Shown: in pieces, positions 1 through 64,000 of the stretch | Layout: every line of letters begins with the position of its first letter | How positions within the stretch are numbered: position 1 is the first letter of the stretch | Origin: an uncultured Gammaproteobacteria bacterium | GTDB taxonomy: Bacteria > Patescibacteriota > Microgenomatia > JAMCZE01 | Direction of reading: 5' to 3' | DNA: 64,000 nt | Assembly: GCA_964641255.1 (NCBI GenBank) | Contig: CAZXMM010000001.1 | Location: 332,302-396,301, forward strand | Position numbers and translations under genes: made by a program | The notes under the pieces: generated by a model | Told to the model about the DNA's origin: nothing | Database searches by the model: none | The model's input: only the letters and a program-made list of their open reading frames with translations

Positions 1-422
1 CAAAGAAACGAGATGTCATGGGACCCCAATTCCACTATGACTGTTTTATGATTGGACTGAGCGCTCCCCGAGCTTTGTTGGAACAGAAAATAGCCGCGCG
101 AATAGCCGCTCGTTTGTCAGGAGGTCTAGAAGCAGAGAGAGAAAAACTTTTAGCAGCGGGTTACGACCTCTCCCTGCCTAGCATGACAGCTCATGGCTAT
201 CAATCGATAAGTAATGAGGAGTGGAAAAGAGAGGAACTCGGCTATACTAAGCGCCAAATGACCTTCCTAAAGAAATTGTTTAGAGAAGCTGAGGCCAAAG
301 GCATTAAGACACTTTGGTGCGATATTACCCAAAAGCACTTCTCCAAGAAGGCTCTGACTCAGGTAGAGAAATGGTATAGTAATTCTGATGGTGCGAAAGA
401 AAATAAGTCGAGCTACCCCTAA
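1..422 (+). CDS. miaA: tRNA dimethylallyltransferase MiaA, C-terminal part (5' truncated by window edge)
   Basis: C-terminal sequence ...GYTKRQMTFLKKL... matches the conserved MiaA tail (YAKRQ.TWFR); ORF runs off the 5' edge of the window. Confidence 0.55.
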   Translation, partial: KKRDVMGPQFHYDCFMIGLSAPRALLEQKIAARIAARLSGGLEAEREKLLAAGYDLSLPSMTAHGYQSISNEEWKREELGYTKRQMTFLKKLFREAEAKGIKTLWCDITQKHFSKKALTQVEKWYSNSDGAKENKSSYP

Positions 423-897
423 AGAACAAACTCGCTACGGGCATTTCCTTGCTGAGGGAGAAGAAATTATTGCCGTCTTTGGTATTGGTAATAAGTATTT
501 TTGGCTAAATACCATTTCTCTTTTGCCCTTTGCACTGATTTTAATTGGTTTACCCTTTCTTCTTAAATTATTTCACTTGCGGCATAGTTATAAATACATT
601 TTGACCGACCGGCGGGTGCTGGTCAAAGACGGTGTTTTTTCGATCAAAATTACCTCCGCCCCTTATGACAAAATCACACACATTACTGTCAGGGAAGATT
701 TCTTTAAAAAACTGAGTTATCAGATTGGGGACATTACGATCCATACTGCTGGTCCGACTCCGGTAGAAATTGATCTGGTTAAGGTGCAAAACCCGATGCA
801 GGTAAAAAATCTCATCGAGGAACTGATTGTTAAAGAACGTACCTTGTTAGGGGTGATGCCAACAGGCAAAGGGGAGCCGTTAATTAAGCCCCTTTGA
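388..897 (+). CDS. bacterial PH-domain (bPH_2/YdbS-like) membrane protein
   Basis: Two predicted TM helices followed by the YILTDRRVLVKDG...ITHITV...GDITIHTAG pattern typical of bacterial PH domains; start overlaps miaA end, exact start uncertain. Confidence 0.5.
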   Translation: MVRKKISRATPKEQTRYGHFLAEGEEIIAVFGIGNKYFWLNTISLLPFALILIGLPFLLKLFHLRHSYKYILTDRRVLVKDGVFSIKITSAPYDKITHITVREDFFKKLSYQIGDITIHTAGPTPVEIDLVKVQNPMQVKNLIEELIVKERTLLGVMPTGKGEPLIKPL

Positions 898-939
898 TTT
901 GGGTTGTCTTTTTGTCACAGTACTGTATAGAATAGTTGT

Positions 940-1344
940 ATGGATCAAAAAATCGCCCATAGCAAAAAAGTTCTTTTAGTTGATGATGCTGCCGAGATTC
1001 ACGCCATGTACGGTGTAGAGCTTAAGGGTAAAGGCTACAGTTTGGTCGAAGCTTTTGATGGTGAAGAAGGGCTAGTCAAGGCTAAATCAGAAAAACCCAA
1101 CCTGATCCTCCTTGATATCATGATGCCCAAAATGGACGGTATTGCCCTATTGTCTAAACTGAAAGAAGACTCGGATCTTAAAGCAATCCCCGTCATCATG
1201 TTGACCAATTATGGTCAGGAGAACCTAATCCAACAGGCATTTAATCTCGGGGTCAGCGAATACCTATTAAAATACAAAGTGACTCCGGCCGAAATGGTAG
1301 ACAAGGTCAAACAAATGTTTGACGCGGCGCCGGTACAACTCTAA
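940..1344 (+). CDS. single-domain response regulator (CheY-like receiver)
   Basis: LLVDDA...D (phospho-acceptor in LILLDIMMP)...K pattern of REC domains; no output domain. Confidence 0.8.
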   Translation: MDQKIAHSKKVLLVDDAAEIHAMYGVELKGKGYSLVEAFDGEEGLVKAKSEKPNLILLDIMMPKMDGIALLSKLKEDSDLKAIPVIMLTNYGQENLIQQAFNLGVSEYLLKYKVTPAEMVDKVKQMFDAAPVQL

Positions 1345-1349
1345 TTAGC

Positions 1350-3077
1350 GTGCCAGTTATCCTGCCTAGTGAATTTTCACTTTACTTCATGATGTTTGCA
1401 GCTCTTATGCTGCTAGTGGCACTATGGCAAATTGTTGTTAATCGTCGCGACCTAAGCAGAAAACAGAAAGAAATTGAACAGCGGGTGTATGAAACCAAGA
1501 TCCTTCAAGAGATCGGCGAGCGCATTGGTTACGAACTCAACATCAGCCGGATCCTCGACACAATTATTGAGTCACTAGAGCGTCTTATTCCCTTCTCCTT
1601 CGTGGGCTATATGCTTATTCAGCCTGATGAGGAAAGTGTACTTTTCCGCATGCATATAGAAGACACAGTGAGTAAGAGTTTCATCGATACAACCAAGGCT
1701 CACATGATGGAAACTCTGGAAAAAATCAGCAATAAAACTTACGGGCAGGATCAATTGATCGAAAAAGTAACAGGCACAATTATTGACGAGACTAGTAAAG
1801 AGGGGGTGGCCTCACTGTGGGTCACTCCACTACTGATAAATAGTCGGGGAATCGGGGTAATGGCGGTAGCCAGTCGCAAGAGCGGGCTTTACCAGGGTCC
1901 AGAGATGGAGATTTTAACTAAACTTCTTAGTCAAGCCAATCACGCTGTTAATAATTTAGAAGACGTCATTGGTTCAGAACAAAGAAAGATTAAGGCCATG
2001 GTGGCCTCGATTACCGATGGGGTTATCATGCTCGATCAGGATCTAAACTTAATCGTTATCAATGCGGCGGCAGCGACATTACTGGGTCTATCAACAGAGG
2101 ATAAAATTACCATTTTTGAAGTGGCCAAAAGTCTGGCTGACCGGGTTGACTTGCGGACCAAGATCGAGGAGAGTTCCCAGACTAACAAGATAGTGACTTT
2201 TGAAAATCTAGTAATCAATAACCGAATATCTCAAATTATTTTTGCTCCCGTTCATGATTCGTCTGCCAAGTTAGTTGGTACCGTTGTTATCTTTCATGAT
2301 GTTACTGCTCAAAAGCAGCTCGACCAAGTTCGTCAGGAGTTTACTGCCATGATGGTCCACGAACTTCGAGCCCCTCTGACAGTGGTTCGGGGAACTAGCG
2401 ACATGTTCGTTAATAATCCCCAGCTGGCATTAGAGCCACAAGGAAAAGAGCTACTACAAATGATGGAGAAATCAGCCACGACCATGCTAGATTTAGTCAA
2501 CAGTCTCCTAGACGTAGCCAAGATTGAGTCTGGCAAATTTCAGATCATTAAGTCGCCAAGTAGTTTGACTGAACTAATTGGCGACCGAGTCAGGTTTTTT
2601 GAACAGGCGGCTAAAGCTAAGTCGCTACAGATAGTAGCTAAGCTGCCTAGCGATTCTCTAGAGTTTTCTTTTGATAAAGACAGAATTGCCCAAGTTTTAA
2701 ACAATTTGCTATCAAATGCTATTAAATTTAGTTCGGTAGGGGGGACTATTAGTGTGGTGGCGCAACAAATTAAGACGAGTAGTGATATTGTTTGGCGGTT
2801 TGACTCACATCCCAGTGTCAGTGTGACTAGACCCAGTGTTCTGATTGCCATTAGCGACAGTGGTTCGGGAATTGCCGATAAAGAGATGGGGGAACTTTTT
2901 TCTAAGTTCCGTCAACTTAAAGAGGGTGTCCACACTTCCTCGGGAACCGGTCTTGGATTAGTTATTGCTAAAGGTATTGTTGAATCACACGATGGCCAAA
3001 TCGCAGTCGAATCCAAAATAAACGAAGGCTCTACCTTCTATGTGATTTTGCCGACTGATTCCACTCTTGACAACTAG
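1350..3077 (+). CDS. sensor histidine kinase (TM-GAF-PAS-HisKA-HATPase_c)
   Basis: N-terminal TM segment, H-box HELRAPLTVVRG, N/G boxes (LLSNAIKFS, SDSGSGI, GTGLGL); ORF starts with GTG, first ATG at 1386 is an alternative start. Confidence 0.8.
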   Translation: MPVILPSEFSLYFMMFAALMLLVALWQIVVNRRDLSRKQKEIEQRVYETKILQEIGERIGYELNISRILDTIIESLERLIPFSFVGYMLIQPDEESVLFRMHIEDTVSKSFIDTTKAHMMETLEKISNKTYGQDQLIEKVTGTIIDETSKEGVASLWVTPLLINSRGIGVMAVASRKSGLYQGPEMEILTKLLSQANHAVNNLEDVIGSEQRKIKAMVASITDGVIMLDQDLNLIVINAAAATLLGLSTEDKITIFEVAKSLADRVDLRTKIEESSQTNKIVTFENLVINNRISQIIFAPVHDSSAKLVGTVVIFHDVTAQKQLDQVRQEFTAMMVHELRAPLTVVRGTSDMFVNNPQLALEPQGKELLQMMEKSATTMLDLVNSLLDVAKIESGKFQIIKSPSSLTELIGDRVRFFEQAAKAKSLQIVAKLPSDSLEFSFDKDRIAQVLNNLLSNAIKFSSVGGTISVVAQQIKTSSDIVWRFDSHPSVSVTRPSVLIAISDSGSGIADKEMGELFSKFRQLKEGVHTSSGTGLGLVIAKGIVESHDGQIAVESKINEGSTFYVILPTDSTLDN

Positions 3078-3104
3078 CACCTAAGATTGTAGACTGCTAA
3101 TCCA

Positions 3105-5597
3105 ATGGATAAAGTGAGCGTATTACCGGTGGCACCCCTACGAGATGGACCCGTCTTTTCTTTTACTGATGTTCCTCTATTGTTTGGTCGAAGCAAATCT
3201 GTAGCCGCCCTAAAGAGTGCGGCCGACTCTAATAGGCTCATCTTTGTGACTGCCCAGAAAAACTTTCAAGATATGGAAAGTGGTCCGGACAATCTCTATG
3301 AAGTGGGTACCATCTGCCAAATCAAACACATTTTTTATAGCGAGAACGAGATAAATGTTTTAATTTCTGGGTTGGCGCGGGCGAGGGTCTTAAAATATGA
3401 TAATAATGAAACCTTTCTAACCGCGACTATTGAGGAGGTTCCGGATAATCTTGAAGCTCTAAGTAATGACCCCGAGGTGCCAGTGTTGGTCGCTCACATC
3501 CTCTCACAATTTCAGGCAGCCATTAAAATCGGCCGGACCTTCGATTTCTTTATTCTTCTAAAAATAACTTCCGGCCTTGGGCCAGCGGAGCTTGCTAATC
3601 AGATGGCGGCGATTCTTGATTTTACCCCGGGTGAGCGGCAGGAGCTATTAGAGCAGGTCGACGTCAAAGCCCGGTTGAAAAAAATTGCCGAACAATTAGC
3701 CAAAGAGATAAAAGTGGTCGAGCTTGAGCGGAAGCTAGTCACTGCCAGTCAGGCCAAATTTGATAAAAACGTCAAGAAAAATATTTTGGAAGAGCGAAAA
3801 AAGGCTATTGAGGATGAACTCGGTGAAATCAGTGAGGACGCTCAGGAAACTAACGAGCTTAAGTCTCGGGCCAAAAAAGCCAACATGCCGGAGGAGGTTT
3901 ATAAAAAAACCCTCAAGGAGATTAAACGCCTGGAGCAAATGAGTAACATGAACCCTGAAGCTGGCTATATTCGTACTTACGTAGATTGGCTTCTGGATAT
4001 GCCCTGGGCTAGTAGAGATGACAATAAGAGTAACATTAATGAAGCTCAAAAAATTCTTGACGAGGATCATTACGGACTGAGCAAGGTTAAAGAGCGGATT
4101 CTTGAATATCTAGCAGTACTAAAACTTAAACAACTGCAAGCGGCAGTTGAAGAGCAGGTACGAGCAGACGAATCTGACAGCGACCAGCCAGCTCCTGCCC
4201 CTAGCTTGCCTCTTCCTTCTAAGAAAAAGGAATCTTCTCCCACCATTCTCTGTTTTGTAGGTCCACCGGGGGTAGGAAAAACTAGCCTTGGTAAGTCCAT
4301 CGCTCGGGCTCTAGGGCGGAAATTTGTTCGGATTTCTCTAGGGGGGGTGCGGGATGAGGCCGAAATTAGGGGCCATCGCCGAACCTACGTTGGAGCCTTA
4401 CCGGGAAGAATTATTCAAGGAATTAAGCAGGCGGGAACTACTAACCCGGTTTTTATGCTCGATGAGATTGATAAGTTAGGAGCTGATTTTCGTGGTGATC
4501 CCTCAGCTGCCTTACTTGAGGCACTTGATCCTCAGCAAAATTCGGCATTTTCTGACCACTATCTAGAAGTGCCGTTTGATTTGTCAGAAGTAGTCTTTAT
4601 TACTACCGCCAATGTTTTAGAAACTATTCCCGCCGCTCTGTTAGACCGGCTAGAAGTAATTGAATTTCCGGGCTACACTCTAGATGAGAAATTTCACATT
4701 GCCAAAAAATACCTACTTCCTAAACAGCGAGAGGTCAACGGCTTAAAAGAGAGTGAGGTAGACATCCCCGACCAGACATTAAGAACTATCGTGTCTCGTT
4801 ACACCATGGAGGCGGGAGTTCGTAATTTAGAGCGGGAACTGGCAACGGTACTGCGCAAAGTGGCCAAAATCCAGGCCAGTGCCCCCAATAAAACAAAAAT
4901 TCGAGTCACCTCAGCTATGCTGCATAAGTATTTGGGTCCGTATAAGTTTACTTCCAATATTGCTGAGCGCAATGACGAGATCGGCTTAGCGACTGGACTG
5001 GCCTGGACCCAAGTCGGTGGCCATATCTTGTTTATGGAAGTAGCTACCATGCCGGGAAAAGGCAATCTGATCTTAACTGGACATTTGGGTGAAGTTATGC
5101 AGGAGTCGGCTAAGGCGGCTCTCACTTATGTTCGCAGTCGCTGGCAAGAACTGGGAATTGAGGAAAAAATGTTTGCCAAAATTGATATTCACGTCCACGT
5201 TCCCTCCGGGGCTACTCCTAAAGATGGTCCTTCCGCTGGGCTTGCTTTAACTACCGCCCTTGCATCAGCTGTGACCAAGATACCAGTTAAAAAATATGTT
5301 GCTATTACCGGAGAGGTAACTCTTCGGGGCACAGCCAATGAAGTGGGAGGCATCAAAGAGAAGATAATTGGGGCCCATTTGGCTGGAATAAAAACGGTCG
5401 TTTTACCAAAGGCTAATAAAAAGGATTTAGAAGAGATTCCCACTAAGATCCTTAAAGAGCTCGAGTTTAGATTTGTAGAGAATATGGATGAAGTGTTAGA
5501 CATTGCGCTAGTGCGCAAACCCACTGCCGGACTTCGGGCTAGGACTAGTCAACCATCAGCGGCTTTTGCCAAACTTGATTTACCCAAGATCAATTAA
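3105..5597 (+). CDS. lon: ATP-dependent protease Lon
   Basis: Lon N-domain, AAA+ Walker A GPPGVGKTS, protease Ser motif PKDGPSAGLAL and Lys downstream; 830 aa. Confidence 0.9.
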   Translation: MDKVSVLPVAPLRDGPVFSFTDVPLLFGRSKSVAALKSAADSNRLIFVTAQKNFQDMESGPDNLYEVGTICQIKHIFYSENEINVLISGLARARVLKYDNNETFLTATIEEVPDNLEALSNDPEVPVLVAHILSQFQAAIKIGRTFDFFILLKITSGLGPAELANQMAAILDFTPGERQELLEQVDVKARLKKIAEQLAKEIKVVELERKLVTASQAKFDKNVKKNILEERKKAIEDELGEISEDAQETNELKSRAKKANMPEEVYKKTLKEIKRLEQMSNMNPEAGYIRTYVDWLLDMPWASRDDNKSNINEAQKILDEDHYGLSKVKERILEYLAVLKLKQLQAAVEEQVRADESDSDQPAPAPSLPLPSKKKESSPTILCFVGPPGVGKTSLGKSIARALGRKFVRISLGGVRDEAEIRGHRRTYVGALPGRIIQGIKQAGTTNPVFMLDEIDKLGADFRGDPSAALLEALDPQQNSAFSDHYLEVPFDLSEVVFITTANVLETIPAALLDRLEVIEFPGYTLDEKFHIAKKYLLPKQREVNGLKESEVDIPDQTLRTIVSRYTMEAGVRNLERELATVLRKVAKIQASAPNKTKIRVTSAMLHKYLGPYKFTSNIAERNDEIGLATGLAWTQVGGHILFMEVATMPGKGNLILTGHLGEVMQESAKAALTYVRSRWQELGIEEKMFAKIDIHVHVPSGATPKDGPSAGLALTTALASAVTKIPVKKYVAITGEVTLRGTANEVGGIKEKIIGAHLAGIKTVVLPKANKKDLEEIPTKILKELEFRFVENMDEVLDIALVRKPTAGLRARTSQPSAAFAKLDLPKIN

Positions 5598-6928
5598 TTG
5601 CACTGAACTTGACTTGATGGAGAGAAACTAGAGTAAGTACCACAGTTGGCACAAGTAGAATAGGCGTACTGGGCGAAAGCTGTGGTTCCTTTAGCTAGCA
5701 CAAAACTAGTAGCCATATTTTGGGCTTGAGTCGGATTGCTGGGTAGACTGGTGGCGTCCCACAATTCATTTGTTCCTACAGAATAACCAAGCGTGACGCG
5801 GTATTGCTGCGGCTTATTCAAATTCCCCTGAGTATTGTAGGCAATATTTACCTGGTACATGTTATTTTGTTCATTCCCACAACTAGCAGTAATGGTTCCT
5901 CCCGGTGGAGTTTGAGCCGGAGTTTGGGCTTGAATCGAAAGTATCTCATTGGCGGCGGGAGCAGTCACTGTCAAAACTGGTGACTGGGAGTAAGGGACAC
6001 CGCTGACCCACAAGTAGCCTTGAATATCGTAAGAAGAGCCACTGGCGGCATTGTTCCAACTCCACGTCGCTCCATTGCTAGCACTCACACCACTAAAGAC
6101 TTGGTCAAACTTGGTGGTACCACTGGGGCGAATTGCCAAACTAACCGTGCTATTTTCTGGAATGGGTCCACTAAATTGCCAGGTTCCGGAAATGGAAACG
6201 ACAGCTGGGGTTGGCGGCGTTAGAGTGGAGTTGAGTGTCAGAGTTTCATTAGTGGCCGGGGCAGTAATGGTTTGAATACCAGACGACGCTATGGTTGCAG
6301 CTCCTTGCTGGACATAAGCTTGGATGTCATAAGCTTGGCCGGCCTGAGCGTTCGTCCAACTCCAAGTAGAGTGGTCAGTGGCAGCCAGTCCGGTCAGAGC
6401 CGGACTAAAGAGAAGGTCGCCGACCTTCCTAGCCCCGATTGTAATAGTAGCTCCGGGGGGAATGTAGCCGTTAAAATTAAATTTCCCCGAGATGCTCCTC
6501 GTTAAAGGAGTAGTCGGGGGGGTAGTGGTGGTAATCTTAACAATAGCTTGGTTTGAGGGGGCCACAATGGTAACAATTTCCGATTGATCAACCTTTTTTT
6601 CTCCGGACAAAATTGTGCCCTGGATTTCATAAGCGACCCCAGCCTTAGCACTCTCCCAACTCCAGGCGGTGCCATCCACTGCTGGGATGTTTTGCGCTAC
6701 AGTCGTGAAGTCGGTCATACCCACCTCTCTGGCTCCAATGGCAACGCTCGCTCCGGCGGGAGCTATTCCATTGATATCGATCACACCCGAAAGGGCTACT
6801 AAAGAATTAGCTATTGGGGTAGACTTTTGAGGTAAGGTGGTCTGGGGATTGAGGGCGAAAAAATAGACAAGAGCGCCAAAGATGAACAGTGACAAGACAC
6901 CAATGATAATTAGTAGAAACTTGGTCAC
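5594..6928 (-). CDS. membrane-anchored secreted repeat protein (three ~100 aa tandem beta-rich repeats plus Cys-containing C-terminal domain)
   Basis: N-terminal TM anchor; three repeats sharing SG.W.F.G.IP.G.T..IGAR.VG...F....(A/T)WSW.NA.AG..YDIQ...; Thr/Pro linkers; C-terminal segment with 5 Cys. Confidence 0.5.
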   Translation of the reverse strand: MTKFLLIIIGVLSLFIFGALVYFFALNPQTTLPQKSTPIANSLVALSGVIDINGIAPAGASVAIGAREVGMTDFTTVAQNIPAVDGTAWSWESAKAGVAYEIQGTILSGEKKVDQSEIVTIVAPSNQAIVKITTTTPPTTPLTRSISGKFNFNGYIPPGATITIGARKVGDLLFSPALTGLAATDHSTWSWTNAQAGQAYDIQAYVQQGAATIASSGIQTITAPATNETLTLNSTLTPPTPAVVSISGTWQFSGPIPENSTVSLAIRPSGTTKFDQVFSGVSASNGATWSWNNAASGSSYDIQGYLWVSGVPYSQSPVLTVTAPAANEILSIQAQTPAQTPPGGTITASCGNEQNNMYQVNIAYNTQGNLNKPQQYRVTLGYSVGTNELWDATSLPSNPTQAQNMATSFVLAKGTTAFAQYAYSTCANCGTYSSFSPSSQVQCN

Positions 6929-6978
6929 CTAAACAGTGTCTCCAATTACCCAGTGAGTGTCAATAAGTTAAATAACCC

Positions 6979-8148
6979 TTAGCCCGTGTGAAGAATCTTT
7001 TCGAGGTAGGGTGTAACACTCCACATAGTTTTTAGAGCCAGATACTCCTGGCGAGTCACTTTAGTATCGGCGGTGGCATTTTTTACCGCGCGAATCATTA
7101 AATTCTTTGCCGTGTGTTCGGAGGAAACAAATTGAACAACGTCGGCGCGGTAGTGTTCCTGCCTAAGAAGAAGGGTGCGAAACGTGTCTGTAAGGATATC
7201 CCCGAGACGTTCCCTTAAGATTTTCTCCCGCAGGATAGCCCCAATCGCTGGGGTATAGGTTTTTTGTTCCATTTGCACTTGTAGTTCGTGATGGCAACAG
7301 GGCACAGCGAAAATCATTTCGCTATCCCACTGCACTGCTTTGGCGAGGGCCTCGTCAGTGGCAGTATCACAAGCGTGGAGAGATAAAACAATATCCGGCT
7401 TAGAGAGGGGTGTGAAGTCAATAATTTTAGTTTCTACAAATTTCATATTTTGCCAATCCAACTCTTTGGCATGTCGGCGGTGGGTTTTTAGCAGATCGCC
7501 CCTGACATCAAGGCCTACAAGGGTGGTGGGGAGATGTAAAATTTCGTTAAAGTAATGGTACAGGGCAAAAGTTAAGTAAGCATTGCCACAGCCACAGTCG
7601 ACAATGGTCATACTACTTTTATGAGTAAGGTTAGTTCCTATGGCCAAAGACACCTGTTTGATAAATTCGTTAATTTGCTGGAATTTGCTTTGCATATCCG
7701 CTTTAATGCGTTCGTCTCTTGTCGCTATTCCAATAGTCTGAAGCATCAGAAGCGCATTCTCTAAATTGATCGGGTAGTTTTTATTGCGGTCATGACCCAG
7801 ATCCGGCTCAAGCGCCAGAGCGTGTTCACTCTCTTTGGCTTTATACCCTTTGCCACTGAGGGAGTAGGATAGCGTTTTTGTCCGAGTAACCACCTGGACT
7901 TGAGAAAAATTAGCCCCAGACAATTTTTTTATTTGCTGGTCAGCTTCGACAAAATCAAAGTTCTTCGTCAGATCCCGGCTATCATCAAAAAAAGAAAATT
8001 GAAAATGCAGCCGATTGCGAAGCAGTACAGGACGAATAGTTACTTTCCTCCACTGACTCTTATTTACTCCACTGAGAATAATCTTAATAAGGTCATTGGG
8101 ATTTAAGAGCTGAGCGCGGGCGAGATCAAGTATTTCCGGGTAGGTCAT
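6979..8148 (-). CDS. class I SAM-dependent methyltransferase (Methyltransf_32-like)
   Basis: SAM-binding motif IVDCGCGNAYLTFAL, acidic loop GLDV, downstream HACDTATDEAL and PCCHHEL motifs. Confidence 0.55.
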   Translation of the reverse strand: MTYPEILDLARAQLLNPNDLIKIILSGVNKSQWRKVTIRPVLLRNRLHFQFSFFDDSRDLTKNFDFVEADQQIKKLSGANFSQVQVVTRTKTLSYSLSGKGYKAKESEHALALEPDLGHDRNKNYPINLENALLMLQTIGIATRDERIKADMQSKFQQINEFIKQVSLAIGTNLTHKSSMTIVDCGCGNAYLTFALYHYFNEILHLPTTLVGLDVRGDLLKTHRRHAKELDWQNMKFVETKIIDFTPLSKPDIVLSLHACDTATDEALAKAVQWDSEMIFAVPCCHHELQVQMEQKTYTPAIGAILREKILRERLGDILTDTFRTLLLRQEHYRADVVQFVSSEHTAKNLMIRAVKNATADTKVTRQEYLALKTMWSVTPYLEKILHTG

Positions 8149-8159
8149 ATGACTACTGG

Positions 8160-8795
8160 TTAAATTTCAATAATTATGTTTTCCTGGGGAACAGTAAATG
8201 CTATTCCCTGGGATTTTAGGATTGTCTCCGGAAGCGTGTGGGTTGACCCTAGTGCCCGAAGCATTCCATCATGGACAGGGAAAGCCTGTTTGGGTTTAAT
8301 TTCCAGAGCGTAATCAATGGACTCAGACAGTTTGAGCCAAGGACCAGCTACCGGCAGGGCCAGAAGTTCAAGCTCTTTCTTAGGGTTAAAAAGACAATCG
8401 CCGGGATAAAAGAACTTTTCGTTAAAGAAATAGCCAGTATTATCAACGGGGGTGATTGTTCGATAAATTTCCGCGTGTTTTTGTCCAAAACCCTCAATAC
8501 GTAGGCCATTCAAACTAACACTTTGCCCGTGTTCTAGAAGTTGAGTCTTTATTCCTAAGAGAGCGAGTTTTGCTGTGACACCCCGATTAGTTATAACTTT
8601 AGCTCGGGGATTTTTAAGAAGAATGGTTCTCAATGAGTCTTCGTGAAAATGATCGGGGTGTTCGTGGGTAAAAAGAACGTAATCAATTTGTTCCAATTCA
8701 TTTTGCCCGGTCGTAAATATACCAGGATCGGTAAGAATCCTCAGACTAGCCTCCTCAATTAGTAAGCAGCAGCGACCGATTTTAGTAATTTTCAT
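8160..8795 (-). CDS. MBL-fold metallo-hydrolase
   Basis: HxHxDH motif (FTHEHPDHF) plus downstream His/Asp ligands; 211 aa. Confidence 0.75.
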   Translation of the reverse strand: MKITKIGRCCLLIEEASLRILTDPGIFTTGQNELEQIDYVLFTHEHPDHFHEDSLRTILLKNPRAKVITNRGVTAKLALLGIKTQLLEHGQSVSLNGLRIEGFGQKHAEIYRTITPVDNTGYFFNEKFFYPGDCLFNPKKELELLALPVAGPWLKLSESIDYALEIKPKQAFPVHDGMLRALGSTHTLPETILKSQGIAFTVPQENIIIEI

Positions 8796-8797
8796 AG

Positions 8798-9256
8798 TTA
8801 CTTAGTCAAATATTTTTCTTCCCAGGCTTTGATCACTGCTAGCGCCTCTGTTTCGTATTCTGGAACATATAATCTTTGAATGGGTTCGTTAAAAGAATCG
8901 ACAAGTTCACTTGTTGGAGAATGGGTCTCGTAGTAATCACCGGAGACCCTTGATTTTGGAACCGCGTATACGATTCGTCTTAGCTCTGACCAGTACGCAA
9001 CCCCAATACACATCAGGCATGACTCTAGTCCAATATACAAAGTGGCTCCCCGCAATGGCCCGATTTTGTTAAAAGCGGTAGTGATTGCCTTAGAGTCTGC
9101 ATGAAATAGACTTGGGTACGGACTACTAACTTCTGAAGCAATTATTTCACTATCTTTAACGATAATTGCCCCCGCAGGAAATCTACCCTCCTCAAACGAT
9201 TTGTGTGAGTTGGCAACCGCCATTTTTAAATAGTCCAAGTCGCTAGTGGTTAACAT
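8798..9256 (-). CDS. CDA-fold nucleoside/nucleotide deaminase-like protein with H-A-D variant of the zinc motif
   Basis: FHADSKAI (HAE-like, Glu replaced by Asp) and ESCLMC (PCxxC) zinc-binding motifs; paralog of 10142..10642. Confidence 0.55.
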   Translation of the reverse strand: MLTTSDLDYLKMAVANSHKSFEEGRFPAGAIIVKDSEIIASEVSSPYPSLFHADSKAITTAFNKIGPLRGATLYIGLESCLMCIGVAYWSELRRIVYAVPKSRVSGDYYETHSPTSELVDSFNEPIQRLYVPEYETEALAVIKAWEEKYLTK

Positions 9257-9274
9257 ACTAAGTCATTAATCTCA

Positions 9275-9829
9275 TTACAGGGCCGTTCTCTCAAAATATT
9301 CTAGCAGGTTGTTGAGAGGTGACTCTTTGCCAAGTTCTTTAGCAATTGGTAGGTAGTATTGGGTGGTTTCATTATAGTAATCCTGTTTTGCTTTTCTGTC
9401 AGTATAAAACGACGACCCGGTTAAGTTATCCAGTCGATCGGCTAGTTTAATGGTTAGAACAGCAGAGCGAATAGTTGGATTCTTACATTGGTGCATTCTA
9501 GCAAAGTATTCCGCTGTGTCCTTGGGATCAAACCCTTTATAGCCTTTCTTCTTGGTACAAAGATCCACTATTTCGGCGACAGTATTCCCAAAATTTTCTT
9601 TGACGTCACCCAGGGTGTAGGGTGTGTCCTCAATTACGTCGTGAAGAATGGCGGAAGTGAGGACTTCGTTTGACGATTGGCCCCAGTAAATGCACGTTTT
9701 ATAGACCGAATAGAGGTGCGTCCAATAGAGTTCTTTTCCCTGGGGCAGCGGAGAAAAGATGCGATAACGTTCTGGCTCGAGTTGGTAAACTAGGTCAAAG
9801 GCCTTTTGGATGCTTGTAGTCATGATCAA
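9275..9829 (-). CDS. small alarmone hydrolase (Mesh1/SpoT-hydrolase-like HD domain)
   Basis: ILHDVIEDT ... IKLADRLDNL closely match the (p)ppGpp hydrolase HD-domain signature of RelA/SpoT and SAH proteins; no synthetase domain. Confidence 0.7.
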   Translation of the reverse strand: MIMTTSIQKAFDLVYQLEPERYRIFSPLPQGKELYWTHLYSVYKTCIYWGQSSNEVLTSAILHDVIEDTPYTLGDVKENFGNTVAEIVDLCTKKKGYKGFDPKDTAEYFARMHQCKNPTIRSAVLTIKLADRLDNLTGSSFYTDRKAKQDYYNETTQYYLPIAKELGKESPLNNLLEYFERTAL

Positions 9830-10089
9830 TTATACGCTTCGTCGATATAACACCACCTCCAGCTTTCTCCTGGTTCGAATGATTGAATGATTGGATGGCC
9901 TGTTAAGTCAAAATGCTTCGTAGCGTGTTGGTTTTTAGAACTGTCACAACAACCAACGTGACCACAAATTAGGCAGAGGCGAAGATGTACCCACTCGTCG
10001 CCACTCTTGAGACATTCCTCACACCCATTAGGTGTCTTTGGTTTACTAGTGAGTGTTATCTGGGAGAGATGAGAACAGGATTTTTCCAT
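9826..10089 (-). CDS. UBP-type zinc finger (zf-UBP) protein
   Basis: CEECL...WVHLRLCLICGHVGCCDSSKNQHATKHFDLTGHPI...WRWCYIDE matches zf-UBP; internal Met (M48 of track ORF) used as start because the longer ORF overlaps the upstream deaminase gene; stop overlaps SAH start by 4 nt. Confidence 0.65.
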   Translation of the reverse strand: MEKSCSHLSQITLTSKPKTPNGCEECLKSGDEWVHLRLCLICGHVGCCDSSKNQHATKHFDLTGHPIIQSFEPGESWRWCYIDEAYN

Positions 10090-10141
10090 AAGTACTTTTG
10101 TGTCATTGCTGTCCCCATTATTAAGTCCCGTGGACAGTGCG

Positions 10142-10642
10142 TCAAGTAGAAAGTGGCGATGATAAAAGATTGCGCATAGACTTTTCAAATATACTTGAGA
10201 ACTCTTTTTCATACTGTGACAGGTGAACAAGTTCGATGGGTTGAGTAAACGACTCAGCCACCCTTTTCTTGTTGACTGTCATGGTGTCAGACATCCAGGG
10301 AATCTGTTTAACGTATCTTTTGGCGGGGATTATATAGGCAAGTTGCGTATAGCCAGCTTGAGAACAAGCACTCAGACACATTAAACATGGCTCCACAATT
10401 GATACCATGGTTAGTCCTTTGGTTTGATTTGAACGTCTACTCTTGCACACTTGTTCCACGAGTAAACGTTCTGAATGGGCGGTGGCGTCACAATTAGACA
10501 CGACCAGGCTTTCTGAAGACGCAAGTATTTTCCCTCTATCTAATACCAAACCGGCATTAGCGAGATTACCTTTATGGGCAGACGCCCTAGAGAGGTTCTT
10601 AAGGACTTTTCGTTGTTCTCGGGTGAGTTGGACTTTTGCCAT
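10142..10642 (-). CDS. CDA-fold nucleoside/tRNA deaminase-like protein
   Basis: AHSE and EPCLMC zinc-binding motifs of cytidine/dCMP/TadA-type deaminases; 166 aa. Confidence 0.6.
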   Translation of the reverse strand: MAKVQLTREQRKVLKNLSRASAHKGNLANAGLVLDRGKILASSESLVVSNCDATAHSERLLVEQVCKSRRSNQTKGLTMVSIVEPCLMCLSACSQAGYTQLAYIIPAKRYVKQIPWMSDTMTVNKKRVAESFTQPIELVHLSQYEKEFSSIFEKSMRNLLSSPLST

Positions 10643-10643
10643 G

Positions 10644-10661
10644 GGCCAATCCTAATTGGCC
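10644..10661. promoter_or_regulatory. perfect 7-bp inverted repeat GGCCAAT-ccta-ATTGGCC abutting the start codon of the deaminase gene
   Basis: Read directly; on the coding (minus) strand the hairpin/operator ends 2 nt before ATG. Confidence 0.3.
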
Positions 10662-10739
10662 TTAGGTTTTCTCTCAAGTGAACACCCCTTCACCTAGTCT
10701 AAATTCGTGCCTAAAGTGGGGTATGGTAGGTCTTAGAAA

Positions 10740-11435
10740 TTACCGTCGCTCCCTCGGTTGTGGGTTTTTTGAAAAGAACGCGACCACGTCCTTCGTGTTG
10801 TCGTAAGCGGGTTTTGCACTCAGTAGTTCCTCAGGAGTCAGCCAAGAGAGCTTGCCTTCGTAACTCTTTGGTTTTAACTCTCCACTCGGATTAAAGCAGT
10901 AGTAGGTAAGCATGAGAGCGTGCCGAATAATCTCATCGTCCTTACTTTTGAACAACACCTCAATTATAAGAGGCAGCGCTAAATTTCCTGTAAGGCCTAA
11001 CTCATTTAGAGCGTCTTGAGCCGAGTTAAGGACATAAGTATTTTGTTAAGTAGAAAAGTAGGGCAGGCCCGTGTAGCCGAGAAATGGTTGGCTGTCCCTT
11101 TGTACTACTGCTACCTTTCCCTCCTTTTCAATGTACAACATGATTCCAGAGTGAAGAGGAAGGTTTCCCCAACTGGGAATATCAGTGAAGTAGGCAATTA
11201 GGACTTTACCCTTGTCAGTGATAGTATACGTCCCGGCAACTTTGTCATGAGTGACAAGACCGAGGTCCTGTAATTTATCTAGGTGATAGGTAAATCTTTT
11301 GGGATCCATAAGTTTTGGTTTGATTTCATTAAACCGGGAGGAAGCGCTCAGGGACATCGCTCTTAAAATTCTCCACTGGACTTGGTGAATTTTGGGTAGG
11401 GCTTCGCCAGTAGGAACCGCTATCTTACCAGTCAT
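10740..11435 (-). pseudogene. wHTH + Nudix-like (inverted NrtR-like) gene interrupted by a single in-frame TAA at 11046..11048
   Basis: Track ORFs 11046..11435 (winged helix then start of Nudix fold) and 10740..10958 (Nudix tail) are in the same frame; the 87-nt gap translates without stops (QNTYVLNSAQDALNELGLTG...) and contains the Nudix-box region. Confidence 0.45.
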
Positions 11436-11437
11436 TT

Positions 11438-12418
11438 TCAGTTATTTTTACGTTCCTGTTTTTTATGTAACAATAGGTCTTCCACTTGACTCAGGCTCTT
11501 ACACTCCATCAGTTGTTGTCTTAGTTCGTTTGCCCCCCTGAAGTCTTTAATATACATCTTAAAGAACTTTTTCATTACTTCAAAGTTCTTCTCTTTTCCC
11601 CAGGTCTTATCATACATCCTTAAGTGATCCAGAAGCACTGAGACATATTCCTCTTGGGTGTGCAAGCTTGGTACTGGAGTTTTGTCAAAAGCCCAGGGGT
11701 TCCAAAATATCCCCCTGCCGATCATTATCCCGTCAACCTGGTAGGTCTCTTGCATATCTTTGGCCATGGCAAAGCCAGTAACATCGCCGTTGCCAATTAC
11801 GATAGTCTCAGGCGCTATTTTATTCTTAATTTTTACTACTGTTCCAATTTCTTCCCAATTAGCTGGAACCTTAGAAAGTTGAGCTGCTGTTCTTCCGTGA
11901 ATAATCAGAGCCGAAAGGTGTTGTTCAAGGAGGTGGGTAGTCCAACTCTCAGTGATTATGCTGTCAAAACCAATCCTCGTTTTAACACTGACGGGGAGGG
12001 GTCCAGCTCCTTCTTTAACCGCTTGGATAATTTCTTTAGCTAGAGAGGGATTCTTGATCAAACCAGCTCCTGCCCCTTTGTTAGCTACTTCCCGGACGGG
12101 ACAGCCCATATTGATATCAACTCCGTCAAATCCCATGTCTCGCGCGAGAGCCGCGGCACTGTTCATAGTTTTTGGATTAGTACCAAATATTTGTGCCACG
12201 ATGGGGTGTTGATTTTTACTAAATTTAAATTTTCTAACCACGATCTCGTGACCTTTGGAGAAGAGCCCATCCGCGCTGGTAAATTCAGTGAAAAATACAT
12301 CGGGCTTAGGTAGTCTCGTGGCCATAATTTCCCGAAAGGCAAAATCAGTGACGTCTTCCATGGGGGCCAACACGAGAAAGGGTTTGGGAAGCGTGTTCCA
12401 GAAGGACCGCCTACTCAT
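11438..12418 (-). CDS. dus: tRNA-dihydrouridine synthase
   Basis: LAPMEDVTD...VDINMGCP...K catalytic pattern of Dus family TIM barrel; 326 aa. Confidence 0.85.
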   Translation of the reverse strand: MSRRSFWNTLPKPFLVLAPMEDVTDFAFREIMATRLPKPDVFFTEFTSADGLFSKGHEIVVRKFKFSKNQHPIVAQIFGTNPKTMNSAAALARDMGFDGVDINMGCPVREVANKGAGAGLIKNPSLAKEIIQAVKEGAGPLPVSVKTRIGFDSIITESWTTHLLEQHLSALIIHGRTAAQLSKVPANWEEIGTVVKIKNKIAPETIVIGNGDVTGFAMAKDMQETYQVDGIMIGRGIFWNPWAFDKTPVPSLHTQEEYVSVLLDHLRMYDKTWGKEKNFEVMKKFFKMYIKDFRGANELRQQLMECKSLSQVEDLLLHKKQERKNN

Positions 12419-12801
12419 TAGATATGATCGGCCGTGTCTGCTAGAGCGTCGGCCTTGGTAACGTGTCTAGTCCCATCCTTGTGGTGGGCAGGGGAGTAGA
12501 TGGTGTAAAGCTTCATTTTGGTAGCCGGGGAGGTATTAATAATATTATGTTTAGTGCCGGCGGGGACCACGATTGCTGAGCCGTCTGCAAGGGGGTGTTC
12601 TTCTCCGTTCATAACGACTTTTCCCTGGCCAGTTTCAACGCGAATGAATTGGTCGACAATGTCGTGAACTTCCTCGCCAATGTCTTCCCCCGGCAGCAGG
12701 CTCATTACCACTACTTGGCAATGCTGAGCCGTAAAGAGTACCTGACGAAAACTGTCGTTCTCAAGGGTAATTTTTTCAATGTTATCTACGTAGCCTGTCA
12801 T
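12418..12801 (-). CDS. cupin domain protein
   Basis: Two-motif cupin pattern (G.E..H.H....E...V..G / G......P.G..H...N); 127 aa. Confidence 0.55.
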   Translation of the reverse strand: MTGYVDNIEKITLENDSFRQVLFTAQHCQVVVMSLLPGEDIGEEVHDIVDQFIRVETGQGKVVMNGEEHPLADGSAIVVPAGTKHNIINTSPATKMKLYTIYSPAHHKDGTRHVTKADALADTADHI

Positions 12802-12864
12802 AGTTGATTTAGTGATCTATAAGTATTGTACTACAATAAATCTAATCTGCTAAATTGTAAGGAT

Positions 12865-13572
12865 ATGAAGCCAAAAATTTATCACGGCCAATTGGGAAAA
12901 ATTGCTTACTATGACAATGGGTTAAGTGGCCCGGCTGTCGTTTTTATTCACGGCTGGACCAGTTATCCAGTGGAATTTTCTTGGCTAACCCAACTGCTGC
13001 CCAACACAAGGATAATCTGTCCGTTTTTGCCCGGAAGTGGGGAGAGTAGCCCACTGCGCCAGTGGCATTTTGGTCAGCTGGCCCAAGTATTAGCCGACTT
13101 CATAAGTGGGTTAGAGCTAAGTGACTATATATTAGCAGGACATTCAATGGGGGGAATGAGCGCTTTGGCAATTTTCCCAAAGCTCAAAACTAAACCCCGC
13201 CATTTAGTCATTGCAGGTAGCCCCCTGGCGCCGATAAAAAATCGCTGGAAAGTCATTGGCGACGTATTAAGAGAGATTAAAGCTCGAAAGAGTTTGGGAA
13301 AAACTATCGGCAACCAGTTTCATTTCCGCTATCTCTTTAAGGGTTTTAATTTGGCCGAAACCTACTCTGTTGACTGGGAGTATCTGAGACGCCGTAAAGC
13401 CTTTATCTATTTTCTTTGGGGCAAGGATGATTTCTTTGTTCCCCTAAAAGATAACATCGAGATTATTAAGGCTTATCCCTTAAGTGAGCTAAAGGTTTTT
13501 CCGGGGAATCATGTTTTTCACTACGGTCTTAGTAATATGAGCAGACTGCTACCTTATTTGTCGGGAAGCTGA
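12865..13572 (+). CDS. alpha/beta hydrolase
   Basis: VVFIHGW oxyanion region and GHSMGG nucleophile elbow; start moved to ATG 12865 preceded by AAGGA. Confidence 0.7.
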   Translation: MKPKIYHGQLGKIAYYDNGLSGPAVVFIHGWTSYPVEFSWLTQLLPNTRIICPFLPGSGESSPLRQWHFGQLAQVLADFISGLELSDYILAGHSMGGMSALAIFPKLKTKPRHLVIAGSPLAPIKNRWKVIGDVLREIKARKSLGKTIGNQFHFRYLFKGFNLAETYSVDWEYLRRRKAFIYFLWGKDDFFVPLKDNIEIIKAYPLSELKVFPGNHVFHYGLSNMSRLLPYLSGS

Positions 13573-13880
13573 GGCCGTTTCTTCTCGTTATACTTTTTTA
13601 TTTGGGTCCAGCCCAAGAGGTCTAAATATTCTCCCTCCAGCTCTTTAGCTACTGCGGCTAAAGTGTGTCTTGGCGCCCCGTGTTCTTTAGCTCCTTTGAT
13701 CATCTTGGCAAGGAGTTTTTTTCGCAATTTACCCAGGTCGTGATGAAGCCAAGTGTTAGCTTTGGTAGTTACTTCGTCAATCAAGGCGCTAAGCTCTTTA
13801 TCATCAGCTATTGCCTCAAAACTCCACCGGATGAATTTTTGCGATTCAGAATCAACATCTTTTAACTCATTCGTATTCAC
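13554..13880 (-). CDS. hypothetical protein
   Basis: ORF only; no recognisable motif. Confidence 0.3.
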   Translation of the reverse strand: MNTNELKDVDSESQKFIRWSFEAIADDKELSALIDEVTTKANTWLHHDLGKLRKKLLAKMIKGAKEHGAPRHTLAAVAKELEGEYLDLLGWTQIKKYNEKKRPQLPDK

Positions 13881-13932
13881 GCCACTATTTTAACATTGCA
13901 GAACAACAAGCAGCCTGCCTATACTAAATTCA

Positions 13933-14580
13933 ATGATTAAAAGGGTTGCTGCTGCGGCGGCATTAGCAGGAACTGTGATTTTGGCCGGTGTTGGTTTGGT
14001 AAGTGTAGCCAGTCGGCCAATAGTTTCGGGAGAAGTCGTGGTCGAAGTGGTGGACGGTGATACCTTTTTCATCGAGAATCGCCAGCCAATTCGGATTAAA
14101 GGACTGGATGCTCCCGAAGTGACAAACTGTAACGGAAAACAGTCAAAACAGGCGCTGGCAAAGCTGATTCTAAACAAAAGAGTCGTTCTCAAAGAACCAA
14201 TTGTTGATGCTTACAAACGAATTCTAGCTTTGGTCTACATTGACGGGATTTCTGTTAATGAATATCTAATCAAAAATGGTTTTGCTCATTTTCGCTCCAC
14301 TAAGACAGCCGAACTCACTCGTTTCCAAGCGGCCAGTGACTATGCCCGAGAACATGAGGTGGGAATATTTAGTCCTAGGTGTTATCAGATTAAACCACCC
14401 GATCCGAAGTGTGTGATTAAAGGAAATTTTGATGACAATAGTGACAAAAAGGTATACTTTCTGCCGGAATGCAGTTACTACGGCGTTACGGTAATAATGA
14501 AGTTTAGAGGAGAGCAGTGGTTTTGCTCGGAAGCGGAAGCGAAGAAAGCGGGGTTTGAAAAATCAAAATATTGCCCGTAG
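13933..14580 (+). CDS. membrane-anchored thermonuclease (SNase-like) with C-terminal Cys-containing small domain
   Basis: N-terminal TM; SNase core VVDGDTF...IRIKGLDAPE...; C-terminal IKGNFDDNSDKKVYFLPEC.YY......WFCSEAEAKKAGF resembles a small domain recurrently appended to secreted nucleases. Confidence 0.7.
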   Translation: MIKRVAAAAALAGTVILAGVGLVSVASRPIVSGEVVVEVVDGDTFFIENRQPIRIKGLDAPEVTNCNGKQSKQALAKLILNKRVVLKEPIVDAYKRILALVYIDGISVNEYLIKNGFAHFRSTKTAELTRFQAASDYAREHEVGIFSPRCYQIKPPDPKCVIKGNFDDNSDKKVYFLPECSYYGVTVIMKFRGEQWFCSEAEAKKAGFEKSKYCP

Positions 14581-14584
14581 TACT

Positions 14585-15064
14585 TTAGGATTTCTTTAGG
14601 TCAACTTGAATCCGGTGGTCCACCCACAGGCCATTAAACTTGGAGGCTGTTTTAGGGGAAGAGAGATAAATTTTGGTTGGGGTGGCAAGGTAGAAACGTA
14701 AAGGGGAGGTGTTAAGGAAATCTTCGACACTCTTTTGGGGTAGGGAATAAATTTTTCGATTGAAAACTGTCATAACCCTCTCCACCTCTGTCTGAGTACT
14801 CAATTCTCTTGCGTTGGCTTCAATGTACAGCCCACCCTCCGTTTCTCCAGCCTGATAAATTGTTAGAAAAACACTCCCGTTCACTAAGATATTTTTTGAG
14901 TGCACAGCCTCTTTTGGGGAATACCAGTAAAAATTGAAATCACTATCAAATGCGAAATAAACTGGTGTGTTCCACGGTTTCCCTTCGGGAGTAATTGAGG
15001 CAATATTCAGAAAAAAATTATCCTCAATAATTTTTAAAGCTGCTTGATTATGTCCAGGGTTCAT
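14585..15064 (-). CDS. pyridoxamine 5'-phosphate oxidase-like FMN-binding split-barrel protein
   Basis: PNPOx-like fold pattern; tandem paralog of the next gene. Confidence 0.55.
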   Translation of the reverse strand: MNPGHNQAALKIIEDNFFLNIASITPEGKPWNTPVYFAFDSDFNFYWYSPKEAVHSKNILVNGSVFLTIYQAGETEGGLYIEANARELSTQTEVERVMTVFNRKIYSLPQKSVEDFLNTSPLRFYLATPTKIYLSSPKTASKFNGLWVDHRIQVDLKKS

Positions 15065-15075
15065 AGCTTTCCATT

Positions 15076-15540
15076 CTAAAGCTCCAAAATTGGTTCCATA
15101 CCGTCCTTAACTTTAAAGAGTTTGTGGTCAAAAAGTTTGATTCTTTTTGGTGTAATTTGAAACATACTACTTTTTACGGCTTGGTAGGTTAGTTGGGGAT
15201 TAACGACACGAAGATTGGTCTTCCAGAGCTTAAGGGCATACTTAATTTTATTAGTTCCGGTGACTTGCTCCGCTAGTCCTGAGATTTGTAGTCCCTGTTT
15301 GGGTTCATTTATGCCTTGATTACTATCTGCTATTGCCACCGCAACCTGGGGATTTTGGGTTATTTGTTTGGCGTGGAGCGTGTCTGGTCCACTGAGAAAA
15401 TAGAGGTTTAGATCTGTATCAAAGGCATAGTACACACTGGCAATCCAGGGAAAGTCACCATAAGTCGCTACTGCCATCAGCTTATGCTTAGAAAGAAAAG
15501 CAAGAACATGCTCTTTTTTAAGTGTCATTTGGCGACCCAT
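15076..15540 (-). CDS. pyridoxamine 5'-phosphate oxidase-like FMN-binding split-barrel protein
   Basis: LMAVATYGDFPWIASVYYAFD...LYFLSG pattern of PNPOx/general stress protein 26 family. Confidence 0.6.
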   Translation of the reverse strand: MGRQMTLKKEHVLAFLSKHKLMAVATYGDFPWIASVYYAFDTDLNLYFLSGPDTLHAKQITQNPQVAVAIADSNQGINEPKQGLQISGLAEQVTGTNKIKYALKLWKTNLRVVNPQLTYQAVKSSMFQITPKRIKLFDHKLFKVKDGMEPILEL

Positions 15541-15577
15541 AAGTTGAATTTATCTTCTTGGCTGCTATTATAAACTT

Positions 15578-16306
15578 GTGGAATTAAAAAATAAAATTGC
15601 GATTGTAACAGGAGGCAGTAGTGGAATTGGGCAAGAAGTAGCTATCGCCCTGGCTAAGGAGGGCTGCCGGGTTATTTTCACCTATAACGCTAACGAAACA
15701 GGTGCCAACAAAACCTTGAGACTACTAGGGGAACGTGGCACTAAGTTTAAGGTCAATCTCCAGTTTGAGGAGGAGATTGAAAAGTTTTTTGATTTTATCC
15801 AGTCAAAGTTTGGGGAAATAGATATTCTAGTTAATAGTGCCGGGGTTAATCGACCGCGTGATTTATTTGATACCAAGGTTTGGAAAGAAGTTTTTCAAGT
15901 CAATCTATTTGCACTGGTCTTTTGCACCGGGAGGGCAGTGGACCAAATGAAAAACGGAGGCAGGATTCTAAACATCTCCTCCATTTATTCAGACGGTAAA
16001 GCCTGCTGGAAAGGGTTACCAGCTTATGGAGCTTCAAAAGCAGCCGTAAACCACTTTACTCAAACGTTGGCCAAGAATTTAGCCCCCAAGATTTTAGTCA
16101 ACGCCATCGCCCCGGGTTATGTGAAGACACCGCTTTGGAAAGACACTTCGGAAGAGGATTTCGATAGAAGCGGTAAAGAACAATTGATAGATAGAATGAT
16201 CATGCCTGAAGAAATTGCCCAAATGGCAGTAGCTGTTATAAAAAATGACGCTATGACCGGAGAAGTAGTTACTGTGGATGGTGGGCTAAGTTTGAAAACT
16301 GTGTAA
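15578..16306 (+). CDS. SDR family oxidoreductase (FabG-like)
   Basis: TGGSSGIG cofactor motif, NSAG, catalytic Y..SK (YGASKAA). Confidence 0.85.
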   Translation: MELKNKIAIVTGGSSGIGQEVAIALAKEGCRVIFTYNANETGANKTLRLLGERGTKFKVNLQFEEEIEKFFDFIQSKFGEIDILVNSAGVNRPRDLFDTKVWKEVFQVNLFALVFCTGRAVDQMKNGGRILNISSIYSDGKACWKGLPAYGASKAAVNHFTQTLAKNLAPKILVNAIAPGYVKTPLWKDTSEEDFDRSGKEQLIDRMIMPEEIAQMAVAVIKNDAMTGEVVTVDGGLSLKTV

Positions 16307-16359
16307 TCCTTCTAAGGCCACCTCCGAATTGGTAACTTGGGATTTTGTTTGAAACAGAT

Positions 16360-17202
16360 CTATAGTTTGAAATGGTCAAAAATATCTAAAAGCCCATCAT
16401 TTTCTGTATGGCCACCAATAAAACCACCCTTTGATCTTACTAATTCTTTCATCTCGTCACTAGCATTACCCATTGTTGCTAAATAGCCGGAGCCTTCCAT
16501 AAATTTCCAATCCATTAAGGTGTCTCCAACTGCCAAAACGTTATCTAAGGAACTGTTGACATGTTTCAACATTTCCTGCACAGACGACCGTTTATCTATG
16601 TCTTTTGCAGTGATAATTAATATTTTATTTGGTAGCAATGAGGCAACATGTGTCCATTGAACAGTAATTTTATCTTCAAATTTGGCCAAGGCTCTCTTTA
16701 ACAAATCTTCAGATTCAGGCGGATAAACTAATTCTAGTTTGGTAATCTCAGCTTCTTCAACGATCTGGGGAAGATTATCAACTTCAACCCATGGCATTAT
16801 GCGTTTGTCTTCAATAGTTTTTGGATTAAATTTAGCTCGCTCAATGTATTTTGATTGCAGAGTGTATAACTGCCAAGATTCAGGAAATTCTAGTGGAATA
16901 CCTAAAATACTTTTTACAATTTGACTATCCAGAGTCTTTTTAAAAAGGAAACTGTCCACTATTGGGTTAAAGACTACAGCACCTCCGTCACTAATATGAA
17001 AATTATTCAACGGGAAATGATTCATTAAAATCCTGACTGCAAACGAAGGCTTTCCAGTACACAAGCTTATTTTGACTCCTGAATTACTTATCTCATTAAT
17101 TCGGTCTGCAACTTTTTTAGTGGGGAAGGGAAAGTTGTGTTCAAGTTTTGACCCAAGAATAACACCATCTATATCCAAAACAAGGTGTTTAATTTTTTTC
17201 AT
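16360..17202 (-). CDS. Cof-type HAD-IIB family hydrolase
   Basis: N-terminal DIDGVIL (DxD) motif, cap domain, C-terminal GD..MD motif. Confidence 0.75.
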   Translation of the reverse strand: MKKIKHLVLDIDGVILGSKLEHNFPFPTKKVADRINEISNSGVKISLCTGKPSFAVRILMNHFPLNNFHISDGGAVVFNPIVDSFLFKKTLDSQIVKSILGIPLEFPESWQLYTLQSKYIERAKFNPKTIEDKRIMPWVEVDNLPQIVEEAEITKLELVYPPESEDLLKRALAKFEDKITVQWTHVASLLPNKILIITAKDIDKRSSVQEMLKHVNSSLDNVLAVGDTLMDWKFMEGSGYLATMGNASDEMKELVRSKGGFIGGHTENDGLLDIFDHFKL

Positions 17203-17333
17203 TAAAATTTATTCTATCAAAATACTGACCTATGACGTTATTCTAACTAGAGTAGGTTGTCAGAAGACGTCTAAGCAAACTTGAGGCTTATTTGCTGGCT
17301 ACTTGGGACTGTGTTCGGAAGACACCAATCAAA

Positions 17334-17906
17334 TTAATCCTTACTCCTATTCCTAGTTCTCTCTTGCTGAAGCTCTCGAAAATACCCTTCTAAATTTGTG
17401 CCATTAAGATATTTCTCTGCGTTTGTCCAAAATTCATCAAACAATTCAGGAGGATTTCCTTGCTGTTCATACTCCAACGCCTGCATAGCCATCTCCAGCT
17501 TGTCCAGCCCTTTAACAAATTTCGCCTCTGGAGTTATTTTATCGTTAAATTCAGAATAAAGATCAACATATTGCTGCAAATTTGGATCATCCTTGAAAAG
17601 TGTCTTTACTGCATCGAGTTCGTCATCGTGTTTCCGCTCCTTATTTCCAATCACTTCTTTTCCTTGCTCCCAACGAATATCTCCAATACTAGCCTCACCG
17701 ATGTCATGGAAAATACTCATTATGGTAACCTTAGTCTTATCTAAGCCAAATTCGTCTGCAAGGAGCGTCGCAAGAAAAGAGACACGCCAGCAATGATCGG
17801 CCACCGATTCAACGTTTGAAACACCTTTTATTGCCCAGCCCGTTCGAGCCGTTGTTTTTAATTTGCCAGCTTTGTGAACCACGTCTAATAAGTTAGCTTT
17901 GTCCAT
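17334..17906 (-). CDS. HD domain phosphohydrolase (YfbR-like 5'-deoxynucleotidase family)
   Basis: HCWRVSFLA ... IFHDIGEASIGDI HD-domain motifs. Confidence 0.7.
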   Translation of the reverse strand: MDKANLLDVVHKAGKLKTTARTGWAIKGVSNVESVADHCWRVSFLATLLADEFGLDKTKVTIMSIFHDIGEASIGDIRWEQGKEVIGNKERKHDDELDAVKTLFKDDPNLQQYVDLYSEFNDKITPEAKFVKGLDKLEMAMQALEYEQQGNPPELFDEFWTNAEKYLNGTNLEGYFRELQQERTRNRSKD

Positions 17907-17973
17907 GAAAAGATTCTATCAGAAGTCCGAACATTGTACAGACCTTATCAAATTTCGTACCTAAACTCTCAGG

Positions 17974-18044
17974 CTGCGGGACTTGGATTCGAACCAAGAT
18001 AAACGGATTCAGAGTCCGTTGTCCTACCATTAGACGATCCCGCA
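17974..18044 (-). tRNA. tRNA-Gln (anticodon CUG), CCA not encoded
   Basis: Manually folded: 7-bp acceptor (TGCGGGA/TCCCGCA), D arm GTCT/GGAC, anticodon stem ACGGA/TCCGT with loop CTCTGAA, T arm CTTGG-TTCGAAT-CCAAG; discriminator G. Confidence 0.8.
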
Positions 18045-18082
18045 TTCTAGCGCTAATTTTAGCACTCTGTTAAAATTGGTGC

Positions 18083-18481
18083 ATGGCTCATGTAGTTGCT
18101 GCTGTTATTTACAGAGAAGGTGCTAATGGGCAGAAGGAATACCTGCTCGTGAGTACCAAAAAAAATTGGGGCAAACAAACGGGATTCCTTCAACCGACCG
18201 CCGGTCATATGGAGACAGGGGAGACCGAGGAAGAAGCTTTAAAACGGGAGGTACAGGAAGAATTAGGAGTGGGAATAAAATCTTTCCGGAAACTACTCGA
18301 CCTGCCCGGAGATGTTCCCAATTACACTGTCCATTGGTGGGAATGCGAATTGGCGCATTTTGATTTTACAATTAAGGAAGATGAAATCAGTAAAACTTAT
18401 TGGCTAACAAAAAGTGAACTTACTTATCGTAGCGACGTGTGGCCTGCCACTAAAAAGTTTTTTTTGAAATTTCTTAGCTGA
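18083..18481 (+). CDS. NUDIX hydrolase
   Basis: Nudix box GHMETGETEEEALKREVQEELGV. Confidence 0.8.
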   Translation: MAHVVAAVIYREGANGQKEYLLVSTKKNWGKQTGFLQPTAGHMETGETEEEALKREVQEELGVGIKSFRKLLDLPGDVPNYTVHWWECELAHFDFTIKEDEISKTYWLTKSELTYRSDVWPATKKFFLKFLS

Positions 18482-18647
18482 TAAAAGCTTCTGCCTTTTC
18501 GTCTTTAATCTTTTCTTCAATAGCCGACCGGGCAATAAGAGTAAGGTAATTTTACCAGAGCCTAATTAGAATAGGTATATGCATAGGTTCTCACCGGTTT
18601 GGGAGGTGCCAAAGAAAGCCGTTAAACTAGTCTTAGTAAATACTATC

Positions 18648-18675
18648 TTGACAATTGTACATAACTATGTACAAT
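18648..18675 (+). promoter_or_regulatory. sigma70-like promoter (TTGACA-N16-TACAAT) with embedded perfect palindrome TTGTACATA-ac-TATGTACAA (putative TA operator)
   Basis: Read directly; -10 ends 6 nt before the antitoxin ATG (18682), implying a leaderless or near-leaderless transcript. Confidence 0.5.
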
Positions 18676-18681
18676 AAAAAT

Positions 18682-18936
18682 ATGTCTAACACTCTCTCTA
18701 TTTCTGATGCTCGAGCAATACTGCCAGATCTTGTTTCTAAGGTTAGTGATGGTCTGTCTCGTTTTACCATCACTGTCAGTGGCCAACCCAAAGCCATGCT
18801 CATTAGTGCTGAGGAATTGGAATCTCTGGAAGAAACGGCAGAGATTTTGGCTATTCCGGGGATGAAAAAGAGCATTCTTCGGGGACTGAAGGAAGCAAAA
18901 AAGGGTAAAGGCGTGCCACTATCAGATTTGAGTTAA
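18682..18936 (+). CDS. type II toxin-antitoxin system Phd/YefM family antitoxin
   Basis: Phd/YefM-like N-terminus (SISDARAILPDLVSKV) and acidic C-terminal tail; immediately upstream of RelE-like gene; upstream in-frame start codons lie inside the promoter so the M at 18682 is used. Confidence 0.7.
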   Translation: MSNTLSISDARAILPDLVSKVSDGLSRFTITVSGQPKAMLISAEELESLEETAEILAIPGMKKSILRGLKEAKKGKGVPLSDLS

Positions 18937-18943
18937 TTTACTC

Positions 18944-19192
18944 ATGGAAGTACTACTTTTCCCCACGGCAAAAAAACAGTACGACAAACTTTCAAAATTT
19001 GACCGGGAAAAGATTAAGAAAAAACTCCAGTTCATTGCGCAATTTCCATTGGACGGGAAAAAACTTTCTGGAGAATTTGCAGAAACCAGGTCGGTCAGAG
19101 CTTGGCCGTACAGGATAATTTACCAGATTGATTCAAAAGGAAAAAGGATCCTAGTCGTCACAATTGGCCACAGACAAGGAGTGTATAAATGA
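18944..19192 (+). CDS. type II toxin-antitoxin system RelE/ParE family toxin
   Basis: 82 aa, RelE/ParE-like pattern (K..KK....P..G..L.G......R...YRIIY.ID....I.V..IGHR); 7 nt after antitoxin. Confidence 0.7.
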   Translation: MEVLLFPTAKKQYDKLSKFDREKIKKKLQFIAQFPLDGKKLSGEFAETRSVRAWPYRIIYQIDSKGKRILVVTIGHRQGVYK

Positions 19193-20037
19193 CATGGTTT
19201 CTGTTTGCCATTTTTTCCTTAATTTGCTTTACTGCTTACGATCTCCTCAGTCGCAAGCTCAGTGTTGATAGTGCTAACCCACGAGCTCTAGCGGTCCTGT
19301 TTAATTTTTTGGTCGCTATCATGAGTCCTATGCTTCTGCTTCTAGAACCATTGCATGCCATTTCTTTGCCTCCGATGGTCATTCTTTTTTCCCTGGGTAG
19401 TTTTGTTGCCTGGACACTATTCAGTCGCGCAGAATTTTATGCTCATAAATATGTTGAGGCTTCAACACTGAGCATAATTCTCAAGTTAGCTCCAGCGCTG
19501 ACACTAATTTACGGAGTGATTTTCTTCGGTGAATCTTTTGGCGCAGCTAAGCTTTTTGGTATTACCCTCATTATCTTATCCAATATCTATCTTATCTGGG
19601 TAACGGAGGGGAGAGGGTTTAAGATTAATAAGGGACTCATATTTGCTCTCGTTGTAGCTGTCTGTCTAAGTGTGGGCTGGACCTTTGATAAGATCGTATC
19701 ACCCTATTTTGGTTTAGTTGCCTTTACTTTTATCAGTTTTAGCATTCCCACGGTTGTAAACTGTTCCATCCCACCACTATCAATAAAAGTACTACTTGCC
19801 GAGCTCAGTCGAACTTCTTGGAGACTGATTGTTCTCGCTTTTGTTTTAACCCTGGCGTACGCATTTCTTATTAAAAGTCTTATGCTTGGAGAGACATCTC
19901 GGGTAACACCAATGGCAACCTCAACGACACCTTTAGTGGTTCTTCTATCCATGGTTTTTCTGCAAGAACGAGATCACCTGTGGACGAAGCTGACCGTTGC
20001 TGCGGTAACAGTGGTGGGAATTTTTCTTCTCAGTTAA
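19189..20037 (+). CDS. EamA/DMT family transporter
   Basis: 10 predicted TM helices in two EamA-like halves. Confidence 0.7.
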   Translation: MTWFLFAIFSLICFTAYDLLSRKLSVDSANPRALAVLFNFLVAIMSPMLLLLEPLHAISLPPMVILFSLGSFVAWTLFSRAEFYAHKYVEASTLSIILKLAPALTLIYGVIFFGESFGAAKLFGITLIILSNIYLIWVTEGRGFKINKGLIFALVVAVCLSVGWTFDKIVSPYFGLVAFTFISFSIPTVVNCSIPPLSIKVLLAELSRTSWRLIVLAFVLTLAYAFLIKSLMLGETSRVTPMATSTTPLVVLLSMVFLQERDHLWTKLTVAAVTVVGIFLLS

Positions 20038-20038
20038 A

Positions 20039-20377
20039 CTACCTTTTTTCCGACCGTTTAATTTCTGCTAGTATTTCCCGTTTCACTTTTTCTGACTCAT
20101 CTGTGATCTTTTGCTCAATATCTTCTTTGTGTTTCTTTAAATAGTGAAGGTGCTTTTCGTGGCCCGGCTCGGCATAGAAGGCTTCTAAAAATTCTAAGTG
20201 TTTATCACTTGGCAAATGCTTAAGGATAATCTCCAGTGTCCGGTGGTGATATATTTGGTCTGCCAGCCCAATTATTTCCTCTTTTTCTATTTCATCCAGT
20301 TCGTAGGATTCAATAACCCGCACGACTTCATGAAAGGAGATTAGGTGATCGTAAAAAACTTTCCCTTTAGTTTTCAT
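20039..20377 (-). CDS. hypothetical protein
   Basis: ORF only. Confidence 0.3.
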   Translation of the reverse strand: MKTKGKVFYDHLISFHEVVRVIESYELDEIEKEEIIGLADQIYHHRTLEIILKHLPSDKHLEFLEAFYAEPGHEKHLHYLKKHKEDIEQKITDESEKVKREILAEIKRSEKR

Positions 20378-21308
20378 TGCTATCTGCTAAATACTCACTT
20401 TTCTTAGCCACATTATATTCTACTGGTCCGAGAGATACCTTTTTCTCTGGGTCGTCCAAGAAAAAGAGAATTACCGGGTGATTTTGTTTGCCATAGTTAA
20501 TTCCTAGGTACTGCATTACTTCTGGAGATCCCCCAAAATGTTTGCCCGTGAACCTAGCTGGTCCTGCATCGGCAATGGCCGCCACGACTAGTTTTCCGTT
20601 AGCGGGATTAACAACGACTACCCGGCGATATTTATACCACTGGGCCAACTCTTTAGTATTTGTATTCCAGTCGGGAAGATAGAGAGTTTGCACTGCGACG
20701 TACCATTTTTCCGTGTCAATTAATTCCTGTGTCAGGTTGTCTTTAGAATCTGCGAAATAGCCCCAGGCCCCTCGCCCTGGAGTGATCCCTTTCTCCACTA
20801 GTGCACTGTGCTGCTCAGCACTATCTCCCGGAAAGCGGGGAAGATGTTGTTCGGCCCCCATTCGACCTACGGAGTGGTTTAATTTCTGGCCATCAAGGGT
20901 GGCGCGAACCTGGAGACCATAGGCGTCAAAGATAGCGGCACTAATTCTCTGCTCCTGCTCGGTAGTTATTTGCCAGTCATCCTGCGTCTGTAAATTATCC
21001 GCTAGGGCACTAATTAACTTTTGGTCGGGATTAAGGTTAAAGGCCTCGGAGGAAATATAAGTTTTAGGGTGAGTGGCTTCTACTTTAAGGGGTAGTTGAC
21101 TGGAGAACAATAGGCTGCCGGCGAGCACTCCCGAAGTAAAAATTCGGCCGGCGTGGTCTCTGATTTTACCTGGTCTTAAGCCAAACCTAGTAAAAAAGTC
21201 GGCTGCGGCCGGATTATTTTTAATTAGGGTGGCTTCAGAGACCAGACTTCTAATTTTGAGTCGGGAATGAAGGGCCTCGGGGTTTAGTTTTGGTTTAGTC
21301 TTTGCCAT
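20367..21308 (-). CDS. hypothetical secreted protein with possible RlpA-like double-psi beta-barrel C-terminal domain
   Basis: C-terminal YRRVVVVNPANGKLVVAAIADAGP...GKHFGGSPEVMQYLG loosely resembles DPBB (RlpA/3D) domains; start set to internal Met to avoid overlap with divergent gene. Confidence 0.3.
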   Translation of the reverse strand: MAKTKPKLNPEALHSRLKIRSLVSEATLIKNNPAAADFFTRFGLRPGKIRDHAGRIFTSGVLAGSLLFSSQLPLKVEATHPKTYISSEAFNLNPDQKLISALADNLQTQDDWQITTEQEQRISAAIFDAYGLQVRATLDGQKLNHSVGRMGAEQHLPRFPGDSAEQHSALVEKGITPGRGAWGYFADSKDNLTQELIDTEKWYVAVQTLYLPDWNTNTKELAQWYKYRRVVVVNPANGKLVVAAIADAGPARFTGKHFGGSPEVMQYLGINYGKQNHPVILFFLDDPEKKVSLGPVEYNVAKKSEYLADSNEN

Positions 21309-21376
21309 TGTCACCATTGTGCAGAAATATTGTTGGTTTGACAAGTTCTGGGAAAACTGGTTTAACTAGATTAGTA

Positions 21377-23656
21377 ATGAGCCGCTCTTATCACCAATCG
21401 GGAAATCTACTTATTGTTCTAAGTCTTGGGATTCTTCTGGCCGTAGTTGCTATTACCACCTTTCTGGTTTTAAAACAAACTGGTTTTGTCAATCGAGCTG
21501 CCGATAATAGTAAACTTGACAACCAGTCTTTATCAGCGGGACTGCTAGCGATCAGTGCTACAGACCAAACAAAAGAGTTGCTTAAGTCTAGTAGTAGCGT
21601 CTTGGCCTCAACTCGAAAAAAGACATTGCTAGCTCTGATTGAAAAGAATCCGCGCGCCTTCTTACAAGTGGCTATACCCAAGACGGTAAAAGAAAAATTG
21701 CCTGAGGGGCAAAAGCCAAACATAGAGGATGAAGTAGCACTAGACGGAGTAATTAGTGTTGTTTATGGGGACGACTTTAAAAATAAAACCACCACCACTA
21801 ACTATTTTCTCAGGACTGATAAAAAGCATTACCGGCTCTTCTTCCCTAGTGATGAGTTAGAAAATATAACGACTGGGACAAAAGTTAAAGTGACCGGTTA
21901 CCGCCTTGACGACTATGTAGTGGCCAAATCGTCCAGTCAGATTAATAGCCAGGCTACTAGTGATAATACTGCCTCTCAGTTTAGTGGGACCGATAAAGTG
22001 GAGAAGCGTCTGGCTGTTATCATGATCAACTTTATCAGCGACCCGGTAACCCCCTGGACTAGTGATCAAGTAACGAACTGGATGTTTCACGATGTCTACT
22101 CCCTGGCTGCTTATTACAAAGAAACATCGTTTGGTAGATGGGAGATTACTGGTAAGGTCTTTGGTTGGTACACGCTGAATACCTCCAAAGACCCTTGTAA
22201 TTATTACTCCTGGGGGGAAACGGCCAAATCCTTAGCGGCTGCCGATGGGTTCGTTGATAGTGAGTATACCAATGTGCTGTTTGCTTTTGGGCCCTATCTA
22301 AACTGTGGTGCTGGGGGGTGGGCAGAAATTAATGGTAGGCATAGCTGGATTTTTGGCGACCAGAACTTGCACTATCCCTACTATCCTGATAGCGATTTCT
22401 ATCGCCAAAACGCTATTCCCATCCACGAGCTGGGTCACAATTTTGGGGCAGATCACGCAAATTCCCTAAACTGTGTTGATGACAACGGCAGGCAAATCTC
22501 TTTTGGACCCGTCTGTCAGGGTGGGGAGTACGGTGACCCGTTCGAGGTTATGGGCACTGATGCCAGGCAAATGAATAATTTCCATAAGGGACGACTGGGA
22601 ATGCTTAATCGCCGCGACACTGTGACAATCACCAAAAGCGGTGTGTACGATATTACCCCAATAGAAAAGGATACCGATAAGAAGGAGGCCCTTAGGATAC
22701 CGGTGATTTTTAAGCTGGGGGAGGGGCCGGACTATTCCTATTACTTAGAGTATCGCCAACCCACTGGCGTATTTGACAGTTTTCTCCCAGATGCCCCAGC
22801 TGTAAACGGTGTTATTCTTCGGTTAGCTACCAGCTACAATTATCCTAGAGCCTATCCTTCATATCTGATAGATACTCATCCAGTCGCGCCCTTCACTTTC
22901 CAAGACGCTCCGCTAAAGCTCAATGAAACTTTCTTAGATAGACAAAATGGAGTTAAAATAAAAGTCTTAGCCCTAAATAAGCGTCGTGCTCAGGTAGAAG
23001 TTACCCTGTCTGAGCCCAAATGCGTAAGAAGAAAACCTAGCCTACAGCTCTATCCGGTCGGACAATGGGGTCGTGCGGGAAGCCAGTTGACCTATCATTT
23101 ATCTATTAAGAATAACAATTCTACGGCTTGTGGAGAGACCAAGTTTACTTTAACTCCAACGCTTTTTTCTGGGTGGACACAATCGTTGGATCGGCCGAAT
23201 CCCGTACCCATTGCCTCTGGGGCTTATGGACATATAAACATTTCTGTTCGATCTTCCGAAACCTCCCCGGTAGGAACCTATACCTTTACTGAATCGGTGA
23301 CCCAAGCCGGCGACTCTAAAAGTAATAGTAGTATCAACGCGAATTTCAATATTTACAACGTAGATACTGAAGTACCAGTGGTATCAATTATCCAACCGGC
23401 TAGTGATGGTGAGATACTTAGTGGAGAGAGCTACATTGCTGCCCAAGCGACAGATAATTTTGGGGTTAGCTCGGTCACCTTTTTCATTAACAACCAGCCT
23501 TTTTATACAACCCTTACTGGCTCCCCGACCTTTTATGCGCCGTTAGTTACTACCAATTACCCAAATAACCAGCCCTATCTAATTAGGGCAGAGGCCTACG
23601 ATCTGGATAACAACCGAGGAGTGTCTGCTGACCGCAGAGTAATTATTAGGAATTAG
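21377..23656 (+). CDS. membrane-anchored extracellular metzincin-type zinc metalloprotease with C-terminal beta-rich (Ig-like) domains
   Basis: TM anchor; HELGHNFGADH (HExxHxxGxxH) zinc-binding motif; long Ser/Thr-rich C-terminal domains; start set to Met just before the TM. Confidence 0.6.
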   Translation: MSRSYHQSGNLLIVLSLGILLAVVAITTFLVLKQTGFVNRAADNSKLDNQSLSAGLLAISATDQTKELLKSSSSVLASTRKKTLLALIEKNPRAFLQVAIPKTVKEKLPEGQKPNIEDEVALDGVISVVYGDDFKNKTTTTNYFLRTDKKHYRLFFPSDELENITTGTKVKVTGYRLDDYVVAKSSSQINSQATSDNTASQFSGTDKVEKRLAVIMINFISDPVTPWTSDQVTNWMFHDVYSLAAYYKETSFGRWEITGKVFGWYTLNTSKDPCNYYSWGETAKSLAAADGFVDSEYTNVLFAFGPYLNCGAGGWAEINGRHSWIFGDQNLHYPYYPDSDFYRQNAIPIHELGHNFGADHANSLNCVDDNGRQISFGPVCQGGEYGDPFEVMGTDARQMNNFHKGRLGMLNRRDTVTITKSGVYDITPIEKDTDKKEALRIPVIFKLGEGPDYSYYLEYRQPTGVFDSFLPDAPAVNGVILRLATSYNYPRAYPSYLIDTHPVAPFTFQDAPLKLNETFLDRQNGVKIKVLALNKRRAQVEVTLSEPKCVRRKPSLQLYPVGQWGRAGSQLTYHLSIKNNNSTACGETKFTLTPTLFSGWTQSLDRPNPVPIASGAYGHINISVRSSETSPVGTYTFTESVTQAGDSKSNSSINANFNIYNVDTEVPVVSIIQPASDGEILSGESYIAAQATDNFGVSSVTFFINNQPFYTTLTGSPTFYAPLVTTNYPNNQPYLIRAEAYDLDNNRGVSADRRVIIRN

Positions 23657-25086
23657 CTGACCAAGTTGCAAGCGGCCGCCAGCCTTTGTAGTGTGGTCTC
23701 TTTACCAATTACTTCCATTACCTCCCAGAGCGGGGGGGTAGCGGTTCTACCTGTCAGTCCTACCCGAAGGTTCATGAAATAGTCACCTACCTTAATATTT
23801 TTCTCTTCACAGAACTTTCTCGCTGCCTCCTCAAGAACTTTTCCATCCCAGTCTTTTTCCAGTACTGACAGAGCATGAGTAATGACACTTTTCGCGCTAT
23901 CCTTTTTAAACAGTCCTAGATCCAGTGTGGGTTCGGTAAAGAAAAAATCAGTAAGAGAGTCAAAGTCTTTCAGGGTGACTAGCCGGTCTTTGACAAGGGG
24001 AAGGACTTTGGCAATGTCAGATTCACTGTGGGTGGTAAATTCTGCCAGTCTTTTGGCAAGCGTAACATTATCCAGTGCCCGCAGATACTGCTGGTTAAAC
24101 CAGTCTAGTTTTTTGGGGTCAAACGTCGGGTTGGACCTTTGAGTACCGGCTTGGTCAAAAGCCTCCACAAATTCACTTAAAGTGAACAGTTCCCGATTAT
24201 CCTTAGGTGCCCAACCCAAAAGCATGAGAAAGTTTAAAATTGCCTCTTTTAAATAACCTTTATCCAGCCAGCTTTTAACCCCGAACATAGCGGACATGTC
24301 TCGTTTACTAAACTTTTTACCAGTTCGGGGATCAAGGATAACTGTAAAGTGGCCAATTTCTGGTACGAAGTAGCCAAGACCTTCGTAAATATAGAGGTGA
24401 ATTGGGGTAGTTGATATCCACTCCTGGCCCCTAAGGACGTGCGATATTTTCATATCCACGTCATCCACCACTACCGCCAAATGATAAGTGGGGAAGCCGT
24501 CCGATTTTAAAATAATGAGATCCGGAACCTCTTTTCCCAGCACGCGAATTTTTTTACGCAAGATCCAATCGTTAAACTCAAAGATTTTATCTTCAGGAAT
24601 TTTGATACGAACCACATGGGGTTCTCCGGCGTCTACCCTTCTTTGGGCTTCTGCGGGATCCATATCCCGGGCCTTGGGGCGATCTTTTAGTGTCTCTCTT
24701 TGGTCCTCGTCTTCGTAGGCGGCCTTGATCTCAGCTTTCTCGCGTTTTTCCGCATCAAAATCATAGTAGGCGTAGCCTTTGTTTACAAGAATTTTTGCTG
24801 CCGCTTGATATCTTTCCAGACGCTCCGATTGCCGGTAGGGACCGTAGGGCCCACCAATATCTGGCCCTTCGTCCCAACTAATACCAAAGTCGTGGAGAGT
24901 GGTAAAAATTGCCTGTTCGGTATCACTTCTGGACCGGTCTTTATCCGTGTCCTCAATTCTTAATATAAACTGTCCGTTATTTTTTTTAGCCAGAGCATAG
25001 CACCACAGAGCTCGAATGACAAAACCAAGATGAACACTTTCTGGCGAGCCAGTTGGTGAAGGAGCAAACCTGGTGCGTACTACCAT
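23653..25086 (-). CDS. gltX: glutamate--tRNA ligase
   Basis: Class I aaRS: PSPTG...HLG (HIGH-like) and KFSKR (KMSKS) motifs, 477 aa GluRS architecture. Confidence 0.85.
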   Translation of the reverse strand: MVVRTRFAPSPTGSPESVHLGFVIRALWCYALAKKNNGQFILRIEDTDKDRSRSDTEQAIFTTLHDFGISWDEGPDIGGPYGPYRQSERLERYQAAAKILVNKGYAYYDFDAEKREKAEIKAAYEDEDQRETLKDRPKARDMDPAEAQRRVDAGEPHVVRIKIPEDKIFEFNDWILRKKIRVLGKEVPDLIILKSDGFPTYHLAVVVDDVDMKISHVLRGQEWISTTPIHLYIYEGLGYFVPEIGHFTVILDPRTGKKFSKRDMSAMFGVKSWLDKGYLKEAILNFLMLLGWAPKDNRELFTLSEFVEAFDQAGTQRSNPTFDPKKLDWFNQQYLRALDNVTLAKRLAEFTTHSESDIAKVLPLVKDRLVTLKDFDSLTDFFFTEPTLDLGLFKKDSAKSVITHALSVLEKDWDGKVLEEAARKFCEEKNIKVGDYFMNLRVGLTGRTATPPLWEVMEVIGKETTLQRLAAACNLVS

Positions 25087-25149
25087 ACTCTGGATTGTAA
25101 CAAACTTCGTTGCCCCTTGCCGGCGGATCGTCTATTATAGTTATGTTCT

Positions 25150-26208
25150 ATGACTAGTCTTACCCAAATTGCTTACATTGCTCGTAAAAGTATCAATCTG
25201 GGGATACTGATAATTGTCCTTATCACCATTATTCGCATTGTGGTTGGCTTTGCTTATAGCCTGTGGCAAGAGCGCTTTCCCCCGCCTCCCCCGGCCGCCA
25301 CGGTGGCGTTTGGCAAGCTCCCTTATCCTAGGGGCGAAAACTCTCTAGCTACACCGTCAGCTCTTAGCTACACAGTGGAGACCATCGATGGTACATTGCC
25401 AGTGTTGCCACCAAATTTGGAGGTTTACTTTGTTCCTCAACCCACCGCCAGTTTTGGTACTTTCCAACGAATGACTAGTAAGGCGGGACTATTTGGGTTT
25501 TCGGGAGTTCCCGTAAAGCTTGGTCAAAATGTTTGGAAATTTACTGATCAGACCAATCCCCTGCGGACCATGAATATTGACGAAATAAGCGGTGATTTTC
25601 GGATCGTCTATAACTATGTGGCCGACCCTACTTTGTTTCAAACTAAGGCGTTTATCTCCGACGATCAGGCTATTGGACTGGCACGAAGGGCCTTTAATGA
25701 ACTGTTGGAGGGTTCGGGATACGAGAAATCTGCACCCACTCTGACTTACTACCGTTATGACGCGGGGATCCTGGTTGAGACCACTTCTTTGTCTCAAGCC
25801 GACGCAGTAGCAGTAAGCTTTGTCCATGATCCGATTGGGGAAACCCCCGTGGTGTCACCGGATTTCAAACAAGGACTAGTTTCAGTAATTGTCACTAGCT
25901 CCACTGATCCTAAGCGGCAAGTGTTGGAACTGCGCTATTTCCACGACGCTATTGATTTGGGGAATTTTGCCACTTATCCGGTTATTACCAGTCAGCAAGC
26001 TCTAGAAAAACTCGAATCCCAAGAAGCGATCTTTGCCAGCTTGCCCTCCCAAATCTCCGGACAGGTTACCATTCGGGAAGTGAGCCTGGTCTATATGCTT
26101 TCCTATCCCGCCCAAAGTTACCTACAGCCCATGCTGGCTTTTAGCGACCAACAGGGCTTTATTGCTTATGTCCCTCTGGTCACGCCGGAGTGGCTTGAGG
26201 CACCCTAA
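25150..26208 (+). CDS. hypothetical membrane-anchored extracytoplasmic protein
   Basis: N-terminal TM helix, poly-Pro linker; no recognisable catalytic motif. Confidence 0.4.
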   Translation: MTSLTQIAYIARKSINLGILIIVLITIIRIVVGFAYSLWQERFPPPPPAATVAFGKLPYPRGENSLATPSALSYTVETIDGTLPVLPPNLEVYFVPQPTASFGTFQRMTSKAGLFGFSGVPVKLGQNVWKFTDQTNPLRTMNIDEISGDFRIVYNYVADPTLFQTKAFISDDQAIGLARRAFNELLEGSGYEKSAPTLTYYRYDAGILVETTSLSQADAVAVSFVHDPIGETPVVSPDFKQGLVSVIVTSSTDPKRQVLELRYFHDAIDLGNFATYPVITSQQALEKLESQEAIFASLPSQISGQVTIREVSLVYMLSYPAQSYLQPMLAFSDQQGFIAYVPLVTPEWLEAP

Positions 26209-27241
26209 CCGTTTCGAGCGTTTGTTCCTCCTGGAAGCGTTCTATTGCAAGCTCAATCAGTTTATCGATAAGTTCAGAGTAAGATAGCCCACTCGCCTCC
26301 CAAAGTTTCGGATACATACTACTGTTAGTGAAGCCGGGAATTGTATTGATCTCGTTTACAAGAATTTCACCTCTCGGAGTAAGAAACATATCTACTCTCG
26401 CCATTCCTTCTGCACAGAGCGTAGTAAAGGCTTTAATTGCAACTCCTTGGACTTTCTTAGTTTGTTCTTGTGTCAATTTCGCGGGGATTACTAAAGAGGC
26501 AGCATTCTTGTCCTGGTACTTTGCTTCATAATCATAAAACTCATGATGGGCAATTATTTCTCCAGGAAGGGAAGCTATCGGGCTTTTATTACCCAGTACT
26601 GAACACTCAATCTCCCTCCCCTCAATCATTTGTTCGATGATAATCTTGCGGTCAAAACTGAAAGCTAGCTCAACTCCCTGGTTAAGTTCACTTTCTTTGT
26701 GAGCCTTAGTGATCCCGACCGATGAACCGAGATTTGCAGGTTTGATAAAACAAGGAAAACCTAGGTGTTCTCTAATCTCTTTGTTGTCGATGGACTCTTT
26801 TGAAGAAAACACAAGAAACTTACCGATTGGAATGCCGGCTTGTTGTAATAATCTTTTCATCACGTCCTTATCCATACCAATCGCTGAGCCCAGAACGCCA
26901 GCTCCAACAAAAGGGATACGAAGAAGTTTTAAAAGACCCTGGATCGTTCCATCTTCGCCGTTCGGGCCATGAAGTACAGGGAAAACAATATCAACCCGCT
27001 CGGGAGTCAGTAGTGAGGTGGGCGTCAGAGTTTTTAACTGATTTTCTGGTTCAAGATCAATTGGTCTGTCAGCGAGGAGCCACTTACCGTGTCGTGTTAT
27101 ACCAATGAAGCTGACCTCATATTTGTTAGGGTCCAAAGCCAAGGCAATATTTCTCGCGGAACTGATTGAAACTGTGTGCTCTGCCGACTGGCCGCCAAAG
27201 ATAATAACAAGCTTTAGCCTACGCTTAGCCGTTCTTTGCAT
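26180..27241 (-). CDS. ddl: D-alanine--D-alanine ligase
   Basis: KLVIIFGGQSAEHTVS..., HGPNGEDGT.QG, C-terminal ATP-grasp motifs (ARVDMFL...NEINTIPGFT). Confidence 0.9.
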   Translation of the reverse strand: MQRTAKRRLKLVIIFGGQSAEHTVSISSARNIALALDPNKYEVSFIGITRHGKWLLADRPIDLEPENQLKTLTPTSLLTPERVDIVFPVLHGPNGEDGTIQGLLKLLRIPFVGAGVLGSAIGMDKDVMKRLLQQAGIPIGKFLVFSSKESIDNKEIREHLGFPCFIKPANLGSSVGITKAHKESELNQGVELAFSFDRKIIIEQMIEGREIECSVLGNKSPIASLPGEIIAHHEFYDYEAKYQDKNAASLVIPAKLTQEQTKKVQGVAIKAFTTLCAEGMARVDMFLTPRGEILVNEINTIPGFTNSSMYPKLWEASGLSYSELIDKLIELAIERFQEEQTLETVRVPQATPA

Positions 27242-27382
27242 TTAGAGATTATAGATTGGCCGCTGAGGATTTCAACCCATCCTCCAAAAAGATGTTTTAT
27301 GTCGTGCTTGGGTGTGCCTTCGTACAAACATGTCTACTTATAGTGGATATTACTTGTGAACTAGCTTATAATACTATATTAT

Positions 27383-28147
27383 ATGATGGGGCCAGACCAC
27401 ACCCTTGAATCTGCGCTAACTATCTTGGGATTAACAGCAAAAGAAAGGCGTTTCTTTTTAAGTAACTTTAATCTCGGCCCAGCAACCATTGATGAAGTGG
27501 CAATTTCAGCACGTCTTCAGCGTTCTGGAGCGTATTTGATTGCCAAGAACCTCTTACAAAAGGGGTTTCTTCGTGAAGATCTCCACTCTTACCGCAAGAA
27601 TGTCTATACTGTGCCTCCAGAAGATATTCTTCGTCGCCTAGCCGGAAAGCAACGTTTTTTAAGGCGGGAAGAGGTAAGTTTTACAGAGGCGCTTCCTCAA
27701 TTACATAATATGTATGCTAATAATGATATTCGGCCGAAGGTTCAAGTATTTGAGGGTAGTTTCGGACTTCGTTCTGTGTGGCAAGATGTCCTTACCCTCA
27801 AACAAGAGGTCCTTTTGTGGTCTAACCAGGAAACTGAAAGCAGTTTTTTTACTCCCGAATTTCATGCAGCATTTATAAGCGAGCGTCAAAAAAAGGGAAT
27901 TACCATCAGGGTATTGGCAGTAAACAACGAAAAGGGACAGAGTTTGCAAAAAAATGACCAGACAAGTTTGCGACAGACCCTTCTTCTCCCTAATAACGTT
28001 GATTTCAGTGCCGAGACTTACATTTATGGCCATAAGATTGCCATTATTGATCATAAAAAGGACATAATCGGGGTAATTATTGAGAGTGAGCCTATTGCTG
28101 CGGCCCAGAGAGCTATCTTTGAACTAAATTGGAGTCAATTAGTTTAA
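27383..28147 (+). CDS. TrmB-like transcriptional regulator (wHTH + C-terminal domain)
   Basis: N-terminal wHTH resembling TrmB family; weak. Confidence 0.45.
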   Translation: MMGPDHTLESALTILGLTAKERRFFLSNFNLGPATIDEVAISARLQRSGAYLIAKNLLQKGFLREDLHSYRKNVYTVPPEDILRRLAGKQRFLRREEVSFTEALPQLHNMYANNDIRPKVQVFEGSFGLRSVWQDVLTLKQEVLLWSNQETESSFFTPEFHAAFISERQKKGITIRVLAVNNEKGQSLQKNDQTSLRQTLLLPNNVDFSAETYIYGHKIAIIDHKKDIIGVIIESEPIAAAQRAIFELNWSQLV

Positions 28148-28867
28148 TCTGGTTGGGGTAGTGCCACGTACAACCACTCGGGTCGATTGTGAAGGGTCAA
28201 TATTAAAAAGGGCACTCTTATTTTCACTGAGAACTGGATTGGTCCAGGCAAATAAAGTGCCAGCATCGCTGACGCTGAGATTGACACAACCATGTGAGCG
28301 GGGGAAGCCAAAGTCGTTATGCCAATAGGCTCCGTGAATTCCATAACCGCCGTGGAAGTATTGGACGTAAGGAACGTTGGGTAAATTGTAGTAGCTCCCG
28401 TCACTTATTGAACCACCGCTCATTCGTTGGGACAGTAGTTTTGCCCAGATTCTAAATTCTCCAGTAACTGTGGGGGTCCAAGGATTTCCCGAACTAATGG
28501 GGAAGTGATAAATTAGTTTATTGCCCTCATAGGCCGAGAGAGTTTGGGTAGTTAGGTCAACATAAATCCACTTTTCCTCAGTGTATTCACCCAAGACTGC
28601 TCCAGAAAACCCTTTGAGCAGTGCCCCCCAATCAGTAATTGGTGAAGCAACTTCTTGATTGTGCCACAGGCCCTTTTTAGCTTCGGTATCGACTTCTCCA
28701 CTGGAGTTTAAAATTTGGGCTAAATAGGTCTCGCTAAGGAGCTCGTCCTGTTGAACTTCGTGTCTTTGCTGCCACGAGGTAGCCAGGTTGGTTAGCCCGG
28801 GCTTAAATGCGGCTAGCACTAAGCCCACAACTGCTGTAAGAGTCAAAATGGTGACGAGTCGTAACAT
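28139..28867 (-). CDS. L,D-transpeptidase (YkuD domain)
   Basis: TM anchor; catalytic H...GC motif (IHGAYWHN...SHGCVNL). Confidence 0.8.
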   Translation of the reverse strand: MLRLVTILTLTAVVGLVLAAFKPGLTNLATSWQQRHEVQQDELLSETYLAQILNSSGEVDTEAKKGLWHNQEVASPITDWGALLKGFSGAVLGEYTEEKWIYVDLTTQTLSAYEGNKLIYHFPISSGNPWTPTVTGEFRIWAKLLSQRMSGGSISDGSYYNLPNVPYVQYFHGGYGIHGAYWHNDFGFPRSHGCVNLSVSDAGTLFAWTNPVLSENKSALFNIDPSQSTRVVVRGTTPTRLN

Positions 28868-28919
28868 ACTATGAAGATAAAAGATTTGGAAATAAAATAC
28901 TAGGTCTTGGTCAGACTAT

Positions 28920-28994
28920 TGGTACCGCATAGGGGAATCGGACCCCTGTTGCCAGAATGAGAATCTGACGTCCTAGCCACTAGACGAATGCGGC
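28920..28994 (-). tRNA. tRNA-Glu (anticodon CUC), CCA encoded
   Basis: Manually folded: acceptor GCCGCAT/ATGCGGT, D arm GTCT-AGTGGCTA-GGAC, anticodon stem-loop TCAGA-TTCTCAT-TCTGG, T arm, 3' ACCA. Confidence 0.8.
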
Positions 28995-29016
28995 AACTTT
29001 GTTGATTTTACTAAAC

Positions 29017-29044
29017 TTGACAAGAAAAGGGCAGGTGGTACAAT
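29017..29044 (+). promoter_or_regulatory. sigma70-like promoter TTGACA-N16-TACAAT upstream of greA leader
   Basis: Read directly; followed by IR GTTGTC-agcta-GACAAC at predicted 5' end. Confidence 0.45.
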
Positions 29045-29102
29045 ACACCAGTTGTCAGCTAGACAACCCGGCTCGGAAGTAGAAAGATCAACTCTCGCGA
29101 GG

Positions 29103-29133
29103 CTTTCTGAATATCAGAAAGTCTTCTTTTTTT
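29103..29133 (+). terminator. intrinsic terminator-like hairpin (CTTTCTGA-ata-TCAGAAAG + U-run) in greA leader, ~40 nt before greA ATG
   Basis: Perfect 8-bp stem followed by TCTTCTTTTTTT. Confidence 0.45.
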
Positions 29134-29174
29134 CTGGGAAGCTACCCAAAATTAGAACTTAATAACTAATTAAT

Positions 29175-29663
29175 ATGACAAAGACAATTCATAAATCCAC
29201 AATCATGCTGACGGCCGAGGGACTGGCTAACTTGCAACAAGAGTTGCGTGAGCTTAAAGAAGTAAAGCTACCGCAAATTGTCGAGCGAGTAGCTACGGCT
29301 CGGGCGGACGGAGATCTGTCAGAAAACAGTGCTTATCAATTTGGTCGTCAGGAGCAAGAATTTATCCAGGGCCGCATTGACGAACTAGAGGGTATTTTAA
29401 AAAACTCCACTCTTATTCAAAAAACTGCGGTGGCTAGTAACGGCACTAAAACAGTGGACGTGGGACGTAAAGTGACAGTGGCCATTGGGGGTAAAAAGCA
29501 GATTTTTCATATCGTCGGTGATTGGGAAGCTAAACCTTTGGAGAAAAAGATTTCTGGCAGCTCTCCCCTCGGCAAAGCCTTAATGGGCAAAAAAGTGGGC
29601 GACAAAGCCGAATTTGACGCCCCAGCAGGCAAGATCCAATATACAATTGTAGAAATAGAGTAG
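29175..29663 (+). CDS. greA: transcription elongation factor GreA
   Basis: N-terminal coiled-coil with ...DLSENSAYQF... and C-terminal FKBP-like domain; 162 aa. Confidence 0.9.
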   Translation: MTKTIHKSTIMLTAEGLANLQQELRELKEVKLPQIVERVATARADGDLSENSAYQFGRQEQEFIQGRIDELEGILKNSTLIQKTAVASNGTKTVDVGRKVTVAIGGKKQIFHIVGDWEAKPLEKKISGSSPLGKALMGKKVGDKAEFDAPAGKIQYTIVEIE

Positions 29664-29667
29664 TTTG

Positions 29668-29735
29668 AAATGACAGGAGGGAAACTGAGTGATTAGATGA
29701 TACTAATCCATTTCCTACAGTCCTGTCATTTTTGG
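29668..29735 (+). terminator. long imperfect stem-loop plus U-run after greA (AAATGACAGGA ... TCCTGTCATTTTT)
   Basis: 11-bp outer stem with nested inner hairpins, followed by TTTTT. Confidence 0.5.
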
Positions 29736-29784
29736 GTTTTCGTGCGTATTGCTAAATAGCAGGTCATCCGTGATAATTGTTCTT

Positions 29785-31866
29785 ATGGCCCAAGCAATTG
29801 ACGAAATCATTAAAAATAGGAAAGAAAAATTGGAAAAACTTGAGGCTGTGGGCCTGTCAGGATTTCCCGCTTGGGAAGGGGTGCGCGAGCCCATCGCCGT
29901 AGTCAGAGAGAAGAAACAAGCCGCAGCGGCTAGTGTGGTGGGCAGGATCAGCGCAATAAGGGGACACGGAAAATTAGTTTTTCTTGATTTAATTGATGAA
30001 AGTGGGAAAATCCAGATCTCCTTTAAGCCCGATAACTTAGGCAAAGCCTTTACTAACATCTCTCTCCTTGATATGGGCGATTTTATCAGTGCTTCGGGAT
30101 CACTTTATACCACGGAAGCAGGAGAACTGACGATCGAAGCCGCCAAATTTTCACTGTTAACCAAAGCGCTGCGGCCCCTACCCTCTAGTTGGTACGGATT
30201 TAATGATGTAGAAGAACGGTACCGGCAACGGTATGTAGATCTGCTCGTTAACCCCGAAGTTAAAGAAGTTTTCTTGGTGCGGACGAAAATCACTAAGCTT
30301 CTTAGGCAAAAACTTGACGCTGCCGGCTTTACTGAGGTAGAGACACCAGTGTTACAGCCGCTCTATGGTGGAGCTACCGCCAAGCCATTTATAACCCATC
30401 ATAACGCCCTAGACATCGATCTCTACTTGCGTATCTCTGACGAACTTTATTTGAAACGTTTAATTGTTGCTGGCTTTGAAAAAGTCTATGAGATTGCCAA
30501 AGATTTTCGTAACGAAGGCATCGATCGTCAACACAACCCCGAGTTTACTATGCTCGAGTTTTATTGGGCCTACGCTAACTATGAGGACTTAATGAAATTT
30601 ACTGAAGAGATGCTGTCAGCTATTGTTAAGGAGATAAAAGGAAGTTATAAATTTGTCTATCAAGGGCAGGAATACGACTTTACTCCACCGTGGCCAAGAG
30701 TTAGCTTCCGAGATCTTATTAAGGCAGATACCGGTATCGATATAAATGTTGCAAATACAGAGGGAAAGCTACTTGCTGCCATAAAAAAGACCGAGACTAA
30801 GCTGGATTTGGAAGGTGTAGTGGGCTATGCCGCACTTCTAGACACTTTTTATAAAGTGGTTAGTCGTCCCAAAATTATTGGGCCACTTTTTCTTTATGAC
30901 CACCCGGTCGAATCCAAGCCACTGGCCAAGAAAAAAGCAACCGACCCATCCAAAGCCGCCAGCTTCCAACTGTTAGTAGGTGGATTTGAATGGCTCAATG
31001 CTTATAACGAACTCAATGATCCTATTGATCAGCGGGCCAGATGGGAAGAGGAACTAAAACTAGCAGAACTGGGGTCTGAGGAGTTTCAGATGATTGACGA
31101 GGATTACATTCGGGCGCTGGAATATGGGATGCCACCAACTGCTGGTTGGGGAATGGGAATTGATCGGATGACCGCTTTTCTTACTGATCAACATACCATT
31201 AAAGATACGATTTTGTTCCCCACTATGAAGCCAGAACACCCCCCTGGTACTAGGCCGGCTAGTGTGGTGGTAACCCCGCAAGTAAAAGGGACGCCTTTAT
31301 CATTGACGAGAGAGCGGGCCATAAAACTTCTTCATGACAAGGTGCAAAATGAAAATTTGCGGCGCCACTCCTATAGCGTGGAAGCAGTAATGAGAGCTCT
31401 AGCTAGAAAGCTGGGGGGAGACGAGGACAAGTGGGGGCTACTTGGCCTCCTTCATGACGGCGATTATGAACTAACCAAGGACGCGATCCAAAAACATACT
31501 ATTCTCATGATGGACTGGCTCAAAGAATTGGGGGAAACGGATAGGGAGTTTATTCAAGCGTTTGAATCGCACAATCATGAGCGAACTGGATTTAACGAGC
31601 CAGTCACACTAATGGAGTGGGCCTTATTTTGCTGTGACGAGTTAACCGGACTCATTGTGGCAGTAACCTTAATTCAACCCTCAAAGAAGATTGCTGATGT
31701 AACAGTGGAAGGAGTCTTAAAGAAATGGAAACAAAAGGGTTTTGCTGCTGGAGCTAATCGAAAAGATATTGAGCAGTGCGAAGTGCGATTGAGAATCCCA
31801 CTGCCTGAGTTTATTGCTCTTACTCTTTCGGCTATGCAAGCAATTGGACCCCAAATTGGGTTATGA
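29785..31866 (+). CDS. lysS: lysine--tRNA ligase (class II) fused to C-terminal YqeK-like HD phosphohydrolase domain
   Basis: LysRS anticodon-binding and class II core (motif 2/3; ...GIDRMTAFLTDQHTIKDTILFP) through ~residue 495, then ~195 aa with HD-domain ligands RRHS, LLHDGDYE, HNHE, CCDEL arranged as in YqeK-type HD hydrolases. Confidence 0.75.
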   Translation: MAQAIDEIIKNRKEKLEKLEAVGLSGFPAWEGVREPIAVVREKKQAAAASVVGRISAIRGHGKLVFLDLIDESGKIQISFKPDNLGKAFTNISLLDMGDFISASGSLYTTEAGELTIEAAKFSLLTKALRPLPSSWYGFNDVEERYRQRYVDLLVNPEVKEVFLVRTKITKLLRQKLDAAGFTEVETPVLQPLYGGATAKPFITHHNALDIDLYLRISDELYLKRLIVAGFEKVYEIAKDFRNEGIDRQHNPEFTMLEFYWAYANYEDLMKFTEEMLSAIVKEIKGSYKFVYQGQEYDFTPPWPRVSFRDLIKADTGIDINVANTEGKLLAAIKKTETKLDLEGVVGYAALLDTFYKVVSRPKIIGPLFLYDHPVESKPLAKKKATDPSKAASFQLLVGGFEWLNAYNELNDPIDQRARWEEELKLAELGSEEFQMIDEDYIRALEYGMPPTAGWGMGIDRMTAFLTDQHTIKDTILFPTMKPEHPPGTRPASVVVTPQVKGTPLSLTRERAIKLLHDKVQNENLRRHSYSVEAVMRALARKLGGDEDKWGLLGLLHDGDYELTKDAIQKHTILMMDWLKELGETDREFIQAFESHNHERTGFNEPVTLMEWALFCCDELTGLIVAVTLIQPSKKIADVTVEGVLKKWKQKGFAAGANRKDIEQCEVRLRIPLPEFIALTLSAMQAIGPQIGL

Positions 31867-32471
31867 TAAGGAAGAAAAATGATATGACCAGAGACGAACT
31901 ACTAAAAGCTCTAAACGCCCTTGTCAAAAATGACAACCTCAAACGCCACCATCTGGCAGCAGCAGCTTGTATGAAAGGTATCGCCCTGTACCTAAAAGAT
32001 CAGGATAAGAAAAAATATAAGGGTATTGATGAGGCAATGTGGGAAGCCGTAGGTCTCCTCCACGATGCCGATTACGAACGTACCAAGGATCGTCCGGTTG
32101 AACATGGCATGATTGTAATTGACGAAGTTAGATCTTTTGGTATTGAGCTTCCAAGTGACGTAGCTCAAGCGATTAAATTTCATAATTTTGAAAATACCCA
32201 TGCGACCGAATCACCAATGGGTTGGGCCATCTATACATGTGACCCCCTGACCGGGTTGATCGTTGCCTGCGCTCAAACCACACCCGATCACAAACTGGCA
32301 GGAGTAAGTTTGGAAATGCTTTCGGAAAAATTTAACGATACCAGTTTTGCCAAAGAAGTCTCTCGTGACAAAATTAAACTGTGCGAAGAGAAGCTGGCAA
32401 TAAAGCTGGAAGATTTCCAAAAAATTTGTCTTACGGCAATGCTGACAGTTGCTGAGGAAATTGGGTTGTGA
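31863..32471 (+). CDS. standalone YqeK-like HD domain phosphohydrolase (paralog of lysS C-terminal domain)
   Basis: Collinear similarity to the LysRS C-terminal extension (NLKRHH, GLLHDADYE, FHNFENTHA, YTCDPLTGLIVA, ...EEIGL); start overlaps lysS stop (ATGA). Confidence 0.6.
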   Translation: MIRKKNDMTRDELLKALNALVKNDNLKRHHLAAAACMKGIALYLKDQDKKKYKGIDEAMWEAVGLLHDADYERTKDRPVEHGMIVIDEVRSFGIELPSDVAQAIKFHNFENTHATESPMGWAIYTCDPLTGLIVACAQTTPDHKLAGVSLEMLSEKFNDTSFAKEVSRDKIKLCEEKLAIKLEDFQKICLTAMLTVAEEIGL

Positions 32472-32627
32472 TATCATCACCTTACAAGCGTTGAGTCTAG
32501 CTTTCCACTAGATGAGCTGCCGGGAGGAAATGCCCGAGCCGGGGATGCCCGTTATAGCAAAATTGAGAAGCAAGCTTAGGTGGCACCACGGTAGTTACCG
32601 TCCTAGCAAAAGAGGGGCGGTTTTTTT

Positions 32628-33251
32628 ATGGCAAAAATTTATCTTATTCGCCACGGCGAGTCTGTTGCTAACACTGAGGGTAAGTATCAAGGGCAAACCT
32701 ACGATACCCCCTTATCCATCTTGGGAGAAAAACAAGTGGCAGCACTTAGTAATCGATTTTCCACTGTTTTGGTTGACGCAGTCTTTGCCAGTCCGCTTAA
32801 AAGAACTGTCCAAACAGGAAGGGCAGTGAGTAGCGCCCTAACTCTAGTGCCCGATCTTATCGAAACGAATCACGGTTTGTGGGAGGGGTTGTCAAAAGAA
32901 GCCATTAAAAAGCGGTGGCCCGACTTATACGACCTGTGGCTGGTTAAGCCCTCTAGAGTGCAATTTCCCGAAGGTGAACATTTTGCCCAAACGGCTCAAA
33001 GAGCGATCACTTTTGTCACCCCGTTGTTAGCAAGGTCCGGTACGTACGCGGTAGTAACTCATTCAAATATTATTTCAATACTGCTTATGCACTTTCTGGG
33101 GAGACCCTTGGATGCGATGTGGGAGTTCGCCATTCAGCCTACCAGTGTAAGCTTAATTGAAACTCAGAGCGACGGAGCGATAGTTAGGTATTATAATGAT
33201 GTTACGCATTTGGAGGGGCTCGAGTCAGACCTTTCAGTGCACGCTATCTAA
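32628..33251 (+). CDS. histidine phosphatase family protein (phosphoglycerate mutase-like)
   Basis: LIRHGES catalytic RHG motif; 207 aa. Confidence 0.8.
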   Translation: MAKIYLIRHGESVANTEGKYQGQTYDTPLSILGEKQVAALSNRFSTVLVDAVFASPLKRTVQTGRAVSSALTLVPDLIETNHGLWEGLSKEAIKKRWPDLYDLWLVKPSRVQFPEGEHFAQTAQRAITFVTPLLARSGTYAVVTHSNIISILLMHFLGRPLDAMWEFAIQPTSVSLIETQSDGAIVRYYNDVTHLEGLESDLSVHAI

Positions 33252-33263
33252 TTTGTTATTCCT

Positions 33264-34541
33264 ATGCTTGATATTAAATTCATCAGAGACAACCGAGACA
33301 AAGTTAAATTAGGAACAAAAAATAAGAATGGTGACCCGAGTAAGGTCGACGAGGTTATTGCTTTAGATGAAGCCTATCGTAAACTGCTTGGGCAAGTGGA
33401 AATACTGAGAAGTGAGCGCAATAAGGCAAGCAAAGAGGACCGAGAAAAGGGTAAGGAAATAAAGGCCAAACTAAAGGAAATCGAACCCCAGCTTAAAAAA
33501 GTCGAAGACGAACTAGCCACCACGATGAGACATATTCCCAATATGCCTTTTGACGAAGTTCCGGTGGGTAAAGATGATTCCCAAAATGTTGTAGTTCGCA
33601 AATGGGGCGAACCTAAAAAGTTTAGTTTTACTCCTAAAGATCACGTCGAATTAGGAGAGAAATTGGGAATCCTTAACCTGGAAACTGCAGGCAAAGTTTC
33701 TGGCACTAGATTCGGCTACCTAATGGGTGATTTAGCAAGAATGGAAATGGCTTTAGTCCAGTTTGCCTTTGATGTTCTTACAAACGAAGAGGTCCTGACC
33801 AGACTTGCTAGTGGGTACAATTCTAAGCCGTTTGTCCCTGTGATCCCGCCCGTCATGATTAAGCCTGAGGTTTACATTCGGATGGCCAGACTTGACCCTG
33901 GTCAGGAGGTGGAGCGCTATTATATGCCAAAAGATGACATCTATCTGATTGGTAGTGCCGAACACACCCTGGGTCCACTCCATATTGACCAAACCCTAGA
34001 AGAGCCAATTCTGCCCATAAGATATGTTGGATTCTCCACTGCTTTTAGACGAGAAGCTGGGTCTTACGGAAAAGATACCAAGGGAATCCTTAGAGTTCAC
34101 CAATTCGATAAGGTGGAAATGGAGACATTTACTGTTGAAGAAGACTGCGTTAAAGAACAAGACTTCTTGGTAGCTATTCAAGAATACATTATGCAAGCTC
34201 TGGAATTACCTTACCAGGTTGTTATGGTTTGCACTGGTGATATGGGGACTCCCGATGCTAGACAAATTGATGTTGAGACCTGGCTTCCGGGACAAAATAG
34301 ATATCGTGAGACTCATTCCGCTGATTTAGTGACTGACTACCAGTCTCGTCGACTAAATATCAAGGTGAAAAGGAAAAATGGCCAAACCCAACTGGTTCAT
34401 ATGAATGATGCCACGGCAATAGCCATCGGAAGAACCCTGATCGCAATTATTGAGAACTATCAAAACGAAGATGGGAGCATCACTATTCCCAAAGTTTTAC
34501 AAAAATATTTAGGCAAAGAGAAAATTCTTCCCAAATCTTAA
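33264..34541 (+). CDS. serS: serine--tRNA ligase
   Basis: N-terminal coiled-coil tRNA-binding arm plus class II core motifs; 425 aa. Confidence 0.9.
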   Translation: MLDIKFIRDNRDKVKLGTKNKNGDPSKVDEVIALDEAYRKLLGQVEILRSERNKASKEDREKGKEIKAKLKEIEPQLKKVEDELATTMRHIPNMPFDEVPVGKDDSQNVVVRKWGEPKKFSFTPKDHVELGEKLGILNLETAGKVSGTRFGYLMGDLARMEMALVQFAFDVLTNEEVLTRLASGYNSKPFVPVIPPVMIKPEVYIRMARLDPGQEVERYYMPKDDIYLIGSAEHTLGPLHIDQTLEEPILPIRYVGFSTAFRREAGSYGKDTKGILRVHQFDKVEMETFTVEEDCVKEQDFLVAIQEYIMQALELPYQVVMVCTGDMGTPDARQIDVETWLPGQNRYRETHSADLVTDYQSRRLNIKVKRKNGQTQLVHMNDATAIAIGRTLIAIIENYQNEDGSITIPKVLQKYLGKEKILPKS

Positions 34542-34664
34542 TTTCATTCTAGCCTACTCCAAAGGGATGTCTCCTTTTTCAGAAAAGTTTGTCATTGACA
34601 TTCCGAGTTTGTTTGTTACTCTTTAAAAGTTATTAAAAATTTCAGCTTAATCTGAAGCAAAATT

Positions 34665-35693
34665 GTGGAGCAAAATAAATTAGTAAAAGTCACGGTTCTT
34701 TACAACGAAATCCAAGCGCTTCCTTACCAAGATTCTTCTGCTAATCTGACAGTTGACGGTGCCAAGGACGACGCCGTACTGATCGCCAAATCCTTAGCTG
34801 AGAAGGGTTATACCACTGACCTCTTTCAATTAACTAATCAGAATCAAACAGAACTAAAGGATTATCCAACGACAATTTTTTTTAATTTATGTGACGGCAT
34901 TGGTGACGTACCCAATTCTGAAGCCGAGGTGCCCAGATTACTAGAGTCTTATGGCCGTTTTTATACTGGGGCGGGACAGGAGGGAATGATTAAAACCACC
35001 CAAAAAGCCCAAACTAAGGCTATCTTTAGTTCTTTGGGGGCCCTGACTCCCGAATTTGCCGTCGTAAACCAGGTTCCTACGGTCCTACCCAGTGGACTTA
35101 GCTTCCCTCTATTTGTTAAGCCTCAAGGTCAAGACTGTAGTATTGGTATTACCCAAGAGTCAGTAGTTGAGGATCTCATTAGTTTGCAGCGAGAAGTAAA
35201 GCGTATTTTAGATTCCTACGCCGGGTCAGTTTTGATCGAACGCTATATTGAGGGTCGGGAAGTGAACCTAACGCTGGTTGATAATGGTTTGGATGTTACT
35301 ATGCTGCCAATTTCAGAAATTGTCTTTGGCGATGAAATTACGGCTTACGGGGAAAGAAAGTTTGTTGACTTTAACGCCAAGTGGGAGGAGAACTCCATTA
35401 CCTACAAAAACACAGTCGGTAAGTGTCCAGCGGATTTGCCAAAAGAAGTTCATGACAAGATTAAAGCACTGGCGCTTAAAATCTATCCGGCCGTGGGGGC
35501 ACGCGATTACGCTCGTATCGATATCCGTTTGTCAGCGGATCTTACGCCCTACTTTTTAGAAGTAAATGTTAATCCTGATTTATCACTCGAAGCCGGAGCC
35601 TTTCGTTCGGCGACGGCAGCTGGCTGGGACTATCCGACTTTTATGGAAAAAATTGTTAAGTTTGCTCTCAAGCGCTATTCACTGTCCCAATGA
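34665..35693 (+). CDS. ATP-grasp ligase, D-Ala-D-Ala ligase-like (paralog 1)
   Basis: C-terminal ATP-grasp motifs (IERYIEGREVNLTLV, ARIDIRL...YFLEVNVNP); N-terminal Ddl-like domain lacking canonical Ddl substrate motifs. Confidence 0.6.
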   Translation: MEQNKLVKVTVLYNEIQALPYQDSSANLTVDGAKDDAVLIAKSLAEKGYTTDLFQLTNQNQTELKDYPTTIFFNLCDGIGDVPNSEAEVPRLLESYGRFYTGAGQEGMIKTTQKAQTKAIFSSLGALTPEFAVVNQVPTVLPSGLSFPLFVKPQGQDCSIGITQESVVEDLISLQREVKRILDSYAGSVLIERYIEGREVNLTLVDNGLDVTMLPISEIVFGDEITAYGERKFVDFNAKWEENSITYKNTVGKCPADLPKEVHDKIKALALKIYPAVGARDYARIDIRLSADLTPYFLEVNVNPDLSLEAGAFRSATAAGWDYPTFMEKIVKFALKRYSLSQ

Positions 35694-36742
35694 AGAAAAA
35701 ATCCTTAACAAGTGTCATCATCCTTTACAACCGGGTTAGTGGCGAGACTACTGCACCAGCGTCTCTAGCCGATGAGGATACTATCTGGACTGCCGTTGAG
35801 GCCCAAAAGGCGCTGGTATCTTTAGGCTACCGGGCAGAGCTGTTGGAAGTCACGGTGGATAATATAACTCGTCTTAACGAAGCTAGGGGTGATGTGTTTC
35901 TGAATTTAGCTGAGGGGATCGGCAGTCTCCCAAAGAGCGACTATCTAGTTGCTCGGGAGCTAGAAAATCTTAACCGACCATTTACTGGCTGTTCTTCCGA
36001 GGCGCTTCATTTTACTAACGATAAGATCGCTACTAAAGATTTACTGGTGGCACACCAGCTTCCCACCGCTGCCTACCAAGTGTTTAGTAGTGGTGACGTA
36101 TCCGATTTTAGTTTAACCCTCCCAGTAATTGCTAAACCTAGCCGGGAGGATTCTAGCCTGGGAATATCACTCGATTCTGTCGCTACTAATCGGGTTCAGT
36201 TGAAACAAAAAGTGGCGACCCTTAACAAACTTTACTCCGATCCTATTTTAGTCGAAGAGTACATTGACGGCAGGGAACTCAATGTAACGGTGATTGGCTA
36301 CGGCGATCAAGCACTTGCCCTGCCGATTTCAGAAGTGGTTTTTGGAGACTGGTTTAGCGGCAAATACAAAGTGGTCGATTTCTCGGCCAAATGGGAAGAG
36401 GGTACTCCCGCTTTTCAAAATTCCTGGGGAGTTGCACCAGCACAAATTGATGAGCCGACTCGACAGAAAGTTGTAGACTACGCTCTCCTTGCTTACAAAC
36501 TGACTAACTGTCAGGGCTATGCGCGAATAGATTTCCGGTTGGGCACAGACAATGTGCCCTATATTCTTGAGGTTAACGCTAATCCTGGAGTGGCTCCAGA
36601 TTCGGGAGCGGTGCGATCTGCTAAGGCAGCCGGTTATTCTTATGAGAAATTTTTAGAACTGATCATTACTTTAGCTAGGAATCATTATGACCAAGAAGAG
36701 GTCCGTTTATCCCGGTTTGCCAGCACGTTCGCTTTTTCCTAA
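35690..36742 (+). CDS. ATP-grasp ligase, D-Ala-D-Ala ligase-like (paralog 2)
   Basis: Same architecture (VEEYIDGRELNVTVI, ARIDFRL...YILEVNANP); start overlaps previous stop (ATGA). Confidence 0.6.
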   Translation: MKKKSLTSVIILYNRVSGETTAPASLADEDTIWTAVEAQKALVSLGYRAELLEVTVDNITRLNEARGDVFLNLAEGIGSLPKSDYLVARELENLNRPFTGCSSEALHFTNDKIATKDLLVAHQLPTAAYQVFSSGDVSDFSLTLPVIAKPSREDSSLGISLDSVATNRVQLKQKVATLNKLYSDPILVEEYIDGRELNVTVIGYGDQALALPISEVVFGDWFSGKYKVVDFSAKWEEGTPAFQNSWGVAPAQIDEPTRQKVVDYALLAYKLTNCQGYARIDFRLGTDNVPYILEVNANPGVAPDSGAVRSAKAAGYSYEKFLELIITLARNHYDQEEVRLSRFASTFAFS

Positions 36743-36788
36743 GAAACTAGCTTCTCTTCTTTCACCCCATAACAACGAGCTGGTGGTC

Positions 36789-37319
36789 ATGTCCTATTTT
36801 AATGGTCCCTGCCTTTGGGCTAGTGGTATTCAGCAGTCGGGACCCTACATCGAAAAAATGTGGGAGATGGTATTAAAAACCACAGGAGTAAAAAATAGCC
36901 CCTCGGTGCTAGTGATTGGATTTGGCGCCGGGAGTGTTTATAAAGTATTAACAAAGCACTATGCCCCCCAAAGGGTGATTGGTATAGAAATCGACCCACT
37001 CATAATTGAGATCGGTAAAGCTTATTTTGCTATCAAACCTAGCCCAAAGTTGCGCCTTATTTGTGGCGATGCCCAGGAAGAAATTGCTAAACTCCAAGAC
37101 AAGTTTGATCTGATTATTATCGATTTATACAAAGGCGGTCAAAACCAGCTGCGGGCTGGCGTTATGGAGTTGTTGCCCCCTCGTCTAACAGCAGCTGGAG
37201 TGATACTGAGTAATCTGTATGACGATCCCACACCCCATGGCCTTCCCAAGAATCTAAAACTTAATAAAACACTGAGATACAAAAAAAACTATCTTGCTAG
37301 TATTGGTCACGCAAGTTAA
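36789..37319 (+). CDS. spermidine synthase-fold (PABS-like) class I methyltransferase-like protein
   Basis: VLVIGFGAGSV...VIGIEIDP...DLIIIDLY resembles aminopropyltransferase/SAM-MTase Rossmann fold; internal Met chosen because track ORF start overlaps upstream gene by 56 nt in another frame. Confidence 0.45.
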   Translation: MSYFNGPCLWASGIQQSGPYIEKMWEMVLKTTGVKNSPSVLVIGFGAGSVYKVLTKHYAPQRVIGIEIDPLIIEIGKAYFAIKPSPKLRLICGDAQEEIAKLQDKFDLIIIDLYKGGQNQLRAGVMELLPPRLTAAGVILSNLYDDPTPHGLPKNLKLNKTLRYKKNYLASIGHAS

Positions 37320-37345
37320 TCAAAGATGCTACAATATCCCAGCTT

Positions 37346-40105
37346 ATGTTGTCTGTTTTTTCAAGACTACTTAACAGTAATGACCGCGAGATAAACTCTT
37401 TTCGTCCTGTGGTCGAAAAGATAAATTTTTTAGAGACTGAAACTAAAAAACTAAAAGCCCAAGATTTTCCTCAGAAGACCGCGGAATTTGGACTCGAGTT
37501 GGAACGGGGTAAGAGTTTGGATGAACTACTTCCGCAAGCCTATGCATTGGTGAGAGAGGCGGCTTTTAGGTCAAATAACACTCGTCCATTTGACGTCCAG
37601 ATTATGGCCGCCATTGCTCTTCATCAAGGTAAGATTGCGGAGCAAAAAACTGGTGAGGGGAAAACTCTGACGGCGGTCTTGGCTCTTTATCTTAACGCTC
37701 TAAGTAAAAGAGGAGTTCATCTGGTCACCGTCAATGACTATTTAGCCAAGGTCGGAGTGGGTTGGATGGGACCGGTGTTTCACTACCTGGGAATGAGCGC
37801 AGCTGCTATTGTCCACGATGCCTCGTTTATCTACGATCCTAATTTTACTGACGATACGGTTTCTGATTCAAGACTAAGACACCTTCGTCCAGTGAGTCGG
37901 AAAGAGGCTTATGCTGCCGATGTTACCTATGGTATCAATAGTGAATTTGGCTTTGATTATCTAAGGGATAATATGGCGCGGACTCTTTCAGAAATGAGTC
38001 AGCGTGATTTCCACTTTGCCATTGTTGACGAGGTCGATTCTGTGCTGATTGATGAAGCCAGGACGCCTCATATTATCTCCGCTCCGGAGGGAGAGGCTAC
38101 TAATAAATACTACGACTATGCCAAAATGGTTGATAAATTAACTCCTACTCTGGACTATGTCATTGATGAAAAACTGCGAACCGCTCATTTGACCGATCAC
38201 GGGGTAGGGAAAATTGAAAGCCTACTGGGGGTAAAGGATATTTATGAAAAAGATTTTGCTACTGTCCATCATATCGAGGCGGCTCTTAAGGCGCGGACAC
38301 TATTTATTAGGGAAAAAGACTACATTGTTAGAGACAATCAGGTGATCATTGTTGACGAGTTTACCGGCCGACTTATGCCCGGTCGAAGATGGAGTGAGGG
38401 GATTCACCAGGCAGTCGAGGCTAAAGAAGGGGTAGCCATTCAGCAGGAAAGTAAAACTCTGGCGACTATTTCGTTGCAGAACTACTTTAGGAAATACGAG
38501 AAATTGGCCGGTATGACAGGAACTGCGGCTACCGAGTCGGAAGAATTTCACAAAATCTATGGACTTGAGGTGGTAGTTATACCAACAAACAATCCCATGA
38601 TTAGGAAAGATCTGGCGGACTCGGTTTATAAAACTCAGCGGGCCAAGTATGGAGCAGTGGTTAAAGAAATCGAGGAAGCCCACCACAGGGGTCAGCCAGT
38701 ATTAGTGGGTACCACTTCAATCGATAAAAACGAAATTATTTCGCAACTTTTAAAGCACAAAGGTATTGTTCACCAAGTGTTAAACGCGAAGCAACACGAA
38801 AAAGAGGCGCTGATCATTTCTCAAGCGGGCAAGAAGGGTGCAGTGACAGTAGCAACGAATATGGCTGGTCGGGGGGTAGATATTATTCTTGGTGGTAATG
38901 CACCAACCTTTGCTGATGGTCGGCCAATGATTGACTCCCCGCAGTGGAAAAAATGGCAAAAAGATCACGACGAGGTTGTCGCTCTTGGTGGGCTCCACGT
39001 CATTGGCACCGAGCGTCATGAATCGCGCCGGATTGATAATCAGTTACGAGGGAGATCAGGTCGGCAAGGTGATCCTGGGTCAAGTCGGTTTTTTGTCGCT
39101 CTGGACGATGATATTATGAGATTGTTTGGTGGCGACCAGGTCAGTAAATTAATGACCTTCTTTAACATCCCTGAGGATCAACCCCTAGAACACAACATTG
39201 TTTCCAAAGCTATTGAGTCAGCCCAATCAAAAGTGGAGCAGTTTCACTTTGATTCCAGGAAGCACCTACTGGAATACGATGATGTTATGAACAAACAGCG
39301 AGAAATAATTTATGCCCGAAGACGAAAAATTCTTGATTTTCCCATCGATCCAAGCGTGGTGACTACTAAAGGCGCTTCTAAGATCGGTGCTGACGCTAAC
39401 AAGCTGAAAGAAGAAGTGGTGGCTAAAATTTCCCAGGAAATAGCGCTGCTGGTAGCAGCAGAATCAACGACCCCACTGGTTGACGAATTAGCGACTATTA
39501 TTCCTTTTGACGACAATTCGAAGCAGGGGTTAGCTGCCGAACTTACTAAACGACCGACAGTTGAGGCTAAAACTACCTTTTTACAAAATCTCGCCAGGGA
39601 AATTTATGATCAGCGGGAAAAACAAATTGGTGCTGCCATGGCAAGATATATTGAACAACAAGAAAGCCTGCGAGTGATCGATTCTTTGTGGATGGAGCAC
39701 TTAGAGTCAATTGACGACCTGCGTGAAGGGATTGGACTGCGGGGTTATGCCCAGCGTAACCCGCTAGTTGAGTATAAATCCGAAGCTTTTACTATGTTTG
39801 AAAAATTACTCGCGGCTATGGACTATGAAATTGTCCACCGGATCTTTAAGGTGGCAGTGGTTTCCACTAGCGATGCTGAAAAAATCAGGCAGCAAATGGT
39901 TACTAATGCAGCGCAAATTGAAAATGTACCAGCGTTGAAGCAAGAGCCAGAGGGTAAGAATCAGGGCAAAGCTGAAAAATCAATTCCCCTGACTCACCCC
40001 AAGGCTCCTGGTCGTAATGATCCCTGCCCCTGTGGCTCTGGACAAAAGTATAAAAAATGTGGTCTAGTTAACTCGGTGGAACACCAAAAACGTATAAGCG
40101 GTTAG
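37346..40105 (+). CDS. secA: preprotein translocase subunit SecA
   Basis: DEAD-like motor motifs, preprotein cross-linking domain, C-terminal zinc-binding CPCGSGQKYKKC; 919 aa. Confidence 0.95.
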   Translation: MLSVFSRLLNSNDREINSFRPVVEKINFLETETKKLKAQDFPQKTAEFGLELERGKSLDELLPQAYALVREAAFRSNNTRPFDVQIMAAIALHQGKIAEQKTGEGKTLTAVLALYLNALSKRGVHLVTVNDYLAKVGVGWMGPVFHYLGMSAAAIVHDASFIYDPNFTDDTVSDSRLRHLRPVSRKEAYAADVTYGINSEFGFDYLRDNMARTLSEMSQRDFHFAIVDEVDSVLIDEARTPHIISAPEGEATNKYYDYAKMVDKLTPTLDYVIDEKLRTAHLTDHGVGKIESLLGVKDIYEKDFATVHHIEAALKARTLFIREKDYIVRDNQVIIVDEFTGRLMPGRRWSEGIHQAVEAKEGVAIQQESKTLATISLQNYFRKYEKLAGMTGTAATESEEFHKIYGLEVVVIPTNNPMIRKDLADSVYKTQRAKYGAVVKEIEEAHHRGQPVLVGTTSIDKNEIISQLLKHKGIVHQVLNAKQHEKEALIISQAGKKGAVTVATNMAGRGVDIILGGNAPTFADGRPMIDSPQWKKWQKDHDEVVALGGLHVIGTERHESRRIDNQLRGRSGRQGDPGSSRFFVALDDDIMRLFGGDQVSKLMTFFNIPEDQPLEHNIVSKAIESAQSKVEQFHFDSRKHLLEYDDVMNKQREIIYARRRKILDFPIDPSVVTTKGASKIGADANKLKEEVVAKISQEIALLVAAESTTPLVDELATIIPFDDNSKQGLAAELTKRPTVEAKTTFLQNLAREIYDQREKQIGAAMARYIEQQESLRVIDSLWMEHLESIDDLREGIGLRGYAQRNPLVEYKSEAFTMFEKLLAAMDYEIVHRIFKVAVVSTSDAEKIRQQMVTNAAQIENVPALKQEPEGKNQGKAEKSIPLTHPKAPGRNDPCPCGSGQKYKKCGLVNSVEHQKRISG

Positions 40106-42031
40106 TCGATTCCTAAGTCTTCGTAAATCCATTTTTGAAAGTTGTAGCAATGCCACAACAAAGAAAAAACAAATAGCAAAACTTGCTTGGGGAGTTTGAA
40201 CGACAAGTTTTAAACGGTCCATTAAAATAACGAAAAGATTTTGTTTAAATGTACCGCTAAGAATATACATTGCGGTAACACTTCCTGGGGCAGTTTTGAT
40301 AGCAACCTGGTCATCTTGTCTGCCACCGATTTGCCGGAGCTTAACTGTATAACGCTGACCCTTAGAATCAGTAAGAGGGGAAAACCCGAATTGGAAATAT
40401 GGTTGGATGTCTGTCAGGTAGGCTGTGCTTTTGGAAGAAGCGAGAAGCTTGTGCTTAGATTCGTTATAAAGCTCAAAGAGAAGTTGGGCTGGCTTTAGAT
40501 TTAATTGTTGTGTCCTACCAGAGTCACCAATGTATCTCGTGTTGAAGCTGATGATACTCAAGTTCGGTGCTGTAGCTACAAAAGAAAAAGTTACCGGTGC
40601 GGTTTTCAAGGCAATTTCTGGTGGTGTTACAGACCCTTGTTTGACTTCAAATAAGTCATGAATAAAAGAGTTGGAGAAACGGGCCAAATAAACGGCACCG
40701 ACCATGGTACTTAGTAGTAGAGCTACTAAAAAAGCTTGATACCAGGGTGTCCGCTTGTTTTTTTGATTTGTCAGTACCGAAAGCTTAGTGCTTGATGATT
40801 TGTGTGAGAGAAAGTAGAGCGACTCTACAACGCGATTAAGGAAAAGGGCCACAATTATTGTTAGCAAAGCGGCAGCCGCGAAAGTAAAGGAGTTAGTAGG
40901 GCCAAGACTACTCCTGGTCCACCCGATAACATCTATGTGAATGAGATAGATCGAATAGCTGATGCTTCCAAGAAAGACCAGAAATCGGTTTGAAAACAAC
41001 CAATTGAGAAAACTCTTAGGCTGCAAAACACAAATAAGGGTCGCAGCTATAATCCAGTCAGAAATTAGATAAGTGATTTTACTGCCCAGTACTTCGTGTA
41101 GATTGATAACGCCCAAATAATTTGTTTGCATTAAAACAAAAGCCAACAAAACTATGGCTTTAATTATGGGTAGTTTTAGATTTGCTGCCCAAGCCTCTTT
41201 TGCTAAATCGTGAGTAGTAAAAATTGTTCCGATAAAAGCTCCAACCATAAATCCGGTAAATCTTGAAACTTGGATCACTCCTAATTTACCGAGCGGCAAC
41301 ATGGCATCGTCTAGGTCAAAAACTATTTTGGTTAAACAAGTTATGACAACTATTGTTCCTATTATTCCCCAGCGCTTTCCTAAACGAATGAGTGGTAGGG
41401 CGAAAACTGGGAATAGAATGTAAAACACTATTTCCGGTGTTAAACTCCAAAATTGTTCGCGCATCAAACTGGTTTGGTCGAACAGGGGGGTGGTAAGTGT
41501 GAGGTTGGCTAAAAGCTGCAGCATTGATTGAAAATTTGGGATGTGTACGGCCCAATTGGGTCGGGAGCCGAGGAGCCCAAAAAAACTGAGTACAAAAACC
41601 TGTAATCCAATAAACAACAGAAAAAATATTTGCCCACTTGGAAATAGTTTTCGTAGGCTATGCCAAATTACAAAGGTTGACAATGCCACAAGAGCAAGTA
41701 TTACTAACTGGATAGGCCATTGTAAAATTTTCAGCTGGTCAATAGTCCAAGCATAGATAACAACAACTCCTACTAAAGGGAAAATTCGAAAATAGCGTTT
41801 CTGGATGAATTCCAACGCGTCGGGGATTTTAGGATACAAGTGAGCCATGAGAAAACCACTAAGAATGAAAAAAATTTGAACGGAGTTGGTGCTGTTGGAA
41901 AAAAAAGCAAAAATAGTTGATAGTATTGGCCGATCAAGAAGTGGAACACCGAGTGTCCCAAGATGGCCTAAAACCACACTCATAGCTGCAAACCCCCGAA
42001 TTCCGTCAAGTGCTTCTAATCGACGTTTCAT
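40064..42031 (-). CDS. acyltransferase 3 family O-acyltransferase with C-terminal extracytoplasmic domain
   Basis: N-terminal LDGIRGFAA...GHL motif and ~10 TM helices typical of acyltransferase_3 (OatA-like); 3' end overlaps secA by 42 nt (convergent). Confidence 0.7.
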   Translation of the reverse strand: MKRRLEALDGIRGFAAMSVVLGHLGTLGVPLLDRPILSTIFAFFSNSTNSVQIFFILSGFLMAHLYPKIPDALEFIQKRYFRIFPLVGVVVIYAWTIDQLKILQWPIQLVILALVALSTFVIWHSLRKLFPSGQIFFLLFIGLQVFVLSFFGLLGSRPNWAVHIPNFQSMLQLLANLTLTTPLFDQTSLMREQFWSLTPEIVFYILFPVFALPLIRLGKRWGIIGTIVVITCLTKIVFDLDDAMLPLGKLGVIQVSRFTGFMVGAFIGTIFTTHDLAKEAWAANLKLPIIKAIVLLAFVLMQTNYLGVINLHEVLGSKITYLISDWIIAATLICVLQPKSFLNWLFSNRFLVFLGSISYSIYLIHIDVIGWTRSSLGPTNSFTFAAAALLTIIVALFLNRVVESLYFLSHKSSSTKLSVLTNQKNKRTPWYQAFLVALLLSTMVGAVYLARFSNSFIHDLFEVKQGSVTPPEIALKTAPVTFSFVATAPNLSIISFNTRYIGDSGRTQQLNLKPAQLLFELYNESKHKLLASSKSTAYLTDIQPYFQFGFSPLTDSKGQRYTVKLRQIGGRQDDQVAIKTAPGSVTAMYILSGTFKQNLFVILMDRLKLVVQTPQASFAICFFFVVALLQLSKMDLRRLRNRLTAYTFLVFHRVN

Positions 42032-42087
42032 GATTTTTCAAATTGTAGCGTATTTGTTTGACCATATGCTATAGTTTAATTCTATCT

Positions 42088-42477
42088 ATGACTATTCAGC
42101 CAGTCTCTATCAAATTTTTAATTGCTCTGTCAATTACCACCCTTCTGGCAGTTTTTGGAGTGCTAGGCATTGTTTTTATAGGAGCAAATTCAACAACCAC
42201 CCTTCCGGTTGCACCATTTTTAGTCGCAAGATGTGGAGTTGAGAATTGTCATGGAACCGATATTAAATGTGGCCCAAACATACCCCAAGCTTGCACGGAA
42301 ATGTATCAGGCAGGGGATAGATGTCGTCAGTATGTTTCATGCAGACTGCAAAATGGTGTTTGTGGGATGGCTCCTAACTCTCAGTTTACCGAATGTGTAG
42401 CGTGTGTTGACTTGTGTCAAAAAAACTTTTCCCATGACTCACTGGCGCTGTTTGAGTGCGAAAGTCGTTGTGAGTAA
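42088..42477 (+). CDS. small membrane-anchored cysteine-rich protein (14 Cys in ~90 aa ectodomain)
   Basis: TM helix then CGVENCHG.DIKCG....C......CR.YVSC....GVCG.......C..C...C......LFECESRC. Confidence 0.4.
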   Translation: MTIQPVSIKFLIALSITTLLAVFGVLGIVFIGANSTTTLPVAPFLVARCGVENCHGTDIKCGPNIPQACTEMYQAGDRCRQYVSCRLQNGVCGMAPNSQFTECVACVDLCQKNFSHDSLALFECESRCE

Positions 42478-42500
42478 GTAGAAACGGCGTAAGTTTATTC

Positions 42501-43103
42501 ATGCTTGACCTGAAAAAAGCCCTCGACCATTTGGCAAAAGACCCTATTATGGCAGTCCTTATTAAAACTTACCCCATCAATGTCTGGGACGAAACGCCGC
42601 GGGATTTTTTCCCTGACATGGTAGAAAATATCATTGGCCAGCAACTTTCCCTTAAAGCCGCCGACACTATAACCAATCGGTTTAAAGAACTGTTTGGTGG
42701 TAGATTCCCGACTCCGGATCAAATTGTTGCTACGCCAGACGACGTGATCAGAAGTTGTGGTGTTTCCTGGGCCAAGGCGAAGTATTTAAAAAATCTTTCC
42801 CAGGCGGTAATTGACAACACCCTACCCATCGATAAATTCTCGGAAATGAGTGACGAAGCAATTAAAACTAGTCTTGTTAAAATAAAGGGAATCGGTAACT
42901 GGACGGCAGAAATGATGCTGATGTTTACCCTAAGACGAGTCGATGTCTTTTCCCCAGGCGATGGGGGACTGCAAAACGCTATGGCCAAACATTATAAAGT
43001 TAAGCCAGGGGATCTTAAGGTAATGACTCAGTTGGCGATTGCATGGAGTCCTTACCGCTCCATCGCCTGTAAGATTTTATGGAAAAGCCTAGATATTAAA
43101 TAA
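42501..43103 (+). CDS. HhH-GPD family DNA glycosylase (AlkA-like 3-methyladenine glycosylase II)
   Basis: HhH motif LVKIKGIGNWTAEMMLMF followed by catalytic Asp (VDVFSPGD). Confidence 0.75.
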   Translation: MLDLKKALDHLAKDPIMAVLIKTYPINVWDETPRDFFPDMVENIIGQQLSLKAADTITNRFKELFGGRFPTPDQIVATPDDVIRSCGVSWAKAKYLKNLSQAVIDNTLPIDKFSEMSDEAIKTSLVKIKGIGNWTAEMMLMFTLRRVDVFSPGDGGLQNAMAKHYKVKPGDLKVMTQLAIAWSPYRSIACKILWKSLDIK

Positions 43104-43110
43104 CGTAATT

Positions 43111-44937
43111 ATGAAATTCGAGTTTAACCGCAAAGAAAAACTGGCAGAAGTAAGCAAAACTATAACAACGTCACTGCGGCTACTAGGTCTGTTTTGGCAG
43201 TCTGACAGGGTCTTGTTTTTGCTTTTTTTCTTTTCTCGGGGGGTGTTCTCGGCACTCTTCCCCTTTGCTAACGCCTATATTTATAAACTGATCATCGACC
43301 AAATAGTCCAGTCGGTGCAAAGCGGTAACCTAGATTTATCTCAGATCTATTGGCTACTAGCGGCGCGAATAATTTCTTTTGTCATGCAGTCTCTTTCCTA
43401 CTCAATCGAGGAATATGCCAGTAATGCCGTGTGGACAAAATTCGCCATGACTATTCATCAGTTAGTTCTAGGGAGAATTTCGCATCTGGACTTAGCGATT
43501 TTTGAAGACAGTAAATTCAAGGACCAGCTGGAGAAAGTGGAAGACAGTTATGCCTGGCGACCAATGGAAATGATTTCCGCTCTTTTTAGTATGCTGAGAA
43601 ACGTAATTCAGGTGGGGGCGGCCTTCGTAGCGATAATGCTATTTAATCCGATTTTGGCTCTAGTAGTACTACTTATTGCCGTGCCAATTTTTCTAGTCGA
43701 AGCAAAATTTGCTAAAGTCTCGTTTGCTATTTGGGATAATAATTCCCCACACCGGAAAAAATTCTGGTATATTGGCTGGTTACTTCAGCACGCCCCTAGT
43801 GTTAAAGAACTAAAGCTGTTCAAAACGGGAGAATGGTTCCTTAAAGAAATGAAAGTCATTCAAGACAAATTTGTCGGAGACAATATGAAACTGCTTAAGC
43901 AACAGATGGTTGCTAGGTATGGAGTTGACCTCATTGGAACGACTGTTTATGTTCTTATTGAAATCTCTATTTTTCTGTCCGCCCTCCGTAGGCAAATAAG
44001 TATTGGAGATATTGCTTACTACCTTACAGTAGTCGAGAATTTTAAAACTGGTATTGAAGGATTGATCAGGCAGTTTTCTCATGTCTTTAGAAATAGTCTT
44101 TTTGTCCAGGAAGTGTTCTCGGTTATCGATCGGCAGTCTTTTCTGAGTGAAAGTTCCCACCCTGTTAAGTTGGAACTGGACAAAGCTCCCAAAATCGAGT
44201 TTCGCAATGTCAGCTTTCACTACCCGGGAACAGAGAAAAAAATCTTTGACCACTTTTCGTTTGTCATAAGGCCCGGAGAAAAAGTGGCTTTTGTGGGTGA
44301 AAATGGAGCTGGTAAAACGACCATGGTTAAGTTGCTAGCTCGGTTTTACGATGTCACTGCCGGGGAGATCCTAATTAATGATGTTAACGTAAAAGATCTG
44401 GATTTAAATGATTGGTACGAGCATTTAGGGGTGCTGTTCCAAGATTTTATTCGCTACGAATATCCGCTAAAAGACAATATTTCTCTTGGTAGAGTGGGGA
44501 CGGATTCGGAAATGGAGAAAATTGTTGAGGCGGCCAAAATGGCGGGGGCGGACGAAGTCGCTACTACTCTGGATCACGGGTATGAGCAAATGTTGGGCAA
44601 GACTTTTGATGGCGGGGTGGAGCTGTCCGCCGGACAGTGGCAAAAGGTAGCTTTGGGGAGAGCTTTTCTTCGCAACGCCCCTGTGTTAATTCTGGATGAA
44701 CCTACCGCCTCAATCGATGCTAAAGCCGAGAGTGAGATTTTTGCCCGTGTGGAGAAGTTGTCAAAGGACAAAACCGTTATTATTATTTCTCATCGTTTTT
44801 CCACAGTGCGTAATGCCGACAAAATTTACGTCGTTAATGAAGGCAAAATCATTGAATCCGGCACTCACCAGACTCTGATTAAGCAAGCCGGGACATATGC
44901 CACACTTTTTAACTTGCAGGCTGAAGGCTATAAATAA
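43111..44937 (+). CDS. ABC transporter ATP-binding/permease protein (exporter, MsbA-like)
   Basis: 6-TM domain plus NBD with Walker A GENGAGKTT, signature LSAGQ, Walker B ILDEPT. Confidence 0.85.
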   Translation: MKFEFNRKEKLAEVSKTITTSLRLLGLFWQSDRVLFLLFFFSRGVFSALFPFANAYIYKLIIDQIVQSVQSGNLDLSQIYWLLAARIISFVMQSLSYSIEEYASNAVWTKFAMTIHQLVLGRISHLDLAIFEDSKFKDQLEKVEDSYAWRPMEMISALFSMLRNVIQVGAAFVAIMLFNPILALVVLLIAVPIFLVEAKFAKVSFAIWDNNSPHRKKFWYIGWLLQHAPSVKELKLFKTGEWFLKEMKVIQDKFVGDNMKLLKQQMVARYGVDLIGTTVYVLIEISIFLSALRRQISIGDIAYYLTVVENFKTGIEGLIRQFSHVFRNSLFVQEVFSVIDRQSFLSESSHPVKLELDKAPKIEFRNVSFHYPGTEKKIFDHFSFVIRPGEKVAFVGENGAGKTTMVKLLARFYDVTAGEILINDVNVKDLDLNDWYEHLGVLFQDFIRYEYPLKDNISLGRVGTDSEMEKIVEAAKMAGADEVATTLDHGYEQMLGKTFDGGVELSAGQWQKVALGRAFLRNAPVLILDEPTASIDAKAESEIFARVEKLSKDKTVIIISHRFSTVRNADKIYVVNEGKIIESGTHQTLIKQAGTYATLFNLQAEGYK

Positions 44938-44966
44938 CTGATATCCGATATAATGTAGAGCAAATT

Positions 44967-45494
44967 ATGAACTTAATTTTACTTTCTGGTCAAAGCCTCA
45001 AAAATAAAGAGTGGATCGAAGGAGTAGGGTGTGAGCTCAGAGACCTGTTTGGGAAAACTCAGATCCAGTATTACGACCATTGGGCAAGTGGAGCAGAGTT
45101 TATCGATTTAGAAAAAGAACAGCAAAAATTGATAGTAATGGCCGAACCACTCGAGCCTTACGTGATTTTTGCCAAATCAGCGGGGACGTGGCTAGCTAGT
45201 CGGGCAATGACTGAAGGTAAAATTGATCCCGAAGCGTGCGTTTTTGTTGGTACTGCCATTGAATACGGACGAGAAAATAATTTTCCGATCGAGGCTTGGT
45301 TTAAAAATTTGTTTACCCCCACTCTTTTTATCCAAAAAGAGAAAGATCCGGCTATTTTTGGGGCACACTTGCAAGATTTTCTAGACGAGGAGCAAGTAGA
45401 AAATTATCAGCTGGAAGTTATCCCTGGTAATGATCACACCTATGACGACTTAGCTCTTATCAAAACCAAAGTCAAAGCCTTTTTAGAGCGGTAA
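44967..45494 (+). CDS. hypothetical protein, possible alpha/beta-hydrolase-like esterase
   Basis: AKSAG nucleophile-elbow-like pentapeptide; weak. Confidence 0.3.
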   Translation: MNLILLSGQSLKNKEWIEGVGCELRDLFGKTQIQYYDHWASGAEFIDLEKEQQKLIVMAEPLEPYVIFAKSAGTWLASRAMTEGKIDPEACVFVGTAIEYGRENNFPIEAWFKNLFTPTLFIQKEKDPAIFGAHLQDFLDEEQVENYQLEVIPGNDHTYDDLALIKTKVKAFLER

Positions 45495-45514
45495 AGTTTG
45501 CTATCATAAAACTC

Positions 45515-46198
45515 ATGACCAGGCGCTACCTGTCCTTTTTTTTGCCACGGCGAGTCCACCTAAATTGGCCACTACTTTGGATAGGCAGCACGACACTGGC
45601 ACTGTTCCTGTTAATAACCGGACTAGCCTATCTCAGGCGACTAATGTGGCCCGATTACTTGGCTACTGAATTTTTGCAGACGGTTGTTAACAGGCAATTG
45701 GACATTCCGCTATCATTTTTTTCCCTTTTGGGCAGCGGTGAGGTGATTGGGAGTTTTTGTTTGTTGGTTGGCTACTTGATTTTCCTTAAAACTAAGCGCT
45801 TCCCCTCGGTTTTTTTTGCCTGTTTTGTTCTCTTTCACATAGTGGAGCTGGTGGGTAAACTCTATCTTTTCCATCCCGGGCCACCAGAATTTTTCTTCCG
45901 TTATAACTTCCCTTTCGTTTTTCCTAGTGCTCTCACTCACAGTGTGTACAATTTACCTTATAGTTTCCCATCGGGGCATGTTGGCCGGACGGTATTTGTT
46001 GCGGTAGTGATTAGCTACTGGTTGCCAAAATTTTTTGTCGCCAGATTGTCGCGATTTATTATTTGGGGACTACTTCTGGTTATTTGTCTTTTGATGATTG
46101 TGTCTCGAGTTTATCTGGGAGAACATTGGTTTTCTGATGTTTTAGGTGGAGCTTTTCTGGGATTATTTTTTGGTACCCTTACACTAGTTTTTTGGTAA
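45515..46198 (+). CDS. PAP2 family membrane phosphatase
   Basis: PAP2 motifs PSGH (SFPSGHVG) and SRVYLGEHWFSDVLGG. Confidence 0.75.
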   Translation: MTRRYLSFFLPRRVHLNWPLLWIGSTTLALFLLITGLAYLRRLMWPDYLATEFLQTVVNRQLDIPLSFFSLLGSGEVIGSFCLLVGYLIFLKTKRFPSVFFACFVLFHIVELVGKLYLFHPGPPEFFFRYNFPFVFPSALTHSVYNLPYSFPSGHVGRTVFVAVVISYWLPKFFVARLSRFIIWGLLLVICLLMIVSRVYLGEHWFSDVLGGAFLGLFFGTLTLVFW

Positions 46199-46211
46199 TT
46201 AAGTCTATAAA

Positions 46212-46859
46212 ATGAGTTTTATGTCCAAAGAGTTGATGTTTGTTATCGGTATCGCAGTCACGACACTAGCCATTGTCATCGGAGCCGCACTATTTATGGG
46301 TGGTAAGGACAAGCCGGGAGCAAGAGCTACCGAAGAGCCGGTCGCGCAAGAAATTCTTGTTAGGCCTGATTCCTTCACTGAAGGGTCAGAAAGCGCCAAG
46401 GTAACGGTGGTGGAGTTTTCTGATTTTGAGTGCCCGGCATGTAAAGCAGCTGAGCCGATTTTAAAACAGATCAGAGAAAAGTATCGTGGTCAGATCCGCT
46501 TTGTTTATCGGTTTTTTCCGCTACCGGCTCATGAGTATGGTCTGATCAGTGCTCAGGCAGCTGAAGCGGCCGGGCGACAGGGAAAGTTTTGGGAAATGCA
46601 CGAAAAGCTTTTTGCCAATCAGCCCAATTTTCAAAAAGATCAGCTGAAGCAATACGCTCTGGAAATTGGCCTGGATCCAGAAAGATTTGCCCAGGATTTA
46701 GAATCTGACAGTGTCTTACAAAAGGTTCTAAACGATCGTTCTGATGGCGGTCGAGCTGGGGTCCAAGCCACCCCCACCTTCTTTATTAATGGCACTCGTC
46801 AGACTGGCATCCTGCCACTCGTCCAGTTTGAGCAAGAAATCACAGCGAGACTACAGTAG
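46212..46859 (+). CDS. DsbA-like thiol:disulfide oxidoreductase, membrane-anchored
   Basis: TM anchor; thioredoxin CPAC active site (FSDFECPACKAAEP). Confidence 0.7.
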   Translation: MSFMSKELMFVIGIAVTTLAIVIGAALFMGGKDKPGARATEEPVAQEILVRPDSFTEGSESAKVTVVEFSDFECPACKAAEPILKQIREKYRGQIRFVYRFFPLPAHEYGLISAQAAEAAGRQGKFWEMHEKLFANQPNFQKDQLKQYALEIGLDPERFAQDLESDSVLQKVLNDRSDGGRAGVQATPTFFINGTRQTGILPLVQFEQEITARLQ

Positions 46860-46871
46860 CTACCGATAGAG

Positions 46872-47918
46872 ATGGAGCATTTAGTTGATCGGGTCAAAAA
46901 AATTCTAGCCATTAATCCCTCGGCGGTTAAAAAACAGGCGATTATGAGGCTCGAGGCAGAGACGGCCCGCCCCTATTTTTGGCAGGAGCCCAAAGTGGCT
47001 GGGGCGAAAATGCAGCAGCTCGCCCTTCTCCAGACTGAATTGAAACAAATCACTCAATTGGAAGATTTTTTGGTGGCCCTAGAAATAGGTGACACCCCCG
47101 AAACTGCTGAAATTGAGGCAATTTGTGAGCAAATTGAATTTACCCTCTATTTTTCCGGTCTCCACGACAGTTCTAGCGCTATTGTGTCAATCCATTCGGG
47201 TCAGGGAGGGGTTGAGGCAATGGATTGGGCTGATATGCTCTACCGAATGTACTCCCGGTTTTTTACCATCCAAAAGTGGTCCGTGGAGGAACTGGAATAC
47301 GATAAAGGGGGCGAGGCGGGTATAAAGACTGTGACCTTAAGTGTTACGGGAACTTATGCGTACGGCTTTCTTAAGTATGAAGCGGGGGTGCACCGACTAG
47401 TAAGACTATCTCCCTTCAACGCTGATCATTTGCGCCAAACCTCATTTGCTTTGGTAGAAGTGATGCCGGAAGTTAGTGGCAGTAGCGAGTTAATTATCAG
47501 TGACGAGGAAATTGAGTGGGATTTTTTTAGGGCTGGGGGACACGGCGGCCAAAACGTCAACAAAGTGTCGTCAGCAGTGCGACTCACTCATATCCCCAGC
47601 GGATTAGTGGTGACCTCCCAAAAAGAGCGCGATCAAAGTCGTAATCGCGAGATCGCCCTGCGTTTACTAAGAGCTAAGTTGTTGGCACAGGAAGAAGAAA
47701 AACGCCGAGCCGAGGAGCTTAAGCTTAAAGGAGCCTACGTTACTCCAGGCTGGGGCAACCAAATCCGTTCCTACATCCTTCATCCTTACCATTTAGTTAA
47801 AGATCTCCGGACTAGTTATGAGGAAACTAATACTGAGTCAGTTTTGGACGGTAATATCAAAGGATTTTTAGAGGCTGAACTCCGGTTTTTCGCCAACTTG
47901 CAAAAAGAAAATATTTAG
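46872..47918 (+). CDS. prfB: peptide chain release factor 2 (no programmed frameshift apparent)
   Basis: SPF tripeptide (RLSPFNADHLRQTSFA) and GGQ motif (AGGHGGQNVNKV); continuous 348-aa ORF. Confidence 0.85.
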   Translation: MEHLVDRVKKILAINPSAVKKQAIMRLEAETARPYFWQEPKVAGAKMQQLALLQTELKQITQLEDFLVALEIGDTPETAEIEAICEQIEFTLYFSGLHDSSSAIVSIHSGQGGVEAMDWADMLYRMYSRFFTIQKWSVEELEYDKGGEAGIKTVTLSVTGTYAYGFLKYEAGVHRLVRLSPFNADHLRQTSFALVEVMPEVSGSSELIISDEEIEWDFFRAGGHGGQNVNKVSSAVRLTHIPSGLVVTSQKERDQSRNREIALRLLRAKLLAQEEEKRRAEELKLKGAYVTPGWGNQIRSYILHPYHLVKDLRTSYEETNTESVLDGNIKGFLEAELRFFANLQKENI

Positions 47919-47924
47919 GGAATA

Positions 47925-48416
47925 ATGACACTACCTATGGAAGAGTTAGTGCCGGTTAAAGAACCAGTGGTGTCTACTGAGGCAAAGGAAATTCATCCCC
48001 TAGAAGAGTCAAAGAAGCCACCAGTAAAGATTTTAGTGCTTCTGTCTGTTTTAGTTGTAGTTGTTTTGGTCGGAGTGGGCACCGGCTATATGGTGGCGCA
48101 AAAAAGTGGTGGGGTTAATAGAAGTGGTACATCAGGCGATGTTGAGGTGATTAAAACCGCGAACGAGGAGGGGGTCAGAGACGTCTCGACTTTTAAAGAC
48201 ACCGCTACAGGACAGCTTGAGTTAAACGATGGTAAACTAACCAAGGAGGGGGAGTACGTCCTTATCAGGGGTGATGTTTCTCAAAATGTCTATTTGACTT
48301 CTTCGGTGGTTGATTTAACAAAATACACCGGCAAGAAAGTTCAGGTCTGGGGGGAAACATTTCAAGGTCAGTCAGCTGGATGGCTTATGGATGTAGGCCG
48401 AGTTAAGGTACTTTAG
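47925..48416 (+). CDS. hypothetical membrane-anchored protein
   Basis: ORF with one TM helix; upstream of ftsE. Confidence 0.35.
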   Translation: MTLPMEELVPVKEPVVSTEAKEIHPLEESKKPPVKILVLLSVLVVVVLVGVGTGYMVAQKSGGVNRSGTSGDVEVIKTANEEGVRDVSTFKDTATGQLELNDGKLTKEGEYVLIRGDVSQNVYLTSSVVDLTKYTGKKVQVWGETFQGQSAGWLMDVGRVKVL

Positions 48417-48423
48417 ATTCCTC

Positions 48424-49098
48424 TTGATCAAATTTGTTGATGTCACCAAAAAATTCCCCGATGGGACTACGTCAGTTAGCGACGTGAGTTTTGAAGTTGG
48501 TGACGGTGAGTTCGTTTTCTTGGTCGGACCATCTGGAGCCGGCAAAACGACTATTTTACGTTTGATACTCCATGACATTGTCCCCAGCAGCGGTGAAATT
48601 ACAGTCGATGAACACGATTTGGGGAAAATTACTACCCAGAAAGTGACTCAGCTACGAAAAAAAATTGGTTTTGTTTTCCAGGATCTTAAACTTCTTATGG
48701 ACCGGAGTGTTTATGAAAATGTTGCCTTGTCTTTATGGATTCTTGGAAAAAGCAAAAAGGAGATAGACACTGAGGTTAAAGAGAAGCTTTCTTTAGTAGG
48801 ACTAGCAGATTCGGGAAGTTTTTTTCCAGCTCAGCTTTCGGGTGGGGAGCTACAACGGGCCGCAATTGCTCGGGCTTTGGTAGGTGACCCCAAATACTTA
48901 ATTGCCGACGAACCAACAGGAAATGTTGATAACGCTAACGCCTGGAAAATTATGAAAATTTTAGATAAGGTTAATAAAGCGGGGACCACGATAATTATGG
49001 CGACCCACAACAGTGAAATAGTCGACACTATGGGGAAACGGGTGATCAGGATTGATGGTGGGAGTGTTATCTCTGATAAAAAAGGGAAATACCGTTAA
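48424..49098 (+). CDS. ftsE: cell division ATP-binding protein FtsE
   Basis: ABC NBD with Walker A GPSGAGKTT, LSGGE signature, Walker B; followed by ftsX. Confidence 0.9.
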   Translation: MIKFVDVTKKFPDGTTSVSDVSFEVGDGEFVFLVGPSGAGKTTILRLILHDIVPSSGEITVDEHDLGKITTQKVTQLRKKIGFVFQDLKLLMDRSVYENVALSLWILGKSKKEIDTEVKEKLSLVGLADSGSFFPAQLSGGELQRAAIARALVGDPKYLIADEPTGNVDNANAWKIMKILDKVNKAGTTIIMATHNSEIVDTMGKRVIRIDGGSVISDKKGKYR

Positions 49099-49102
49099 AA
49101 TT

Positions 49103-49984
49103 ATGGGACACCAATTGGCCATTACTTGGCAACATATCAGGCGCAGTCCTTATCAGGCAGCCGCAGCGATTATGATTATGTCGCTGACCATTTTTGCCGG
49201 CTTGGTGTTTTTTATGCTCTCAATAGGGTCTTACCGGGTGTTAACCTATGTCGAGCAACGTCCCCAGGTCATTGCCTTCTTCGACGACAGCATTACCAGT
49301 GTTGACCAGGTCGCGGATTTAGCAAAAGAACTAAAAAATACCGGTAAAACTAAAGAAGTCCGCTTTGTTTCCAAAGAAGAAGCCCTGGAGATTTACCGGG
49401 AAAGAAACAAAGAAGACCCACTGTTACTTGAATTGGTGAGTGCTAACACCTTACCTGCCAGTTTAGAGGTTTCAGCTAAAAACGCCAGCGATCTTCCTAC
49501 TCTGTTTGGTATCTTAAATGGAGCGGCCAATATTGAAGATGTGTCATACCAAAAAGACGTAGTTAACACCTTAATAACCGTAATGGACCGGGTGCGAAAG
49601 TTCGGAATAGGGTTGATTGTATTTTTGTTGCTAACCTCTGTATTTACTGTTTTGACCATTATTGGTATGAAGATTGCTCTAAGGCGTAAGGAAATTGAAG
49701 TAGAACGCTTAATAGGAGCTTCAGACTGGTATATCCGTATGCCATTTCTTTTTGAGGGGTTGTTCTACGGAATTTTTGCGGCGGTGTTTTCTTGGGCGAT
49801 TCTTTATCTAATTGTTCTAGCTAGCACCCAGTATGTTGCCTCGTTCTTAGCTGGTCTGAATTTACTGCCGATTCCTCCCCTAATCATGCTAGAAATTTTG
49901 GGAGTAACCATTGTAACTGGCGCGCTAGTGGGGGTGACGGGTAGCTTTATTGCCGTTTGGCACTACCTAAGGGCGCAAAATTGA
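49103..49984 (+). CDS. ftsX: cell division permease FtsX
   Basis: N-terminal TM, large periplasmic loop, 3 C-terminal TMs; start set at ATG 49103. Confidence 0.8.
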   Translation: MGHQLAITWQHIRRSPYQAAAAIMIMSLTIFAGLVFFMLSIGSYRVLTYVEQRPQVIAFFDDSITSVDQVADLAKELKNTGKTKEVRFVSKEEALEIYRERNKEDPLLLELVSANTLPASLEVSAKNASDLPTLFGILNGAANIEDVSYQKDVVNTLITVMDRVRKFGIGLIVFLLLTSVFTVLTIIGMKIALRRKEIEVERLIGASDWYIRMPFLFEGLFYGIFAAVFSWAILYLIVLASTQYVASFLAGLNLLPIPPLIMLEILGVTIVTGALVGVTGSFIAVWHYLRAQN

Positions 49985-51153
49985 TGAAGAAATTAGTCCT
50001 TGCTACCCTACTTTTTAGTTGCCTTTTTTTGGGCCAGCCACCAGCAGTGGTAATTAGTGAAGATTGTGACGCGATTTGTGCGAAGCAAAAGCAAATTAAT
50101 GATCTCCAGCAAAAAATTGCTAGCACTCAAAATCAGGAAAGAACCCTCTCTTCGCAGATAGACAAAATAAATAATGATATTGACCTAACGACACTTAGGA
50201 TCGAATCTACCGAAGAGAAGCTCGGACGACTAACTAGTGATATTGCCTCAGTCTCAGGCAAAATCGATCGGATCGAAGATTCACTCGCTCATGTATCTAC
50301 AGTTCTTGCTAACCGGATTGCAGCAACCTATATCGCGGGACGGGTTGACCCCCTTTACTATTTACTATCAGCTCAGGACTTTGACGATTTGATGAGACGG
50401 TTTGATTATTTCCGGATTGTGCAAAAACACGACAAAAATCTGATGTTACAAATGGCTACTACGAGAAAGAACTATCGTGATCAAAAAGACCTACTAGAAG
50501 ATAAAAAGAGCGAGGTAGAAGAGCTATCCAGTCAGTTGAAAATCTATCAAAAAGACCTTGATCGGCAGAATGCGGAAAAGCAAACCCTACTTCGAATCAC
50601 GCAAAATGACGAACGACGCTATCAACAACTGTTATCACAGGCGCAGGCAGAGTTTAACGCTTTTCGGACATCACAATTTTCCGGTCAACGCAAAGTAAAG
50701 CGAGGTGAAGTGATTGGCTTGATGGGCAGTACTGGTTTTTCGACCGGTCCCCATCTGCACTTTGGTGTTTACAATCTTAGTGAAGACCAATTGGCTAATT
50801 GGAATTACTCATCTGGATCAACTAATCCGCTTGATTATCTGCAGTCGCGGTCGATTCGGGTAGACTCTGGAGCCTGTCATGACAAGTCAGGAATTACTAC
50901 TATAGGTAATGGTGGCTGGGAGTGGCCAATGAGCGGACCCAATGTTTCCCAGTGTTATGGCAAAACTCCGTACTCCTTTGTTTATTATAGTGGGATTCAT
51001 GATGGACTAGATTTATATGATCGGGGAGATATTCAGGTGCGCGCTGTTGATGATGGTAACGCCTACTTTTATCGTGGTTCATCATCACTGGGTAACAATG
51101 TGCGTATTTTTCACTCCAGTGGTAAAATGACAGTTTATCTCCATCTTCAGTAA
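49984..51153 (+). CDS. EnvC-like coiled-coil M23/LytM peptidase with apparently circularly permuted M23 domain
   Basis: Signal peptide, ~200 aa coiled coil, then M23 C-terminal segment (GEVIGLMGSTGFSTGPHLHF...NPLDYLQSR) located before the M23 N-terminal segment (GWEWPMSGP...YSGIHDGLDL...DDG...GNNVRIFHSSGKMTVYLHL); start overlaps ftsX stop (TGATG). Confidence 0.7.
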   Translation: MKKLVLATLLFSCLFLGQPPAVVISEDCDAICAKQKQINDLQQKIASTQNQERTLSSQIDKINNDIDLTTLRIESTEEKLGRLTSDIASVSGKIDRIEDSLAHVSTVLANRIAATYIAGRVDPLYYLLSAQDFDDLMRRFDYFRIVQKHDKNLMLQMATTRKNYRDQKDLLEDKKSEVEELSSQLKIYQKDLDRQNAEKQTLLRITQNDERRYQQLLSQAQAEFNAFRTSQFSGQRKVKRGEVIGLMGSTGFSTGPHLHFGVYNLSEDQLANWNYSSGSTNPLDYLQSRSIRVDSGACHDKSGITTIGNGGWEWPMSGPNVSQCYGKTPYSFVYYSGIHDGLDLYDRGDIQVRAVDDGNAYFYRGSSSLGNNVRIFHSSGKMTVYLHLQ

Positions 51154-51207
51154 AGCCAAAATCACTAATCTTGACAGGGTTTATCTCTAGCATAATACTA
51201 ATTACTG

Positions 51208-52890
51208 ATGGTCATTTTTGGCAGGTTAACGCTGCCAACAGTGTTGGCTGGTGTTTTCTTTATTCTCGCTGCTATTTCGAGTCGTTCCACTTTCGCTTCA
51301 GAGCCGCTATTAAATAGTGATTTCGAAGACTATCACGATGACTCATTTTCTCCCTGGTTAAAAAATGTCTCCACGCTGACCCTGTCAGCTACTACTAGTA
51401 GTGGGCTAGTTTACTCGGGCTCTCAAGCTGCAGTTTTAGGTAGTAGTACTAACTCAACTAAATATCTCTATCAGGTACTGGCAGCCAGCCCCTCTGCAAG
51501 TTACCGTCTGTCGGGTTGGACCAAATTGCTCTCTGGCCAGGGATCGGCTTATCTGCGAATTACTCAGTGCAAAACGGAAGCATGCAGTAATAGCAGCGAG
51601 GAGATAAAATCGTCAGACTCAAGTAAACTAACGAACCCTACAGGAGAGGAGCTAGCGCTTCAGGTAACTACGGCGACCGATACGGTCAGCCTAAAAGTCA
51701 AACTTAGTCTGGATCCTTTGTCTGCCACGCCTACGGCTCTTGTGTGGGATGCCATTCACTGGGAGATGCAAGATTCGTCTTCCTCGGGGGAAAGGGTAGC
51801 CACCCAAGCAGCTAGTTCTAGCTCTGACCAACTATTTAGTCTCAGCTATGATCTATTGCCAGTTGTTACTGCTGATACCCCTTTTTTGGTAGCCATCACT
51901 ATTAGTGGTGCGGCACCCAACACTAGTTATTTTGTCAAAACTGTAGGGGGGGTCTCGACTGGTTCGGCAGATCTTCGAGCGGTTTCTACTCTAAATGCCT
52001 CTGGGAGTGGTTTTCTAGCCTGGAATGGAAGCTGGGCTAGTATGCCAAGTGTTACTACTGACGCCTCCGGTAGTGCTAGTCTTGTGGTTGAATCACGGTT
52101 TAACTCTGCCGCAACGGTTATAGGCAATAATCTATTTTTCGTCAGGATTAGAAAAACGGATAGTGAGACGAATTTGGACGGGCCACTGGTAGCTGTTGGA
52201 GTGTTAACTAACCAAGCGACAAGCAGCGGCACCAGTGCTGAGTCTCCAGAGACTGCGGAGGCGGTTGGGCCGGCGGTAACTTTCGAAACTAGTGGCACTG
52301 CTTTTGTTGGTAGTCCAATAGTAATCAAGCTTAAAGTTACTGGTTTGTCTGGCAGAGCCAGCTATAGCTATAAAGTGCGGTTGGGTAGTAGTGAGACTAA
52401 CCTGATAAAAGGGGCTACCGCTCATGATGATGTTTATTTAACCGATAGCTCACCTTGGTCCAAATTTCCAAGTTTCACTACTGATGATGGGGGGACGTGG
52501 CTTAGTGAAGTTAAAGGACTAGTCCGAAGCGAGTTTGGGGCCGGAGACTACTATCTGAAAATTCGAATCCGTGACCTTAGTTCGGGCAAAATTATTGATT
52601 CGGCCGTTTCTAAAATAACCTTAGCTACTAAGAGTGAAGAATCCACCGAGTCTGAGAGTGCTACTTTGTCGGGGGTGGTATTGGGTAGTACTACGACACC
52701 TCTTGTCCCGCCTCTTGTTACTGTACCGCCCGGTATGCCTGCGGAGGTTATGTCTTTGCCACTAGAGTTAGTGGTCCCTACCGAAGTGCCCAGTAATGAC
52801 TTGGGTACCCATCTTCTATCAATGGGACTTTTTCTTCTAGGATCCAGCTTCTTGTGGAGCGTGAAACTTTTGGCATATAGCCCAAGCTGA
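51208..52890 (+). CDS. Ser/Thr-rich cell-surface protein with N-terminal signal and C-terminal TM anchor
   Basis: Signal/TM at N-terminus, long low-complexity S/T-rich beta regions, C-terminal hydrophobic helix. Confidence 0.4.
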   Translation: MVIFGRLTLPTVLAGVFFILAAISSRSTFASEPLLNSDFEDYHDDSFSPWLKNVSTLTLSATTSSGLVYSGSQAAVLGSSTNSTKYLYQVLAASPSASYRLSGWTKLLSGQGSAYLRITQCKTEACSNSSEEIKSSDSSKLTNPTGEELALQVTTATDTVSLKVKLSLDPLSATPTALVWDAIHWEMQDSSSSGERVATQAASSSSDQLFSLSYDLLPVVTADTPFLVAITISGAAPNTSYFVKTVGGVSTGSADLRAVSTLNASGSGFLAWNGSWASMPSVTTDASGSASLVVESRFNSAATVIGNNLFFVRIRKTDSETNLDGPLVAVGVLTNQATSSGTSAESPETAEAVGPAVTFETSGTAFVGSPIVIKLKVTGLSGRASYSYKVRLGSSETNLIKGATAHDDVYLTDSSPWSKFPSFTTDDGGTWLSEVKGLVRSEFGAGDYYLKIRIRDLSSGKIIDSAVSKITLATKSEESTESESATLSGVVLGSTTTPLVPPLVTVPPGMPAEVMSLPLELVVPTEVPSNDLGTHLLSMGLFLLGSSFLWSVKLLAYSPS

Positions 52891-52917
52891 GTTTTTGCTA
52901 AAATCAAAGTATCGGTT

Positions 52918-54600
52918 ATGAAATCCACTATCTCTATCATTCTCATTATTTTATTAGCCACCCTTCTGCGTTTGTGGCAACTAGGAAATCTTCCTTACGG
53001 CATTCACAACGACGAGACACTTAACGGCTATGTTGGCCGCTTTATCCTAGAAACTGGCAGAGATCCTTATGGTAATCCGTGGCCGCTGTTGTATGTCGAT
53101 CACTTTGGTGACTTCCCCAATGTCATTCCCATGTACCTTTCGGGAATTTTTACTTATATCTTTGGAGTTAATCCGTTTGGAGTAAGATTTCCTATTGCAG
53201 TGGTGGGAATTTTAACGGTGCCACTAATTTATCTGATTAGCAAAATACTGTTTCGCTCGATAAAAGTTGCTTTCATGGCGGCTTTTCTGCTGACCATTCT
53301 GCCCTGGCATTTGGTACTATCGCGCGGTACCGCTGAGGGAATTTTGGCTTCTTTTGTTTTTCTCCTCGGTTTTTTGGCTCTTGTCCTAGGTCTGGAGAGA
53401 GGAAAGTTTTTACTTCTATTGGGGTCTGTTTGCTTATTTCTAAGTACTTATTTGCTGTATCCCGGTTTTCGAGTTATGATTCCACTTGTCTTAATCCCCA
53501 CATTTTTACTAACTACAGTTAAACGCTACAAGATTTTTCTTGTTGTTGCCTGTCTTGTCGCCTTTAGTATCACTACTATTATCAGTACTACGGTATGGGG
53601 TAAGGGGCGTTATCTGGAAACATCAGTTTTCACCTTCAATGATTTGATAGCTCTTCGTTCTTGGGAATACTCTAGTTCGATTGGTCCCAATAAAGTTCTG
53701 GACGCCAGGATTTTCCACAATAAATATTTGCTTGCTGGCCAAGAAGTAATGAGACAGTACTTTTCTTATTTTTCCCCGGGATTTTTGGCTGGAACCGACG
53801 GGTTACCGGGGCGTTATCACGTTCCGGAAAATGGGGTGACCAATTGGTCAATTATCCTTATCTTTGTTTCGCTGGCTGTAATTTGTTGTTTTCCCGCCCG
53901 AAGACCAGTTGCCGCCATGGCTTTTTTTAAGATTGGGAAGCAAAAGTATTTTTGGTGGTTACTCTGGATTTTAGCCATGGCTCCTATCCCCGCTGCCTTA
54001 ACTATTAATGAGGTTCCCAATGTTCATCGGACCATACTTGTTGGGGTGGTTTTAATGATACTAGCGGCGGCCGCCTGGCAGCGGTTGGCTGCTTATAATC
54101 GTTTTGGGTTATGGCTGAGCCGTTTGTTGGCAGCTCTCTTAATAATTGAGTCGATCCTTTTTTGGCACCACTACGCTAAGGTGAGTCCAAAAGTAACGGC
54201 TAAATTCCGTACTTATAATAATCTGGTAGTGGGGCGTTTTTTAGCAGAACACCATAGAAATTATCCGCTAATTTATGTCACTCAGGGTGGAGACAACGCA
54301 CTGTACTTTCTTTTTGAAACTAAAAATTTTGACAAAAGTCTTGCCGGGCAATTCCATGGTAAACTGGCGGTAGACCAGGTGGATAATATTCACTTTTTGC
54401 ACTCAGATTGCTATGACCCAGACCGACAGGATCTGCCCGACAGGCCTGACTTTATCCTTATTCAGCCGGAGAAGTGTAAGCTAAACGGCACCGGTTTAGT
54501 TATTGGCGAGACTATCTATATTCCGGAAATGTTGGGCTACAACTACTACGTACTTCGACCCGACCCATTAGGTTTTCCGCTCCTGAAGGTAAATTATTAA
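52918..54600 (+). CDS. ArnT/PMT-type (GT39/GT83-like) membrane glycosyltransferase
   Basis: ~12 TM helices, N-terminal DE-containing loop (HNDETLNGYVG) typical of GT-C mannosyl/arabinosyl transferases. Confidence 0.7.
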   Translation: MKSTISIILIILLATLLRLWQLGNLPYGIHNDETLNGYVGRFILETGRDPYGNPWPLLYVDHFGDFPNVIPMYLSGIFTYIFGVNPFGVRFPIAVVGILTVPLIYLISKILFRSIKVAFMAAFLLTILPWHLVLSRGTAEGILASFVFLLGFLALVLGLERGKFLLLLGSVCLFLSTYLLYPGFRVMIPLVLIPTFLLTTVKRYKIFLVVACLVAFSITTIISTTVWGKGRYLETSVFTFNDLIALRSWEYSSSIGPNKVLDARIFHNKYLLAGQEVMRQYFSYFSPGFLAGTDGLPGRYHVPENGVTNWSIILIFVSLAVICCFPARRPVAAMAFFKIGKQKYFWWLLWILAMAPIPAALTINEVPNVHRTILVGVVLMILAAAAWQRLAAYNRFGLWLSRLLAALLIIESILFWHHYAKVSPKVTAKFRTYNNLVVGRFLAEHHRNYPLIYVTQGGDNALYFLFETKNFDKSLAGQFHGKLAVDQVDNIHFLHSDCYDPDRQDLPDRPDFILIQPEKCKLNGTGLVIGETIYIPEMLGYNYYVLRPDPLGFPLLKVNY

Positions 54601-54888
54601 GTACTTCCCAAGACTCATAAGCCAGATTCTGTTTTTACGCAATCATCTATCTATGCCCAACTACTTCGGCCAATTGGGAAGCTGCATTAGGGCCAGTCGG
54701 TTGGTTGCCGCAGAGAGAATTACTGCGTTTCACTTCCTCGACTTGCGCCAAGGAACTCGTCTCTGTAGCTTCACTGTTCCCTACCTTTTGGTAGGGCCTC
54801 TCGAATTTACTCGAGACATCTTGCTTCCGACGGTCTGGACTTTCCTACCCGCCAGGGGCGGGTCGATTGCTCGGTCTTGGGAAGTGGC
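54601..54888 (-). ncRNA. rnpB: RNase P RNA (bacterial, compact)
   Basis: Minus-strand sequence contains P1 pairing ACUUCCCAAGAC/GUCUUGGGAAGU, CR-I GGAAAGUCC, AGUGAAGCUACAGAGACGAG (cf. AGUGCAACAGAGAGCAAAC), GUGAAACGCAGUAA...CUGCG (cf. GUGAAAGGGUGCGGUAAGAGCGCACC) and ACAGAAUCUGGCUUAUGAG (cf. ACAGAACCCGGCUUA); TATAAT 7 nt upstream of 5' end. Confidence 0.8.
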
Positions 54889-54915
54889 CACATTATATAA
54901 TAAAAGGGAGGGAAA

Positions 54916-55089
54916 ATGAAAAATCTAAAAAAGATTCTTGCCTGGTTTTTAATTTGTATTGCAGTCACGGTGGCTATTAAACTTGGTGGTTGGAACCTGG
55001 ATGCCACTTCTCATAAAGGAGTTGTTATGGGAACAGAAACGAAAAATCCCGGTTTTGGTCCACTTCTTGAGGCTTCTAACAAACCCTAA
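54916..55089 (+). CDS. small hypothetical membrane protein (57 aa), not in ORF track
   Basis: ATG preceded by strong SD (AAAGGGAGGG-N5-ATG); one TM helix (ILAWFLICIAVTVAI). Confidence 0.3.
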   Translation: MKNLKKILAWFLICIAVTVAIKLGGWNLDATSHKGVVMGTETKNPGFGPLLEASNKP

Positions 55090-55165
55090 AAGCAGACAAG
55101 GCTTCCATTTTTTTACTTTTCTGTTACACTACAAAAATTCTTTATATATTTACGCATTAAGGTCT

Positions 55166-55870
55166 ATGGCTACTAAAAAAACTCACCACTCTAGGAAAGT
55201 AACTACAACAACCCCACTTGTTGCTCCCACGAAAAATCCATTACTAGACAATTTTACTTTACCCAAGTCGATGGTTCGTCTTCCACTGGTGAATCGGGAT
55301 GTCTCAGTACGGGTGCTGGTTGTAGGTGGAGTTCTTCTGTTAGCAATTGGTTTTTTTGGTTGGACCAATAAAGGTCTTTTTATTGCAGGCACAGTCAATA
55401 ACCAACCCATTTGGCGCTTCCAGCTAGAAAATAAAATGCTGTCTCGGTATGGCGATCAAACCATGGAGGAGCTAGTTAACGAGCGATTAATTGGAGGTGA
55501 GGCAGCCAAGAGAAATATAGTGATCAGCGCTGCTGAGGTTGATACCAAAATAGCGGAAATAGAAAAAACACTTGATGGTAAGATTTCTTTGACCGAAGCT
55601 CTGTCACAGCAAGGGATGACCTTGGCTGAATTCAAAGAGCAGGTGAAGTTGCAGCTAATCGTCGAGAAGATGACGGCGGATGTTAACGAAGTGTCGGATG
55701 AGGAGATAGCTGCGTATTTGGAGCAAAACAAGGAATTGCTCATCGCTACCGACGAAGCTACTTTGAGAGCCAATGCCAAAGACACTATCCTTAGAGATAA
55801 GAAAAACAATGCCTTTCGGAAAATTTTTGATAACCTAAAAGGGCAAGCTAAAGTAATGAAATTTTTCTAA
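55166..55870 (+). CDS. membrane-anchored SurA N-domain-like chaperone protein (no PPIase domain)
   Basis: TM anchor then helical SurA_N/PpiD-like segment; start moved to ATG 55166 because the upstream part of the track ORF overlaps rnpB and its promoter. Confidence 0.5.
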   Translation: MATKKTHHSRKVTTTTPLVAPTKNPLLDNFTLPKSMVRLPLVNRDVSVRVLVVGGVLLLAIGFFGWTNKGLFIAGTVNNQPIWRFQLENKMLSRYGDQTMEELVNERLIGGEAAKRNIVISAAEVDTKIAEIEKTLDGKISLTEALSQQGMTLAEFKEQVKLQLIVEKMTADVNEVSDEEIAAYLEQNKELLIATDEATLRANAKDTILRDKKNNAFRKIFDNLKGQAKVMKFF

Positions 55871-55894
55871 AAGATTTTCTAGAAGCACCTAAAA

Positions 55895-55921
55895 AGGCAG
55901 CCTGTATGGCTGCCTTTTTTG
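55895..55921. terminator. intrinsic terminator, potentially bidirectional (AAAAAGGCAGCC-tgtat-GGCTGCCTTTTTT)
   Basis: 8-bp GC-rich stem flanked by A-run and T-run between convergent genes. Confidence 0.6.
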
Positions 55922-55936
55922 TTTGCAACGAGGAAT

Positions 55937-56089
55937 TTAGGCTTTTCCTAAAACGCGAGCGACCGTAGTCCCACAATTTTCGCACTTACCTTGGTAGGCT
56001 TTGCGGCCGTTAGCCCATACTTTTTCCGCTCCGTTGACGATTTTTACCTTCTTGCGGCACTTTACGCAATATCCTTGCATGTCTTGCAT
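55937..56089 (-). CDS. small zinc-ribbon protein (50 aa, CxxC...CxxC; DUF5679-like), not in ORF track
   Basis: Manual translation MQDMQGYCVKCRKKVKIVNGAEKVWANGRKAYQGKCENCGTTVARVLGKA; perfect SD AAGGAGGTG 8 nt upstream. Confidence 0.6.
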   Translation of the reverse strand: MQDMQGYCVKCRKKVKIVNGAEKVWANGRKAYQGKCENCGTTVARVLGKA

Positions 56090-56117
56090 TAACAATTCAC
56101 CTCCTTTAAGGCAGATG

Positions 56118-56378
56118 TTAGAAAAGCTTGATAGTACCTTTCTCTATCAAGTACCATAGCACACCCTGAGCACAGATTGCAATGAGGGTGAGAATGAGAA
56201 TTCGTCTCAGGTCAGAAAAGGACGATTGGGCTGACGGTGCGATCTTAACCGATGTTGGTTCTAGTGGGGCAGTGGGTTGAGCGGGGGAAAAAGAGTAAGT
56301 CGGACTAAAATTTTTTGGCTCACTAGCCACTAAGCGTTGTTGCTGACGCAGTTTCTGTTTTCTAGTTTTGCGGCTCAC
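56118..56378 (-). CDS. hypothetical small protein with C-terminal TM helix
   Basis: ORF only. Confidence 0.3.
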   Translation of the reverse strand: MSRKTRKQKLRQQQRLVASEPKNFSPTYSFSPAQPTAPLEPTSVKIAPSAQSSFSDLRRILILTLIAICAQGVLWYLIEKGTIKLF

Positions 56379-56456
56379 AATCTAACTTTTAGCATATTGA
56401 CGCATATGTGTAAAGACTATATAGTATGGATACTAAAAATACCCAATTTTATTTGT

Positions 56457-57683
56457 ATGCCAAAAAGCGAGTCTAAACTACCCCTCCTTGTTGCTGGTCT
56501 AATCCTTTATCTGTTAGCCACTGGGGCTTCATATGCTTTCTTTGCTTTCGTTAGTCCCAAAACCCAACCAGCGAATGTAAGCTCCAATCAGGATGGGAAA
56601 AAGACGGGGGAATTTACCGCTCCACAGAAAAAATATGCTAATTTGCCTCGGACAGAGCAGTGTCCCCTAAATGGGGCTAAATATTCCGTTCCGGAACGGG
56701 AGATCTGGGAAAAACGTCGTCCTTTGGGGGTAATGGTGGAGAACCCTAAAGCGGCTAGACCCCAGTCCGGGTTGTCAGCTGCAGATGTGGTCTATGAGGC
56801 AATAGCCGAGGGTGGTATTACTCGGTTTCTCGCAGTCTATTATTGCCAGGATGCTGATTTTGTTGGGCCGGTTCGCTCTGCCCGCACTTATTATCTTGAT
56901 TGGATTTCAGAATACGGCGTTTCTCCACTGTATGCTCATGTGGGGGGAGCTAATACTCCCGGGCCAGCCGATGCCTTAGGACAGATTGAGCGCTATGGCT
57001 GGGGTGGGTTTAATGATCTAAACCAATTCAGCATCGGCTTTCCTACTTTTATTCGTGACTATGATCGGTTGGGGCCAGATACTCCAACGGAGCATACTGT
57101 TTATGCAAGTACCGCCAAACTGTGGGATTTTGCAGCCAAAAAGCGTAGTCTTACTAATGTTGAGATTGATGACCGGACCAAAAAGGAAATTGCTTGGGAC
57201 CAAACATTTATTCCTTACAAATTTAAAGAAGACGCGACACTAGCAGATCGCCCGAGTGGGATCAGCGCTCAATTTGCACTATCTGGTGGACAGACTGCTT
57301 ATGCCAGTGATTACATAGTAAAATGGCAATACGACCGTGCTAGTAACTCTTACCTGCGTTTTAACGGAGGGGAAGCCCACAAAGATCTAAATACCAATCA
57401 GCAGCTGGTTGCGAAAAATATTGCCCTTCTTTTTATGCCGATGACAATAGCAGACGATGGTTATAGTGAGGAGGGACATGGGGCTCATACGTTATACAAC
57501 AACAAGGGCAGTGGCAAGGCCAAGTTTTTAATTGACGGTCAAGTTATTGATGGCACTTGGGCAAAAAAAACCCGGACCGACAAGACGAAGTTTTTTGACA
57601 GCAAGGGGATCGAGCTAGCGCTAAACAGAGGTCCGATCTGGATTGAAATTTTACCTATCAACCAAGCTGTCACTATCGAATAG
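56457..57683 (+). CDS. DUF3048-like (YerB-like) secreted/lipoprotein
   Basis: TM/signal then RPLGVMVENPKAARPQSGLSAADVVYEAIAEGGITRFLAVYY resembling DUF3048 family; start moved to internal ATG 56457. Confidence 0.5.
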   Translation: MPKSESKLPLLVAGLILYLLATGASYAFFAFVSPKTQPANVSSNQDGKKTGEFTAPQKKYANLPRTEQCPLNGAKYSVPEREIWEKRRPLGVMVENPKAARPQSGLSAADVVYEAIAEGGITRFLAVYYCQDADFVGPVRSARTYYLDWISEYGVSPLYAHVGGANTPGPADALGQIERYGWGGFNDLNQFSIGFPTFIRDYDRLGPDTPTEHTVYASTAKLWDFAAKKRSLTNVEIDDRTKKEIAWDQTFIPYKFKEDATLADRPSGISAQFALSGGQTAYASDYIVKWQYDRASNSYLRFNGGEAHKDLNTNQQLVAKNIALLFMPMTIADDGYSEEGHGAHTLYNNKGSGKAKFLIDGQVIDGTWAKKTRTDKTKFFDSKGIELALNRGPIWIEILPINQAVTIE

Positions 57684-57731
57684 TTAGTAACTAAAACCAG
57701 TTAGCATTAATTCTGTCTGCCCGAACAGTCT

Positions 57732-58313
57732 ATGTTACACGATTTAATCATCTCTCGGGTGCGAGTCAAGCTCCTCCACCTTTTTTTGGGAACGCCAGGG
57801 CAAATTATCCATGTCCGGGAGTTGGTTCGGCAGACCAAAGAGGAAATTAATGCTGTCAGACGGGAACTGCTCCACATGGAGTCGGCGGGGATGGTTAATA
57901 AAGAACGTCGCGCCAATCGGCTGTATTATTCTTTTCGTAAGGACTACCCCCTGTACTACGACTTACTCGAGCTGATCGCAAAGACCACGGGATTGGGGGG
58001 CGCCATTCTTAAAAATCGTAATAAACTGGGTCGGATTAAGTTCGCGATGCTTTCTGGCAAATATGCTCGTAACCTGGCTGGATCAGGAGAAAAGGTGGAT
58101 CTTTTAATTGTGGGAACAGTGGTGGTACCAGAAATTGCTGCTCTAGTTAGAGAAGAGGAGCTCAGGAGAGGTCGAGAGATATTTTTTACTCCAATGACCG
58201 AAGAAGAATTTGCTTTTCGAAAGATGAAAAAAGACCCTTTTACTATGGGGATTCTTGAAGGCGGACGAATTATGGTTATTGGGGATGAAGAAGAACTGAT
58301 CTCCTTAAGTTAA
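57732..58313 (+). CDS. hypothetical protein with N-terminal wHTH-like segment
   Basis: ORF; weak HTH-like pattern. Confidence 0.35.
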   Translation: MLHDLIISRVRVKLLHLFLGTPGQIIHVRELVRQTKEEINAVRRELLHMESAGMVNKERRANRLYYSFRKDYPLYYDLLELIAKTTGLGGAILKNRNKLGRIKFAMLSGKYARNLAGSGEKVDLLIVGTVVVPEIAALVREEELRRGREIFFTPMTEEEFAFRKMKKDPFTMGILEGGRIMVIGDEEELISLS

Positions 58314-58326
58314 TAGCTAACAGTTC

Positions 58327-59676
58327 ATGCGACGTTTTTTGCTTTGGTTTATAATTCTAGTGACAGTTTTAGCTGTCTATGTTGATCTGCCATCTCAACT
58401 GCCCCGCCTGAATTTTACAATCGGGAACATTACAGTAAATCAGCAGCTGACCCGACCCCCACTGGATGTCAATTTTTTAGGAGTGCGCTTTTATCGTGAC
58501 CTTGAAATTAAAGAAGGTCTCGATCTTGCTGGGGGAACCCAACTTACTTTAGAAGCTGATATGAGTAAGGTTTTGGACAAAGATAAAGACCGGGCTCTTG
58601 AATCACTGCAAAGTATCATTGAACGGCGAGTCAATCTCTACGGAGTCTCAGAGCCGGTAGTGCAAACGACAAAAGTAAGCGGGAGCTATCGAGTTATTGT
58701 CGAACTGGCAGGGGTGACAAATGTTGAGGAGGCAGTCAACTTACTGGGCCAGACAGCCGCTCTCACTTTTAGAGAAGAAATTGCCCTGGCTAGCGAAGCC
58801 GCAGAGATTTCTTCTGCCTCGGCTCAACTATTTGGTCCGTTCCAAAAAGTTACCGAACTCACCGGTAAAGATCTCCAGCGGGCAGAGCCAGCATTTGATC
58901 CTAGTAGCGGCCGACCCACCATCCAGCTCACTTTTACAAGCGAGGGGGCACAAAAGTTTGAAGCCATCACTACAAGAAATATTGGTAAACAGCTGGCAAT
59001 CTTTCTTGATAACCAGATGCTGATGGCGCCCACAGTGCAAACGGCCATTGCTGGCGGGCAAGCTGTGGTTAGTGGGGGGTTTACCGCTCTTCAAACCAAA
59101 GAAATGGCAATACTTCTTAATTCCGGGGCGCTTCCAGCCCCCGTGCATATTTTAGAACAACGCACCATTGGAGCTACTCTGGGACAGGACTCTGTGAATA
59201 GAAGTCTTGTGGCAGGATTCGTGGGGTTACTTATTGTAGCCCTTTTTATGATTGGTAATTATGGGAAGTTAGGGATAGTTGCTGATTTAGCACTTATTCT
59301 CTATGCCCTTCTAGTTTTAGCTATCTTTAAGCTGCTTCCGGTAACGTTAACACTCTCCGGCATTGCCGGGTTTATTCTTTCCATTGGTATGGCTGTGGAT
59401 GCAAATATTCTAATTTTTGAGCGGATGAAGGAGGAGATTCGCTGGGGAAGAAGCAGAAAGTCAGCGATCGATCTTGGCTTCTCAAGAGCTTTTCCGTCAA
59501 TTAGAGATTCCAACGCCAGTAGTCTCATCACCTGCGCCATTCTCTACTGGTTTGGGACCGGACCGGTCAGGGGGTTTGCTGTTACACTAGCTATTGGTAT
59601 CTTAGTATCGCTCTTTACAGCTATTACTGTTACAAGAATGTTACTTCGTCTTATGGAAAGGACAAATCATGATTAA
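58327..59676 (+). CDS. secD: protein translocase subunit SecD
   Basis: N-terminal TM, large periplasmic domain, C-terminal 5 TM with conserved SecD motifs; followed by secF with overlap. Confidence 0.9.
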   Translation: MRRFLLWFIILVTVLAVYVDLPSQLPRLNFTIGNITVNQQLTRPPLDVNFLGVRFYRDLEIKEGLDLAGGTQLTLEADMSKVLDKDKDRALESLQSIIERRVNLYGVSEPVVQTTKVSGSYRVIVELAGVTNVEEAVNLLGQTAALTFREEIALASEAAEISSASAQLFGPFQKVTELTGKDLQRAEPAFDPSSGRPTIQLTFTSEGAQKFEAITTRNIGKQLAIFLDNQMLMAPTVQTAIAGGQAVVSGGFTALQTKEMAILLNSGALPAPVHILEQRTIGATLGQDSVNRSLVAGFVGLLIVALFMIGNYGKLGIVADLALILYALLVLAIFKLLPVTLTLSGIAGFILSIGMAVDANILIFERMKEEIRWGRSRKSAIDLGFSRAFPSIRDSNASSLITCAILYWFGTGPVRGFAVTLAIGILVSLFTAITVTRMLLRLMERTNHD

Positions 59677-60586
59677 TGTACTGAAATACAAATGGGTTTT
59701 CTTTGCTATCTCGTTATTGGTGATCCTGCCCGGTATCGCGTCTCTCGCACTGTTTGGTCTCCGTTTGTCAATTGATTTTACCGGAGGAACTCTACTGGAG
59801 ATCCAAAACGTGGCGATTAAGGAAAGTAGTGACATTGACAGGATAAAAGCAGTAATGAAGGAGTCCGACGTGACAGTAGCGAGTGTGGTATTTGCTGGGA
59901 ATAATACCTATGTGTTTCGGATTAGTGAAATGAATACGGAAAAGAAAAACATAGTTTTTACCAAGATAAACGCCTTGTATCCTAGTACAAAAGAACTGAG
60001 ATTTGAAAATGTGGGTCCAGTAATCGGAAAAGAGCTTACAATTAAAGCGATTCAGTCAGTAGCTGTAGCCTCGGTTGCCATTATCCTTTATATAGCTTAT
60101 GCCTTCCGACAAATACCTAAGCCGTATTCGGCCTGGAAATTTGGCATTGTCGCGCTCGTTGCCTTAGTGCACGATGTTATCGTGGTAATTGGACTGTTCT
60201 CTCTTCTGGGGCATTTCTTTGGAGTCGAAATTGACGCCCTCTTTGTTACGGCGCTTCTTACAGTTATTGGCTTTAGTGTTCACGATACTATCGTGGTCTT
60301 TGATCGGATCAGAGAAAATCTACAAAAGTCTGTGGGAAAAATCTCTTTCTCTAATGTTGTTAATGAGTCGATCGTTCAGACCCTGGACCGGTCGCTCATG
60401 ACCTCGCTTACAGTACTCTTCACTCTTCTGGCCCTGATTCTTTTTGGAGGGGAATCAATCCGCTACTTTGTGGTAGCTCTGTTTGTAGGCGTCTTTTCGG
60501 GAACCTATTCCTCAATCTTTAACGCCGCCCCCCTTCTTGCTATTTGGGAAGAGAGATCAGTACGGAAAAACCATTCGGAAATCTAG
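59669..60586 (+). CDS. secF: protein translocase subunit SecF
   Basis: SecF architecture and motifs (LSIDFTGGT...). Confidence 0.9.
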   Translation: MINVLKYKWVFFAISLLVILPGIASLALFGLRLSIDFTGGTLLEIQNVAIKESSDIDRIKAVMKESDVTVASVVFAGNNTYVFRISEMNTEKKNIVFTKINALYPSTKELRFENVGPVIGKELTIKAIQSVAVASVAIILYIAYAFRQIPKPYSAWKFGIVALVALVHDVIVVIGLFSLLGHFFGVEIDALFVTALLTVIGFSVHDTIVVFDRIRENLQKSVGKISFSNVVNESIVQTLDRSLMTSLTVLFTLLALILFGGESIRYFVVALFVGVFSGTYSSIFNAAPLLAIWEERSVRKNHSEI

Positions 60587-60633
60587 TTAGTTCTAGCGAA
60601 GAAGAGAATGCCTCCAATTAGAAGAGCCTAGTC

Positions 60634-61230
60634 TTAATTCTGGTTAAGAAATTTTTCGGGAATCTCACCATTTTGTTCAAGAATCAGCTTGTGTCTTGCC
60701 TCAAAGGCCCTTTTTACTTCGGGTAACACTATTTTTCTCTCCCAGTCGGTAATTGCTTTATGAATATTTCCTGCCATTAAGTCAGCAAGGGGTTTCTCGT
60801 GAAATTCTTGAAGATATACCGCGAAAAAAGGTCCTACTAGGTGAGCAGCCCCATCGGCTGATGATACAATTTTGACTTCTATGGGCGCTTTTTTTAGGTC
60901 TAGTGTAAGTTTACTGTCCACCATTTGGATATACTCCAAGGCTTTAATAGCAAATTTTTCATCAAATCCTAATTTCAGAAGAAATTCCAGGCCACTTTTT
61001 TGAGTCATTTCATATTGTTTGTCATAATTTAGTATTTTGCCATAATCATGTAGCCAGACCATCGTTTGGACGAGGTCTTTGTCCGAGTCGGCATAAATTT
61101 CGCAAAGCTCCGAAGAAATTTTTTCGACTATTGCTAGATGATATTTTACAAACCAGGGATGATGAATAAAGCGAATATCTTTGGAAAGTTCTATGATCTG
61201 TGATTTTAGGCTGTCAATGGGACTTTTCAT
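60634..61230 (-). CDS. HD domain phosphohydrolase
   Basis: H...HD (VWLHDYGKI) ... D motifs; start set to ATG overlapping cupin stop (ATGA). Confidence 0.6.
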   Translation of the reverse strand: MKSPIDSLKSQIIELSKDIRFIHHPWFVKYHLAIVEKISSELCEIYADSDKDLVQTMVWLHDYGKILNYDKQYEMTQKSGLEFLLKLGFDEKFAIKALEYIQMVDSKLTLDLKKAPIEVKIVSSADGAAHLVGPFFAVYLQEFHEKPLADLMAGNIHKAITDWERKIVLPEVKRAFEARHKLILEQNGEIPEKFLNQN

Positions 61231-61601
61231 GATAGGAAATGATCTTCTATCGTCCATCCAGGTTTTGATACACATTTTATCCAGGCTGACTTTGCTTCGA
61301 CCCAATGGACGATGTTTGGTCCAATCGTGATTTTATCACCAGTTCTGAGAATTTGCTTTCCATTCCCAAGGTGCATTACAAGTTCTCCCTTTAGCACTTC
61401 GTACTCCTCTTTGATAACTTTGTGATAGTGGGGAATGGAATTTTCTATCACAGCAATGGCAAGGCTGTAGTTTGGGTGTTTTGATGTCGGTTCAACTTCG
61501 CAAATTATTTCTCTCGTGATACCACCACTGTCCTTGTTTTCAAAGATTGATTTTTCCGGATACAATCTCTTCAGATTATTGATAATAAGATTCACCTTCA
61601 T
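61227..61601 (-). CDS. cupin domain protein
   Basis: cupin two-motif pattern (H.H....E.Y.VL.G ... G..I...P...H); start overlaps cca stop (ATGA). Confidence 0.5.
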   Translation of the reverse strand: MKVNLIINNLKRLYPEKSIFENKDSGGITREIICEVEPTSKHPNYSLAIAVIENSIPHYHKVIKEEYEVLKGELVMHLGNGKQILRTGDKITIGPNIVHWVEAKSAWIKCVSKPGWTIEDHFLS

Positions 61602-62950
61602 AATGAGCCAAGTTGTTTAATGCGATCAACAAGATACTCTCGATCATTTTTGGCGGGATCTTCGGTGATTTCTTCAAAAAGTTTATTAAGAATTTCTCCA
61701 ATTTTTGGCCCTGGAGCTATGCCTAAGACTTCCATTATGTCCTTTCCGTTGACCTTTAAGTCTCTAACCGAGGGGGTGTGTTTTTGCACCTCAATGATGC
61801 GCTCCTTAAATCTTTCCAGTCTCCAGCTACTAGCTTTTGCTCCGGACCCCAGTCTGTCTCCAATCCGGATATCAAGCATGTCACCCGTGTTTTCGGGTCC
61901 AATTCTTCGAATAAAACGTCTGACCGCTGCGTCACTGATTAACTCAGAAACACTAAACATGTGCCACCTCACGAGGATAAATAGTTTGTCTCTTTGTTCC
62001 TTAGAAAAGTGCAGTCTGTTGGCAATATCTTTAGCAATGCGCGACCCCACTACCTCGTGATTGTAAAAGGTTGGTTTGCCCCCTCGGATAACATAGGTAG
62101 TGGGCTTTCCAATATCATGAATGAGTGCGGCAAAGCGCACGAGCCAATTAGGGTTTTTACAAAACCTCAAGGAATTTACACTGTGGGTGTAAACATCACT
62201 AATGTGATGCCCTGGTTGTTTCATTCCTACTCCCGCAGTAAGTTCGGGGATGATAAGATCGAGGAGGCCAGTATTGTAAAGGAGTTGGATGCCGTCAGCG
62301 GGATAGTTAGAAGCCAGAATTTTAATCAGTTCGTCGCGGATCCGCTCTGAGGAAATATTTTTTAGCCCGTCAACACTTCTTTTCATTGCTGTCCAGGTGT
62401 CTTCTTCAATTTGGAAGGCAAGTTGACTAGCCAAACGCACCGCTCTCATAAGACGAAGGGCATCCTCGCTAAACCGGTCGTTGGGATTGCCCACCGCTCT
62501 AATAAGTTTGGCATTAATATCTTTCTGCCCATCGTACAAATCAAGCAGAACCGGCTTGTTGCCATCAAGAGTGAGTGCGAGAGCATTAATAGTAAAATCT
62601 CGTCTAGCTAGATCCTCTTCCACAGTTTTTGCCCATTTCACGCTACTGGGGTGGCGTCCATCAAAATAGCTGCTTTCTTTGCGAAAAGGAGTAACTTCGT
62701 AAATTTCCTCGGTCTCTCCTAAGTCATTTTTAATCTTAATCCCAACGGTACCATAGTCATTTTCGTAAAAGCTTTCGGGAAAAATTTTTTGAATCTCTTC
62801 TGGGGTAGCGTTCGTGGTAAAATCCCAATCAGGAGACTCTCTGCCAAGGATTAAGTCGCGCACAGACCCTCCTACCACGTAAGCACTAAAACCAGCGTTT
62901 TGCAGCTCTTGGATTATTTTCTTAGGACGATCAGGAATGCGGATCATCAT
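61598..62950 (-). CDS. cca: CCA-adding tRNA nucleotidyltransferase (polbeta NTase + HD domain)
   Basis: GGSVRD NTase motif, head/neck/body domains, C-terminal HD domain (LIHDIGK). Confidence 0.85.
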   Translation of the reverse strand: MMIRIPDRPKKIIQELQNAGFSAYVVGGSVRDLILGRESPDWDFTTNATPEEIQKIFPESFYENDYGTVGIKIKNDLGETEEIYEVTPFRKESSYFDGRHPSSVKWAKTVEEDLARRDFTINALALTLDGNKPVLLDLYDGQKDINAKLIRAVGNPNDRFSEDALRLMRAVRLASQLAFQIEEDTWTAMKRSVDGLKNISSERIRDELIKILASNYPADGIQLLYNTGLLDLIIPELTAGVGMKQPGHHISDVYTHSVNSLRFCKNPNWLVRFAALIHDIGKPTTYVIRGGKPTFYNHEVVGSRIAKDIANRLHFSKEQRDKLFILVRWHMFSVSELISDAAVRRFIRRIGPENTGDMLDIRIGDRLGSGAKASSWRLERFKERIIEVQKHTPSVRDLKVNGKDIMEVLGIAPGPKIGEILNKLFEEITEDPAKNDREYLVDRIKQLGSL

Positions 62951-62961
62951 AGCTCGATTTT

Positions 62962-64000
62962 AACATGAAATGGAATCTCCTAACTGACCCATCGGCCCAA
63001 ATCAAATCAAGTGAGGAGCTTGTTACCGCTCTTCTTAAAAATCGCGGACTTATTACTGAGAATACAAAAAATGAGTTCCTCACTCCCACTAACCCGCACT
63101 CTATTACCCTTCGTGATATAGGTATCGCTAAACTACCACTAGGAAAGGCGCTTAAAAGGGTACGTGGGGCGATTAAAGTGAGCGAACCCATTGTTGTTTA
63201 CGGTGATTATGATGCCGATGGGATCTGTGCCACGACTATTCTTTATGAATCACTTCGTGATTTGGGAGCTACGGTTATGCCCTTTATTCCTTTAAGAGAG
63301 AAAGAGGGCTACGGATTGTCAAAAGAGGGGATAGACACCATTGTAGCTGAGGAAAAATATAAATTTACTACCGGTAAAGGAGCAAATGGGCTTCTAATAG
63401 TTGTTGACAGTGGGATTGTGGCAAATGAGGCAATAAGTTATGCGAACAAACTGGGATTTGATGTTTTGGTTCTTGATCATCATGAGAAGGGAAAAAAGGT
63501 TCCTAAGGCATTGGCCATAGTGCACACTAAAGAATTATGCGCCGCGGGAATTAGCTTTTTCTTTGTCAAAGAGCTTTTGGGGGTAGATCATCCACGGGTG
63601 CGTCAGTATCTGGAACTGGCAGCAATAGCCACGATTACAGACTTGATGCCCCTACTTGGAGTCAATCGGTCAATAGTTAAGTGGGGGCTAGAACTACTCA
63701 ACAAAACGGAGCGCTTGGGCCTTCGGGCTCTTTTATCAGTAGCCGGAATAGAGCGGGTGGGTACTTATGAAGTGGGTTATCTTATTGGCCCGAGACTAAA
63801 TGCTTCCGGAAGAATCGAAAGCGCCTTAACAGCCCTGCGGATGCTGTGTACGTCGGACTTTAACAAAGCCCTTGAGTATGCGAGGCAGCTTAATGATACT
63901 AATAAGCAGCGCCAAGGAATGACTGAGGAGATGACATTTCATGCCTTCTCTGAATTAGCCGAAGGTGAAATCTATACGAGAAAAATTATCGTCATTGATC
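62962..64000 (+). CDS. recJ: single-stranded-DNA-specific exonuclease RecJ (3' truncated by window edge), not in ORF track
   Basis: Manual translation MKWNLLTDP...; DHH motifs VVYGDYDADGI, VVDSG, VLDHHE; runs off window end. Confidence 0.8.

Follow-up and report, generated by a model that had tools for sequence, protein, structure and literature searches.

A circularly permuted M23 (LytM-type) domain appears, from comparison of its sequence with known members of the family, to form the C-terminal part of a 389-residue coiled-coil protein encoded next to ftsE and ftsX. The domain is a homologous M23 domain with a different topology, its chain order being the new element, and the aligned relatives point to a true circular permutant shared by a whole clade, in an enzyme and a system that are both already known, and conserved across the whole CPR class Microgenomates (ultra-small bacteria). 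We consider it highly probable that the protein is an extracytoplasmic, FtsEX-partnered peptidoglycan hydrolase with the architecture of EnvC, PcsB, CwlO and RipC, carrying an active permuted M23 domain of single Microgenomates origin; we infer its FtsX binding, enzymatic activity and substrate.

The window, i.e. the whole stretch of 64,000 nucleotides analysed here, contains the gene as the last member of a conserved gene string:

46872..47918, + strand: prfB, peptide chain release factor 2 (Pfam PCRF, E 6e-40; RF-1, E 9e-35), opening the string
47925..48416, + strand: membrane-anchored conserved protein of 163 aa, function unassigned, between prfB and ftsE
48424..49098, + strand: ftsE, ABC ATPase with a TTG start (PF00005, E 5.5e-34; synteny)
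49103..49984, + strand: ftsX, permease-like with an extracellular domain (PF18075 FtsX_ECD, E 2.3e-14; PF02687, E 7.6e-11)
49984..51153, + strand: gene for the 389-aa coiled-coil protein with the circularly permuted M23 domain (phmmer, Pfam, database protein P0001)

The assignment of FtsE and FtsX in the original prediction is borne out by the matches to PF00005, PF18075 and PF02687 and by the NCBIfam FtsX match (FtsX_Gpos, E 1.1e-51). The start of ftsX was taken as the ATG at 49103, the gene caller having placed it at 49064. The TGA stop of ftsX and the ATG of the M23 gene share one nucleotide. The order prfB-hyp-ftsE-ftsX-M23 is conserved, with prfB lying upstream in most Microgenomates loci, ftsE-ftsX immediately upstream of the permuted M23 gene in about 45 of 49 permuted loci, and a homologue of the 163-aa protein in the same position in about 40 of the 49 permuted-type loci; the 163-aa protein itself has no match in Pfam, NCBIfam or PDB sequences. 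The genetic linkage to ftsEX is that of the EnvC/PcsB/CwlO/RipC class, in which the FtsEX partners are coiled-coil hydrolases or hydrolase activators that stay autoinhibited until ATP-driven mechanotransmission (PMC11627006).

The sequence strings quoted in the original prediction all lie within an open reading frame of 398 aa (49957-51153). The true start is most likely the ATG at 49984, giving 389 aa and a product identical (100%) to database protein P0001. In this numbering, the protein has the following parts:

49984..50055, + strand: hydrophobic N-terminus read as a signal peptide or membrane anchor, aa 1-24 (MKKLVLATLLFSCLFLGQPPAVVI; the AF2 model has a helix at 2-16)
50071..50667, + strand: EnvC/PcsB-like coiled coil, aa 30-228 (two long helices, 55-118 and 133-206, followed by helix 210-228)
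50674..50850, + strand: C-terminal third of M23, placed first, aa 231-289 (GD-box-like hairpin, HxH and ...NPLDYLQSR; phmmer and Pfam stretches)
50752-50754 and 50758-50760, + strand: codons of H257 and H259 (HxH)
50851..50913, + strand: new linker, aa 290-310, running from the former C-terminus to the former N-terminus (family alignments)
50875-50877 and 50953-50955, + strand: codons of Cys298 (linker) and Cys324 (N-terminal part)
50914..51150, + strand: N-terminal two thirds of M23, placed last, aa 311-389 (WPM..., HxxxD, YLH387LQ; phmmer against 6muk and 3slu)
50998-51000, 51010-51012 and 51142-51144, + strand: codons of H339 and D343 (HxxxD) and of H387
51151-51153, + strand: stop codon, directly after the N-terminal two thirds

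The sequence LFSC (residues 10-13) lies too near the start for a lipobox, so that a lipoprotein N-terminus was dropped and the segment is named only a signal or anchor. An export signal, a long two-helix antiparallel coiled coil and a hydrolase domain follow one another, as in the class; helix 210-228 bears a conserved TxNDExxYQ motif and is a candidate restraining arm for autoinhibition.

Sequence alignments confirm that the C-terminal third of the M23 domain precedes its N-terminal two thirds, as had been predicted. Against the sequence of PDB chain 6muk_A, phmmer aligns query residues 276-397 with chain residues 193-315 and query residues 243-270 with chain residues 321-348 (398-aa ORF numbering), and the match to Pfam PF01551 (57.9 bits, cut-off 28.7) falls into two stretches whose order is reversed. 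In its native order the domain is split by hhalign into two matches against the canonical profile, query 4-60 aligning with profile positions 104-164 and query 72-159 with positions 6-96. Re-permuted in silico, the profile yields one colinear alignment with canonical CPR/Firmicute M23 over 134 columns (prob 99.96, E 3.8e-39, 37% identity), which supports the proposal of a genuine circular permutant. Instead of the canonical connectivity HxxxD ... YxHL ... HxH, the order here is HxH ... HxxxD ... YxHL-stop.

The same order was found in 120 of 120 homologues among the matches listed, in 49 GTDB species-representative loci from many independent studies and in 63 further representatives of 50%-identity clusters; an identical protein occurs on an independently assembled Logan contig. 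These observations refute the initial concern about a misassembly. A local misassembly, a chimeric contig or a decaying pseudogene in one genome has the unusual order in its favour and nothing else, and the shared order and stop position, the second contig, the intact reading frame and the translational coupling to ftsX leave such an artefact a negligible probability. The cut site is nearly fixed, 223 of 229 family proteins stopping exactly two residues after the catalytic His (H387 here). Segment HMMs (segC and segN) underlie the counts of order, cysteine pairs and C-terminal ends as well as the tree. The permuted order was seen only in Microgenomates-type genomes (49 loci, L001-L049), and the canonical order in Parcubacteria, Saccharibacteria and Firmicutes (loci L050-L080). 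In a midpoint-rooted NJ tree, 108 of 110 permuted domains group together in a single pure clade, and the two outliers have the same cut site; the tree gives no formal test of monophyly, because two divergent members make the common ancestor of the permuted tips span it entirely, and we relied on the shared cut site instead.

The linker that joins the old termini measures about 21 residues (aa 290-310), shorter than the roughly 35 first estimated, and varies from about 0 to 37 aa across the family. It carries a cysteine in all 132 proteins with QC, and QC is found in none of 52 canonical proteins; this covariation suggests that a C298-C324 disulfide probably staples the linker in most family members. 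Modelled alone as a monomer with AlphaFold2, the domain is single and compact (pLDDT 93, pTM 0.90, no residue below pLDDT 70). A Foldseek search of the PDB with this model gave no match below E 0.87; presumably, aligning 3Di states sequentially cannot cope with a permuted chain. The two parts might instead complement each other between molecules, as a domain-swapped dimer on a parallel coiled coil in which the C-part of one protomer combines with the N-part of the other. Some members have a near-zero linker (P0132, P0182), PcsB crystallises as an interlocked dimer (PMC11627006) and the models here are of monomers only; however, a near-zero linker is equally expected if the canonical termini are adjacent, the monomer model is already compact and confident, the covarying cysteines connect the linker with the neighbouring strand, the first of the N-part, and the same permuted module also occurs without a coiled coil (P0151, P0233), making the swapped dimer very improbable.

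In an M23 site, zinc is held by the H and D of HxxxD and the second H of HxH, and the catalytic histidines are those of HxH and YxHL. All of these residues are present in swapped order, as originally noted for HxxxD and HxH: H257, H259, H339, D343 and H387 are invariant in an alignment of 63 diverse sequences, and 227 of 229 family members retain HxH and HxxxD. The domain is thus predicted to be a catalytically competent zinc endopeptidase of the lysostaphin/LytM type and, because the five residues are invariant, not a degenerate activator of the EnvC type. What defines a degenerate LytM factor is that it has lost the M23 catalytic residues. A non-catalytic regulator, raised at the outset as an inactive domain, would activate a separate amidase as E. 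coli EnvC, NlpD and DipM do, and would tolerate permutation because only the binding groove is needed. The invariant residues disfavour this reading, as do an operon in which no amidase gene was found among the ORFs at this and the compared loci, and the NCBIfam EnvC equivalog NF008644, which scores 43.2 bits against a cut-off of 270 and matches the coiled coil only; we regard it as improbable. With this score below the cut-off and the active-site residues intact, the protein would fall outside EnvC sensu stricto.

The nearest relatives by architecture are canonical coiled-coil M23 proteins of Firmicutes (Clostridia), encoded next to ftsEX, and of Parcubacteria and Saccharibacteria, usually annotated as 'peptidoglycan DD-metalloendopeptidase family protein'. 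They have the same signal, EnvC-like coiled coil and active M23 domain and share with the permuted proteins the TKN[DQ]E..YQ helix, the G.G..WP leader and the ITQ.[YF]G and HLHFGVY motifs, but keep the N-then-C order and end after the NP..YL tail, whereas the permutant ends after YxHL. FtsEX-EnvC of E. coli and V. cholerae (PDB 6TPI, 8TZL, 8HD0) has a degenerate LytM domain of canonical topology that activates AmiA and AmiB, unlike the permuted protein with its retained catalytic residues. PcsB of S. pneumoniae, CwlO of B. subtilis and RipC of M. tuberculosis are FtsEX-dependent coiled-coil hydrolases too, but in place of M23 they have a cysteine peptidase of the CHAP or NlpC/P60 type as catalytic domain (PMC11627006). 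In lysostaphin, LytM, ShyA and Csd3 (PDB 4QP5, 2B0P, 6U2A, 4RNY) the M23 order is canonical, and none is joined to a coiled coil at the strand following YxHL. A precedent is provided by circularly permuted NlpC/P60 families (YaeF/poxvirus G6R, LRAT-like; Anantharaman & Aravind 2003, cited in PMC6403190), likewise a natural permutation of the catalytic domain of a peptidoglycan hydrolase in which the catalytic residues change places along the chain, but with an unrelated papain-like Cys/His fold and chemistry and without a known link to FtsEX. A full-text literature search found neither a permuted M23/LytM domain nor FtsEX partners in Microgenomates.

We propose that the chain enters the M23 domain at what is normally the next strand after that of YxHL, passes HxH to the normal C-terminus, crosses the short new linker to the normal N-terminus, and runs through HxxxD to end two residues past the catalytic His of YxHL. 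The coiled coil would dock between the extracellular domains of FtsX and relay the ATPase cycle of FtsE to the enzyme, turning on the cleavage of cross-links where the cell divides. Owing to the permutation, the last coiled-coil helix (aa 210-228) joins the active-site beta-hairpin directly, through two residues, whereas in canonical relatives the coiled coil reaches the distal N-terminus of M23 via an extra helix and a linker. What this shift of the attachment point does for function is a matter of speculation. One version, which we hold to be doubtful, is that the permutation is an adaptive rewiring and not a neutral accident: with the chain termini shifted to the loop just behind the catalytic His, the FtsEX-driven coiled-coil lever would be coupled straight to the active-site hairpin, and the C-terminal tail, an invariant two residues, would sit at the active site. 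Microgenomates would then gate the M23 zinc site by direct mechanical strain, without a restraining helix that has to be displaced.

The permutation probably arose in a single event in a Microgenomates ancestor, from a canonical CPR-type coiled-coil M23 protein; the likely route is that the domain was duplicated in tandem and that the leading N-part and the trailing C-part were then lost. Natural tandem M23-M23 proteins make up 44 of the best 150 profile matches; the direct intermediate, a coiled-coil protein with tandem M23, was not found among the profile matches. Two apparent 'CNC' candidates (P0261, P0202) proved to be ordinary tandem N-C-N-C proteins with one part weakly detected, and long N-C-N-C proteins matching the permuted profile across the C1-N2 junction were BlaR1/M56 sensor fusions with no coiled coil.

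Few cell-wall hydrolases and regulators have been studied as thoroughly as those with M23/LytM domains (lysostaphin, LytM, EnvC, NlpD, ShyA), and the solved M23 structures found here are all of one chain topology. The permutant, with all catalytic residues kept class-wide, indicates that the fold can accept new termini only two residues away from a catalytic histidine. It also offers a clean natural case, with canonical sisters and a cut site that is fixed, which agrees with an origin by duplication and subsequent deletion. Because profiles see only fragments of PF01551, annotation pipelines may mis-score or mis-delimit the domain. In mechanistic terms, an FtsEX-coupled coiled coil that pulls the enzyme at a different place bears on the route by which the FtsEX signal reaches hydrolases; adaptive rewiring, if true, would add a new mode to FtsEX mechanotransmission and could serve as a natural template in the engineering of switchable lysostaphin-type enzymes. 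To our knowledge there is almost no experimental knowledge of cell division in ultra-small CPR bacteria, to which the conserved small membrane protein (163 aa) flagged in the same operon is also relevant.

Five genes form a tight string on the + strand at 46.8-51.2 kb of the window, ending with the open reading frame of the permuted M23 protein:

46872-47918, +, prfB (RF2), a single uninterrupted 348-aa ORF
47925-48416, +, 163-aa membrane-anchored protein without family match
48424-49098, +, ftsE (PF00005, E 5.5e-34)
49103 or 49064 to 49984, +, ftsX (Pfam FtsX_ECD and FtsX permease; NCBIfam FtsX models, E about 1e-50)
49984-51153, +, permuted M23 ORF, 389 aa, identical to database protein P0001

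The M23 ORF most likely starts at the ATG at 49984, which shares one base with the ftsX stop codon (TGATG). The Pfam and NCBIfam matches bear out the original prediction that ftsE and ftsX precede the M23 gene. The prfB-ftsE-ftsX surroundings resemble those in streptococci, and because prfB is uninterrupted, a programmed +1 frameshift is unnecessary here. The 163-aa protein, which has no match in Pfam, NCBIfam or PDB sequences, combines a single N-terminal transmembrane helix with a beta-rich C-terminal part; prfB and ftsE flank its gene in about 40 of the 49 Microgenomates loci with a permuted M23 gene, and none was seen among the canonical-order loci fetched. By analogy with SweC/SweD or SteA/SteB, it could be an extra FtsEX cofactor. 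Downstream, at 51208-52890 (+), lies the gene of a Ser/Thr-rich protein of 560 aa that has a signal at its N-terminus and a hydrophobic anchor at its C-terminus and matches no family; this gene likewise follows the M23 gene in loci L051 and L081; next comes a PMT_2-type glycosyltransferase-like membrane protein (52918-54600).

The permuted protein is laid out as follows, in the numbering of the 389-aa product:

aa 1-24, signal or anchor
aa 30-228, coiled coil
aa 231-289, C-terminal third of M23 (C part), H257-L-H259 ... NPLDYLQSR
aa 290-310, linker of 21 residues
aa 311-389, N-terminal two thirds of M23 (N part), WPM ... H339DGLD343 ... YLH387LQ, then stop

PF01551 matches with 57.9 bits against a threshold of 28.7, split over two stretches, and in the PDB sequence search 6muk_A aligned in swapped order (query 276-397 to chain 193-315, query 243-270 to chain 321-348, with the query numbered on the 398-aa ORF), as did 3slu. 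The predicted swap of the M23 parts is thereby borne out, and the sequence features reported for the protein proved accurate with the single exception of the linker, whose length had been overestimated at about 35 residues. Separate profiles of the two parts were derived from the family alignment and compared with a profile of canonical-order relatives as template. Rejoined in silico as N part followed by C part, they aligned colinearly, in one piece, over 134 columns (probability 99.96, E 3.8e-39, 37% identity), and the native-order profile gave two separate matches (query 72-159 to template 6-96, and 4-60 to 104-164). The cut falls in the loop immediately past the YxHL strand; taken together, the terminal ...YLHLQ and the entry segment SQFSGQRKVKRGEVIG correspond to the canonical ...YAHLS..V..GQ.V..GQ.IG, and no residues seem to have been lost. 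At the level of sequence, then, the two segments amount to a clean circular permutation of one domain and not to a pair of fragments. An AlphaFold2 model of aa 222-389, built from 33 sequences (pLDDT 93.3, pTM 0.90, no residue below 70), favours a single compact domain over two loosely associated halves, in line with the circular permutant originally put forward as one possibility.

A local misassembly, which had been raised as an alternative, is ruled out, as the identical protein with the same neighbours occurs on an independently assembled Logan contig and the permuted order is widespread. In all 120 homologues listed (full-length coverage, identity 39-100%), HxH precedes HxxxD and the chain ends in ...Y[LW]HLQ; a survey with one genome for each GTDB species yielded 49 permuted-order loci (L001-L049) from many independent studies; and an exhaustive HMMER search against 1.84 billion cluster representatives contributed a further 63 with permuted order in its best 150. 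The chain stops exactly two residues past the catalytic His in 223 of 229 permuted proteins. Overall, the protein is very probably a genuine and functional circular permutant.

The new connection appears to be covalently secured. C298 in the linker covaries with C324, the ITQC cysteine on the N part's first strand: the linker cysteine is present in 132 of 132 permuted proteins with QC and absent from many without it, and QC occurs in none of 52 canonical relatives. A disulfide stapling the connection is likely from this pattern and would fit an extracytoplasmic location. A DsbA-like thioredoxin-fold gene (CPAC motif; 46212-46859, +) lies four genes upstream of the M23 gene, and its product may supply the oxidant. 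Across the family the linker ranges from about 0 to 37 residues, which implies that N- and C-terminus lie next to each other in the canonical domain.

Loss of the M23 catalytic residues is what defines LytM factors such as the E. coli-type EnvC, and an inactive regulator domain had been considered for this protein too. That option is not upheld: all canonical ligands predicted earlier are present, H257, H259, H339, D343 and also H387 being invariant in a 63-sequence alignment; HxH and HxxxD are retained in 227 of 229 family members, and the EnvC equivalog model matches the coiled coil only, far under its cut-off. We therefore read the protein as a predicted catalytically competent endopeptidase, itself the FtsEX-controlled hydrolase. 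In this it would resemble PcsB, CwlO and RipC, which are themselves FtsEX-controlled hydrolases (PMC11627006), but unlike them it has an M23 domain, as do canonical Firmicute proteins encoded past ftsEX.

Permuted loci carry the titles Gottesman-, Levy-, Collier-, Davies-, Shapiro-, Pacebacteria and 'Microgenomates', and canonical order was found in L050-L080, from Kaiserbacteria and other Parcubacteria, Saccharibacteria and Firmicutes (including Lachnospiraceae, Oscillospiraceae and Desulfocucumaceae). Many MAG records, those of L004, L006 and L007 among them, are titled 'uncultured Gammaproteobacteria', 'Pseudomonadales' or 'Saccharibacteria'; since their operons are of the Microgenomates type and include the permuted gene, such titles appear to be placeholders or wrong taxonomy. 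Canonical CPR relatives share with the permuted proteins the LL..TKN.E..YQ.L helix, G.G..WP leader, ITQ.[YF]G and HLHFGVY, but have an additional helix and linker from the coiled coil to the N part. Of 110 permuted sequences, 108 group in one pure clade when the re-permuted domains are placed in a neighbour-joining tree, and the divergent outliers L049 and P0182 share their architecture and cut site; the simplest reading is one ancient origin. The classical route, tandem duplication with subsequent loss of the outer parts, is plausible, given how frequent natural tandem M23-M23 proteins are among the profile matches (44 of the best 150); those inspected were BlaR1/M56 fusions, and the search turned up no coiled-coil intermediate. 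Four of them (P0159, P0176, P0181, P0194), which join two tandem canonical M23 domains to BlaR1-type M56 sensor-protease domains, score highly because the permuted profile bridges the junction of the first C part and second N part. In an Oscillospiraceae MAG (L071, 2864-5377), two tandem canonical coiled-coil M23 genes directly follow ftsE-ftsX, so the FtsEX partner is duplicated there at gene level. The permuted module also occurs without a coiled coil, C-terminally in a long secreted protein lacking other Pfam domains (P0151, 1118 aa) and behind a simple membrane anchor (P0233, 307 aa), ending ...YWHLQ / ...YWHVE; it thus behaves as a mobile module, which argues that it folds autonomously.

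The protein thus combines operon linkage to ftsEX and an EnvC-like coiled coil with an intact permuted catalytic set and a confident single-domain model. By analogy with characterised FtsEX systems (PMC11627006), the coiled coil would bind the FtsX extracellular domains, ATP binding and hydrolysis by FtsE would lift autoinhibition, and the released M23 domain would cut peptide cross-links at the septum. Peculiar to this family, and more speculatively, the last coiled-coil helix would be fused directly to the beta-hairpin leading into HxH and the chain would terminate two residues past His387, so that both termini would lie at the active-site side of the domain; activity could then, we speculate, be directly sensitive to coiled-coil movement. 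In the full-text literature searched, a circularly permuted M23/LytM domain is nowhere described; the nearest items are the known permuted NlpC/P60 families and a general remark that permutation relates hybrid-barrel (HABAS) topologies to one another. The FtsEX and coiled-coil hydrolase system and the M23 enzyme family are already well known; what is new is a conserved, clade-wide topological variant of M23 and its wiring to the coiled coil.
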